A stretch of DNA of 64,000 nucleotides from positions 11,954 through 75,953 of the forward strand of contig JAFGFA010000014.1 in the NCBI GenBank assembly GCA_016931275.1. Reading direction: 5' to 3'. The position numbers and the translations under genes were made by a program. Each line of letters opens with the position of its first letter. The first letter of the stretch is position 1. The stretch is from Parachlamydiales bacterium. Its GTDB lineage: Bacteria; Chlamydiota; Chlamydiia; Chlamydiales; SM23-39. Positions 1 to 64,000 of this stretch are shown here, piece by piece. Under the pieces are notes generated by a model. The model did not search any database and was not told the DNA's origin. It was given only the letters and a program-made list of their open reading frames with translations.

Positions 1-836
1 AGCATTTGCGTAGCGATTACAACGGGTTTAAAATTTTCTATACATTTTTTGGTCATCATTTTTTGTAATCGGGGGACAAGACTCAAATCAACTTCTACCC
101 CTAAATCTCCACGAGCAATCATAATGCCATCGGCGACCTTTACAATGTTGTTGAAATTTGCTATTCCTTCTTTATTTTCAATTTTTGCAATGACAGGAAT
201 ATCTGATCGTCCTTGTTCTGATAATAATTGTTTAATAGATAAAACGTGTTCTTCGGAACGAACAAAGGATGCAGCAACAATATCAATATCATTTTGACAT
301 CCAAATTTAAGATCCTCTATGTCCTTCTGGGTCATAGCCGGAAGCGATAATACTGCATCTGGAATATTCACCCCTTTTTTAGAGCGCAAAACTCCTTGAT
401 TGATCACCTCAATCACAATCCGATCCTTTTTTTTCTCCACTACTTGGGTGAGGATATATCCATCATCGAAGAGAATTTTCATCCCAATATTTACCTTTTC
501 CAGAACATCGAAAGGATGTATCGAAATCTGCCTGTCATTTCCTATGATATTGGGAACGATCTCAAGTTTTTGTTGGGGAGACAGGACTATTTCATTATTG
601 GCAATTTCTCCTACTCGGATCTCGGGGCCTTTTGTATCTAGTAAAATAGCGATAGGCTGTCCTGTTATCTCTCGAGCTTTTTTCACATTGTCAATCGTTT
701 TTCTATGTTCCTCATAGGTACCATGACTGAAATTGATTCGTGCCACATTCATTCCCTTCTCAATAAGTTCAATCATCTTTTCTAACGATGAGACTGATGG
801 GCCAATGGTACAAATTATTTTAGTAAATTTTTGCAT
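1..836 (-). CDS. pyk: pyruvate kinase, N-terminal ~278 codons (3' end lies beyond window edge)
   Basis: Own translation of the minus strand from ATG at 836-834 gives MQKFTKIICTIGPSVSSLEKMIELIEKGMNVARINFSHGTYEEHRKTIDNVKKAREITGQPIAILLDTKGPEIRVGE, a classic PK N-terminus. It is not in the ORF track because no stop is reached in the window. The + ORFs 49-297, 396-641 and 400-717 are antisense shadows. Confidence 0.9.
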   Translation of the reverse strand, partial: MQKFTKIICTIGPSVSSLEKMIELIEKGMNVARINFSHGTYEEHRKTIDNVKKAREITGQPIAILLDTKGPEIRVGEIANNEIVLSPQQKLEIVPNIIGNDRQISIHPFDVLEKVNIGMKILFDDGYILTQVVEKKKDRIVIEVINQGVLRSKKGVNIPDAVLSLPAMTQKDIEDLKFGCQNDIDIVAASFVRSEEHVLSIKQLLSEQGRSDIPVIAKIENKEGIANFNNIVKVADGIMIARGDLGVEVDLSLVPRLQKMMTKKCIENFKPVVIATQM

Positions 837-858
837 CGATATTTCCCCTCTTGGACAA

Positions 859-887
859 TTGCATGATTTTGTCCGAACCTATATAAT
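859..887 (+). promoter_or_regulatory. candidate sigma70/66-type promoter for uvrA (TTGCAT-N17-TATAAT)
   Basis: TTGCAT at 859-864, a 17-nt spacer, then TATAAT at 882-887, about 38 nt upstream of the uvrA TTG start. A 6-bp inverted repeat GGACAA(853-858)/TTGTCC(869-874) overlaps the -35 element. Consensus match only. Confidence 0.3.
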
Positions 888-924
888 TTTAGTATTGTAA
901 ACCCAATCGTTAGAATAAATAAAC

Positions 925-3900
925 TTGAATAATCGTCAAATTGTTTTACAAGGAGTCAAAGTTCATAATCTTAAAAATGTGAACTTATCTCTCCCTACAG
1001 AAAAATTCATCGTATTGACCGGAGTATCCGGTTCGGGAAAATCCTCTCTTGCATTCGACACTATTTTTGTGGAAGGACAGAGACGATATATAGAATCCCT
1101 CCCGCATTCCATGCGTCATAATATTCAAGAATATACAAAACCCGACGCAGAAAAAATAACGGGAATCTCTCCTACGATTGCCATTGAACAGAAAAATATT
1201 GCTAAATCCCCTCGATCTACTGTAGGAACCATGACCACTATTTACGACTTCCTTCGGGTGCTTTTTTCCCGAATAGGAATTCCTCATTGTCCGATTAGCC
1301 ATGAAAAAATCCTTCCACAAAACCGTGATACGATTATGAATCTAATCCCTAAAGAACGTTCCATTATTCTTTTAGCCCCCTTTCTGCAAAATAAAAAGGG
1401 AACTTTCAAAAAAGAATTTGAGGAATTAGTTAAAAAAGGATTTTTACGAGTCCGTATTGATGGAAAAATAGAACGACTCTCCGAAATTTCTCCTCTTAAT
1501 CCTAAAACGTCCCATAATATCGATATCGTTATTGATCGCCTGGAAACTTGCGCAGAAAACAAATCTCGACTTCAAGAAGCCCTTTATCTCGCTCTAGAAA
1601 CAGGAAAAGGATTTCTTAAAATTATCGATGTTACAACAAAGGAAGAAACCTTTTTCTCCGAATATGCTTATTCGAAAAAAGCGGATAAATTTTATCCTCC
1701 CTTAGAACCAGCGCATTTCTCTTTCAACCATCCTTTAGGTATGTGCCCCGAATGTCAAGGATTAGGAGAAACCTATGCTTTTGATCTTACAAAGATTATA
1801 GATCCCGATAAAAGCATTGCTCAAGGATGCTGTTCCATTGCTAGTGACTATCATACGGTTTATTATAGCAATGTGTACGACAATCTGGCGAAACTTTACA
1901 AATTCAGTCTTCATACCCCCTGGAAAAACCTTTCTTTGCAAGCTCAGAATGTTTTTTTATATGGAACCGAGGAAAAATGGGTCCCAATCGTTTTCTCTCA
2001 TCCCAAAAAAAAGACCCAATATGCAAGCTATATGCAATGGAAAGGAGTTCTCCCCAATGCCTATCAAAGACTCAAACAGGCAAAAAGCGAACTCTATCGC
2101 AAAAAAATGCATGCCCTAATGCATATTACTACCTGTCCTTTATGCCATGGTCATCGCCTACAAGCGTATCCCCTTGCAACTATTCTCGGAGGGAAAAAAA
2201 TCGATGAAATTGTGCATATGCCCATTTACGAAGCATATCAATTTTTCTTACAGTTACCTTTAACCTCCACAGAAAAAATTATTGGTCAAGATCTTCTTGA
2301 CGAGATCACAAAAAGATTATCCTTTCTTATCGATGTAGGACTATCGTATCTTACTCTAGATCGATCATCAGCGACCCTTAGCGGCGGAGAAGCCCAAAGA
2401 GTCAAGCTATCAGCTCAACTGGGAAGTAACCTTAGCGGAACTACTTATGTCCTGGACGAGCCCTCCATTGGACTTCATCCTCATGACCATCATTTAATTA
2501 TCTCTGCCCTTCAATCTCTAAAAGAAAAGGGAAACACCATTATTGTAGTCGAACATGACAGGGAAACGATCATGGCAGCCGATTATATTGTCGATATGGG
2601 GCCTTATGCCGGAAAAAATGGAGGCGAAATTATCGCCAAAGGAACCCCTGATGAAATCATGCGCCATAAACAATCTCTTACAGGACAATATCTCACCGGC
2701 GTCCAGTCTATTTCCCCTCCTAAGTCTCTAAGAAAGACGAATCTTGGCACACTTTCTCTCCATGGAGCTTCATTACATAACTTAAAAAATGTCACTCTCC
2801 ATATTCCTCTTCATTGCCTCGTTTGTGTAACCGGCGTGTCCGGTTCTGGAAAATCTTCTCTCATCGGAGATACTCTTTATCCAGCGATCTATAATCATAT
2901 TCACCATTCCACTTATCGAGCAGGCCCCTACAAAAAAATCGATGGATTAGATCCCATAAAAAGAGTTCTCTTTGTCGATCAATCTCCTATTGGGAAAACA
3001 CCGAGATCCAATCCTGCGACCTATATAAAAGTTTTAGATGATATACGAGACCTTTATGCTTCTTTGCCTCTTTCGCGTATGAGAGGATATACATCTTCCC
3101 ACTTTAGTTTTAATGTAGCTGAAGGGTCTTGTCCCTATTGCAAAGGACTGGGAGAAGTCCGTATCGACATGGATTTTTTAGAAGATGTTTACACTCCCTG
3201 TATTCAATGTAAAGGCACAAGATATGATCCCGAAGTTTTAGAAGTAACATATAAGGATAAAAGCATATTGGATATCCTCCAAATGGAAATTGCGCTCGCC
3301 AAAGAATTATTTTCTCCCATCCCTAAAATTTATGAAAAATTACTCTTATTATGCGAAGTAGGTCTTGATTATATGCAACTTGGACAGCCATCCACTACCC
3401 TATCAGGAGGAGAGGCCCAAAGAATCAAGCTCGCAAAAGAACTCTCCAAGCCCAATATTGAAAACACCTTATATATTCTAGACGAACCGACAACAGGACT
3501 TCATTTCCATGACATGAAAAAATTGATCGCTGTTTTACAAAAACTCATCGATCGAGGAAGTTCTGCCATTATCATCGAACATAATATGGATTTTGTCAAA
3601 GTGGCAGATTGGATTATTGAAATGGGCTCTGGAGGAGGCGAAAAAGGAGGTTCGATCATTGCACAAGGTCGCGTATCCCACATAGCCAAACTGAATACAG
3701 CTACGGGACAAGCTCTTCGCTCCTCCTTTACCAAAACCCCGGTTCCCAAGATTTTTTCTAAAGAAAAAAGATCCTTCATTTCTATTGAAAATGCAGAAAG
3801 CAATAATTTAAAAAACATATCCCTCACTATTCCTAAGGGGAAAATTTCCGTTTTTACCGGTCCTTCCGGTTCCGGAAAAAGTTCTTTAGCCTTTGATACA

Positions 3901-6531
3901 ATATTTGCTGAAGGACAAAAAAGATACTTAGAAGCCATGCCTCCTTATGTACGCCAATTCTTAAAACAACTTCCTCCCCCCAAAGTAAAAAGAATCGACG
4001 GACTATCGCCTTGTATCGCCATCGAACAAAAAGGACACAATCTCAACCCGAGAAGTACCATCGGCACTCTCACGGAAATCTATGATCTTTTACGCCTTCT
4101 TTTTGCCCATCTCGGCATTCCCTATTGTCCAAAAACTCATGAAGAAATCAAGACCATCAGCAAGGAATACGTCGTAAAAAAAATATTAGAACTTCCTTCT
4201 AATGAAAAAATTTGCATTCTGGCTCCCTTGAATCTCCAAGATCCCAACCATTTCCCGCAAATACAAAAAAAACTGCAGCAAGAAGGCTTTTTACGTATAC
4301 GATTGAATAACAGTTATTATCTTTTGGAAGACAAGATTCCTGTCGATCCTCATAAAAAAAATTCCCTTTTCCTTGTTATTGACCGATTAGTTATCTCCGA
4401 TCAAATATCACATCGCCTTTTAGAAGCAATCGCCCTGGCTGCTAAAATCGGTCACGAGACAATTACTATTGCAACCGAACAAAAAGATCTCTTTTTTAAT
4501 CTTTCTTTTGCGGTGGAAAGTACCGGTCAATCCTATCCTCCGATTACTCCCCAGACATTTTCTTTTAATGCTGAGGTGGGAATGTGCCCCGAATGCCAAG
4601 GTCTTGGAAATATCTACTGTGTCAATTTTGCCAACGAACCTTACTTTTTGGAGCTCTCTCCCATGGAAATATGTCATCATATATTCAAGAGAAAGCTCTC
4701 CCATTATACGATCACTCTTTTAGAAGAATATTTCCGGCAAGTCTCTATTGATCTCTATCGTCCATTGCAAGAACTTGAAGAAGAGAAAAAAAGCCTGTTT
4801 TTAAAAGGGGGCCCTCTTTATAAGGTAAAAAACTTTTCTTTTAGATGGAGGGGAATTTTTCCCGTTTTAGAAAAAGCCGCTAAACATTCTAAAGGCTATT
4901 ACCGGCATTTCTTAGCCCCTTCCATGAAAGAAATCACCTGTTCAGGTTGTCATGGGAACCGATTAAATCCTTTAGCGCAAAATGTAAAAATCCATGATAT
5001 TTCCATTACCGATCTATGTAATATGGAGATCGACTCGGCTGTACAATTTATCCAGACTATCCACCTTGAACAATCCCATTTTTTATATGAAACCCTTCAA
5101 CAGATCCGATCCCAGCTTTATTTTATTCAAGAGATCGGCCTGGGATACCTTTCTCTCAATCGCAGCGTACCTACCTTAAGCGGCGGAGAACTTCAACGTA
5201 TTCGTCTCGCTAAGCATCTTGGGACGGGATTAACTTCATGCATTTATCTCCTAGACGAACCAACTATAGGATTGCATCCCTATAATAATCATTTAATGAT
5301 GAATGCCTTAAAAAAGCTTCAGCAATTAGACAACACATTAATTTTAGTCGAACACGATCCTCTTATCATAAAACAAGCTGATTACCTCGTCGATTTTGGT
5401 CCTCAGGCAGGACATCAAGGAGGACAAATTATCGCAAAGGGCTCCTATCAGGACATTATCCAAAATCCTCATTCCATTACAGGCAACTATTTGAATAAAA
5501 AGGCCATTATTCCTTCAAAGAAGCCCTTTCTCCGAAAGGGACTATCTATTGAAAAAGCCTCTTTGCACAATCTCAAAAATATTTCTGTAGACATTCCTTC
5601 CGGAGGCATGATTTGCATCACAGGTGTCTCGGGATCAGGGAAATCTACGCTTGTATACGACATTATCAAACCAGCCATAAAGACGGCTTTACAAACTCGG
5701 GAAAAAAATATTATATTTCCCTTTGCCTCTATCAAAAATGCCGATATGTTCGACTCCCTTATCTCATTAGATCAAAATCCTATAGGACAAACGGTCCGTT
5801 CCGATATCAGCACCTACAGTGATATCCATCCTCTTTTACGCCAATTCTTTGCTTCCTTACCTTCAGCCAGAGCAAAAGGTCTTCAACCTCGATTTTTTAG
5901 TGCTAACCATAAAAAAGGCATGTGTAAAAAATGTTTGGGACTAGGATATCAAAAAATTGATCTTCAATATCTTCCATCGGTAAAAGTCGTATGTGATAGC
6001 TGCAAAGGATATAAATTAAATGCCCAAAGTCTTGATATTCGTTATAAGGCAAAACATCTTGGAGAAATTTTACAATTAACCATTGATCAAGCTACAGAGT
6101 TTTTCGAAGCCCATCCGAAAATAGTCAAAAAGCTCCGTATTCTTCATTCTGTAGGACTGGGATATCTATCCTTGGGTCAGGAAATCAATACTCTTTCAGG
6201 GGGAGAAGCTCAAAGACTTCGATTAGCAAAAGAGCTTTCTAAAAAAGCACAAGGGCATACTTTATATCTTTTTGATGAACCTTCTATTGGCCTTCATTTT
6301 TCCGATATTGAAAAACTCTTGCCGATCTTTCATCAAATTGCACAAAAACACACGCTGTTAATCATCGAACATAATCTAGATATTATCGCTCATGCCGACC
6401 ACATTATCGACTTAGGACCGGATGCAGGCAAAAAAGGCGGACAAGTCATTTTCAACGGCAGTGTCCAAGAAATGCTCAAAAGCGCTAACACACCTACAGC
6501 GCAATTTTTAAAAAATCATCTATATAGTTAA
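925..6531 (+). CDS. uvrA: excinuclease ABC subunit A, tandem-duplicated (two complete UvrA units in one 1868-aa ORF)
   Basis: TTG start. The N-terminus VHNLKNVNLSLPTEKFIVLTGVSGSGKSSLAFDTIFVEGQRRYIESL recurs at about aa 955 (NLKNISLTIPKGKISVFTGPSGSGKSSLAFDTIFAEGQKRYLEAM). There are four Walker A motifs, four LSGGE signatures and CxxC zinc modules in each half. Confidence 0.95.
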   Translation: MNNRQIVLQGVKVHNLKNVNLSLPTEKFIVLTGVSGSGKSSLAFDTIFVEGQRRYIESLPHSMRHNIQEYTKPDAEKITGISPTIAIEQKNIAKSPRSTVGTMTTIYDFLRVLFSRIGIPHCPISHEKILPQNRDTIMNLIPKERSIILLAPFLQNKKGTFKKEFEELVKKGFLRVRIDGKIERLSEISPLNPKTSHNIDIVIDRLETCAENKSRLQEALYLALETGKGFLKIIDVTTKEETFFSEYAYSKKADKFYPPLEPAHFSFNHPLGMCPECQGLGETYAFDLTKIIDPDKSIAQGCCSIASDYHTVYYSNVYDNLAKLYKFSLHTPWKNLSLQAQNVFLYGTEEKWVPIVFSHPKKKTQYASYMQWKGVLPNAYQRLKQAKSELYRKKMHALMHITTCPLCHGHRLQAYPLATILGGKKIDEIVHMPIYEAYQFFLQLPLTSTEKIIGQDLLDEITKRLSFLIDVGLSYLTLDRSSATLSGGEAQRVKLSAQLGSNLSGTTYVLDEPSIGLHPHDHHLIISALQSLKEKGNTIIVVEHDRETIMAADYIVDMGPYAGKNGGEIIAKGTPDEIMRHKQSLTGQYLTGVQSISPPKSLRKTNLGTLSLHGASLHNLKNVTLHIPLHCLVCVTGVSGSGKSSLIGDTLYPAIYNHIHHSTYRAGPYKKIDGLDPIKRVLFVDQSPIGKTPRSNPATYIKVLDDIRDLYASLPLSRMRGYTSSHFSFNVAEGSCPYCKGLGEVRIDMDFLEDVYTPCIQCKGTRYDPEVLEVTYKDKSILDILQMEIALAKELFSPIPKIYEKLLLLCEVGLDYMQLGQPSTTLSGGEAQRIKLAKELSKPNIENTLYILDEPTTGLHFHDMKKLIAVLQKLIDRGSSAIIIEHNMDFVKVADWIIEMGSGGGEKGGSIIAQGRVSHIAKLNTATGQALRSSFTKTPVPKIFSKEKRSFISIENAESNNLKNISLTIPKGKISVFTGPSGSGKSSLAFDTIFAEGQKRYLEAMPPYVRQFLKQLPPPKVKRIDGLSPCIAIEQKGHNLNPRSTIGTLTEIYDLLRLLFAHLGIPYCPKTHEEIKTISKEYVVKKILELPSNEKICILAPLNLQDPNHFPQIQKKLQQEGFLRIRLNNSYYLLEDKIPVDPHKKNSLFLVIDRLVISDQISHRLLEAIALAAKIGHETITIATEQKDLFFNLSFAVESTGQSYPPITPQTFSFNAEVGMCPECQGLGNIYCVNFANEPYFLELSPMEICHHIFKRKLSHYTITLLEEYFRQVSIDLYRPLQELEEEKKSLFLKGGPLYKVKNFSFRWRGIFPVLEKAAKHSKGYYRHFLAPSMKEITCSGCHGNRLNPLAQNVKIHDISITDLCNMEIDSAVQFIQTIHLEQSHFLYETLQQIRSQLYFIQEIGLGYLSLNRSVPTLSGGELQRIRLAKHLGTGLTSCIYLLDEPTIGLHPYNNHLMMNALKKLQQLDNTLILVEHDPLIIKQADYLVDFGPQAGHQGGQIIAKGSYQDIIQNPHSITGNYLNKKAIIPSKKPFLRKGLSIEKASLHNLKNISVDIPSGGMICITGVSGSGKSTLVYDIIKPAIKTALQTREKNIIFPFASIKNADMFDSLISLDQNPIGQTVRSDISTYSDIHPLLRQFFASLPSARAKGLQPRFFSANHKKGMCKKCLGLGYQKIDLQYLPSVKVVCDSCKGYKLNAQSLDIRYKAKHLGEILQLTIDQATEFFEAHPKIVKKLRILHSVGLGYLSLGQEINTLSGGEAQRLRLAKELSKKAQGHTLYLFDEPSIGLHFSDIEKLLPIFHQIAQKHTLLIIEHNLDIIAHADHIIDLGPDAGKKGGQVIFNGSVQEMLKSANTPTAQFLKNHLYS

Positions 6532-6585
6532 AAATTGCGAAAAAATAATCGTCCGCATAAGATGAGCAAAAAAGGAGATATTCCA

Positions 6586-6957
6586 ATGGCTCATCCTATT
6601 ACTTCCTGGAAAAAAGCACACACCTTATCATTTTTAGTTTTTTTAGCTGGTCTTGCAATACTCACTTTCACCAAAGCCTGGTGGCCAGGCATCATGCTCG
6701 TTATTGGACTTCCCATAGCTTTACGCCAATATCTCATGGGAAGAAAATATGATATGATCATTTCTTTGATCGTATTCATCGGAGTCTTTATTACTGTCCA
6801 ATTTAGCATTCAGTGGGAAGTTCTTCTTCCTGTTTTATTCACTCTCGGAGGCATTTATATTTTCTTTAGAGAATTCTTATTGGTAAAAATTTCAGAACCG
6901 GAAAAAGAAGAAGAGATCAACAAAGAAATTGAAGAGAATCAGGAAAAGAAACAATAA
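6586..6957 (+). CDS. small integral membrane protein with acidic/Lys-rich C-terminal tail (hypothetical)
   Basis: ORF 6535-6957. I prefer ATG 6586, which is preceded by AAGGAG at 6572-6577. It has three or four hydrophobic helices (LSFLVFLAGLAILTF, WWPGIMLVIGLPIAL, MIISLIVFIGVFITV, LLPVLFTLGGIYIFF). No family recognised. Confidence 0.5.
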   Translation: MAHPITSWKKAHTLSFLVFLAGLAILTFTKAWWPGIMLVIGLPIALRQYLMGRKYDMIISLIVFIGVFITVQFSIQWEVLLPVLFTLGGIYIFFREFLLVKISEPEKEEEINKEIEENQEKKQ

Positions 6958-6986
6958 TCATATTCTTCGAAAAGAAAGGATTTCGA

Positions 6987-7994
6987 TCATCTCTGAAGAT
7001 AATCGATATGCATTGCCTCTTTCACTTCTTTTAGGGTAGTTTTCGCTTGTAAGGAGGCTTTTTTTGTCCCTTCAAAGAGCATCTCCCAAATCTCGCGAGA
7101 GTTTTCCGCATATTTTCTCCTCCGATCTCTGACAGGAGACAAAAATTTTTCCAATATGGTTAACAGATGTTTTTTTACAACAACATCTCCCAACCCTCCT
7201 TTTTGATAATGCTCTTTCATCTCTTGAACTTTTTCTGTATCTGGATCAAAAACATCTAAATAAGTAAATACAGGGTTTCCTTCCACTTGACCGGGATCAT
7301 TGACATGAAGATGATTAGGATCGGTATACATACGCATCACTTTTTTTTGCACCTCTTCAGGAGAGTCGCTCAAAAAGATCGCATTATTTAAGGTTTTTCC
7401 CATCTTAGCTCCCCCATCGATACCGGGAAGTCTTGCAATTTCCGGAGTCATCGCGACAGGTTCTATAAGAACATCACATTGATAAAGCCGGTTAAATTTA
7501 CGAACAATCTCTGCTGTTTGTTCGATCATAGGCAATTGATCATCTCCTACAGGAACAATTTCCGCTTTAAAAGCGGTTATATCGGCCGCTTGCGAAATGG
7601 GATAAATCATAAAACCCGCCGGGACCTCCTCCTTAAAACCCTTTTGACGGATTTCCAATTTTACTGTAGGGTTATGCTTTAATCGGTTCCAAGTGACTAA
7701 ATTCAGATAATAGAGGGTCAATTCATAAAGCTCGGGGATCATGGATTGTATAAAAACCGTTGATTGATCGAAATCGAGTCCAACAGACAGATAATCGAGG
7801 GCCACGGCAAGAATATTCCTCCGGATTTCTTCCGGTCTATCCGCATGATCTGTCAAAGCCTGCATATCAGCAATCATAATGTATTGCTGATGGCTAGATT
7901 GTAAAACAAGTCGATTAGACAAAGAACCAACATAATGCCCTAAATGCAAAGGACCGGTTGGACGATCGCCGGTAAGAACAATCTTTTTTTTCAT
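6987..7994 (-). CDS. trpS: tryptophan--tRNA ligase
   Basis: 335 aa. HIGH-type motif [11 protein letters not shown] near the N-terminus, KMSKS-type motif KMGKT, and overall class Ic TrpRS pattern. Confidence 0.93.
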
Positions 7995-8126
7995 ATATAA
8001 ACACCTTTTTTACTAGCATAAAAAACATGATGATGAAGAACAAGAGAAAAATCAAGTGAATCCGATCCCCAAAATTATCCTTCAAACTAAAAGGAAGAAT
8101 CTCTAATCAAAATGTAAAAAATATCT

Positions 8127-8155
8127 TTGTCAAAAAGATTGGACAATCTTATCAT
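8127..8155 (+). promoter_or_regulatory. candidate promoter for valS (TTGTCA-N17-TATCAT)
   Basis: TTGTCA at 8127-8132, a 17-nt spacer, then TATCAT at 8150-8155, about 57 nt upstream of the valS ATG. Consensus match only. Confidence 0.3.
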
Positions 8156-8211
8156 TTACTTCACAGTTTTTTTTAGATATTATACTGTAATAATCAATCC
8201 CTTTTTTTGAT

Positions 8212-11046
8212 ATGAATGAAGATCTTCCAAAGGCCTATGATGCTTCTTCTGTAGAAGGCAAATGGTATTCTTTTTGGGAACAAAGCGGTTTTTTTTCCGT
8301 CGATACCGCCTCTTCTAAGAAGCCTTATTGCATTATCATGCCTCCTCCCAATGTCACTGGCGTTTTGCATATGGGCCATGCTCTTGGAAGCACTCTGCAA
8401 GACATATTAATACGCTATAAAAGAATGATGGGCTTTGACGCTCTGTGGATACCGGGAACGGATCATGCGGGTATTTCAACGCAGACGATTGTTGAAAAAC
8501 ATTTAATACAAACGAAAAACAAGAGAAGAAAAGACTTTTCCAGGGAAGAATTTTTATCCCATGTATGGCAATGGAAAGAAGAAAAACAGCACCGAATTAT
8601 CGAACAAATCAAAAAACTAGGATGTTCCTGTGATTGGAGTCGTCTCCGATTCACCATGGACAATGAAAGCAACACCGCTGTACGAACTCTTTTTAAAAAA
8701 ATGTTTGATGACGGTCTCATTTATCGCGGAGACTATCTCGTCAACTGGGATCCTGTAACTCAAACAGCTCTAGCCGATGATGAAGTCGAACATGAAGAAA
8801 TCGACTCTTTTTTATGGTATTTTCGTTATCCCTTTGCAGATCAAGAAGGACATATCGTGATAGCGACAACCCGTCCTGAAACCCTTTTAGGAGACACGGC
8901 AATAGCCGTATCTCCTCGTGACGAAAGATATTCTTCTCTGATAGGAAAAAAAGTCCGATTGCCATTAACCAACAGAGTCATTCCGATTCTTGAAGATCAT
9001 TTTGTTGATCCTTCATTTGGCACCGGGGCTGTTAAAATAACTCCGGCTCATGATCATAACGATTATCAAGTGGCATTACGACACAATTTACCGATCATTA
9101 ATATAATGACTCCTGATGGCCGCATTAATGAAAAAGCTCCTGAATTTACCAATCTCACGATGCTAGAAGCTCGTCAAGCTGTCGCAACAAAAATGAAACA
9201 GCTGGGGCTTTTAGAAAAAAAAGAACCTTATAAACTACGCATAGGGCTTTCTTACCGTTCTAAAGCCATTATAGAACCTTTTCTTTCGAAACAATGGTTT
9301 GTTAGGATGGAACCCTTTAAGCATCTCTTAATAGATGCGGTTCAAAAGAAAGAAGTACACCTGATTCCTAAAAATTTTGAAGAAAATTATTTTTATTGGA
9401 TTGAAAATTTACGAGATTGGTGCATTTCTCGGCAACTATGGTGGGGGCATCGTATCCCTATCTGGTATCATAAAGACGATCCTTCTCAAATGATATGCCA
9501 TGATGGGAATGATCTTCCTTTGGAAGCACAAAAAAATCCGGATCAATGGATTCAGGACGAAGATGTATTAGACACATGGTTTTCATCTGCTCTATGGCCT
9601 TTAACAACTCTCGGATGGCCTCATCAGACAAAGGATCTACAAAAATTTTATCCGACTTCTACGCTCATCACTGGTTTTGACATTCTCTTTTTTTGGGTAG
9701 CTCGCATGATCTTTGTCGGTAAATATCTTTCTCATCAAGTACCTTTTACATCGACATTTATCCATGGGCTTATCTACGGAAAATCGTATTGGAGACAAGA
9801 AAATGACGGTTCTATCACTTACGTCTCCCCTGAAGAAAAGAACAAGCTTGATGCAATATCCGCTCTTCCTGAAGGATTATTTTCCCGCTGGGAAAAAATG
9901 TCTAAATCCAAAGGAAATATCATCGACCCTTTAGAAATTAGCAAAGAATATGGCACGGATGCAATGAGGATGGCACTTTGTTCTTGCGCCACTTTTTCTC
10001 GTCAAATTGATTTAGATAGAAGACGGTTTGACGAATATAAAAATTTCACGAATAAGATATGGAATGGAGCCCGTTTTGTTCTACTCAATATTTTAGGAGA
10101 AAATCCACTCACAGCCGAAGAGATGCGCCGCGGTCTTAACAAGTCGATGCTTACCCTGGAGGATCGCTGGATCCTTTCCCGTATCAATCGACAACTTTGC
10201 AATATGCATACTTTCTTCGAGAATTATTCTTTCGATAAAGCTGCTGTTACGGCTTATGATTTTTTCTGGAACGATTTTTGCTCAAAATATTTAGAGATCG
10301 TCAAACCTTTCCTATATGGAAAAATAGGAAAAGACCCTGACCGAACAAACAAACAAAAACTTTTATTGATTCTTCTTGGCGACATTATCCGCATGCTACA
10401 TCCTATCGCGCCCTTTATCACGGAAGAATTATTTTCTTATCTTCATAAAACATTCGGCAATGCAACAGCCTTACAGAATGCTGATATCTATACAAAAAAA
10501 ACTCTAGAAGCACTACATGCTCCAGCATGCATCATTGCCCCTTTTCCGAAACCCATTCTTGAAGATATCGACGATGCTGCGGAACTTGATTTTCAGAAAA
10601 TGGATGCTATCATCTATACCATCAGAAACATTCGTGGAGAAATGCGCATTGCATTAAATGTAAAAACTGATATCTATTTTTCATTACCAGAGCTTCAAAG
10701 ATCTTTTCTTCAAAAAAATATTTATATGATCCATTCCCAGGTAAGCACAGAAAACATCTTTTTTTCCGAAAAACCCTCTATTCTTCACAGTTCCAGCGCT
10801 CTTGTCGATGGAGTCAAAATTTCCATTCCTCTCCCACAAGAATTGATTGCTTTGGAAAAAAATCGTCTTGAAAAAGAAAGAGAAAAATTAGAAAAACTCC
10901 TTTCTGCCACGCAACAAAAACTATCGCAAAGCGAATTTATCGCCAAAGCTCCAAAGGAAGTGGTTCAAAAGATGGAAAATATGCTTCACGATACCCGCTC
11001 TTCTCTCCAAGAAATCCTTCAAAAATTAGAAAAATTCAACCATTAA
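8212..11046 (+). CDS. valS: valine--tRNA ligase
   Basis: 944 aa. PPPNVTGVLHMGHAL (HIGH), KMSKSKGN (KMSKS), a CP1 editing region and a C-terminal coiled coil (LEKNRLEKEREKLEKLL). Confidence 0.95.
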   Translation: MNEDLPKAYDASSVEGKWYSFWEQSGFFSVDTASSKKPYCIIMPPPNVTGVLHMGHALGSTLQDILIRYKRMMGFDALWIPGTDHAGISTQTIVEKHLIQTKNKRRKDFSREEFLSHVWQWKEEKQHRIIEQIKKLGCSCDWSRLRFTMDNESNTAVRTLFKKMFDDGLIYRGDYLVNWDPVTQTALADDEVEHEEIDSFLWYFRYPFADQEGHIVIATTRPETLLGDTAIAVSPRDERYSSLIGKKVRLPLTNRVIPILEDHFVDPSFGTGAVKITPAHDHNDYQVALRHNLPIINIMTPDGRINEKAPEFTNLTMLEARQAVATKMKQLGLLEKKEPYKLRIGLSYRSKAIIEPFLSKQWFVRMEPFKHLLIDAVQKKEVHLIPKNFEENYFYWIENLRDWCISRQLWWGHRIPIWYHKDDPSQMICHDGNDLPLEAQKNPDQWIQDEDVLDTWFSSALWPLTTLGWPHQTKDLQKFYPTSTLITGFDILFFWVARMIFVGKYLSHQVPFTSTFIHGLIYGKSYWRQENDGSITYVSPEEKNKLDAISALPEGLFSRWEKMSKSKGNIIDPLEISKEYGTDAMRMALCSCATFSRQIDLDRRRFDEYKNFTNKIWNGARFVLLNILGENPLTAEEMRRGLNKSMLTLEDRWILSRINRQLCNMHTFFENYSFDKAAVTAYDFFWNDFCSKYLEIVKPFLYGKIGKDPDRTNKQKLLLILLGDIIRMLHPIAPFITEELFSYLHKTFGNATALQNADIYTKKTLEALHAPACIIAPFPKPILEDIDDAAELDFQKMDAIIYTIRNIRGEMRIALNVKTDIYFSLPELQRSFLQKNIYMIHSQVSTENIFFSEKPSILHSSSALVDGVKISIPLPQELIALEKNRLEKEREKLEKLLSATQQKLSQSEFIAKAPKEVVQKMENMLHDTRSSLQEILQKLEKFNH

Positions 11047-11107
11047 TGAGTCTTGTTCTATCTGTATTCTAAATTCTAAAAGAATGACAAGGTGAATCTT
11101 CAAAAAG

Positions 11108-12481
11108 TCATGATGATAGAGGACTTTTTTCTCTTCTTTTTTCCCTCTTCACCAAGGCAAAAAACATTTTATTCTCAGTAGATACGACTCCGGACAGGAA
11201 AAGAAGGGCCAACAAATTAGGCAACGCCATCAAACCGTTCATAATATCGGCAAAAGGCCAAACGACATCTACTGTAAGCAACGATCCTAAAAACACAAAT
11301 GATAAAAAGACCATGCGATAGAAAAAGATATATCTTTCCCCAAAAAGATACTCAAAACACTTTTCACCATAATAAGACCATCCAAGAATCGTAGAAAAAC
11401 CGAACAATACCAACCCCGTTGCTACAATAAAGTTACCTCCAGGAAGAACGGATTGAAAGGCATGCATCACTAAAGGAGCCCCATTAAGAGCTATTCCATT
11501 CCTTTCCCAAGTTCCATTGCCGCTGGTTACGCCTAGCACTAAGACCGTAATGGTACATACGATAAAACTGGATAAAAATACTCCGGACATGGAAATAAGC
11601 GCTTGCCGTCCTGGGACATCTGTCTTTGCTGCCGCTGCTGCTATCGGAGAACTCCCTAACCCTGCTTCATTAGAAGAAATTCCACGGGCTATTCCCATCT
11701 GCAAAGCCATCATCATTCCCGATCCCAAAAAACCACCTGCCATTGCCCTACCCGTAAAAGCCTCCTTAAAAATAAGACTAAAAGTCGGAATAATATGATC
11801 GCAGCGCATAAAGAGAATGACAAGACCTCCCAAAACATAAAAAAGAGCCATAATGGGTACTAAAAAAGCATTAATTTTTCCTAAACTTTTAATTCCTCCG
11901 ATAATGACACATCCGCTCAAAAGGGTTAAAAGAATCCCCGTCCCTAATGAGGGAAAATGAAAAAGATCCTGCATAGCATCAGATATCGATTGGGATTGAA
12001 TAAGATTCCCCCCTCCAAAGGTTGCAAAAACGCCAAAAAGAGAGAAAAATATCGCAAGCCATTTCCATCGAAGACCTTTTTCAATATAATACATTGGTCC
12101 GCCGCACATTTGCTCCCTTTTGTCAAGAGAACGATATTTAACGGCTAATATCGCTTCAGCATATTTAGTCGCCATCCCAATAAAAGCCACCACCCACATC
12201 CAAAAAATGGCACCAAAACCTCCTCCAACAACGGCCGTTGCCATCCCGGCTATACTACCAATGCCAATTGTTGCCGCCAAGGCCGTCATCAAAGACTGAA
12301 ACTGACTAATATCTCCTTGAGCCTGATTATCATGACGAGAAAAAGCTAATCGTAATGCGTAGGGAAGATAACGAAATTGCATTCCTTTCAGTCGGACTGT
12401 CAAAAAAATACCAACAAACAGAAGAAAATATATCAAAAAATTCTGCCATAGGATTTTATCTAAATACGTTAGTATATTCAT
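11108..12481 (-). CDS. alanine/glycine:cation symporter (AGCS family)
   Basis: 457 aa, polytopic. The N-terminus LDKILWQNFLIYFLLFVGIFLTVRLKGMQFRYL and the motif GISSNEAGLGSSPIAAAAAKT are typical of AGCS transporters. Confidence 0.88.
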   Translation of the reverse strand: MNILTYLDKILWQNFLIYFLLFVGIFLTVRLKGMQFRYLPYALRLAFSRHDNQAQGDISQFQSLMTALAATIGIGSIAGMATAVVGGGFGAIFWMWVVAFIGMATKYAEAILAVKYRSLDKREQMCGGPMYYIEKGLRWKWLAIFFSLFGVFATFGGGNLIQSQSISDAMQDLFHFPSLGTGILLTLLSGCVIIGGIKSLGKINAFLVPIMALFYVLGGLVILFMRCDHIIPTFSLIFKEAFTGRAMAGGFLGSGMMMALQMGIARGISSNEAGLGSSPIAAAAAKTDVPGRQALISMSGVFLSSFIVCTITVLVLGVTSGNGTWERNGIALNGAPLVMHAFQSVLPGGNFIVATGLVLFGFSTILGWSYYGEKCFEYLFGERYIFFYRMVFLSFVFLGSLLTVDVVWPFADIMNGLMALPNLLALLFLSGVVSTENKMFFALVKREKRREKSPLSS

Positions 12482-12768
12482 ATTATTTTCTTCCCTAAAA
12501 ACCGATCAAACTTTTAGTGCTCTATTGGAATAGCATACGATTTTTTCTGATTATTGTCGGCCTTAATTTCTATTCCTCATTTCATAGAAATCCTGTTATT
12601 AAGACATTGTTTTAATAATTGAGAAAAAAATGTTTTATTACAAAAAAAATATTTCTCAAAACATTCTCAAAATTATCCGCGACTTTTTATCTTACTTGTA
12701 TATAATATCTATTCGTTGAATTCGTTTTGATTATTGAAGATTTGCTTTCTATAAAGGAAAAAATATAC

Positions 12769-13815
12769 ATGATATTTCAATCTGTTGAAGAAAAAAAATT
12801 TCCTGCTCCAGATATCATCAAAAAAGTTTTACCACTCCCCCAAAATGATTCTCTAAAAATCCATGCCTTTCGCTGTAAGGCACAAAGTCATTTCTTTACG
12901 GAAAACAAAAAAACCATTTTATTTGTAGGGCCTTGTTCCATTCATGATACCAACAGTTTTTTTCTCTATGCTCAAAAACTGTTTTCTCTTCAAAAAAGAG
13001 TAAAGAATTTTTTCATTATTCTTCGATTTTATCCGGAAAAAGCCAGAACCAAAAAAAGTTGGAAAGGGTTTTTATACGATCCTTATCTCGATGGATCTGA
13101 CGCTATGGAAGAGGGTCTTCTCCAAGCACGCAGTTTATTGTTGCAAATCACTCGCATAGGCCTCCCTTGTTGTATGGAATTTGTCTCTCCTTATTTTATT
13201 CCCTATCTAGACGATATGATAACATGGGGTTTTATTGGCGCTCGTACGGTATGTTCACAAATCCATCGTCTTATCGCTTCTTCTCTAAACATACCTATCG
13301 GTTTTAAAAATTCTCTGGATGGAACTATTGAAACAGCATTAGACGCTGTAGAAACAAGTCGGGAAAACCATACATTTCTTTCGATGAACTCATCTGGAGA
13401 GCTTGTAAAAACCCGTTCTTCAGGCAATCCCTTTACGCATATTGTTTTGCGAGGAGGAAATACAAAAACAAATTATGATCCTCATTCCATAGAAAAAACG
13501 ATGGAAACCATGAAAAAAATGAATATAGAATCTCCTCTTGCTATAGACTGTGCACATGGCAATTCCCACAAAGATCTCGAAAAGCAAAAGAAATGCTTTC
13601 TACACACTATCAAAACAATGGTTCATTATCCCAGCTATCCCATTAAAGGGATCATGTTAGAAAGCAATATCCTAGAAGGAAAACAAAATCACTCCTCTTC
13701 CATCCGCTGGGGTCTTTCGCTAACAGATCCTTGTTTAGGCTGGTCTTCTACGGAAAAACTGATATTATGGGCTGATGATTTTTTATCAAAAGAAATAAGT
13801 TTTGTCCACAGTTGA
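12769..13815 (+). CDS. 3-deoxy-7-phosphoheptulonate (DAHP) synthase, class I
   Basis: FVGPCSIHD, EKARTKKSWKGFLYDP (KPRT-like), IGARTVCSQIHR and the C-terminus LTDPCLGW match AroF/G/H-type DAHPS. The ORF track starts at TTG 12727; ATG 12769 after AAGGAA gives about 348 aa, the usual length. Confidence 0.85.
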   Translation: MIFQSVEEKKFPAPDIIKKVLPLPQNDSLKIHAFRCKAQSHFFTENKKTILFVGPCSIHDTNSFFLYAQKLFSLQKRVKNFFIILRFYPEKARTKKSWKGFLYDPYLDGSDAMEEGLLQARSLLLQITRIGLPCCMEFVSPYFIPYLDDMITWGFIGARTVCSQIHRLIASSLNIPIGFKNSLDGTIETALDAVETSRENHTFLSMNSSGELVKTRSSGNPFTHIVLRGGNTKTNYDPHSIEKTMETMKKMNIESPLAIDCAHGNSHKDLEKQKKCFLHTIKTMVHYPSYPIKGIMLESNILEGKQNHSSSIRWGLSLTDPCLGWSSTEKLILWADDFLSKEISFVHS

Positions 13816-14207
13816 TGTTGCCAGGTTCGAATGATCTCTCCCTCTTCTGTGATAATTTCAATAATATAGGTCAATATTCGTTGATCTTTTGCATGATCAA
13901 AATAAAAAGTTTTATAATCTCGTATTCTCTCAATAGGATAAAAAAACGATTCTTGAAGGTTATTCCAATATAGCACTTTAAGAAGAAGAGTTAATTTTTT
14001 TTGAAAATCATCAAAAGAAAAATCCCAATTGATCACCAATCTTTCGCCATGAGGAGGGTTTTCCTGACGAGGATCAGGAGTTTTCACATAAGTACTCGCC
14101 AAAAAATCCTTATCCATTTTCTGTTGTTGCACATATAGGTTATTTTTATAACAGGAAACCATTAGAAGAAACGAAAACAAAAAAATAATTTTGATATAAG
14201 AATGCAT
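13689..14207 (-). CDS. putative lipoprotein (hypothetical)
   Basis: ORF 13689-14228. From ATG 14207 the N-terminus MHSYIKIIFLFSFLLMVSC carries a lipobox-like LMVSC. The last 127 nt overlap the 3' end of the convergent DAHP synthase gene. Confidence 0.5.
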   Translation of the reverse strand: MHSYIKIIFLFSFLLMVSCYKNNLYVQQQKMDKDFLASTYVKTPDPRQENPPHGERLVINWDFSFDDFQKKLTLLLKVLYWNNLQESFFYPIERIRDYKTFYFDHAKDQRILTYIIEIITEEGEIIRTWQHQLWTKLISFDKKSSAHNISFSVEDQPKQGSVSERPQRMEEE

Positions 14208-14268
14208 GTAAAAAACGATTTTCAACAAAAAAAAACTGTACTATACTTAGTTGTTTTGAGCAATTTGT

Positions 14269-14775
14269 ATGTTAGATAAAAGTGTGGCCACTACTATATT
14301 CTCTCATGATAGAACGAAAATTTTACTTATTAAACGTAGGGATGTTCCCGTATGGGTATTACCCGGAGGAGGCATAGAAAAAAATGAATCTCCGGAAGAA
14401 GCCATTTTACGAGAAATTCAAGAAGAAACAGGCTATACTTCTCCTACCTTAATTCGCAAAGTAGGAGAATATGCTCCCATTAATCGATTGGCTCGATATA
14501 CCTATCTTTTTGAATGTTCCGTTCCCCCTGAGGAACATACTTTGGAAAACGAAGAAGTAAAAGAAATAAAATTCTTCCCTCTCAATTCTCTTCCCCACTA
14601 TTTGCCCCCGCCTTATAAAGAATGGATTGATGATGGAAAGAAAAATATTCCTACAGTGATTTACAAAAGGCTTCATCAAATTAACTATCTTGCATTTTTC
14701 AAAAATTGCCTTTGTCACCCTGTTTTAATTATTCGTTTTTTGCTTGCAAGGCTTGGCTTCCCGATTAATACCTAA
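14269..14775 (+). CDS. NUDIX hydrolase
   Basis: Nudix box GGGIEKNESPEEAILREIQEETG (Gx5Ex7REUxEExGU). Confidence 0.85.
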   Translation: MLDKSVATTIFSHDRTKILLIKRRDVPVWVLPGGGIEKNESPEEAILREIQEETGYTSPTLIRKVGEYAPINRLARYTYLFECSVPPEEHTLENEEVKEIKFFPLNSLPHYLPPPYKEWIDDGKKNIPTVIYKRLHQINYLAFFKNCLCHPVLIIRFLLARLGFPINT

Positions 14776-14799
14776 TTCAATTCTATTTGATATCGAGTA

Positions 14800-15273
14800 T
14801 TAAGGAATAAGAAGATTTTCCAAATCTTCTTCATGTTCCACTTCTTCTTTCAAGATTTCCAGTGCCATATCATAGGTAATCGGATCTTTTGTATGAGTAA
14901 AATCTAACAGTTTTTGATACACAGCAATAGCACACCGCTCCCCTGAGATATTTTGTTTTAGAATGGCTTCTACAGAAACATCATTTGGCGCATCATAACG
15001 ACAATTCGCTATTTCGATCCATTGTTTAGGATGGTTTACTGGAGAGCCTCCTAACTCAATAATTCTTTTCACCAACATTTTTGCATGTTTCAATTCTTCT
15101 TCAGCATGTTCTTCTAGTTCCTTTTGCACAATTGACCCTAGACGGCCTTCAACGACTTGAGCTCCTATCCAATATTGGTAATAAGCTAACCATTCGTCCG
15201 CCAAAGCCTTATTCAGAAGATTCAGCAATTGAGCAATATCTAATGCAACAATTTTTTTTCCTTGTTCGCCCAT
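14800..15273 (-). CDS. ferritin-like (bacterioferritin/DPS-like) protein
   Basis: 157 aa four-helix-bundle pattern with di-iron ligand-like EExxH pairs (ELEEHAEEELKHAKML and EEVEHEEDL). It is divergent from nrdD. Confidence 0.72.
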   Translation of the reverse strand: MGEQGKKIVALDIAQLLNLLNKALADEWLAYYQYWIGAQVVEGRLGSIVQKELEEHAEEELKHAKMLVKRIIELGGSPVNHPKQWIEIANCRYDAPNDVSVEAILKQNISGERCAIAVYQKLLDFTHTKDPITYDMALEILKEEVEHEEDLENLLIP

Positions 15274-15413
15274 AATACCCCTCCATTTTTCTTTTATAGG
15301 GATATCTTTTTTTTCCTTTTATCGCAAATTGAAAATCACAACCCGCTCAGTTATCAGCACTAAAAAAGTTTTCTGAAAAAGAGTAAAAAAAAATTGTAGA
15401 AAAAAAATTCAAA

Positions 15414-15461
15414 AATCTATATGTAGTAGAATTAAAAAGATTAAAACACAATATATTGTAT
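15414..15461 (+). promoter_or_regulatory. two candidate NrdR boxes upstream of nrdD
   Basis: Box 2, ACACAATATATTGTAT (15446-15461), is a near-perfect match to the remembered NrdR palindrome acaCwAtATaTwGtgt. Box 1, AATCTATATGTAGTAG (15414-15429), is weaker (about 11/16). The 32-bp offset equals three helical turns, the usual tandem arrangement. Confidence 0.45.
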
Positions 15462-15486
15462 CTTAAAAAAGATGAGGTAAAAAAAT

Positions 15487-17601
15487 ATGAACCAGACAGA
15501 GAACCATTTGGGAATCCTCTCAAAAATCAAAAAGAGAAATGGAACTATTGTTCCTTTTGATGCTAAAAAAATTATCAACGCCTTAGCCAAAGCTGGAAAA
15601 GAAAGCGGTGAATATGATGAAGGGGTTGCCAAAACATTAACCATTCGGGTCTTACAACTCGCTAAACAGATTAAAGAAGATGAGATTTTATCGGTGGAAG
15701 ATATTCAGGATCTCGTCGAAGAAGTATTAATCTCATCTACTTTTAAGAAAACGGCCAAAGCTTATATTATCTATAGAGAACAACATGCACAAATTCGAGA
15801 AATCGCATCACAAGGAGGGATGGATCTTATCGAACAATACCTTGGCAAGCTAGATTGGCAGGTCAAAGAAAACAGCAATATGAGCTATTCTTTACAAGGA
15901 TTGCATAATTATATATCTTCTGAAACCAGCAAGCTCTACTGGCTGAATCGAATTTATCCCCCACCCATTAAAAAGGCTCATGTCGAAGGAGATTTTCACC
16001 TCCACGATTTGGGACATCTTGCTGTATACTGTGTAGGATGGGACTTAAAAGACCTTCTCACGGTAGGTTTTCAAGGAGTCGCTGGAAAAATACAAAGTGC
16101 TCCTCCAAAACATTTCCGATCTGCATTAGGACAAATTGTCAACTTCTTCTATACCCTTCAAGGAGAAGCGGCCGGCGCACAAGCATTTTCCAATTTTGAT
16201 ACATTAATGGCTCCTTTTATCTACTATGATCAACTCACTTATCCTCAAGTGAAGCAAGCGATGCAAGAGTTTATTTTCAATATTAATGTACCTACGCGCG
16301 TAGGATTTCAGACCCCTTTCACTAATATTACAATGGATCTTAAACCTTCTTCATTATTCAAAGACACTCCTGTTATTATTGGGGGAGAACCTCAAGAAAA
16401 GACCTACGGAGAATTCCAAAAAGAAATGGACATGCTCAACGAGGCTTTTTTAGAAGTGATGATTTCCGGTGATGCGAAAGGTCGCATATTCACCTTCCCT
16501 ATTCCTACTTACAATATGACCAAAGACTTTGAGTGGCATAATCCTAATTATAAAAAGCTCTGGGAAGTCACAGGAAAATATGGAATTCCTTATTTTGCCA
16601 ATTTCATTAATTCCGATATGAATCCGGAAGATACCCGTTCCATGTGTTGCCGACTACGTCTGGATACGACACAGCTTGCCAGTCGTGGAGGAGGTCTATT
16701 CGGCTCGAATCCTCTGACAGGTTCTGTCGGAGTTGTAACTCTCAATCTTCCAAGACTTGGTTATTTAGCAGAAAATAAAACTGACTTTTTTAACAGACTT
16801 TCCCATCTTATGGACCTCGCTAAAGAAAGTCTTGAAATCAAGCGTAAGGTCCTTGAAAAGCAGACAGAAGGAGGTTTATATCCATACTCCAAGTATTATC
16901 TTCGCAATATCTATGAACGCTTTGGAGTCTATTGGAAGAACCACTTTTCTACCATCGGCATATGCGGTATGAATGAAGCCTGTCTGAACTTCCTAAAAAC
17001 CTCTATTGCTACTGAGGAAGGAAAACAATTTTCGATGGAAGTACTAGATTTTATGAGAGAAAAACTGACTGTTTTTCAAAATGAAACACAGAACAACTAT
17101 AATTTGGAAGCAACACCTGCCGAAGGAACTTCTTATCGTCTTGCTCTACTCGATAAAAAACATTATCCGGATATTATTGTCGCCAATGAAGATCTGATTA
17201 AAAAGGGATCCAATCCTTTCTATACGAATTCTTCTCTACTTCCCGTCAATTATACCGATGATTTGATCGAAGCCTTAGACCATCAGGATTCCTTACAAAA
17301 AAAATATACAGGAGGTACGGTACTCCACGCTTTCTTGGGAGAAAAAATTAGTCATCCCGATAATGTGAAAAATTTGATCAAAAGGGTTTTCGAAAAATAC
17401 GAACTTCCCTATTTATCAATCACACCAACTTTCAGCATCTGTTCCAACCATGGTTATATTGCCGGCGAACATGCCACTTGTCCTACTTGCAATAATACCT
17501 GTGAAATATATTCGCGAGTGGTGGGATATTATCGCCCTGTGGATCAATGGAACGATGGGAAACAATCGGAATTTCAACTGAGAAAAGTCTATAACTCCTA
17601 G
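15487..17601 (+). CDS. nrdD: anaerobic ribonucleoside-triphosphate reductase (class III)
   Basis: 704 aa. N-terminal ATP-cone (KKRNGTIVPFDAKKIINAL), active-site region MCCRLRLD, C-terminal Zn ribbon CPTCNNTC and glycyl-radical motif SRVVGYYRPV. Confidence 0.92.
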   Translation: MNQTENHLGILSKIKKRNGTIVPFDAKKIINALAKAGKESGEYDEGVAKTLTIRVLQLAKQIKEDEILSVEDIQDLVEEVLISSTFKKTAKAYIIYREQHAQIREIASQGGMDLIEQYLGKLDWQVKENSNMSYSLQGLHNYISSETSKLYWLNRIYPPPIKKAHVEGDFHLHDLGHLAVYCVGWDLKDLLTVGFQGVAGKIQSAPPKHFRSALGQIVNFFYTLQGEAAGAQAFSNFDTLMAPFIYYDQLTYPQVKQAMQEFIFNINVPTRVGFQTPFTNITMDLKPSSLFKDTPVIIGGEPQEKTYGEFQKEMDMLNEAFLEVMISGDAKGRIFTFPIPTYNMTKDFEWHNPNYKKLWEVTGKYGIPYFANFINSDMNPEDTRSMCCRLRLDTTQLASRGGGLFGSNPLTGSVGVVTLNLPRLGYLAENKTDFFNRLSHLMDLAKESLEIKRKVLEKQTEGGLYPYSKYYLRNIYERFGVYWKNHFSTIGICGMNEACLNFLKTSIATEEGKQFSMEVLDFMREKLTVFQNETQNNYNLEATPAEGTSYRLALLDKKHYPDIIVANEDLIKKGSNPFYTNSSLLPVNYTDDLIEALDHQDSLQKKYTGGTVLHAFLGEKISHPDNVKNLIKRVFEKYELPYLSITPTFSICSNHGYIAGEHATCPTCNNTCEIYSRVVGYYRPVDQWNDGKQSEFQLRKVYNS

Positions 17602-17612
17602 TATAATTTTTT

Positions 17613-18302
17613 ATGAAATTTGGCGGATTACAGAAGTTTTCTCTAATAGATTACCCGGCGAAAGTAGCATGCGTGCTTTTTGTGCAAGGATGCTCCTTTC
17701 GCTGTCCCTTTTGCCATAATCCTTCTTTGGTTGATCCCAAAGCTTTTACCTCTTTACAACAAGAAGAGGACATTCTCCGATTTTTAGAAAAAAGAAGAGG
17801 AAAGCTCGATGGAATCGTCATATCGGGTGGAGAACCCACCCTCTTTCCTCAGTTACCCTCTTTTTTGAAAAAAATTCAAGAAATGGGCTTTTCCATCAAA
17901 CTCGATACCAATGGAAATCATCCCTCTGTTATACAAAAACTATTAGAAGCTTCTTTAATCGATTACATCGCTATGGATATAAAAGCTCCTCTGGAAAAAT
18001 ATTCACAAACAGTGAATATGCAAATCAAAACTCAAAATATTGAAAAAAGCATCAATCATATCATGCACGCATCCATTCCCTATGAATTTCGAACCACTCT
18101 TGTTCCAACGCTTCATGACGAGCAGGATATTGAAAAAATGGCGCTGCTGATTGCCAACGCATCTCTTTACATCTTACAAAAATTTCAACCAGCCAATGCT
18201 CTTCACACAAAATTTCAAACACTTCGCAGCTTCTCTGATCCAGAAATGAAACATTTTCAAAATATAGCTCAAAAACATGTTATGCGATGTGATTTGCGAT
18301 AA
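17613..18302 (+). CDS. nrdG: anaerobic RNR activating protein (radical SAM)
   Basis: CSFRCPFCHN (Cx3Cx2C), GGEPTL, and position immediately downstream of nrdD. Confidence 0.9.
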   Translation: MKFGGLQKFSLIDYPAKVACVLFVQGCSFRCPFCHNPSLVDPKAFTSLQQEEDILRFLEKRRGKLDGIVISGGEPTLFPQLPSFLKKIQEMGFSIKLDTNGNHPSVIQKLLEASLIDYIAMDIKAPLEKYSQTVNMQIKTQNIEKSINHIMHASIPYEFRTTLVPTLHDEQDIEKMALLIANASLYILQKFQPANALHTKFQTLRSFSDPEMKHFQNIAQKHVMRCDLR

Positions 18303-19152
18303 TTTTTGATTTTTTATAAAACGAAAAAGAGCTTTTGAACTGTTCTGACAAATAAAATTCCTCAAAAACACCTATATGGGTAAAGCCCATTTTCTCATAA
18401 ATTCTCTTTCCGGCCTCCGAAGCTTGCAACACTACAATTTGGCCTTTTTTTTGATCGGCACGATTCAACAGAAACTGAATCATTTCGGTCGCATATCCCT
18501 TTTTTCTCTCTTTCGGATCGGTTACTATATAGTAAATACCGCACACATTTGCATGAAAAACCAATACTCCGGCCGTAACCGGTTTATCATTGACATATCC
18601 AATATATAGTTCATAGGGCGTCCCCTCTTGGTACATATAAGGAGGAATATGACTGTAGACCATATCGAAAATGCGTTCATGAAATCCCATATAGGTCAAA
18701 AGAGAACAAAATACTTTCATATCTTCCGGCGCCAAAACTCTTTTAATGTGAAGATGGTCTACGGGACAAGGATGGTGGCAAGCCAGATTCAAATACATCG
18801 CATAATCATAAGCCCTAGGTTCTAATCCGTAATAGAGCAAACCTTCTCGTAAATTATAGGGAGTATCTAAAGGACCGATCCACCAATAAAAAGGGAGATT
18901 CAATTGTGTAAAAATCTCAATAGTTGCAGCGATTTTTCTTAAAAAGTTTTCTTCCGTAAAGCGGATATTCATCACAAGATTATGATTATCATCATCTATG
19001 CGCGTACATACTATTGTGGCACCATCATTAACAACACACATCTGAGGAATCGCTTTCGAAAAATAGGTTGTTTGAAAAAGCATATTATGACTCATCGCTT
19101 CTAAAATGCACTGAGTCTCTTTTTCAAAAACCAACGGTTCTATTATAAACAT
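18280..19152 (-). CDS. GNAT-family N-acetyltransferase (two-domain, 290 aa)
   Basis: The C-terminal domain has the acetyl-CoA motif region RKKGYATEMIQFLLNRA...EAGKRIYEKMGF. Its 3' end overlaps nrdG by 23 nt (convergent). Confidence 0.7.
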   Translation of the reverse strand: MFIIEPLVFEKETQCILEAMSHNMLFQTTYFSKAIPQMCVVNDGATIVCTRIDDDNHNLVMNIRFTEENFLRKIAATIEIFTQLNLPFYWWIGPLDTPYNLREGLLYYGLEPRAYDYAMYLNLACHHPCPVDHLHIKRVLAPEDMKVFCSLLTYMGFHERIFDMVYSHIPPYMYQEGTPYELYIGYVNDKPVTAGVLVFHANVCGIYYIVTDPKERKKGYATEMIQFLLNRADQKKGQIVVLQASEAGKRIYEKMGFTHIGVFEEFYLSEQFKSSFSFYKKSKIIANHIA

Positions 19153-19665
19153 AATATTCTATGCTTCCTATGCAACTCAAAGAGTTCCTCTATTCCTTTC
19201 CCTATAAAAAAACGATTCTCCTCATCATTTTTCTTCTCTCTAAACAAAAAAAAATCCTCTAAAAAACGATTTTGCAAAATAAAAAAAGATGAAATACAAA
19301 AAAAGACAAAACAAATAATATTCGCAACTTGATGGAATAGATAGCAAAAGGGAGGAATAAAGGATTCCTTGTGTTGATTGCTTATTCAACAGTAATTATA
19401 TCCTTTCATTTCTTTTTTGCATTACCATTTTTTGGAAATAACACTGTTCGAAGAGCTCTCGAGAAACGACTCTCAACTCTCTGGGTTTTAATATATTAAA
19501 ACTTCGTGATCTAATCTTTTTTCTTGATCCTTGAAAGAGTTATAACGGGTATTTTCTTCCGATTCTATTGATGATAAGAGAATCTATAAAATTATTTTTA
19601 ATAAGCTTGTCCCAGAAATGTATATTTATATTCCAAAAAATCAATGAGTTATATAAACTTTTTTT

Positions 19666-20928
19666 ATGAATCCAATCTCTTCTCTTCCTCAAATTACAGC
19701 ACCTATATCCAATCATACTACTCTTCAAGCGGCGTTAGATGGTGGTGCCGATTCAGTATACTTTGGGGTAGATGCTTTGAACATGCGGATTGGCGCTGCA
19801 AAACATTTTTCTATCGACGACATTCCATCTATTACGTCTCTCTGCCATAATCGACAAAAAAAGTGTTATCTTGCGCTTAATTCTATTATTTATAATGAAG
19901 ACCTCCCCCTAATGAAAAGAATCTGTGACGAAGCTAAAAAGGGACAAATAGATGGCCTTATTGCCTCAGATTTTTCGGTGATTCTCTATGCTCATTCTTT
20001 AGGCATTCCTGTCCATTTATCCACACAAATGAATATTACAAACAGTGAAGAAGTAGCTTTTTTTTCTAATTACGCCGATGTGATGGTTCTTGCTAGAGAA
20101 CTTTCCTTAGAACAGATCCAAAAAATCTGTTCAGACATTCAAGAAAAAAAAATCACAGGTCCTTCTGGAGAGCTTATCAAGATTGAAGTGTTCATTCACG
20201 GAGCTCTTTGTGTAGCCATCTCCGGTAAGTGTTACATGAGTCTAGCTCAATATAATCATTCCGCCAATCGAGGACAATGCCTTCAAGCTTGCAGAAGAAA
20301 ATATCTCGTAAAAGAAGAGGAAACCGGAAAAGAATTAATCATAGATAATCAATATATTATGTCTCCGAAAGATCTTTGTACTATTGCTATCCTAGATCGG
20401 TTGGTTCATACGGGAGTATCGATTCTAAAAATCGAAGGACGCGGAAAATCTCCCGAATATGTAAAAACCGTAACACAGGTATATAAAGAAGCCTTAATGA
20501 GCATCCTCCATAAAGGATTCACTCCAGACAAGATAGAAACCTGGCAAAAAAAGCTGAAAGAGGTCTATAACCGCGCTTTTTGGGAAGGAGGATATTACCT
20601 AGGACTTAAAAGCGAAGAAATGTGGAGCGGCTCTTACGGCTCTCAAGCAACCCATAAAAAAAGCTATGCAGGAAAAGTCCTTCATTATTTTCCCCAAAAA
20701 AAAATCGCAGAATGCCTTATACAAGGTTCTGTTCTTCAAAAAGGAAAGCTAGTGATCATTTCCGGCCCTAAAACAGGCGTAGTAGAAGAGCTGATTACTT
20801 CTATACAACATCATGAAACTATCGAACCACAGCAAGGATCCGTTGTTACGTTTCCCTGTAAAAATCCTGTGAAAAAAAATGATGAAATCTATCTAATAAC
20901 CCCAAAAGCAAATGAACGAAACTCTTGA
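19666..20928 (+). CDS. peptidase U32-family protein (TrhP/RlhA/UbiU-type)
   Basis: 420 aa. U32 signature EVFIHGALCVAISGKCYMS and N-terminal GADSVYFG. Confidence 0.85.
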   Translation: MNPISSLPQITAPISNHTTLQAALDGGADSVYFGVDALNMRIGAAKHFSIDDIPSITSLCHNRQKKCYLALNSIIYNEDLPLMKRICDEAKKGQIDGLIASDFSVILYAHSLGIPVHLSTQMNITNSEEVAFFSNYADVMVLARELSLEQIQKICSDIQEKKITGPSGELIKIEVFIHGALCVAISGKCYMSLAQYNHSANRGQCLQACRRKYLVKEEETGKELIIDNQYIMSPKDLCTIAILDRLVHTGVSILKIEGRGKSPEYVKTVTQVYKEALMSILHKGFTPDKIETWQKKLKEVYNRAFWEGGYYLGLKSEEMWSGSYGSQATHKKSYAGKVLHYFPQKKIAECLIQGSVLQKGKLVIISGPKTGVVEELITSIQHHETIEPQQGSVVTFPCKNPVKKNDEIYLITPKANERNS

Positions 20929-21151
20929 GAATATTCGCAGCCAAATCGATCAACTCGATGACGAGATTATACAATTACTGGCAAAACGTTTTATTTTGTG
21001 CAAAAAAACTTCAAAATTCAAAAAACAAGCCGAAGATCTTGAAAGAGAAAAAAAAATTTTCACAAAAATTTCTTCTCCCTATATACAGCATATATATAGG
21101 GAAATAATATTCCAGGCAAAACAGTTCCAAGGAAAAGAAGATGATTTTTGA
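20912..21151 (+). CDS. chorismate mutase, AroQ class (stand-alone, 79 aa)
   Basis: LENIRSQIDQLDDEIIQLLAKRFILCKKTSKFKK...REIIFQAKQFQ fits the AroQ helical pattern (LRxxID..ID..LL.LL..R....K...RE...Q). It overlaps the U32 gene by 17 nt. Confidence 0.7.
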   Translation: MNETLENIRSQIDQLDDEIIQLLAKRFILCKKTSKFKKQAEDLEREKKIFTKISSPYIQHIYREIIFQAKQFQGKEDDF

Positions 21152-30502: not shown

Positions 30503-32587
30503 ATGAGACTTGAAAACTTTCTTATTTTTTCCGGACTAGCAGCATTATCTTATGGAGCTTTAATGATCCGATCGATTCTTGCTAAAGACAAAGGAAATGA
30601 AAAAATGCAAGCAATTGCAACAGCTATTCAAGAAGGGGCCAAAGCTTATTTAAATCGTCAATATGCCATTATCAGTATAGTCGGTGCGGTCATCTTCTGT
30701 ATTCTCCTTTGGCTGCTTGGTATTTTGGTCGCTTGCGGTTTTGCCATTGGCGCTGTTCTTTCAGGTCTTGCCGGATATATAGGAATGAATATTTCTGTAC
30801 GTGGTAATGTGCGAACAGCACAAGCTGCTCGAAAAGGACTGCAGCCAGCTCTAAGCATTGCTTTTCGCAGTGGAGCCATTACGGGCATGCTTGTTGTAGG
30901 ACTAGCAATCCTAGGAATTACGATTTATTATCTCATATTACAACACTACCAAGTTCCTATCCGGCTTATTCTAGAAGCGTTGGTCGGATTAAGCTTTGGC
31001 GCTTCTCTCATTTCTATCTTTGCCCGGTTAGGAGGAGGCATCTTCACTAAAGGAGCGGATGTTGGAGCAGATCTAGTAGGAAAATTAGAAGCGGGAATTC
31101 CCGAAGATGATCCAAGAAACCCTGCTGTAATCAGTGATAACGTAGGCGATAACGTAGGCGACTGTGCCGGTATGGCTGCAGACCTCTTTGAGACCTATGT
31201 AGTTACCATTGTGGGAAGCATGTTGTTAGGAGCTCTTTTTTTTAAAGATCCCATTCAATCAAAGATGATCTTGTATCCTCTGGGAATAGGTGCTCTATGT
31301 ATTATCGCTTCTTTAATCGGAACCTTTTTTGTCCGCATAGGAAAATCACAAAGTATCATGGGGGCTCTCTATAAGGGTTTTATAGCTTCGGCCATCCTTT
31401 CAGCCATTGCTATCGCCTTTTTCACACAACATTGGATCGGATTGGAATCCCCTATCTATACAATTGACAACACAAAATTCAATGGATTAAATATTTTTTA
31501 TTGCGTACTGACAGGTCTTGTCGTCACAGGACTTTTAATGTGGATCACAGAATATTATACCTCCACACGATTCCGACCGGTACAACGCATTGCTCGAGCA
31601 TCGACAACAGGACATGCTACCAATATCATACAAGGATTAGCCACTTCTTTAGAATCGACCGCTTTACCTATCATTATCATTTCTGCCGGAATTTTATTTT
31701 CTTATCTCAATGCAGAGCTTTTCGGAGTAGCGATTGCAGCAACTAGCATGCTAGCACTTGCAGGAATGATCATTGCCCTAGATGCCTATGGCCCCGTAAC
31801 AGACAACGCCGGCGGGATTGCCGAAATGGCAAAACTTCCCGCTAATGTACGTGCTATCACGGATTCTTTAGATGCGGTCGGCAATACTACAAAAGCTGTC
31901 ACAAAAGGATATGCTATCGCCTCTGCCGGTTTCGCTGCATTAGTCCTTTTCGCTGCTTTTTTTGAAGATCTCGATTATTATTTTCCCGATCTAGACACGC
32001 AATTTTTCCTGCAAGATCCTTATGTCGTCATCGGTCTTTTCATTGGAGGATTACTCCCCTATCTCTTCGCATCTATTAGCATGACTTCTGTCAGTCATGC
32101 AGCAGCTTCTATTGTTCAAGAAGTAAGAAGACAGTTCAAAGAAATACCAGGGATCATGACAGAAAAAGCGAAACCTGATTATGGTCGAGCTGTTGATATT
32201 CTTACCAAAGCTGCGATCAAAGAAATGATCTATCCTTCTTTACTTCCGGTTCTTTCTCCTATAATTCTTTATGGAGCTATCTATACCGTTGCTGGGCAAA
32301 AACCTGCTCTCATCTCACTAGGATCCATGCTTTTAGGCGTGGTTATTACAGGTCTTTTTGTCGCTATTTCCATGACAGGTGGAGGAGGCGCTTGGGACAA
32401 TGCAAAAAAATACATTGAGGAAGGCAATTTGGGAGGAAAAGGTTCTTTAGCTCATAAAGCGGCTGTGACTGGTGACACTGTAGGAGATCCATACAAAGAT
32501 ACTGCAGGACCTGCCATTAATCCCATGATAAAAATTACGAATATTGTCGCTTTGTTGTTATTAGCTATTTTATCGAAAAAATTTTAA
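30503..32587 (+). CDS. hppA: membrane-bound proton/sodium-translocating pyrophosphatase
   Basis: [34 protein letters not shown] and [20 protein letters not shown] 30503 is preferred over GTG 30494. Confidence 0.93.
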
Positions 32588-32592
32588 AACTT

Positions 32593-33867
32593 TTAGCTAA
32601 GGATAATTTTCTGAGCACATATATCTACAGCTTTTTTGATACTGTTTTCAGAAACAGAAAGAAATCGATAATTTTCAACAATTTTTTTTCCAGAAATAAT
32701 TACCGTATGAGGCTTAGTATCTGGAGCATTATATATAAGGGTAGACAAAAAGTTTTTGTAACATCTAGGAACAAAAGTGCTCGAGTTTAATGACCAGAGA
32801 AGAATATCCGCGGGTTGCTTTTCACAAATATACGTTATTGGCTTTTTACCTAAAATACGATATCCGTTCGTTGTAACCCAATCCCACAAAACATGTAACT
32901 GTACAGTATCCACATCATGATTGATTGCAGAAAAAATGAGAGAAGCAAAATAAGCTTCATTAAAAATATTGTTGGTATTGTTATTACTACATGCATCGGT
33001 TCCCAAAGCAATTGTCACATTATTTTCTAATAAACATTTTATAGGAGCTATACCTGCGGCAGTTTTTGCATTACTTACGGGACAATGAATAACAGAAGCA
33101 TTATTTTTAGCAATAATTTTAACCTCTTCTTCATCGATGCTCACAGCATGTATTAGATTCCAATAAGAATGAAGAACCTTAAGTTCTTCCAGCAAACGAA
33201 CAGGAGTAGTTTTACGACTTTTAAAACAAGAGGCAACAGAAGCAGCGCCTTCACTAATATGCATATTCACTTTAGTATTATATTTTTTCGCCAAATTATC
33301 CAATAACACCAAAAGATCATTTGAGGCACTTTCTACAGAGGCACTTCCAATATGAATATCAATATCATCGGTCTTTTGTGTATAAAAATCAGAGAAAGAT
33401 TTTTCAATATTTGCAAAGTTATCTTGTTTCGGGGCTATGCCATGCCCTTCCCACTTGTCGTTAAAAAAACAAGTCACAGCTCCTTTTATTCCCAAATCTT
33501 TATAAGCTTGTATGACAGGAAGAGGCTTAGAAGCTACAGAATAGATAGTTGTAGATCCAGTCTTCACAGCTTCCATTAAAACAAGAACTGCCTGTACATA
33601 TCTATCTTGATCTGTTTTTTGATATAAGGCATGCATTTTATCCAGTAATCGAGTGATATGAAGATCATCCAATAATCTCCTGTCGAACAATTGATTGGGA
33701 TGAAGATGACTATTCACTAATCCTGGAGTAACAAAAAAATCTTCGTCACAAAATTCCTTAAGATTTTCATCAACAATAGTACATTTATCGATCGTTGATG
33801 AATATTCGAGATTTACCCTACAATACCCTAATTTTTCATGCAGTATAATCACGTTTTGTAATAGCAT
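32593..33867 (-). CDS. amidohydrolase-superfamily deaminase (MtaD/SsnA/guanine deaminase-like)
   Basis: Metal-binding NSHLHPNQ (HxH) near aa 50, HISEG, HCPVSN and GTDA motifs. Substrate not assignable. Confidence 0.72.
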   Translation of the reverse strand: MLLQNVIILHEKLGYCRVNLEYSSTIDKCTIVDENLKEFCDEDFFVTPGLVNSHLHPNQLFDRRLLDDLHITRLLDKMHALYQKTDQDRYVQAVLVLMEAVKTGSTTIYSVASKPLPVIQAYKDLGIKGAVTCFFNDKWEGHGIAPKQDNFANIEKSFSDFYTQKTDDIDIHIGSASVESASNDLLVLLDNLAKKYNTKVNMHISEGAASVASCFKSRKTTPVRLLEELKVLHSYWNLIHAVSIDEEEVKIIAKNNASVIHCPVSNAKTAAGIAPIKCLLENNVTIALGTDACSNNNTNNIFNEAYFASLIFSAINHDVDTVQLHVLWDWVTTNGYRILGKKPITYICEKQPADILLWSLNSSTFVPRCYKNFLSTLIYNAPDTKPHTVIISGKKIVENYRFLSVSENSIKKAVDICAQKIILS

Positions 33868-33951
33868 AGATATATTCGTCTCCTCAATAACCAGAACTTG
33901 TTTTCCCTTTTTAAGGGAAAAATGTATAACATTTTTTATCTATAAAAGATT

Positions 33952-34467
33952 TTATTTTCGAACTTTTATAGAGTTTTTTCGCAGCATATTCGCCAAAGAT
34001 GACAATTCTTCTTGTGGAGAAGTTGCTCTTGTGCCAGGACGATATAAAAAGACGCGAGGTTCATATTGATATACCCCTGCATCCCCTTCCTTGCGTGGTA
34101 AAATATGTAAGTGAAAATGAGGAACACTCTGACCCGCATTTTTCCCTTCATTCCAAGCAAAATTAAATCCTTCAGCATTAAAAACATTTTTAAGTTGAGA
34201 ACAAATGATAGTTTTGAGTTCCAATATAGCTTTCCATTCATCAAAAGAAAGTTCCATACTTTTAGAGACCATTCTTTTAGGGCAGACTAATACATGCCCC
34301 GGAACAATAGGTGTTTTAGTAAGAAAAGCAATAGCAAGATTATTTTCAGCTACGGTTCTCAACGGAACAGTCGGATCATCCAAAAAATTAACTTGCTTAG
34401 ACTCTGGATCCTGAGCAAAAACAACCGAAACAAAAAAAATAAAAAAAATAAGATTTTTTTTCAACAC
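33952..34467 (-). CDS. HIT-family protein with N-terminal signal-like extension
   Basis: Histidine triad HFHLHILP and GHVLVCPKR. N-terminus MLKKNLIFFIFFVSVVFAQDP. Confidence 0.82.
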   Translation of the reverse strand: MLKKNLIFFIFFVSVVFAQDPESKQVNFLDDPTVPLRTVAENNLAIAFLTKTPIVPGHVLVCPKRMVSKSMELSFDEWKAILELKTIICSQLKNVFNAEGFNFAWNEGKNAGQSVPHFHLHILPRKEGDAGVYQYEPRVFLYRPGTRATSPQEELSSLANMLRKNSIKVRK

Positions 34468-34703
34468 AGACTACCTCTATTCTGATAAGCAAATTTTATT
34501 GGAAATAATAGATATTCTATTTTAGTTTTTAAAACAAGTGATTTAATCTGGATGTTTTCATGGATCTACACTACACCTAATTAAATTTTTAATTAAGCGG
34601 TGCATTCATTTCTTGAACCGAAGTCTCAAAATCATAGCCATACACCAGCTTTTTTATTCTTATGGCTTAAAAAAATTTAAAACATTTTTTGGAAGAATGA
34701 AGG

Positions 34704-36131
34704 TTACCCTTTAATCACAAGATGAGGTTGCAAACGAGCAACTGAGCGTGCTAATTTAGCCTCTTGTACCGCAAGGACCACCTCATCAACGTTTTTATAA
34801 GCATCTGGCATTTCTTCTGCGACGGTGTTCATCGAAGTCGCCATGACATGGACCCCCTGTTGCAGCATAAAAGATTGCAGATCTTTTCCTTTCCATGCCT
34901 TCATCGATTGTATGCGACTATGGATCCGTCCAGCACCGTGGCAACAGCTAGACCAGGTTAAGGGATTACCGAGTCCAGCGAGCAAATAACTTGCAGATCC
35001 CATATCTCCAGGAACAAGAACAGGCTGTCCTGTTTTCTGAAACAGCATATTCAGCTCTTTAGCCTCAGGGCCGAAAGCCCTGGTGGCACCTTTTCTATGC
35101 ACACAAAGCTTCTTGATTTGCCCATCGACCCTATGTTCTTCGAATTTTGCAATGTTATGACACACATCGTAAAGAAGAGCTACTTTTTCTTTGTTGATAT
35201 TTAAGATCTCTTCTACAGAAATTCTCACTAAATGAAGCATCTGCTGACGATTGTTAAAAGCAAAATTTGCAGCAGATGCCATCGCTTCAAAATATTTTTT
35301 TGCGTGAACAGAACGTAAAGGAGCTGCAACAAGCTGTTTATCGGGAAGATCCCTAGCAAAACCCTTTTTAATAAAATCATTTAAAGTATCCTGACATATC
35401 TGATGTCCAAAACCCCGAGATCCTGAATGGATCAACACATACATCTGCCCCTCTAGGATATTCCATGAGGCCGCAATTTTCGGCAGAAAAATCTTTTGCA
35501 CTTTCCCTATCTCGATAAAATGGTTTCCCGATCCCACAGAACCGAGCTGTTTTTTCCCTCTTTCTTTTGCATGAGAAGAAACACTCTCAATGTTAGCACC
35601 TGAAATACACCCATTGCTCTCTATATGCTCAAGGTCTTCTAAAAAACCATACCCTTGTTCCACCGACCATCGAGCTCCTTTTTCGGCAATGTTTTTATAG
35701 TCGCTATCCGATAAAGGCTTTGTCTGTTTTCTTTCAGAACCTATCCCAGAGGGAATTCTGCGAAAAATACTTTTAAGCAGATTTTCTTTTGTCTCTTCGG
35801 ATAAGTGGTCGAACATTTCCGGTATAAGGGCCAATCGAACACCGCAATTAATATCATATCCTACTCCACCGGGACTAATAACACCTTCCTCCAGGTCCAT
35901 AGCCGCCACGCCTCCGATAGGAAATCCGTATCCCCAATGAATATCGGGCATGGCAATACTATATCCCACAATTCCGGGAAGATATGCGACATTCTTCACT
36001 TGTTCAAGCGGTCTTTCTATATCCTTCTCTTGCAATAATTTTTCCGTAGCGATAATTAAGCCGGGTACATGCATCCCCTCTGTTTTAGGAAGTTCGTACA
36101 TGGAAGGTCCTTTCTTTTGCAAATCAAACAT
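34704..36131 (-). CDS. rtcB: RNA 3'-phosphate/2',3'-cyclic phosphate--5'-OH ligase RtcB
   Basis: 475 aa. Motifs MPDIHWGYGFPIGGV, GYDINCGVR, GSGNHF, HSGSRGFGHQ and CCHGAGR. Confidence 0.93.
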   Translation of the reverse strand: MFDLQKKGPSMYELPKTEGMHVPGLIIATEKLLQEKDIERPLEQVKNVAYLPGIVGYSIAMPDIHWGYGFPIGGVAAMDLEEGVISPGGVGYDINCGVRLALIPEMFDHLSEETKENLLKSIFRRIPSGIGSERKQTKPLSDSDYKNIAEKGARWSVEQGYGFLEDLEHIESNGCISGANIESVSSHAKERGKKQLGSVGSGNHFIEIGKVQKIFLPKIAASWNILEGQMYVLIHSGSRGFGHQICQDTLNDFIKKGFARDLPDKQLVAAPLRSVHAKKYFEAMASAANFAFNNRQQMLHLVRISVEEILNINKEKVALLYDVCHNIAKFEEHRVDGQIKKLCVHRKGATRAFGPEAKELNMLFQKTGQPVLVPGDMGSASYLLAGLGNPLTWSSCCHGAGRIHSRIQSMKAWKGKDLQSFMLQQGVHVMATSMNTVAEEMPDAYKNVDEVVLAVQEAKLARSVARLQPHLVIKG

Positions 36132-36912
36132 CTATGACCATCTCCCACTCAAAAAACCTATCATTTTTCTTTTGTAATTGTCCATGAAAGCTCACCGCTT
36201 TTATTCCGATACCTATCTCTCTATCGACATCAGCAACAATAGTGTTCAAATCGATAATAATTTCCTCCAAAGAACTTCTCGATGGCATTGGTTTATAATA
36301 GGAACTCAGCATAGGAAAAGAAAAAGCAAGGGCAATAAAAGCATGATGGAAAATTTCTTTCAAATCCCTTCCTCGAATAATATAGGCCATATCCGCCGTA
36401 TGTTCCCTCCCTTCAAAAGGTCTTATGAAGGGGTGTTTCCACAAAATGCGATAATGAGAGTTACCCAGACTTTCATACAACTGTATATGGGTAATCATCA
36501 TCGGCAAGGGAAAAAAGCTTTTTTCCCATTCTATGGGACTAAATTTTCCCCTGGATATCGTCATATGAAAAAGAGTCTCTCTCTGAAGGTTTTCGATAAT
36601 CTTTTTTTCGACTAATTTTGCAATGAGCCTATTTTGCCAATCCGTTACTTCTTCTCCTCCGTCAAGCCATCTTCCCTCCCAAGCAACAACACGCATCTCC
36701 CTTTTAGGTAAAAATACACATCGATGAAACAAGCCTACTTTTCCTAGGGAAAAAGGAAAAGAGGGAACCAAAGAGACTAATTCTTCCACTTTTCCTGAAT
36801 ACTCTGGGATAAACGCGACCGTAAGATGACGAAATTCCGGAAAAATAATCTTTCCGGATGGAAAAGAATCCGGCCATGGTGCCTCGACAGAAAAGCCAAA
36901 AAAAAGACGCAT
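36124..36912 (-). CDS. fusion protein: 2H phosphoesterase (LigT/ThpR-like) + archease
   Basis: From ATG 36912: MRLFFGF, then two HxT/S motifs (HLTVAF and HMTISR), then an archease-like C-terminus (EGREHTADMAYIIRGRDLKEIFHHAFIALAF...IKAVSFHGQLQKK...WEMVIDV). The stop overlaps the rtcB start by 8 nt. The track ORF extends to 36975. Confidence 0.75.
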   Translation of the reverse strand: MRLFFGFSVEAPWPDSFPSGKIIFPEFRHLTVAFIPEYSGKVEELVSLVPSFPFSLGKVGLFHRCVFLPKREMRVVAWEGRWLDGGEEVTDWQNRLIAKLVEKKIIENLQRETLFHMTISRGKFSPIEWEKSFFPLPMMITHIQLYESLGNSHYRILWKHPFIRPFEGREHTADMAYIIRGRDLKEIFHHAFIALAFSFPMLSSYYKPMPSRSSLEEIIIDLNTIVADVDREIGIGIKAVSFHGQLQKKNDRFFEWEMVIDV

Positions 36913-37069
36913 AGCATTCCTATTGCTTCTTTCCCTCTTATAGGAAGAGCATGAAAAAAAATCACGTTTTTTCACTACTCTGCATTTTCCGCTTACTATT
37001 TTTTCATGGATAGGGATGAAAAAAATGATCTTCTACGATATAAATAGTCCTATTTAATGGGAGAAATTT

Positions 37070-37579
37070 ATGGAAACTTTACAGGCTATTTTTACTCGAA
37101 GGAGTATTCGGAAATTTAACACAAAAAGCATCTCCCGGGAACAGATAAAAACTCTGTTACAAGCAGCCATGAGCGCTCCTTCTGCCAGAAACCAACAACC
37201 ATGGCAATTTATTGTGATCCAAAAAAAAGAACTTTTGAAGAAAATTCCTGCTCTCAATCCCAATGCAGCAATGTGCAAAGAAGCCCCATTAGCCATTCTT
37301 ATTTGCGGAGACCTCGACAAGGAAATTTCTACGGGATATTGGGTTCAAGACTGTGCTGCCGCTACCCAAAACCTATTACTTGCAGCCCATGCGTTACATT
37401 TAGGCGCTGTTTGGACCGGAGTGTATCCAAGAGAAGAAAGGATAAAGGGACTCCAAGAACTCCTTTCTATTCCTCAAAATGCTATTCCCTTTTCTCTCGT
37501 CGTCATCGGTCATCCTGAAGAAACAAAAGAAACTATTTCCCGTTATCTTGAAGAACGGATTCATTTCGACACTTGGTGA
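37070..37579 (+). CDS. nitroreductase-family protein
   Basis: IFTRRSIRKF, SAPSARNQQPWQF, 169 aa. Confidence 0.85.
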   Translation: METLQAIFTRRSIRKFNTKSISREQIKTLLQAAMSAPSARNQQPWQFIVIQKKELLKKIPALNPNAAMCKEAPLAILICGDLDKEISTGYWVQDCAAATQNLLLAAHALHLGAVWTGVYPREERIKGLQELLSIPQNAIPFSLVVIGHPEETKETISRYLEERIHFDTW

Positions 37580-37826
37580 TCTTTTCTTTTCGTAATTTTT
37601 CTTCTTGAGCTCTTTTTCCTCCAAAGGCATAGGAAGAAGAGCAACAACCGTTTTGAAATACCACTCGATGACAGGGAATTTTAGCCGGATCTTGATTTTG
37701 ATGAAGAGCAAAGCCCACTATTCTGGGAGTTGTTCCTACAATTTTTGCAATTTCTCCGTAGGTACGGGTTTCTCCAAGAGGAATTCTTTGCACTGCCTGA
37801 TAAATCTTCGAAAAAATTTCACCCAT
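37533..37826 (-). CDS. MGMT-family protein, C-terminal DNA-binding/active-site domain only (97 aa)
   Basis: IPLGETRTYGEIAKIVG...IPCHRVV retains the PCHRV active-site Cys. Convergent 47-nt overlap with the nitroreductase gene. Confidence 0.75.
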   Translation of the reverse strand: MGEIFSKIYQAVQRIPLGETRTYGEIAKIVGTTPRIVGFALHQNQDPAKIPCHRVVFQNGCCSSSYAFGGKRAQEEKLRKEKITKCRNESVLQDNGK

Positions 37827-37902
37827 GATGAATACTCCTTATTTAACAAAATATTGCTCTATCATACAATGACGGACAATTAATCAAAAATAGTGAGGCA
37901 TT

Positions 37903-38055
37903 ATGCGTAGAAAAATTTCCAGTCCTAATCCCCAACAAAAAAAGCTACAAAAAACAGAAGAAAAAATTCAAGAAACAGAAATGAAAGAGGAAGTGATCAA
38001 CAAACTAACGGAAGAAAAACGCAAACAAGGAATGACCTCTCAGTTCAAAAAGTAA
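37903..38055 (+). CDS. possible small Lys/Glu-rich protein (50 aa)
   Basis: Own reading: ATG 37903 after GTGAGG gives MRRKISSPNPQQKKLQKTEEKIQETEMKEEVINKLTEEKRKQGMTSQFKK. It is below the ORF-track size cut-off and has no homology evidence. Confidence 0.2.
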   Translation: MRRKISSPNPQQKKLQKTEEKIQETEMKEEVINKLTEEKRKQGMTSQFKK

Positions 38056-38089
38056 AAAAACAAAGACAATTTCTATCATAGAGTTTTTA

Positions 38090-38875
38090 TTAGGAAATCT
38101 TTTTAAAGGTTTCCTCAAAAGGATCTTTGTGCTGTTGTAATATCTTATGATCAGTTAACTCATTAATCTGAATAGGAACTACAGTAATATATCCCTGTTT
38201 CAACAAGGCTATATCCGTATCTTCTTCCTCAACAACATCCGCCCATTTGCCTCCTAGCCAATAATAGTGTCTCCCCTCCGGATGAATGCGTTGCACAGGA
38301 TTTTCCGTTAAATATCCCTGACCATGACGAACCATTCGAAATCCTTTGATCTCTAAAGAGCTTTGAGGAAACGTTACATTAACTAATGTTCCGATAGGAA
38401 GAGGATTATTTAAAAAATACTGAATGATTGGATGGATATACTTTTCTAATTTTTCATAACTAGGCTCATAAAAATCATCTATAGAGAATGCAATACCGGG
38501 AATCTGTCGAAGGGTCCCTTCGATGATCCCTCCTACCGTTCCGCTGTAGAAAATATTCCGCCCAGAATTTGCTCCCCTATTAATTCCAGAAAGAATCAAA
38601 TCAGGTTTTTTTTTCAAGATGACGCTAATAGCCATCTTCACACAATCCGCAGGCGTACCATTCACACTCCAAGCAGGAATTTTATCTTGCCATGGGAAAG
38701 GATGAATGTGCAAAGGCTTGTTGATAGATGTAGAAACCCCCGCTCCCGATTTCTCAGAAGAAGGCGCCACAATAGCAAATTCATACTCAGCCTTTTTTAA
38801 AGAAGTGCTTAGAGTAAGGATTCCAGGAGCATGGATTCCATCATCATTCGTGATCAAAATATATGGATTTTTCAT
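38090..38875 (-). CDS. surE: 5'/3'-nucleotidase SurE
   Basis: ILITNDDGIHAPGI N-terminus and GINRGANSG, 261 aa. Confidence 0.92.
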   Translation of the reverse strand: MKNPYILITNDDGIHAPGILTLSTSLKKAEYEFAIVAPSSEKSGAGVSTSINKPLHIHPFPWQDKIPAWSVNGTPADCVKMAISVILKKKPDLILSGINRGANSGRNIFYSGTVGGIIEGTLRQIPGIAFSIDDFYEPSYEKLEKYIHPIIQYFLNNPLPIGTLVNVTFPQSSLEIKGFRMVRHGQGYLTENPVQRIHPEGRHYYWLGGKWADVVEEEDTDIALLKQGYITVVPIQINELTDHKILQQHKDPFEETFKKIS

Positions 38876-38896
38876 ATTTTCCCTTAATTATTTTAA

Positions 38897-40336
38897 CTAT
38901 AATTTATTTAAATTTTTAGTTTTTTTCAAGTTGTTTGAAGAGATAGAAGAAACTATATAAATAAAAAACAGACTCACTAAAAAAGCGGGCATCATAGAAG
39001 GAATATTCCAAGGCAAATATCTATTCATATAAGGCCAAATACCTGCAATACATCCTCCTGAAAGGATCCCTGCCATCGCCCCATGCTTAGTAATTTTTTG
39101 AGAGTACAAAGAAAAAAGCACTAAAGGACCAAAAGAAGATCCTATCCCAGACCAGGAATAAAACACCAGTTGATAGATCGTAGAAATCTTAAAAAGAGCT
39201 ATGACAAAAGCACAGAGGCCAACACCAACAACGCTTATTTTAGAGACAATCAACAACTCCTTATGGGAAGGTTTTTTAGCAACAAATCGAGGATACAAAT
39301 CTTCAGAAATACTAGAAGCCACCACTAATATTTGCGCAGCCATGACATTCGTGCTTGCCGCCAAAACTGCACATAAAACAATAACGGAAAAAAGAGGGAA
39401 AAACGTCTGTTTCACAATTTCTAAAATAACAAGCTCTGGATTTTCAAGACTATGAGGAAAAAGATAGATACCGATAAGACCGATCATCGTCGCTGTGGCC
39501 AAGGTAATAAACTGCCAAGAAATACCGACCCATTTTGCCTTATGCATTTCCTCAATTTTTTTTATTCCCATAAATTTTGTAAGGATATGCGGCTGCCCAA
39601 AATATCCTAACCCCCACCCGCAGGAAATAAGCACAATCTCCATCAATGTCTTCCTATGAAAATCTGGGAAAAGGGTTGTCGTTAGATTGCGCATTTTTAT
39701 AGCTTCGAAAATCGAGGAAATTCCTCCGCAATGGGGAATAAGATAAAAAGGAATAAAAAGAAGTACCAATAAGATAAAAAGGCCTTGTACGAGGTCTATC
39801 CAGGCAAGAGTGACATATCCACCCAAAAAAAGATAAAAAACGACAAACAAAAGCCCGCAAGTAATACCAACCCAATAGGGCAAGCCAAAAAGAGATTCTG
39901 CAAGATATCCTGTCCCTACAAGCCCTGCAGAGATATAGAAAAGAAAAAACACCAGGGTCATGATGGCCGAGACAATACGAATCGCTCCGGAAGAATCCTT
40001 AAATCGCCGCTCAAAATAGGTATTTAAGGTGAGGCTCTGCAGCGCTTCGGTCTCTCTTCGAAGCCTTGGAGCAATCAACTGCCAATTGAGGAACATAAAG
40101 AACACCAATCCTACAGCCGCCCATGCATTAAATAATCCTGTAGTAAAAATCAAAGCGGGATATCCCATGAATAGCCAATTACTCATGTCACTGGCATGAG
40201 CGGAAAGAGCGGTTAAGTAAAAATTCAAAGATCGATTGCCTAAGACAAACTGCGTATCCGATTTTTGTTTCCGATAACTAAAAAAAGTTACGAGAAGAAT
40301 AAAGGCAAAATAGGCCAGAAAAATGCTCAATTCCAT
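38897..40336 (-). CDS. putP: sodium:solute symporter, PutP-like (sodium/proline)
   Basis: 479 aa SSS family. FVLGNRSLNFYLTALSAHASDMSNWLFMGYPALIF resembles the PutP N-terminal signature. Confidence 0.75.
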   Translation of the reverse strand: MELSIFLAYFAFILLVTFFSYRKQKSDTQFVLGNRSLNFYLTALSAHASDMSNWLFMGYPALIFTTGLFNAWAAVGLVFFMFLNWQLIAPRLRRETEALQSLTLNTYFERRFKDSSGAIRIVSAIMTLVFFLFYISAGLVGTGYLAESLFGLPYWVGITCGLLFVVFYLFLGGYVTLAWIDLVQGLFILLVLLFIPFYLIPHCGGISSIFEAIKMRNLTTTLFPDFHRKTLMEIVLISCGWGLGYFGQPHILTKFMGIKKIEEMHKAKWVGISWQFITLATATMIGLIGIYLFPHSLENPELVILEIVKQTFFPLFSVIVLCAVLAASTNVMAAQILVVASSISEDLYPRFVAKKPSHKELLIVSKISVVGVGLCAFVIALFKISTIYQLVFYSWSGIGSSFGPLVLFSLYSQKITKHGAMAGILSGGCIAGIWPYMNRYLPWNIPSMMPAFLVSLFFIYIVSSISSNNLKKTKNLNKL

Positions 40337-40356
40337 AGATTATCTTTTTTGAAATA

Positions 40357-41103
40357 TCATATGTTCAACGCCTTTTTTGAACCATAATTTACTGAGGCAT
40401 GAAAGAGATTTTTCCGCACATGCGGAAAACTGTTTTCCATCTGCTGTATCAGCCGCTCCACCTCTTTTCTCTTGGAATCCCGTCCAAAAGGACATTGAAC
40501 ACTATTCGCTAAAAAATTATTTTGCCTTGCAAACTCTATAATATCCTTCTCTGCCACGTAGATCAAAGGGCGAATAATCGTGACCTTATATCGGATCATC
40601 GGTACTTTAGGCAAAAGAGAGGCAAACTCCCCTTTATGATAAAGATTTAAAAGAAGAGTTTGAATCGCATCATCACGGTGATGTCCAAAAGCTACTGTCG
40701 ATACATTGAGTTTTCTTGCTGTATCAAAAATGATTTTTCGCCGTATCCGAGAACAATAGTAACACTCGTTATTTTCTATGACCGGGGCCTTTTGAAGGAT
40801 TAACGGAATATTCAGAGAGGAACACACATTTTTCAGGAAAGAACGGTTCACGCTCCCCCCACAGGTTTTCTCTCCCTCTACATGAATCGCATGAAGTGAA
40901 AATTTCGGAAAACCTTTTCCTGAAATAGCGTGCAGCATAATCATCAAAGAAAGGCTATCTTTTCCCCCACTTAAAGCTATTGCAATAGAGGGATCTTCCA
41001 CCAGATCCAAATCAAACATCGCTTTTCGAACCTGGCTTTCCATTTTTTTTCCCACTTTGGAAAAGGGTAAAAAAGTTCCGGATTTCTCGTTCATGACACA
41101 CAT
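40357..41103 (-). CDS. ttcA: PP-loop ATPase, tRNA 2-thiocytidine synthase TtcA-like
   Basis: ALSGGKDS PP-loop, CYYCSRIRR, GHHRDD, RPLIYVAEKDI and CPFG. The start is uncertain (the track starts at TTG 41136). Confidence 0.78.
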   Translation of the reverse strand: MCVMNEKSGTFLPFSKVGKKMESQVRKAMFDLDLVEDPSIAIALSGGKDSLSLMIMLHAISGKGFPKFSLHAIHVEGEKTCGGSVNRSFLKNVCSSLNIPLILQKAPVIENNECYYCSRIRRKIIFDTARKLNVSTVAFGHHRDDAIQTLLLNLYHKGEFASLLPKVPMIRYKVTIIRPLIYVAEKDIIEFARQNNFLANSVQCPFGRDSKRKEVERLIQQMENSFPHVRKNLFHASVNYGSKKALNI

Positions 41104-41211
41104 ATTTTTCCGTAAATTGTACTCTCCCTCTCGCAAAGAGTCTATGAGAAATTTCTCATGGACTTTTAGTGAAAATTTTCATATAATTCATGCTTCTAAC
41201 TAGAGATACTA

Positions 41212-41490
41212 ATGCAAAAAGTCGGACGAAATGATCCTTGTCCTTGCGGCAGTGGTAAAAAATTCAAAAAATGTTGTGAATCCAAGATGATGCGAGGAAA
41301 ATTCTTAGCACAAAAAATTGATAATCCGGACACCGCTCTTCCAAAAATTAATACACTAAAGTCCCTCTTTCATAAAAAAGTCCCTCCCCCAAACCCTCCT
41401 AAAACATTAGAAGGAAAACAGTCTCAAGACACCACCGATCAACAAACCTCTCCCAAAACCTCCCAAGATCCCCAAAAAAATACGAAGTAA
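41212..41490 (+). CDS. SEC-C motif protein with Pro/Gln/Thr-rich tail
   Basis: N-terminal [18 protein letters not shown] (SEC-C metal-binding motif), 92 aa. Confidence 0.7.
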
Positions 41491-41534
41491 TTTATTGAGT
41501 GAAACCTCTGATTTTGTTATATCTTTATGGATAT

Positions 41535-41607
41535 GCTGGCGTAGCTCAATTGGTAGAGCATCCGATTTGTAATCGGCAGGTTGCGGGTTCAATTCCTGCC
41601 GCCAGCA
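41535..41607 (+). tRNA. tRNA-Thr (anticodon UGU)
   Basis: Manual cloverleaf: acceptor GCTGGCG/CGCCAGC, D arm GCTC-AATTGGTA-GAGC, anticodon arm TCCGA-TTTGTAA-TCGGC, T arm GCGGG-TTCAATT-CCTGC, discriminator A. No encoded CCA. Confidence 0.92.
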
Positions 41608-41614
41608 TTTCCTT

Positions 41615-41696
41615 GGGGGCGTCGCATAGCGGCAATTGCAAGGGACTGTAAATCCCTCGACTTCGGTCTTCGTTGGTTCGAGTCCAACCGCCCCCA
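41615..41696 (+). tRNA. tRNA-Tyr (anticodon GUA), long variable arm
   Basis: Acceptor GGGGGCG/CGCCCCC, anticodon arm AGGGA-CTGTAAA-TCCCT, 14-nt variable arm, T arm GTTGG-TTCGAGT-CCAAC. No encoded CCA. Confidence 0.92.
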
Positions 41697-41786
41697 ATTT
41701 TCTAGAAAAATCCATTAAAAGTAATGTGATCTATAATCAATAACTTTCTAATTTTAAATATATTAAATAAATATAAAATTTTTTCG

Positions 41787-41815
41787 TTGTCGAATTGTAC
41801 CAAAATTGGTACAAT
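41787..41815 (+). promoter_or_regulatory. candidate promoter (TTGTCG-N17-TACAAT) with embedded perfect palindrome (operator) for the higBA-like operon
   Basis: -35 TTGTCG at 41787-41792 and -10 TACAAT at 41810-41815. A 9-bp perfect inverted repeat, TTGTACCAA-AA-TTGGTACAA, at 41795-41814 covers the spacer and -10. Confidence 0.4.
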
Positions 41816-41838
41816 AAAGTTAAATTGAGTATGATACC

Positions 41839-42195
41839 GTGGTAAATTCGCCTCCTAGAAAAATTGTATCTGTTGTTTTTTGGAAAGAGATAAATGAAAA
41901 GGAACCGGTTAGAGAATGGCTAAAAACATTAACTAAGAGCCAAAAAAAAATTATTGGAGAGGATGTTAAAACAGTAGAAATGGGTTGGCCTTTAGGTATG
42001 CCTCTTGTCAAATCAATGGGCAAAGGTATTTGGGAGGTTAGAAGTAATTTTAAAAATGGTATCGCGAGAATACTATTTAAAATGCATAAAAATCAGATGG
42101 TGCTTTTACATGGCTTTATAAAAAAAAGTCAAAAAACGCCTCTGAAAGATTTAGAAACCGCTCTTAAAAGAGCTAAACAACTTGAAGAGTTATGA
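41839..42195 (+). CDS. higB: type II toxin, HigB/RelE-ParE superfamily (phage Gp49-like)
   Basis: 118 aa with GTG start. EKEPVREWLKTLTKSQKKIIGEDVKTVEMGWPLGMPLVKSMGKGIWEVRSNFKNGIARILF...VLLHGFIKKSQKTPLKDLETALKR matches the Gp49-like toxin pattern. Confidence 0.8.
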   Translation: MVNSPPRKIVSVVFWKEINEKEPVREWLKTLTKSQKKIIGEDVKTVEMGWPLGMPLVKSMGKGIWEVRSNFKNGIARILFKMHKNQMVLLHGFIKKSQKTPLKDLETALKRAKQLEEL

Positions 42196-42467
42196 AAAAA
42201 CATATTGGTTCTAATTTCAATGATTTTCTTGAAGAAGAAGGATTTCTTGAAGAAGCAGAGTCCGTAGCGGCCAAAAGAGTTTTTGTTTATCAACTTGAAA
42301 AAGAACTGAAAAAACAAAAAATCGATAAAATGGAATTTGCAGAAAGATTAGAAACAAGTCGATCTGCAGTTGATCGTATTTTAGATCCCGAATGTCCTTC
42401 TACTTTAAAAACATTTTCAAAAGCAGCTAGAGCAGTAGGGAAACATCTTAAAATTAGCTTGGCATAA
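42192..42467 (+). CDS. higA: type II antitoxin, XRE-family HTH (HigA-like)
   Basis: ATGA overlap with the toxin stop. GSNFNDFLEEEGFLEEAESVAAKRV...MEFAERLETSRSAVDRILDPECPSTLKTFSKAARAVGKHLKISL is typical of the partner antitoxin. Confidence 0.8.
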   Translation: MKKHIGSNFNDFLEEEGFLEEAESVAAKRVFVYQLEKELKKQKIDKMEFAERLETSRSAVDRILDPECPSTLKTFSKAARAVGKHLKISLA

Positions 42468-42534
42468 TCTGAGAGCAGAGTAAAATAATCTCAAAAATAT
42501 TAGAATATTAAGTTTGAAAAATAAAAAACGTAAA

Positions 42535-43104
42535 ATGTTAGCACCTGTTCTTGAAACCTCAAGATTGATCTTAAGATATTGGAAACAAAAGGATCTTTTC
42601 CCTTTTTCTATAATGAATGCAGACAAAAGAGTTATGGAATTTTTGCATAAGATTCTTTCATTGGAAGAGAGCGATGCTTTAGCAGAAAGGATTCAAAAAG
42701 AATTTAAAGAAAAGCCTTACGGTTTTTGGGCCATAGAAGTGAAAAAGGGAACCTCATTTATTGGTTTTGTAGGATTACATTATTTAGATCCTATAGAATT
42801 GCCAGCTCATTTTACTCCATGTATCGAAATAGGGTGGAGACTTGACTTTGATCATTGGGGAAAAGGCTATGCTTTTGAAGCTGCGTCTAAAGTGCTTGAA
42901 TATGCATTTCAAATACTTAACTTAAAAGAAGTTGTAGCCTATACAGATATAAATAATATGCGTTCTAGGAAACTCATGGAAAAATTAAAAATGATTCATA
43001 ACTCTGAAGAAAACTTTGTTCATCCTAAAACTTCTGAAAATAGTCCTTTAACGAATTGTGTTCTTTATAGATTAAAGAATCCTAAAAGGTGTTCCTATGG
43101 CTGA
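42535..43104 (+). CDS. GNAT N-acetyltransferase (RimJ/RimL-like)
   Basis: LETSRLILRYW N-terminus and WGKGYAFEAASKVLEYAF. The track starts at TTG 42514. Confidence 0.8.
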   Translation: MLAPVLETSRLILRYWKQKDLFPFSIMNADKRVMEFLHKILSLEESDALAERIQKEFKEKPYGFWAIEVKKGTSFIGFVGLHYLDPIELPAHFTPCIEIGWRLDFDHWGKGYAFEAASKVLEYAFQILNLKEVVAYTDINNMRSRKLMEKLKMIHNSEENFVHPKTSENSPLTNCVLYRLKNPKRCSYG

Positions 43105-43753
43105 TTATGTATTAGTTCATGGTGGCAATATGCCAACTGATGCATGGAATAAACTGGTTAAGAAAGAAGAATATCCTCCAGGAGGATATATGGGAGGAAA
43201 AATCTGGGATAAAGCCATTTTAGAGCTTAAATCTAAAAATCATAGGGCATTTGCTCCAACATTGCTGGATGCAGAAAAAAACAATCTTTCTGATCATGTT
43301 AAGCAGATATGCAATCTAATCAAGGAAAATAGATTAAAAGATGTCATTTTAGTTGGTTCAAGTTATGGAGGGATGATCATCACTGGAGTAGCTGATAAAA
43401 TGCCGGATAAAATCGGCCTTTTGGTCTATCTTGATGCTGCTTTACCCGATCCAGGACAATCATTGTTCGATCTTCTTATTGCAGCGAATTACGATCCGAA
43501 GCCTAGTTTTGAAGCATTTCCAAAGGCTTATATTGAAAAAATTTATTTTGATCCTCAAAAGATAGATGCATTACCTAAGATCTATATCCAATGTACGGAA
43601 AGCTCTTTTGTATCTATGACTAACATAGATAAACAAAAAGTTTTCAAAGGGAAAAATTGGCAGTTTTTTGAATTACCCACTTCCCATATTCCTCAAGCTA
43701 CAATGCCTGAAAAATTAATAGAGCTATTATTAAATTTTGGTATGAATTTTTAA
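43097..43753 (+). CDS. alpha/beta hydrolase (methylesterase/SABP2-like)
   Basis: YVLVHGG N-terminus, nucleophile elbow VGSSYGG and C-terminal His (PTSHIP). 8-nt overlap with the GNAT gene. Confidence 0.72.
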   Translation: MADYVLVHGGNMPTDAWNKLVKKEEYPPGGYMGGKIWDKAILELKSKNHRAFAPTLLDAEKNNLSDHVKQICNLIKENRLKDVILVGSSYGGMIITGVADKMPDKIGLLVYLDAALPDPGQSLFDLLIAANYDPKPSFEAFPKAYIEKIYFDPQKIDALPKIYIQCTESSFVSMTNIDKQKVFKGKNWQFFELPTSHIPQATMPEKLIELLLNFGMNF

Positions 43754-43784
43754 CAGCATGTACTATGCAGAAATTATTCTTGGG

Positions 43785-44036
43785 TTAGGTTTTTATTTTT
43801 TGAAATAAGAGTACATTTTCTTGGGTTTCATAATGAATTAAACCATCATTTTGGTTGGTTTTTTTATTATAGAAATCTCTTAGATATTCTATGAACTTTT
43901 GTTCTTTTCCAGAACGTATTACATCACCCCAAATACTCATTGATCGTATGCGTTCAATAGCTTCTTCAACCGTGAAGGTGAGTTCTATTTCGAAATTTTG
44001 TTTTGCTATAATCTTGAAGCCATTTTTCGTTAACAA
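43785..44036 (-). pseudogene. orphan C-terminal fragment (possibly of a SAM-dependent methyltransferase)
   Basis: 83-aa ORF with an in-frame stop 5 codons upstream of its TTG. It begins LTKNGFKII, like the end of a class I MTase. Weak. Confidence 0.3.
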
Positions 44037-44065
44037 TTTTTATAGATGTTCTCTATTCCATGAGT

Positions 44066-44706
44066 TCAAATTCTATTCAGGATTCTAATTTTTTCAATAT
44101 ATTCTATCACCTGGTTAATGACATTCCATTTGGGATTTAAGGCATCATGTTCCATTCCTTTTATTCGTAAATATGTAATATCTTGATTATTTTTCCTTGC
44201 TTTTTCGATAAGACGATCGGTAGAGGAACATCCGATATCTTTGCTACCGGTAATTACAAGAACAGGACAAGACAAATTAAGAAATTCTTGAAATTCTGTT
44301 TGATCTAAAGCATCTGACCAATAACGAAATGTTTGCCCAAACCAAAATTGATTAGGATCTGGGTTTTCTTTCATCTTTTGCATTTGTAATTCATAATCTT
44401 GCTGATTTTTAGGCAATCTATAGAGTCTTTTTGCGATAGGATTTATGTTTTGAATAACATTCCAGATATACTCTTTAAATGATTGATCACTACATCCTAC
44501 GATTGGAATGCATGCTGTAGGATGAATTGCATGGGATAATTTAATAGCAATGGGACCACCTTCGCTACCCCCCATGATAAATAATTGTCCATTCCAATTT
44601 GTGGATGTTCATGAAGATATTGAATAAGAGCTTTGTGATCTATAAGTCGTTTAGAGGGCATATTCCATATAATCTCTGGCTCTTGAACGCGTCCAATCCC
44701 GTTCAT
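44066..44706 (-). pseudogene. alpha/beta hydrolase, 5'-truncated and frameshifted at a C6/G6 homopolymer
   Basis: ORFs 44497-44706 and 44066-44575 join at the run CCCCCC at 44568-44573. One extra G would read ...DNYLSWGGSEGGPIAIK (GxSxG nucleophile), followed by Asp (GSKD) and His (MEHD). Confidence 0.7.
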
Positions 44707-45319
44707 GAAGTTTTTTTATATGCTGTAAAATGGCTCTTAACTTTTCCAGAATAATTTCTTCTAAAGAATAAATTAAAATATTTTGTTCGATAATTTCTTC
44801 ATAATTATGAAGTATGCCTTTAACAACTGGTTTAAAAACGATAGTTTCTTCTCTAGAAATTTCAATCATAGCTGTTGTTAGTGGCTGAGATTGCCAGGGA
44901 AATTGTGCATTAATTTTAAAAGCCTCTTGACCTTGAGGATGGGGAGATTTTTCTTTATATCTTTTCACAAAAATTTTAATAGGAGCAAATTCATGAATTC
45001 TATTTTCAGCATATTTACAGGCATTAGAAATTTCTTGCATTAAATCATTTCCTATAGGTGTTTTCGAAATAATTGAAAAATCTAAATCTTCAGAAAATCT
45101 ATAATTTCCAAAATATCCCTTTTTTAATGCTGTTCCTCCTTTAAATAGCAGAGAAGACTTTAAATTCTCCTGCTGATAAATTCCAACTAATAACCAAGAT
45201 AATAAATAATCTTGTTGTACTATATCTAATCTCAAACCAGTCTTTTGAGCAATTTTCTCTAATCTTTTTCGTAATGGCTTTAAAATCACTCCAAACCTAT
45301 ATTTTCTTGTATCATCCAT
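44651..45319 (-). CDS. abiEii: AbiEii/AbiGii-family nucleotidyltransferase toxin (type IV TA), apparently C-terminally short
   Basis: LLFKGGTALKKGYFGNYRFSEDLDFSI motif. The 222-aa protein ends right at ARDYMEYAL, where family members (about 280-300 aa from memory) continue. Confidence 0.78.
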   Translation of the reverse strand: MDDTRKYRFGVILKPLRKRLEKIAQKTGLRLDIVQQDYLLSWLLVGIYQQENLKSSLLFKGGTALKKGYFGNYRFSEDLDFSIISKTPIGNDLMQEISNACKYAENRIHEFAPIKIFVKRYKEKSPHPQGQEAFKINAQFPWQSQPLTTAMIEISREETIVFKPVVKGILHNYEEIIEQNILIYSLEEIILEKLRAILQHIKKLHERDWTRSRARDYMEYAL

Positions 45320-46059
45320 TTTTTATTATATATGCCCCTGCAATCTCCGATAGGGTTAAGTTTACGATATCCTTTTATCGGTACTTGTAAAAGAGTTTTT
45401 AAATAAGAATGTTTAACATTTAATTTTTCTAAAATCCACCCAAGACGTTTTATGACAGATTTATCCAGTTTCATTGAATATCGAATTATTTTTTCGAAAT
45501 TAATCTTATTTTTTGACATTTTAAAAGCATGTAATATTTCTTGAAAATCTCCGCAATACTGAGGCATCATTAAACCATCAAGTAGGGTTCTTTCCAAATC
45601 AGTAATAGAAATTTGGGATTGTCCAATCCATACTTTTTCTATTCCAAAATAATGTTCTTTTTTAATTTTAATAAAACGAAATTTATCCTTGTTTATAGAG
45701 CGAGGAATTGAACTAGAAGTCGGTGTGATGGCAAAAATAGTATTTGAAGATTGTTGAGTAAGATTATAATGTTTCATAGCAGTCCAATGACTAATTGCAG
45801 AAGTAACAACAAGGGCCATAGCAATTTCAAATTCATGAGGAGGATCGATAAACCCCGACTCTGCGCTAAATGCATAAACACCTTTTTTCAATCTTAAAAT
45901 CCAGCCCCCTTTTAGACAATAATGTAAAGCTTCCGTTACATAATTTGGTCGGATTTTAAGCTGAACAGCTATTTCTTTAGCCTGATCGATATTAAATATC
46001 TTTAGGCCTTGAGAGGCTATCTTTCGTAAAATATTAATACCGGCAATTGATTGTTTCAT
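45286..46059 (-). CDS. abiEi: AbiEi-family antitoxin / transcriptional regulator
   Basis: 257 aa. N-terminal wHTH-like IFNIDQAKEIAVQLKIRPNYVTEALHYCLKGGWILRLKKGVYAF. Overlaps abiEii by 34 nt. Confidence 0.78.
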   Translation of the reverse strand: MKQSIAGINILRKIASQGLKIFNIDQAKEIAVQLKIRPNYVTEALHYCLKGGWILRLKKGVYAFSAESGFIDPPHEFEIAMALVVTSAISHWTAMKHYNLTQQSSNTIFAITPTSSSIPRSINKDKFRFIKIKKEHYFGIEKVWIGQSQISITDLERTLLDGLMMPQYCGDFQEILHAFKMSKNKINFEKIIRYSMKLDKSVIKRLGWILEKLNVKHSYLKTLLQVPIKGYRKLNPIGDCRGIYNKKWMIQENIGLE

Positions 46060-46264
46060 ATTTTTATATATATTATATGCGTCGATATTTTGACAATATC
46101 CAAATTTCTGCAGTTGAAAAATATTTTGTAAAACTTCAGCATTCTAATGCAATTCTTAAGTGTCGAATTGAAAAACTAGATAAAAATCAGAGTAATGCAA
46201 TTCAAAAGCTACATAGTGTTTCTCGAACGATCGAATTGAATATCAAAAATTATCCAAGATCGTA

Positions 46265-46679
46265 ATTGCTGATGGGTCACTGATGGGACAGTAATAACTC
46301 CTTTTCCTTTATATCCATAATCAACTTTTTCGCCTCCTCCAGGCGCAGGGGAAAAAAGATCCTTCTACCAAAAGAGTAGAAGGATCTACTTTCTTTGCAT
46401 TCATGGCTCTTTGTAACAGAAGGCTAAGCACTCGATCAAATACTCCTTCCTTGTACCATCTGGCTAACCATCTATGTGCTGTAGCTCTATGAGCATACTG
46501 CGTAGATGTAGGGATATCACTCACCGACATCCATGGGATAAAACATAAAAGATAGAATTCCATATTTTTCTAAAATCTGTGCGAGGAGTTCCTCTTTGCA
46601 AAGGAGGTTCCCAATCCATGAAAGACTGAATCAAACTCCATTGCTCATTTGAAAGAAATTGAAAGTGTTTTTGAGACAT
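46265..46679 (-). mobile_element. IS5-family (IS427/IS1031-like) transposase remnant, frameshifted and 3'-truncated
   Basis: Own translation from ATG 46679 gives MSQKHFQFLSNEQWSLIQSFMDWEPPLQRGTPRTDFRKIWNSIFYVLSHGCR*. After a frameshift it continues SDIPTSTQYAHRATAHRWLARWYKEGVFDRVL...LLVEGSFFP, then (after a shift) GGEKVDYGYKGKGV. There is no DDE catalytic core. Confidence 0.7.
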
Positions 46680-46827
46680 ATGGTGCTCCTAAAGTTGTCT
46701 TCAGAAGGTTAAGTATATTAAATAAAATATTCGCTGAAATAGTTTTGTAATTTCAAAATATTAATTAACTTTTTATTTCTTGCTAAAGATTGACTAAAAT
46801 AAATCGTTTAAAATAAAATCGCTTTTT

Positions 46828-49056
46828 ATGAAAAAAACAAAGTCAATATTATCTTTAATAGTTACTCAATTCTTTGGAGCATTTAATGATAATGCTTGGA
46901 AAATCATGGTCTTTGTTTTAGCAACAAGATCTACCGTACCATTTTTCTTTCACACAGATAACCACGAAATCGACCATCAATTAAAAGCTATGTTGACATT
47001 GTTTGTTTTTTTGATTCCCATGACACTTTTTTCTCTTCCAACAGGTTTTATTTCTGATCGTATTAGCAAACGCACTGTGATTGTTATAGCCAAATGGTTA
47101 GAAGTTGCAATTATGTTGAGCTCTACCATTTTTCTTTTTGTTTTTCCTCAAAAACTCGTTTTTTCTTTTTTTTTTCTAGCGGCTATGGGTATACAAAGTG
47201 CTTTTTTTAGTCCTGCCAAATACGGCATCTTACCAGAGCTTTTAGAAGAACAAGATCTTTACAAAGGCAATGGACTAATAGAGATGTGGACAATGCTTGC
47301 TATTATCATAGGTACTGGCATGGGACCTATATTTTTAGCCCCAGACAAAATGGGAATGCTACCACATTTAACCGCTATAGGGCCATTAATATTAACCCTG
47401 TTATCAATAGTGGGTCTAATCGGAGCTTATTTTGTTCCCAAGGTTCCTGCGGTCCGATCAGGAAATGTTTCAGTCATAAAAACTATTAAGAGTTCTGTTC
47501 CAATCATTAAAAATAATAAAAAACTGCTTTTGGCCATTGTAAGCATGGGATTTTATTGGCTTTTCATTAGCTTGTTCGGTCAAAATATTCTGGTTTATGC
47601 CAAAGAATTGGCAAAAGATCTTCGAACGGGAGAGCTTATTCAGGGATTATTTCCCGCTTCTTTTGGAGTTGGAGTGGCCATTGGTGCTCTTTTAAGCGGC
47701 ATTTTTTCTCGTCAGGAAATTGTTTATGGCATGATTCCTATGGGAGCCACGGGTTTTGCCTTTTTTTCTATTTTATTTAGTTTTTTACCAATACCATTTT
47801 ATGCAAATTTTATCATAATAATGTTTATAGGCATATCTTCTGGTCTGTTTATAGTTCCCGTTCGATCTATCATTCAATGGTCTTCTCCAATAGAAGCACG
47901 AGGTTCGATCATTGCTTTTAGTAATTTTTTCAATTTTATAGGTGTGATCTGTGGATCCTTAATAACAACAGGGCTATCCTTTTTAGGTCTTTCTATCCGA
48001 TTGATCTTAATCATTTCTGCTCTCTTAATCGCTGCAGCGGCTATTTGGTCTTTATCTCTATTAAATGTGAAAGCCAGAATCATCAAAATCTTTTATCAAA
48101 TCATTACTTTTTTCTATTTTGATAAAATTGAAGTTATTGATCCACAAAAGCTTCCCGACAAAAAACCAATTTTGTTTGTTGCTCTACATCGCAATGGCGC
48201 TACGGATGGTTTTGTTTATCTGGCTGCTTTGAAGCCGTATTTCACGTATCTTGTTGCTAAAAGACTGCGCAAGACGTTCATAGGCAAAATATTTTTTCAT
48301 GGGATAGAGGTCATCAGAAGAAAAGATGGGGAAAAGGATCGGGGGAAAACTAATATTAAAGCTATTGAACAATGCCTTGCCCTCTTAAAGAACGGTGAAA
48401 ATATTTTTATATTTCCAGAAGGAACTAGCAACCTCGGTCTTGAACCTCTTCCTTTCCAGAAAGGAGCTGCACGTATAGCAGAGTCATTTATTGCACAAGA
48501 GGAATCTCTTATTATTGTTCCTTTGGGGATCAGATATAGTTCTCCAACAAAAATGGGAAGCCGAGTAAAAATTTTAGTTGGAGATCCTTTCTATTTTGAC
48601 CATCCTTCTGATAAAAATACCATTCACCAACAAATTGAAAAAGCACTTTTAGAATTAGCTGTCATAGGACCATCTGAAGAAGAAAAATCACCTTCTTATT
48701 TAAGTTTGCAGTCGTTAGTCGAATCAAAATATATTTTATCTAAAAACAAATGGTTTGCACTCCTTACAAACTTGTTGACTTTTCCTATTATTGCTGTCGG
48801 TTTTTTAGTTAATTTGCCACCGCTGTTTTTTGGTTATTTGGCCGGAAAAATATTTTCGGATGCTAGAAATGTCGTTTCTCTTTGGCGTATTATCATTGGA
48901 TTCCCAGTTTTTTTCCTGTGGATGGCTTTGTTATTCTATCTTTGCATCTCTTTTCACCAACCATTTCTGTTTCTAAGCTATCTTAGTTTGACTGTTTTAA
49001 GCGCTAAGATATACGGACCTTGGAAAATGAATTTTCGACGAGGAATTAAGATATGA
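46828..49056 (+). CDS. fusion: MFS lysophospholipid-transporter-like (LplT-type) domain + PlsC-type acyltransferase + C-terminal TM helices
   Basis: 742 aa. About 12 N-terminal TM helices, acyltransferase motifs HRNGATDG (HX4D) and FPEGTS, then two or three more TM helices. Confidence 0.8.
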   Translation: MKKTKSILSLIVTQFFGAFNDNAWKIMVFVLATRSTVPFFFHTDNHEIDHQLKAMLTLFVFLIPMTLFSLPTGFISDRISKRTVIVIAKWLEVAIMLSSTIFLFVFPQKLVFSFFFLAAMGIQSAFFSPAKYGILPELLEEQDLYKGNGLIEMWTMLAIIIGTGMGPIFLAPDKMGMLPHLTAIGPLILTLLSIVGLIGAYFVPKVPAVRSGNVSVIKTIKSSVPIIKNNKKLLLAIVSMGFYWLFISLFGQNILVYAKELAKDLRTGELIQGLFPASFGVGVAIGALLSGIFSRQEIVYGMIPMGATGFAFFSILFSFLPIPFYANFIIIMFIGISSGLFIVPVRSIIQWSSPIEARGSIIAFSNFFNFIGVICGSLITTGLSFLGLSIRLILIISALLIAAAAIWSLSLLNVKARIIKIFYQIITFFYFDKIEVIDPQKLPDKKPILFVALHRNGATDGFVYLAALKPYFTYLVAKRLRKTFIGKIFFHGIEVIRRKDGEKDRGKTNIKAIEQCLALLKNGENIFIFPEGTSNLGLEPLPFQKGAARIAESFIAQEESLIIVPLGIRYSSPTKMGSRVKILVGDPFYFDHPSDKNTIHQQIEKALLELAVIGPSEEEKSPSYLSLQSLVESKYILSKNKWFALLTNLLTFPIIAVGFLVNLPPLFFGYLAGKIFSDARNVVSLWRIIIGFPVFFLWMALLFYLCISFHQPFLFLSYLSLTVLSAKIYGPWKMNFRRGIKI

Positions 49057-49901
49057 ACAAAAAAATATTGCCGCATGAACTCCTATTTGGAGTGTTCATG
49101 CTATTGACTTATTTGCGATTAATCATCAAAACACATTTTAATAATCCTTATGCATTGACGTTATTAGCTTTCATCATACTGAATGTGATCTTGATTTTAA
49201 AAAAAGAAGGCAATCTAAGTTGGCGCTTCCGTCTTTCTTTCTATCCCCTTACGATGAATACCCTTTTTGTCCTATTGGGAAACATCGTACCTATTATTCA
49301 TCCACAAAAAGAAGATCTTTTCTTACAAAAAATAGATTCGTGGCTGATTGGTGGCAACTTATCATTAAAGATAGAATCTTTCATACATCCCCTTGTGACA
49401 GAAATTATGACTGTTGGGTATAGTTTTTTTTGGCTTTATATTCTTATTACTTTTTTTCATTATTTATTTTCTAAATTAGAAGTGGCTAAAAAATTCTATA
49501 TTGGTCTTTTTACTATCTATAGTATTGGTCTCATCTGCTACACATATGTCCCTGCAATTGGTCCCTATGTGGCTATGAGTGAACAATTTTCTGTTCCTCT
49601 AGAAGGATATTTTTTGACCAAATGGTTGCATTTTATCGTGCCGATTGGCACTAATGGCTGTGATGTGTTTCCCAGCCTTCACTGTGCTGTTTCTTCTTAT
49701 ATTCTTTTTTTCGATCGGGTTTATACTCCTAGAAGATATAGATGGTGTTTGCCTATTTGTATCTTGATATGGATTTCTACAATTTATTTGCGTTATCACT
49801 ACTTTATCGACCTTTTAGTTGGTTTTGCCTTGGTGCCCGTTGCTTTAAAATTAGCTTTTAAATATGAGGAGGAACAGAATGATCTACCTGTTAAAATTTA
49901 A
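49053..49901 (+). CDS. PAP2-superfamily membrane phosphotransferase, Aur1/IPC-synthase / sphingomyelin-synthase-like
   Basis: 282 aa polytopic. FPSLHCA (C2-like) and YLRYHYFIDLLVG (HxxxD C3-like), with no clear KxxxxxxRP C1 motif. ATGA overlap with the upstream gene. Confidence 0.68.
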   Translation: MNKKILPHELLFGVFMLLTYLRLIIKTHFNNPYALTLLAFIILNVILILKKEGNLSWRFRLSFYPLTMNTLFVLLGNIVPIIHPQKEDLFLQKIDSWLIGGNLSLKIESFIHPLVTEIMTVGYSFFWLYILITFFHYLFSKLEVAKKFYIGLFTIYSIGLICYTYVPAIGPYVAMSEQFSVPLEGYFLTKWLHFIVPIGTNGCDVFPSLHCAVSSYILFFDRVYTPRRYRWCLPICILIWISTIYLRYHYFIDLLVGFALVPVALKLAFKYEEEQNDLPVKI

Positions 49902-52353
49902 TGCTCTAGAAGCTCAAAACATTCAACTTTCCGGAGGAAAAGGCGCTAATCTAGCTAAGCTAAGTTCAGCCCATTTTCCGGTTCCATCAGGTTTTATTGT
50001 TTCTTCCAAAGCCTATCTTGATTTTGTTTCACAGGCAGTTAATGTAAATGTGAATTTCGATTCTATCCAACGGATAGAACAAGCGGAAAGTTGGCAAAAA
50101 TATTTACATACATTGCCTTTGCCGCGTGCTCTTATTACAGAAATTACCCGTTTTTTAGGTTCTTCCAATAAACGCTATGCTGTTAGGTCCTCTTCTACTA
50201 TGGAAGATCTATCTTCTGCGGCGTTTGCTGGACAGCATGATACTTTTTTAAATTGTTCCGGAGTAGAAGAGATTCTATTAAAAATCAAAGAGTGCTTTAT
50301 TTCTCTATGGAATGATCGAGCGATCCATTATCGTCAGCAGAAAGGTTTTGACCATCGTCAAGCTGCGATGGCCGTTGTGGTACAAGAAATGATTGATTGT
50401 GATGTTGCTGGTGTAGGCTTTTCTGTGAATCCGATTAATGGTGACCTCGATGAAATATTGATTGATGCAAATTATGGGCTTGGGGAAACAGTTGTCTCTG
50501 GAGAAGGGGAAATTGACCATATAGTTATTGATAAAAAATCTCTAAAGATAAAGGCCATTACCATAGGCAATAAGACGAAAAAAATGGTGAGCTCGACTCA
50601 AAATACACAACTCGTTGTTGTGGATAAGCCAAATGAGCTATGTTTGACAGAAGAAGATATTCAAAAACTTTCAAGTTTAATCCTACAGGTCGAAGAGTAT
50701 TATCGCTTTCCTCAAGATATTGAATGGGGAATTAAAGAAGGCAAAATTTATCTCTTACAGTCAAGAACCATCACAACGATCCCTCCTCATTGGACCCGAG
50801 ACGAGTCTGCAGAACGTTATCCTAATGTAGTGACGCCCTTGGCTTGGGATTTTATCGAAGAAGGTTTTCATGAATCTTTAACACATTCTTTTAATATGAT
50901 GGGATTTCCTATCTATACCGGAAAATGGTTTGCCCTTTTCGATCACTATGTTTATGGAAACCAAAATGCTGTCAAATTATATATGCACAATGCTGGATTT
51001 AACCTTAAAAATTTGGAGGAGGTACGCTCTCTTATACCCTACTTTCGTCAAAAGTATCAATGGGTACAGCAATTGCCCTATCAATGGATAAGGGATCTGG
51101 ATCATTATCTTCTCTCCATTGGTCAATTTATGAGTCAAAATTTAGATTGTAAAACTCCTAAGGAAATTTGGAGCTATATTAAAGAAATATCGGATCTTGG
51201 AAAATCTTACTTTCGACCCAATATCGCTATTTCTATTACACAAAGTTCTCTTTATAGGTTGCTATACAATCTCTTACTTTTGATTTTTCCTAAAGAGAAG
51301 AGCTTGCAGTTACTCGATGCTTTTACTTCTACCTGTGAAACAAAAACAGCTCAAATCAATAAAGAAATCTTCAATCTTACTCAAATAGTTGTTAGCAATA
51401 CACTACTAAACGACTTGTTACAGAAATATGATTCTAAAGAGATCCTTACTAAAAATATGCTCTCACCATTTCCTGAATTTATACAGGATTTCAATCGCTT
51501 TTTACACTCTCATGGACATCGTGAGCACGATATTGATCCTTATCACCCTCTATGGATTGAAACACCCTGGATACTTTTAGATACAATCAAACTTGCGTTA
51601 CAAAATCATCAAAATAAAACTCCTTTAGAACAGGAAAGGGAAAATAAAATTAAGGCTTTTGATGCAGAACAAGAACTCTTTGCTCAATTACCCGAAGATC
51701 TGCATTTTTTCTTTTCCGAAATCATTCGGCTTTTGAAAGTTTATACTATGCTGGATGATGTCGAGCATTATCAAACAACCCGTCTCTCTATGCCGTTGCG
51801 TAAAGGGTTAAAAGCGTTAGGAAAGGTGCTCCAAGAAAGGAACCTTTTGAAAGAACCCTTGGACCTCTTTTTTTCTACCAAAAAAGAACTTGCAGATGCG
51901 ATTGAAAATGAAACTTGGCAGAAATATACAGAAATTATTGAACAAAACAAGAGTGAGTATTTAAAACGAAAAGAGATAATGCCATCCTGGGTTTATGGTG
52001 AAGAAGATACCTTTGCAGAAACGGATCAGGAACACTTGTCAGGCATTCCTGGAAGTCCCGGACAAGTTGAAGGATCGGTCTTTATTGTAAAATCACTAGA
52101 TGATTTTGCCAAAGTACCTAAAGGGGCTGTTCTTGTTGCCAAAACGACTAATCCCTCCTGGACTTCTCTTTTTTACACAGCCTCAGCAATTATTACCGAG
52201 TCAGGAGGTCCTCTTTCTCATGGAGCTGTCACAGCAAGAGAAATGGGCATTCCTGCTGTTATGGCTGTAAAAAAGATCATGAACAAGGTTGCAAATGGCC
52301 AAAAAGTCCTAGTAAATGGAAACACAGGTAAAGTGTATTTAATAGAAAAATAA
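49879..52353 (+). CDS. PEP-utilising enzyme: PPDK_N ATP-grasp + central domain + swivel phosphohistidine domain, no TIM-barrel (rifampin-phosphotransferase-like architecture)
   Basis: ATG 49879 after GAGGAGG (the track starts at 49864). N-terminus LSGGKGANLAKLS..FPVPSGFIV, and C-terminus AKTTNPSWTSLFYTASAIITESGGPLSHGAVTAREMGIPAV. The 5' end overlaps the PAP2 gene. Confidence 0.85.
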   Translation: MIYLLKFNALEAQNIQLSGGKGANLAKLSSAHFPVPSGFIVSSKAYLDFVSQAVNVNVNFDSIQRIEQAESWQKYLHTLPLPRALITEITRFLGSSNKRYAVRSSSTMEDLSSAAFAGQHDTFLNCSGVEEILLKIKECFISLWNDRAIHYRQQKGFDHRQAAMAVVVQEMIDCDVAGVGFSVNPINGDLDEILIDANYGLGETVVSGEGEIDHIVIDKKSLKIKAITIGNKTKKMVSSTQNTQLVVVDKPNELCLTEEDIQKLSSLILQVEEYYRFPQDIEWGIKEGKIYLLQSRTITTIPPHWTRDESAERYPNVVTPLAWDFIEEGFHESLTHSFNMMGFPIYTGKWFALFDHYVYGNQNAVKLYMHNAGFNLKNLEEVRSLIPYFRQKYQWVQQLPYQWIRDLDHYLLSIGQFMSQNLDCKTPKEIWSYIKEISDLGKSYFRPNIAISITQSSLYRLLYNLLLLIFPKEKSLQLLDAFTSTCETKTAQINKEIFNLTQIVVSNTLLNDLLQKYDSKEILTKNMLSPFPEFIQDFNRFLHSHGHREHDIDPYHPLWIETPWILLDTIKLALQNHQNKTPLEQERENKIKAFDAEQELFAQLPEDLHFFFSEIIRLLKVYTMLDDVEHYQTTRLSMPLRKGLKALGKVLQERNLLKEPLDLFFSTKKELADAIENETWQKYTEIIEQNKSEYLKRKEIMPSWVYGEEDTFAETDQEHLSGIPGSPGQVEGSVFIVKSLDDFAKVPKGAVLVAKTTNPSWTSLFYTASAIITESGGPLSHGAVTAREMGIPAVMAVKKIMNKVANGQKVLVNGNTGKVYLIEK

Positions 52354-52517
52354 TTGGACGTCCTCTTTCAAAACCGATCTAGAAATCTTTTATGCTCATA
52401 TTATCTAAATAATCTACAATAACATTAGGATCTGTTTTTACAGCATCTTCGTGCATAACTTTATCGGTTTCATCAAGAATGCAGAACAATCTTTTTATTA
52501 CATCGTAATCATGGCAT

Positions 52518-52540
52518 GTTCTGAACGCGTCCAACCACCT
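52518..52540. repeat. dispersed 23-nt motif GTTCTGAACGCGTCCAACCACCT, copy 1
   Basis: 22/23 identical to 56972-56994. A degenerate copy lies at 57970-57989, and a 13-nt core TGAACGCGTCCAA also occurs inside abiEii at 44684-44696. Confidence 0.55.
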
Positions 52541-52602
52541 CTAAAACGACAAAGTCAAGATGATTCTTAACTTTTTTTTATTTCAAAATTCCCATATGAT
52601 TT

Positions 52603-52953
52603 TCAATATAAAAACAGCTTCTTCAATCTTTCGTATGACAGAAGTTGATATACAAATCTTATAGTCCAAGCACAGGAAATTGCTGCATCAGAATAAACAA
52701 AAGGTCTGCCAATATGCTCTCTATTTTTAGAAGAAAGCCACTGTTTTATAGCATCTTCGAAGAACCAAAAAGTAATACTTCCCCGATTTATCAAAGATTT
52801 GTTATATTGATTCCAGTTATCATTTTGGTAATGTTTCATAAGACACCTTGGGTTTTGTCGCTTTAAGATGTCTATTTTATTTTCTAGAGATGTTCTTGTA
52901 ACAATATTTTTTGAAAATGTTCTTTGGTGATTAAGGACTTATGCAACAAAGCC
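52603..52953 (-). mobile_element. IS5-family, IS903-group remnant (terminal inverted repeat + first ~78 transposase codons)
   Basis: ORF 52603-52839, NWNQYNKSLINRGSITFWFFEDAIKQWL...GRPFVYSDAAISCAWTIRFVYQL, parallels the IS903 Tnp N-terminus. The minus-strand end GGCTTTGTTGCATAAGTCC (52953-52935) matches the remembered IS903 IR GGCTTTGTTGAATAAATCG at 16/19. Confidence 0.75.
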
Positions 52954-53268
52954 CTCCAAATCATTCCTCTTAATAAAAATTTTATTAGGATATTTCAATT
53001 TGGGTAATTTAGGATATCTCTACTTCAAAGAATTAGAACATTTTCATTTTGAAGCTACACTCATATAATTTTTGTTTATTTAAAAAAGAAAATTTTTTAT
53101 ATTTAATACTTTAAAAAAGGAGATTATATTTCTCAACGAATCCACGCATCCATAAAGCATGACCGAAAACCACGTCAGACCTTCCATGCTCAAGATTCAA
53201 TAAGCCCCTTAAGAGTAACTCAAAGAGCCAAAGAATCTAATACTGTAAAAAAGATAATTTTTATTTCT

Positions 53269-54225
53269 TTGATCATCTTGTTTGTTTTCTTCGGTGTTTA
53301 TTACCACCAAGGAAAATCTTCTTCTTACATGAGAGAATTTGATAGAGATTGCGTTGAGGCGAACATGGCTCAGTATGATACTATCCCTGGTTCCAGATGT
53401 GTTGACATAGAAATTCGTCATAATCGTAATGGTGGGATGGTTTGTGCCAGACCCGAGGATTTACCAGATGTTTTATCATTATTGTCCCAAACTGCTACTA
53501 GTCTCACAGTATGCTCGAACAGTGATGATTGTTCGGATGAGTACTTAGTTGCACGAATTGGCGATTATCCGATCACGTGTAGATATCCCCCTCATCGTTC
53601 GCCATGGTCGTATTTCAAAGCAAGTAATCTTGTGCGCCATATAAAAAATGAAGATCTATTGCTTTCTCAGCTGCAAAAAGCCCATGATGCCTTAATGCAC
53701 CAAGATCCACCAAATTGCCGAAGGCTTAATCAAGCAGGACAATTTAGAAATAGTAGAACTATGGTTTTTCAAAAAAATATAACGAATTGGCAAGATGTGT
53801 TTGAAAAGCTCCGTGAAGAAAATACTCTGCTCTTTAAACAAATATCCCAAGATCCAAGTATTATAATGACGGATCAAACGATACAATCGCAACTTAGACC
53901 TTATATAGAATTTACTCCTAGTCCTGAAAAAATCATTCCTATGCTTCGAAAAGCGTTTCGTGAAGCGTATAATACTACTGATCCCTTTAAAACCGCAGCG
54001 CAACTCCATAGGGCAATAGCGAATGTTCATCCTTTTAACGATGGTAACGGACGTATTGCCAGAATGGTCACGAGTGCATTTTTACTAGATAGAGGATTGT
54101 GGCCCTTTGTAAGCACTGATCGAAATGGTTATCAAAAAGCTATTGAAAGCGATACATTTGAAGAATTTTTACGAAGATCTACTAGTAAGCCACAATGGTT
54201 GGAAGAGTGCCGTCGAAATATCTAA
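53269..54225 (+). CDS. Fic-domain protein (candidate AMPylase/effector) with N-terminal TM helix
   Basis: Canonical motif HPFNDGNGRIARM. TTG start at 53269 inside a hydrophobic helix (IIFISLIILFVFFGVYY). The frame is open upstream to 53107, with AAGGAG at 53117-53122 followed by an in-frame ATT at 53128. Confidence 0.85.
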   Translation: MIILFVFFGVYYHQGKSSSYMREFDRDCVEANMAQYDTIPGSRCVDIEIRHNRNGGMVCARPEDLPDVLSLLSQTATSLTVCSNSDDCSDEYLVARIGDYPITCRYPPHRSPWSYFKASNLVRHIKNEDLLLSQLQKAHDALMHQDPPNCRRLNQAGQFRNSRTMVFQKNITNWQDVFEKLREENTLLFKQISQDPSIIMTDQTIQSQLRPYIEFTPSPEKIIPMLRKAFREAYNTTDPFKTAAQLHRAIANVHPFNDGNGRIARMVTSAFLLDRGLWPFVSTDRNGYQKAIESDTFEEFLRRSTSKPQWLEECRRNI

Positions 54226-54275
54226 GTTAACAATTTTTGCTTTATAGGGTAATGGTCTTAATTTTGGGGTCCACC

Positions 54276-54404
54276 TTACTCTTTTTTTAATTCATAATCA
54301 GTATGCATTGCAAGATCTTCGGGAGCATTTCTTTCCCATCTACAAATATCGCCAAACACTTTTCCCATTCTGACAACCATTTCAGAAAGAACTAACTTTT
54401 GGTC
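54276..54404 (-). pseudogene. MazG-like gene fragment (codons ~16-57), duplicate of 58038-58325
   Basis: About 127 bp at roughly 90 percent identity by eye to 58155-58281. It translates DQKLVLSEMVVRMGKVFGDICRWERNAPEDLAMHTDYELKKE*. Confidence 0.7.
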
Positions 54405-54407
54405 ATG

Positions 54408-54565
54408 TAGTGCTCCCCTTTAGACCGGTCCGGGTAATTTGCTCCTAAGCAATAGGAATACGACTGGTTTTATGACTATAAACAAATCAAAAACAGAGAT
54501 CATTACCTTGGATAAATATCGCTATCTTTGGCCTTTAATGGACAGAACCGTCCTCTCTTTCTATA
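54408..54565. repeat. repeat R, copy A (~158 bp direct repeat of 59136-59299)
   Basis: Manual alignment gives long identical blocks, e.g. AAATCAAAAACAGAGATCATTACCTTGGAT and TCCTCTCTTTCTATA, at roughly 75-80 percent identity. Confidence 0.75.
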
Positions 54566-54723
54566 GATAACTTCGTCTAGGAAATTTTTAGAAAAATGTA
54601 GACGATTAAGCAAATATTAGAAACTAATGAAAAAGATTGTTTTTTCTATATTCTGAATATGATCTGGTTAAAGCTTCAAAGATTGATGAGAGATGTTAAT
54701 TCAGAGGAAGTCTTTAAAACTGA

Positions 54724-55446
54724 TTATTTATATGAATAATCTTTCTCGATTTCCTCAAACATCTCAGAATAAATAATAGAACCGGAATAAATTTTAATTT
54801 TATCTGTTAAATCTTTTTTCATCATTCCCTGTTGATTAAGATCTGCGTTAACAATAATCAAAATAAAATCTAATGCAGGAAAATAATTTTTCAAAGTGTC
54901 ATACAAAAGATAAGAGTATTCCTTATTGATCGACAAATTATCTTGATTGCGAAATCTATAATTTTCATGCATAGATAAAGACCAAGAATGTCTAATAAAG
55001 CAAACCCTGCCCTGATATTGTTTTAAATCGCGAAATCTTTGAATACGACGCGTATATTTTTCCTGGAGCTGTCTCATTGGCTTAAAAACAGGCGATTGAA
55101 AAGAATTTTCTTCATGAGAAAACTCCAAGTGATAATAATCATGCATCAAAATACCATTACTAAAATATGGCTTTAAAAACCTTTCATCTAAAAAATATTC
55201 AAAATCATCCTTCAAAATATCAATGAATTTCATTCCATCTATGCTAAGCATCCAATCAAAAGGATAAGCTGCTTGTCTCAAATTATATTTTCTCAGTTCT
55301 GAAGCTGGTGTACAAATCGATCCCAAACTAATGAACAGCACGTTATCGACACGATTATTCTCTACGATTGTTTCATTAGAAGCTAAAAACCCCCAAACAG
55401 AAACTCCTAAAATTACAGAAAGAAAAAAACTTTTATATTGAAACAT
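54724..55446 (-). CDS. DUF1796-like protein (putative papain-like fold), paralog A, signal/TM N-terminus
   Basis: 240 aa. FISLGSICTPASELRKYNLRQAAYPFDWMLS is the pattern I associate with Pfam DUF1796. Paralogous to 57124-57909. Confidence 0.62.
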   Translation of the reverse strand: MFQYKSFFLSVILGVSVWGFLASNETIVENNRVDNVLFISLGSICTPASELRKYNLRQAAYPFDWMLSIDGMKFIDILKDDFEYFLDERFLKPYFSNGILMHDYYHLEFSHEENSFQSPVFKPMRQLQEKYTRRIQRFRDLKQYQGRVCFIRHSWSLSMHENYRFRNQDNLSINKEYSYLLYDTLKNYFPALDFILIIVNADLNQQGMMKKDLTDKIKIYSGSIIYSEMFEEIEKDYSYK

Positions 55447-55659
55447 ATATTAAAAAATTTTTGATATAAAGATATTCCTATTCAGAATTTTCAGCAACAG
55501 GTCCAACTAATTGACCTTGCCCCCATCTTTAGTCCATTAGAAAATAGAGATTCCTGTTAATATTGATAGAAATAAGGACTGGTTTCCCGAAGATTCATAA
55601 AAAGGCATTTCAACCAGCTATAGTTAATATTTGACAACTTTTTATAGTATTCAAAATTA

Positions 55660-55985
55660 TCATAATAAGTTTCTTATGTTTTTGGGGAGCAGGTCAGTCA
55701 AAAAATATTCCAACCAAGACTGTAAATCATGTTTACCTTCATGCCATTTATGAGAAGATTTTTGTAAAGCGGAATAATATTCATCTTTTGTCTGTTCTAT
55801 TATTTTTTCAATACTTATGTATTGTCCTACAGAATAATCAGAATGGTAAAGTAATATTAATGTTAATAATCTAGAGATTCTTCCATTTCCATCTAAAAAG
55901 GGATGGATACAATCTTGTAAAAATAGATCTTACTTTTTCCGCAGTTTCAGTCTTTGCCTGTTCAAGGCCAATGGCTCTAAAAAAT
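55660..55985 (-). pseudogene. Fic-domain gene remnant (frameshifted, 5'-truncated)
   Basis: Own translation of the minus strand gives DLFLQDCIHPFLDGNGRISRLLTLILLYHSDYSVGQYISIEKIIEQTKDEYYSALQKSSHKWHEGKHDLQSWLEYFLTDLLPKNIRNLL*. A TAA lies just upstream, and the upstream segment (AIGLEQAKTETAEKVRSIF) is in another frame. Not in the ORF track. Confidence 0.7.
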
Positions 55986-56114
55986 AAAAGTTAGAATTTA
56001 TCCAGACTTTTTTATTATTATTAACAAATTAAACTCACCACATCACCTTCGAGCTAAATACAAATGCAAAACATTGCTCTAATTCAATCAAGAAAATAAT
56101 CAGATCTTTTGATA

Positions 56115-56774
56115 CTATTGACCAAACTTTTGTTCTAAATATGCTTGATGCTCAAGATCTGTTTTTTGTGTTAGTTTTAAACGCATATACTCTAACCGTC
56201 CAACACAAAACTGAATGCGATTTAAAGTTAAAACATCATCTGAATACTTCTCTATCGTAGGAATTAATTCCTCTAAATAACACACGTTATCAATTTTGGA
56301 AGTTTTAAATATAGATTCACCACTAAAAACAACGATATTATGGATAAGACGTGGTTCTAAAAACTCAAAAATACGTTGTACTTCTTTTACATGTTTATAA
56401 TTCTGAAATAGCGGATTTTGAAACAAATATTTATTTGTATAGATGATTTGAGCCCACGCTTTTGCTCTGGCATTGCCAAATATCCATCCCTTATAATGTT
56501 TGGTTTCGATTACGAATATACCTTTTGTGCTAACCAAAACATGATCAATCTGGGTAGTGGAACCATCTTCTAAACGTAAAGTAATGCAATTCAATAGATG
56601 AGCATCTTTATTTTCACAGTACTTTTCTAATAAATTTCTAACCAAAACCTCCCCGCTATTTTCAAGCCTCCATCTCCGATAAATTCCAATAATATATCCA
56701 AATCCCCCCCCTATAACAAGGGGTATCAATAAATAAATAACATCAAAATTACTTTTGCATAAACTTTCAAACAT
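56115..56774 (-). CDS. NERD-domain protein with N-terminal TM helix
   Basis: 219 aa. GEVLVRNLLEKY...QIDHVLVSTKGIFVIETKHYKGWIFG is typical of the nuclease-related domain (NERD). TM segment VIYLLIPLVIGGGFGYIIGIY. Confidence 0.8.
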   Translation of the reverse strand: MFESLCKSNFDVIYLLIPLVIGGGFGYIIGIYRRWRLENSGEVLVRNLLEKYCENKDAHLLNCITLRLEDGSTTQIDHVLVSTKGIFVIETKHYKGWIFGNARAKAWAQIIYTNKYLFQNPLFQNYKHVKEVQRIFEFLEPRLIHNIVVFSGESIFKTSKIDNVCYLEELIPTIEKYSDDVLTLNRIQFCVGRLEYMRLKLTQKTDLEHQAYLEQKFGQ

Positions 56775-56971
56775 TTTTATACAGCGTTGTTTTATAAATA
56801 GTTAAATTATAATAAAGCTTTTGTTAAAAGTAAACATATAATAATAATCTGTTACTTTAACATTCAATGAACCCCCTCTAATCCTTTAGCAAGGTGTATT
56901 CCCTTTAGGCCGATGACTGCATTATAACCTGAAATTTCTGAAGAGTTTAACGAATTTGCATCCAATCAAAA

Positions 56972-56994
56972 GTTCTGAACGCGTCTAACCACCT
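56972..56994. repeat. dispersed 23-nt motif, copy 2
   Basis: GTTCTGAACGCGTCTAACCACCT, in the intergenic region between NERD and DUF1796-B. Confidence 0.55.
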
Positions 56995-57123
56995 TCCAAT
57001 ATAATCTGGGACAACTATCCGCAAAACAAATGCCTAAGAATTAACCATTTTATTTCTCTTACTGAGATCTATTATTCAGAAAAATTTATCCTGACCGCAG
57101 AGATCATGCATCATTAATCTGTT

Positions 57124-57909
57124 TTATAGATTATTAGAAATCAACTTAGAGTAAAAATCCTTATAAGAATCTATTTGTTCATCTATTCTAACCATTAAAA
57201 TATGATCAAAAAATTGTTCTTCTATTGAAAACCCTGATTTGTCATGACCATTCATAATAATCAATTGAAAATCTAAATTAGAAAAATACCTTCTAAGCGT
57301 TATATAAAGTTTTTCCGCATATTCAGGAGTAATATCAATATTCTCCTTAACTTTCCATATACGATTAGGATCAGAAAGCGAATATGGATATGCTGTTCTA
57401 ACAAAAAATACTTTCCCAGAATAGTTAGCAAGTTGCCTAAAACGATCAATTCTCCTCTGACATTTTGTTATAAAGCCTTCTATAGCATAAGCAGCATCTT
57501 GCCAATCCCCTTCATTAGGGAATTCCAAACAATAGTAATCATTCAATAGTGTTTGTCCTGCGATTCTTAAGACATTGGGATTCAAAAAATAAAGAAAATC
57601 ATCCTTAATAATTTCTATCAGTTTTTCGCCATCAAAAGAAACGATCCAATCAAAAGGAAAGGCAGCTTTTCTGATTCCGCATTCCCTATGCATAAGAGCT
57701 GTTTTGCAAACAGATCCCAAGCTAACAAATAGAGGTTCTTGATGCAATTGCTGTTCAATATTTCCTCCCAGATCAGAATCTTTCGTATCGCCAGCATGCG
57801 ACGGAAATAAATAAAACAATGGAATGATAAAAATGAAAAACTTCAGAAAGATCTTCTTAATTATTAACTTCATCAAATCTGAAACCATACAATAATAAGA
57901 CCTGGTCAT
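57124..57909 (-). CDS. DUF1796-like protein, paralog B, signal/TM N-terminus
   Basis: 261 aa. LFVSLGSVCKTALMHRECGIRKAAFPFDWIVS, and RRIDRFRQL aligns with RRIQRFRDL of paralog A. The likely start is MKLIIKK at 57873. Confidence 0.62.
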   Translation of the reverse strand: MTRSYYCMVSDLMKLIIKKIFLKFFIFIIPLFYLFPSHAGDTKDSDLGGNIEQQLHQEPLFVSLGSVCKTALMHRECGIRKAAFPFDWIVSFDGEKLIEIIKDDFLYFLNPNVLRIAGQTLLNDYYCLEFPNEGDWQDAAYAIEGFITKCQRRIDRFRQLANYSGKVFFVRTAYPYSLSDPNRIWKVKENIDITPEYAEKLYITLRRYFSNLDFQLIIMNGHDKSGFSIEEQFFDHILMVRIDEQIDSYKDFYSKLISNNL

Positions 57910-58037
57910 GAAGTAATCTCTAACTTCCTAAAAAGGCTAAAATAATTTTGATTTTTATCCAATTTAAAATTCCGAACGCATACTACCCTATAAGAGGATT
58001 ATTTATGATTAGGGTCAGAACCACTCTATCAACAATC

Positions 58038-64000: not shown

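Follow-up and report, generated by a model that had tools for sequence, protein, structure and literature searches.

The locus lies in a 64-kb window, the whole stretch of Parachlamydiales DNA that was analysed, and consists of three co-directional genes with an insertion sequence remnant on either side. In the list, 'cassette-type' refers to the acyltransferase-PAP2-dikinase trio that recurs in other genomes, as described below.

46265..46679, minus strand: N-terminal remnant of a transposase of the IS5 family (IS427/DUF4096-type), degenerate and carrying a frameshift
46828..49056, plus strand: g1, ORF of 742 aa
46828..48072, plus strand: residues 1-415 of g1, MFS domain of the LplT/Aas type, resembling lysophospholipid flippases and nearest to sequences from chlamydiae
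48073..49056, plus strand: residues 416-742 of g1, complete cassette-type acyltransferase, made up of a PlsC-superfamily domain and a conserved C-terminal TM domain
49053..49901, plus strand: g2, ORF of 282 aa, Aur1-like integral membrane protein of the PAP2_3 type, predicted to be a lipid phosphotransferase or phosphodiesterase
49879..52353 (alternative start 49864), plus strand: g3, ORF of 824 aa, soluble dikinase with ATP-grasp, helical substrate and swivel-His domains in the rifampin-phosphotransferase (Rph) architecture
52603..52953, minus strand: 5' end of an IS5-family (IS903-group) element, with its terminal inverted repeat and the first ~66 transposase codons

The preliminary description of this DNA had reported three overlapping ORFs of these lengths, domains and motifs between an IS427-like and an IS903-like remnant, and all of this was borne out. 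From the ORF coordinates, g1 and g2 meet in an ATGA overlap at 49053 and g2 and g3 share 23 nt (49879-49901); an alternative ATG for g3 at 49864 would give a protein of 829 aa. Both IS remnants are real. In the first, the ORF 46321-46563 matches DUF4096 (E=1.4e-3) and NF033580 IS5_3 (E=1.3e-4), and the minus strand from 46679 reads MSQKHFQFLSNEQWSLIQSFM...RGTPRTDFRKIWNSIFYVL in another frame. In the second, the transposase codons run from 52839 to 52603 on the minus strand (DDE_Tnp_1_5, E=3.6e-11; NF033579, E=2e-13) and are preceded on that strand, at ~52953, by GGCTTTGTTGCATAAGT, which we take to be a good match to the IS903 inverted repeat. That the trio was acquired as one unit by way of these elements, as had been suggested, is plausible, but such an acquisition is neither recent nor demonstrated, since the remnants belong to different IS groups, are both degenerate and have no second copy in the 64-kb window, the GC3 of the trio genes equals that of their neighbours, and their nearest relatives are just ~50% identical. 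Besides IS debris, the trio has an AbiE toxin-antitoxin pair and a Fic gene in its flanks.

The first gene had been read as an LplT-like MFS domain joined to PlsC. Its N-terminal half is indeed of the LplT/Aas type (MFS_1, 82.5 bits by domain search; below the respective cutoffs, 256 bits on NF006386, the Aas N-terminus, and 105 bits on NF008397, LplT). It shares 42-45% identity with chlamydial Aas and with P0184, a chlamydial MFS that stands alone, and it is joined to a PlsC-superfamily acyltransferase (Acyltransferase PF01553, 57.4 bits). The acyltransferase, however, is not PlsC itself but a distinct type belonging to the cassette, with a conserved C-terminal TM domain seen in g1 as extra hydrophobic segments at about residues 643-730. 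The translation contains HRNGATDG and FPEGTS, and all of the family motifs (HRNGAvDG, FPEGTS.LGP, PlgihYe and Nlpp..aD..Nvi.LWr) are present; 81 cluster representatives score E<=1e-30. In a sliding identity comparison, residues ~430-742 were nearer to cassette acyltransferases than to those of Aas. We considered and rejected the possibility that g1 is a truncated Aas, as this comparison and the family motifs mark its acyltransferase half as complete and cassette-type. Judged by its sequence, g1 uniquely combines an MFS domain of the chlamydial LplT type with a complete cassette acyltransferase. Since the catalytic motif of the family is HX5D instead of HX4D, its chemistry may differ. An invariant Ser occupies the position of the lysophosphatidate-binding Arg of PlsC, an Arg that the Aas acyltransferases likewise lack.

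The second protein had been described as resembling IPC synthase and sphingomyelin synthase-type transferases more than simple phosphatases, and Pfam, profile and fold comparisons all place it with Aur1 and not with PgpB. It scores higher on PAP2_3 (PF14378, 57.5 bits) than on PAP2 (32.9 bits), and its best PDB profile match is AUR1 (E=1.2e-5). The top Foldseek matches of its AF2 model (pLDDT 93.8) are Aur1 structures (9vj4 and 9ivc, TM 0.62 and 0.59), whereas PgpB structures reach 0.26-0.40, with B. subtilis PgpB at 0.40; the fold search also returned 8bm3, a PgpB structure that contains a farnesyl ligand. FPSLHCA and RYHYFIDLLVG are present in the translation, and there is no 'RP' dipeptide anywhere in it and hence no K-x6-RP motif, so g2 is not an ordinary PgpB phosphatase with an intact C1 motif. 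An alignment of 35 sequences shows no variation at H210, H249 or D253, and the canonical C3 Arg is replaced by S-T, exactly as in Aur1. The distribution of Lys and Arg gives a predicted N-in/C-in topology, which would place the H210/H249/D253 site of g2 on the periplasmic face, with the acyltransferase and the kinase predicted to be cytoplasmic.

As had been proposed, the third protein is an ATP-grasp and swivel-His enzyme without a TIM barrel. The domain search matched PPDK_N (276 bits) and PEP-utilizers (79.9 bits) but no TIM barrel; Rph_4th comes from the precomputed annotation, and no TM segment was predicted. A two-segment alignment to Listeria Rph (5fbs, E=4e-76) covers all three domains, including ...ESGGPLSHGAV. 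g3 reached none of the NCBIfam equivalog cutoffs, scoring 335 bits on Rph (cutoff 999), 324 bits on PigC (cutoff 1300) and 299 bits on RedH. Across phyla, the substrate domain of this kinase is about as conserved as its ATP-grasp domain (median 47% and 49%), which argues for one common substrate as opposed to variable xenobiotics.

The trio is a unit, as the preliminary description had suggested, and occurs well beyond this genome. We surveyed 80 genome loci with a PAP2 relative, and at 41 of them, in at least eight phyla, the acyltransferase, PAP2 and kinase genes followed one another in this order, the spacers being small or negative; recurring in 41 independent genomes, the arrangement is far beyond chance. 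Apart from the Aas/LplT link described below, no other neighbour recurs, and no gene for head-group synthesis (inositol, choline or CDP-alcohol enzymes) or ceramide synthesis recurs near it. Natural fusions of the acyltransferase to PAP2_3 occur in five cluster representatives, and in both of the contigs that were read the kinase follows. An Aas or LplT-type MFS gene also recurs beside the cassette: in the window copy and at loci L029, L030 and L090 it is either fused to the cassette or next to it on the upstream or downstream side, tblastn MFS matches suggest the same link at L036 and L064, and MFS-domain matches lie within 10 kb of 10 of the 41 cassettes. At L030 and L090 the adjoining gene encodes a full Aas with its own AMP-binding domain. 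PAP2 relatives stand alone at 26 loci, some of them beside DprE1/DprE2-like genes (polyprenyl-P-sugar metabolism), and others lie in different lipid operons. Since the tree intermingles these with the cassette copies, the PAP2 enzyme has no strict need of its two partners; in H. cinaedi, PAP2 and the kinase are present but the acyltransferase is missing. TetR or MarR regulators lie near the cassette at two loci, and a fatty-acid hydroxylase is nearby in some. No plasmid copy was found, and PADLOC returned no match. The carriers are mostly soil, freshwater or gut metagenome bacteria (Verrucomicrobiota, Acidobacteriota, Planctomycetota and others), which leaves the earlier suggestion of a role specific to host lyso- or sphingolipids unsupported as a general function. 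Our literature search, in agreement with the initial reading, found no characterised pathway or report on an acyltransferase-PAP2-dikinase trio. What the locus represents is a single copy of an uncharacterised three-enzyme membrane-lipid cassette, widespread, of conserved gene order and without prior description, and the window copy is uniquely fused to an MFS domain.

Our best reading, possible rather than probable, is that the cassette would run a loop of lipid salvage or turnover. The PAP2 enzyme, its His-His-Asp site on the periplasmic face lacking the basic residues that bind phosphomonoesters, would attack an outer-leaflet phospholipid or lysophospholipid at its phosphodiester and hand the phospho-head group to water or an acceptor. 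The neutral lipid alcohol set free (diacyl- or monoacylglycerol) would flip spontaneously and be re-phosphorylated by the soluble cytoplasmic dikinase through its ATP to AMP and Pi chemistry. The acyltransferase would then re-acylate lyso forms, yielding phosphatidate for the cell's own phospholipid synthesis, while LplT/Aas would provide a parallel, direct route for lysophospholipids; in this Parachlamydiales genome, the chlamydial LplT-type flippase domain is fused ahead of the acyltransferase. Two reports (PMC7988496, PMC11663969) state that SMS-family enzymes can work as phospholipase C and yield diacylglycerol, and diacylglycerol release via a phospho-His intermediate is described for Aur1 (PMC13133130). 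Such a loop is suggested by the conserved trio at 41 of 80 loci, the acyltransferase-PAP2_3 fusions and the Aas/LplT link, by the likeness of g2 to Aur1 with its invariant, outward-facing triad beside a TM-less, Rph-aligned kinase, and, at the level of residues, by the conserved kinase substrate domain and the Ser in place of the PlsC Arg. Against it, we know of no PEP-utiliser or Rph-family enzyme that phosphorylates a membrane lipid and of no precedent for a soluble 824-aa kinase acting on diacylglycerol, whose phosphorylation in bacteria is already carried out by DgkA. Were a phosphatase or transferase and a kinase to share one lipid as substrate, a futile cycle could result, and the atypical HX5D motif, the 26 solo PAP2 loci and the H. 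cinaedi pair also fit poorly.

The closest structural relative of g2 is a synthase, not a hydrolase, and the cassette could instead make a specialised membrane lipid, with a novel phospholipid or phosphosphingolipid as product. Here the kinase would make a phosphorylated precursor (lipid alcohol or head group) and the acyltransferase would acylate it on the cytoplasmic side, after which, following flipping, the Aur1-like enzyme would move the phospho-head group or phospholipid moiety to an outer-leaflet acceptor lipid. The fusions suggest consecutive steps in one assembly, the tight, self-contained cassette resembles a small biosynthetic operon, and the TetR/MarR regulators and fatty-acid hydroxylase near some loci would fit. 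Given that no head-group or ceramide gene recurs nearby, that the neighbour which does recur, Aas/LplT, is a repair system and not a biosynthetic one, and that we know of no unusual lipid common to the Verrucomicrobiota, Bacillota and Campylobacterota carriers, we consider this doubtful. An outside phosphatase paired with an inside kinase would also suit recycling of a polyprenyl phosphate carrier, in which PAP2 would dephosphorylate undecaprenyl-PP, undecaprenyl-P or a polyprenyl-P-linked intermediate and the dikinase would re-phosphorylate the free polyprenol. At the periplasmic face, C55-PP is a substrate of PAP2 enzymes such as PgpB and LpxT, the fold search recovered 8bm3, and DprE1/DprE2-like genes adjoin some solo relatives. 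However, the C1 Lys/Arg and the C3 Arg, used to bind mono- and pyrophosphates, are absent from the family, g2 is far nearer in fold to Aur1 than to PgpB, and the acyltransferase and the Aas/LplT link are left without a role, which makes this quite improbable.

Two further readings turn on the dikinase. It might activate fatty acids (fatty acid + ATP to acyl-phosphate + AMP + Pi) as donors for the cassette acyltransferase and so stand in for the AMP-binding acyl-ACP synthetase domain, which g1, with its Aas-like MFS-acyltransferase order, is missing. In the homologs PigC and RedH, phosphorylation serves to activate carbonyl oxygens, and the HX5D motif is atypical. Set against this, full Aas proteins with that domain adjoin the cassette at L030 and L090, H. 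cinaedi has the kinase without the acyltransferase, PAP2 as the most tightly linked partner goes unexplained, and we know of no PlsC-superfamily enzyme that uses acyl-phosphate; we hold this to be very improbable. Least probable of all is detoxification, with an Rph-like kinase phosphorylating a lipophilic antibiotic or xenobiotic while the membrane proteins adjust the envelope; the copy in the window would then be part of a mobile defence or accessory island. Rifampin phosphotransferases are the nearest solved and named relatives of g3, the flanking IS debris, AbiE pair and Fic gene would suit an island, and MarR or TetR regulators are close by at two loci. Yet g3 scores far under the Rph cutoff, its substrate domain is conserved across phyla, neither a PADLOC match nor a plasmid copy was found, and the obligate linkage to two lipid enzymes would go unexplained.

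The proposed salvage loop has counterparts in its logic. In E. coli DgkA recycling, a neutral lipid from the outer face is trapped by phosphorylation at the inner face, and eukaryotic LPP/lipid-kinase uptake likewise dephosphorylates outside and re-phosphorylates inside; DgkA, a small integral membrane kinase, and the LPP/lipid-kinase families are unrelated to the cassette proteins, and the analogy is functional only. E. coli LplT with Aas and the chlamydial MFS-acyltransferase-AMP-binding Aas share with g1 the order of MFS, then acyltransferase, and bona fide Aas genes adjoin the cassette elsewhere. In contrast to Aas, g1 has no acyl-ACP synthetase domain, has a cassette-type acyltransferase (HX5D, EGTS, C-terminal TM domain) and widely misses the Aas/LplT cutoffs.

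Yeast Aur1, the catalytic subunit of inositol phosphorylceramide synthase (PAP2_3/LPT family), is the best match of g2 in both sequence (E about 1e-5) and fold, at an identity of only about 17-18%. The two have in common an 8-TM core, the triad (H255/H294/D298 in Aur1), the motifs vPAxxP, FPSLH and ST.YL.HYF.D, the lack of C1 K-x6-RP and C3 Arg, and an active site on the non-cytoplasmic face, predicted for g2. Unlike Aur1, g2 has no Kei1-like partner gene, carries an extra invariant Arg (R247) two residues ahead of the nucleophile His, shares its operon with genes for a kinase and an acyltransferase, and is found in bacteria mostly not known for ceramide or phosphatidylinositol. Finally, g3 shares with Rph (Listeria 5FBS/5HV1), PigC/RedH and phenylphosphate synthase the TIM-less architecture of ATP-grasp, helical and swivel phospho-His domains, and with Rph the conserved context of the catalytic His, which would imply the reaction ATP + X-OH to AMP + Pi + X-O-P. 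Its scores place it in a subfamily distinct from Rph and PigC, and, in contrast to Rph, this kinase is always encoded beside a PAP2_3 gene; its substrate is probably a lipid.

The genes g1 (an MFS-acyltransferase fusion), g2 (an Aur1-like PAP2_3 enzyme) and g3 (an Rph-architecture dikinase) represent one copy of a cassette in which acyltransferase, PAP2_3 and kinase genes follow one another in that order. The preliminary description knew of no characterised pathway with this trio and, consistent with this, no account of it was found in the literature searched; all three proteins come from known superfamilies, but the subfamily that each forms is uncharacterised and the conserved combination of the three is undescribed. 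On balance, we lean towards the view that the cassette is an unrecognised bacterial lipid pathway, present in at least eight phyla, in which an Rph-family dikinase would be the first lipid kinase of the PEP-utiliser/Rph family and an Aur1-type phosphotransferase would be physically coupled to a new acyltransferase subfamily, either making a new phospholipid class or salvaging foreign or outer-leaflet phospholipids to phosphatidate. In the chlamydial symbiont, this pathway would be wired to a lysophospholipid flippase.

The window consists of chlamydial housekeeping genes and a variable stretch from ~41 to 58 kb, which holds an AbiE toxin-antitoxin pair, IS debris, g1-g3, a Fic protein and two DUF1796 genes:

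44066-44706, minus strand: two overlapping ORFs (169 and 69 aa) with a weak alpha/beta-hydrolase match, probably a frameshifted pseudogene
44651-46059, minus strand: AbiEii (nucleotidyltransferase toxin, 222 aa) and AbiEi (antitoxin, 257 aa), a type IV toxin-antitoxin pair directly upstream of the left IS remnant
46679 to 46265, minus strand: IS5/IS427-type remnant, a frameshifted transposase N-terminus
46828-49056, plus strand: g1, 742 aa, MFS_1 and Acyltransferase (Pfam)
49053-49901, plus strand: g2, 282 aa, PAP2_3 (57.5 bits) ahead of PAP2 (32.9 bits; Pfam)
49879-52353, plus strand: g3, 824 aa, PPDK_N and PEP-utilizers (Pfam), with an alternative ATG upstream at 49864
~52953 to 52603, minus strand: IS5/IS903-type end, GGCTTTGTTGCATAAGT at ~52953 followed by ~66 transposase codons
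53269-54225, plus strand: Fic-domain protein, 318 aa, HPFNDGNGR, just past the right IS remnant, with weak similarity to XopAC/AvrAC effector and Doc toxin models
54724-55446 and 57124-57909, minus strand: two DUF1796 paralogues (putative papain-like cysteine peptidases) within the variable region

Coordinates and translations bear out three co-directional overlapping ORFs, the motifs quoted in the preliminary description and the absence of K-x6-RP from g2, and the gene calls are identical in an independent assembly of the same locus. A perfect hairpin with a 12-13 bp stem (AGATCCTTCTAC...GTAGAAGGATCT) lies within the IS427-like remnant at 46357-46387 and scores as bidirectional and terminator-like, and a 23-nt repeat is shared by 52518-52540 and 56972-56994. 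Since promoter and terminator counts equalled the shuffled expectation, that scan is uninformative. Rfam gave no match near the window cassette, and a defence-system identity for the cassette was rejected, as PADLOC returned no defence-system match.

The catalytic H-H-D of the PAP2 superfamily is present in g2 as FPSLH(210) and RYH(249)YFID(253), and these residues are invariant in the 35-sequence family alignment, as are E9, D88, D95 and R247. H210, H249 and D253 align with Aur1 H255, H294 and D298, a catalytic triad confirmed by mutagenesis (PMC13133130). PF14378 matches g2 at 57.5 bits (cutoff 27). When the family profile was compared with the PDB, yeast AUR1 was the best match (E=1.2e-5 over ~180 residues, covering vPAxxP, FPSLH and ST.YL.HYF.D), whereas B. 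subtilis PgpB aligns at the last of these motifs only. A confident AlphaFold2 model of g2 (pLDDT 93.8, pTM 0.90) was compared by Foldseek, which placed two Aur1 cryo-EM structures at ranks 1 and 2 (TM 0.62 and 0.59) and gave lower values for B. subtilis PgpB (0.40), E. coli PgpB (0.26-0.28) and SMSr (0.39). Thus, of the two eukaryotic families proposed for comparison, Aur1 and SMS, it is Aur1 that both profile and fold place first. Furthermore, g2 has no RP dipeptide and hence no C1 motif (K-x6-R-P), and at the position of the C3 arginine the profile alignments show S-T in g2 and Aur1 alike but S-R in B. subtilis PgpB. Like Aur1, g2 therefore lacks the C1 Lys/Arg and C3 Arg, residues that bind phosphomonoesters, and in this it differs from the phosphomonoesterase-type PAP2 enzymes (PgpB, LPP and acid phosphatases); the identity that would have counted against the original assignment, an ordinary phosphatase of the PgpB/UppP type in which C1 is intact, is not what we find.

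From the distribution of lysine and arginine across the family, which assigns both termini and loops 2-3 and 6-7 to the cytoplasm, the active site of g2 is predicted to lie on the periplasmic face. This topology agrees with that of natural acyltransferase-PAP2 fusions if, as we assume, the C-terminal TM segments of the acyltransferase are even in number. Chlamydial PAP2_3 relatives stand alone or lie in an Ole-like operon. The latter case is Ca. Sacchlamyda saccharinae (locus L054, 5954-10723), where a PAP2_3 gene whose product is 41% identical is the last gene of an operon of another kind, FabH/OleA-like thiolase / 3beta-HSD/OleD-like reductase / metallo-beta-lactamase / weak AMP-binding protein / PAP2_3, similar to the Ole-type lipid clusters for olefins or beta-lactones.

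The kinase g3 has the Rph architecture of ATP-grasp, substrate domain and swivel-His. It aligns with Listeria rifampin phosphotransferase (5fbs/5hv1) in two segments that span all three domains (E=4e-76) and cover both the helical substrate domain and ESGGPLSHGAV, the context of the swivel His. It was described as TIM-less and is so, Pfam finding PPDK_N and PEP-utilizers only; lacking the PF02896 TIM barrel, it is not a PEP synthase or pyruvate phosphate dikinase. No NCBIfam equivalog cutoff is reached, whether for Rph (335 against 999 and 229 against 1700), PigC (324 against 1300) or the PEP synthase models (350-413 against 598-945), and g3 contains no TM segment. Its closest relatives are all ~835 aa, 50-53% identical and Verrucomicrobia-type wherever the organism is named, with no chlamydial relative closer than these. 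Across phyla, the substrate domain of the kinase is about as conserved as the ATP-grasp domain (median identity 47% and 49%, respectively), which argues for one common substrate.

The composition of g1 is mixed. Its best full-length relatives are chlamydial Aas proteins (~42% identical over residues 1 to ~600), but sliding-window identity to 40 Aas proteins and 31 cassette acyltransferases switches type at the MFS/acyltransferase linker: residues 1-415 resemble Aas/LplT and share 45% identity with P0184, a stand-alone chlamydial MFS protein, whereas residues ~430-742 are cassette-type throughout. All cassette-family motifs are present, namely HRNGA[VT]DG, FPEGTS.LGP, PlgihYe and the C-terminal TM motif Nlpp..aD..Nvi.LWr, and PF01553 matches at 57.4 bits (cutoff 23). 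Canonical PlsC-type enzymes carry an HX4D catalytic motif and an EGTR acceptor-phosphate motif. In all 31 cassette acyltransferases the catalytic motif is HX5D (H-R/K-N-G-A-x-D; H-R-N-G-A-T-D at g1 residues 454-460), one residue longer than the HX4D of the aligned Aas acyltransferases, and an invariant serine follows EGT (31/31; g1 529-537) where T. maritima PlsC has arginine. With 298 bits against a cutoff of 1221 and no AMP-binding domain in Pfam or NCBIfam searches, g1 is not an Aas equivalog; nor does it reach the LplT equivalog NF008397 (103-105 bits, cutoff 297). Its MFS half is homologous to LplT and of the Aas MFS type without being an equivalog by score, and a transport role is putative. 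The proposed fusion of an LplT-like MFS with a PlsC acyltransferase thus stands as far as the Aas/LplT-type MFS and the PF01553 domain go, but the acyltransferase is of the cassette type and the LplT cutoff is missed.

As the acyltransferase is wholly cassette-type from ~430 and the switch falls at the linker, we rejected both a truncated Aas and a recombination between an upstream Aas acyltransferase and a cassette acyltransferase as the source of g1; a deletion reaching from the linker of Aas up to the point where the cassette acyltransferase begins is a possible origin. Among the 150 representatives listed, no other protein has an acyltransferase behind an N-terminal extension of ~415 residues, which argues that the fusion is unique to this lineage. 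On the chlamydial contigs L086-L088, the stand-alone LplT-type MFS P0184 is flanked by a CesT-type chaperone gene on one side and, on the other, by a 360-aa ORF with no Pfam match; that this neighbour might be a relative of the cassette acyltransferase was ruled out on comparison.

The preliminary description had made the standing of the trio depend on its co-occurrence elsewhere, and this is what we found. A scan of one genome per species with the PAP2 family alignment as query gave 572 relatives; in the best 80 of these loci, examined by tblastn with the window proteins, acyltransferase, PAP2 and kinase occur in the same order in 41, neither partner is near PAP2 in 26, and a kinase without an acyltransferase occurs in one, Helicobacter cinaedi. 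The PAP2-to-kinase spacer in these loci is mostly -6 to 134 nt. In Pedosphaera parvula, four adjacent genes read MFS / acyltransferase / PAP2_3 / PPDK_N-Rph_4th-PEP-utilizers, and a second contig reads acyltransferase / PAP2 / kinase. Carriers include Verrucomicrobiota, Acidobacteriota, Planctomycetota, Elusimicrobiota and alpha-, beta-, gamma- and deltaproteobacterial lineages, together with Campylobacter taeniopygiae, Aneurinibacillus danicus (Bacillota) and a Roseiflexaceae genome.

When 916 flanking ORFs were clustered, no partner recurred beyond the three core genes, nor did a fourth gene adjoining the cassette that would be comparable to the Kei1 subunit of IPC synthase; the cassette is therefore self-contained. 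The most frequent extra neighbours are a C92 amidase and an unannotated 352-aa ORF, in 6 loci each. The former, a 482-aa permuted papain-like amidase (Peptidase_C92, YaeF/YiiX family), is the immediate upstream neighbour of the cassette at L012 (7230-8678) and five other Verrucomicrobia-type loci. The only riboswitch found with Rfam, for cobalamin (73 bits), is at L004 (4106-6461); together with a TonB-dependent receptor it immediately precedes the cassette acyltransferase, all on one strand, and it goes with the receptor, not the cassette. Solo and cassette-linked PAP2 copies interleave in a rough NJ tree, which rules out the solo genes as a distinct subfamily.

Searched exhaustively with g1 residues 416-742, a set of 1.84 billion cluster representatives yielded 81 relatives at E<=1e-30, typically of 380-440 aa with the acyltransferase domain N-terminal. 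Five representatives (691-730 aa) are natural acyltransferase-PAP2_3 fusions, and in both fusions with readable contigs the kinase follows; one of these loci reads TetR / AT-PAP2 / kinase / full Aas / fatty-acid hydroxylase. The Elusimicrobiaceae locus has a genuine Aas (1533 bits, cutoff 1349), itself preceded by MarR, immediately upstream of the cassette, a place taken in Akkermansiaceae by an Aas/LplT-type MFS that stands alone. Ten of the 41 cassettes have MFS-domain matches no more than 10 kb away; of those checked, the ones at L029 and L030 are Aas/LplT-type and that of Pedosphaera is generic DHA3-type. The fused and adjacent cases make the Aas/LplT lysophospholipid repair system the one recurrent functional neighbour of the cassette, in four different arrangements.

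The patchy spread across phyla indicates that the cassette moves as a unit. Both flanking IS remnants are real by transposase homology. Each is an N-terminal transposase fragment only, the right one with an IS903-like inverted repeat, GGCTTTGTTGCATAAGT, which is a good match to the terminal repeat of IS903. Since the two belong to different subgroups (IS427 and IS903) and neither element is intact, they do not make a composite transposon. Acquisition of the block as a unit bracketed by IS elements, as first proposed, is not shown: the fragments differ in subgroup, are degenerate and are each unique within the window, GC3 of g1-g3 (0.28-0.31) overlaps that of their neighbours (0.17-0.29), and the nearest relatives are only ~50% identical. 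Plasmid-borne spread was rejected, as none of 72,556 plasmids gave a tblastn match to the PAP2 protein. The MFS half groups with chlamydial sequences and the other parts with Verrucomicrobia-type ones, making an old import of the cassette, followed by fusion to a resident flippase, plausible.

How might the three enzymes work together? Our best explanation, which we hold tentatively, is a lipid salvage or turnover loop, the simplest scheme, we infer, that uses all cassette parts. PAP2 would act at the outer leaflet, and the acyltransferase and ATP-dependent kinase in the cytoplasm. In the outer leaflet, the Aur1-like enzyme would cleave the phospho-head group from a phospholipid or lysophospholipid, or transfer it, to leave diacyl- or monoacylglycerol. 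Only neutral lipids cross membranes fast without a flippase, and the released neutral lipid would flip to the inner leaflet, where the dikinase would re-phosphorylate it (ATP to AMP and Pi) and the acyltransferase would complete phosphatidate. LplT/Aas would provide a direct lysophospholipid route in parallel. SMS-family relatives can, according to PMC7988496 and PMC11663969, act as phospholipase C, and diacylglycerol release by Aur1 runs via a phospho-His intermediate (PMC13133130).

Dedicated synthesis of a new lipid by the cassette would employ the same three enzymes, and we consider it rather unlikely. Recycling of polyprenol phosphate by the cassette seems to us improbable. Xenobiotic phosphorylation by the dikinase has the Rph architecture of g3 on its side; the Rph cutoff is far from reached, and we rate it the least probable of these readings, just behind formation of an acyl phosphate by the same enzyme, itself very improbable. 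The salvage or turnover loop remains our preferred reading.

What stands of the original interpretation is the enzyme assignments and the unit character of the genes; neither specificity for host lipids or sphingolipids nor acquisition through the IS elements is shown. The cassette is a compact three-enzyme module distributed over hundreds of species genomes. To our knowledge, its kinase family has so far been known for small-molecule phosphorylation only (rifampin, phenol and prodiginine precursors); if the cassette kinase phosphorylates a lipid, the chemistry of the PEP-utiliser family reaches membranes. Should the PAP2 enzyme genuinely transfer head groups, then lipid synthesis or remodelling in bacteria follows a route regarded as eukaryotic. 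In chlamydiae, the unique fusion to a flippase points to a way of feeding on host lipids.

Comparison with known systems places the cassette among several partial counterparts. Aur1 is an antifungal target, and the cassette contains its bacterial counterpart. In Burkholderiales/Betaproteobacteria MAGs (L023 6369-7856 and L024 4358-5296), a solo PAP2_3 gene lies beside a FAD_binding_4/ALO oxidase and a short-chain dehydrogenase, neighbours that recall DprE1/DprE2 of polyprenyl-phosphoribose epimerisation, a pathway in which mycobacteria too use a PAP2 phosphatase. As far as we know, the textbook account of bacterial membrane-lipid turnover is limited to a few model enzymes such as DgkA, LplT/Aas and PgpB, and it is E. 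coli DgkA together with LplT/Aas that provides the functional precedent for the loop proposed here.
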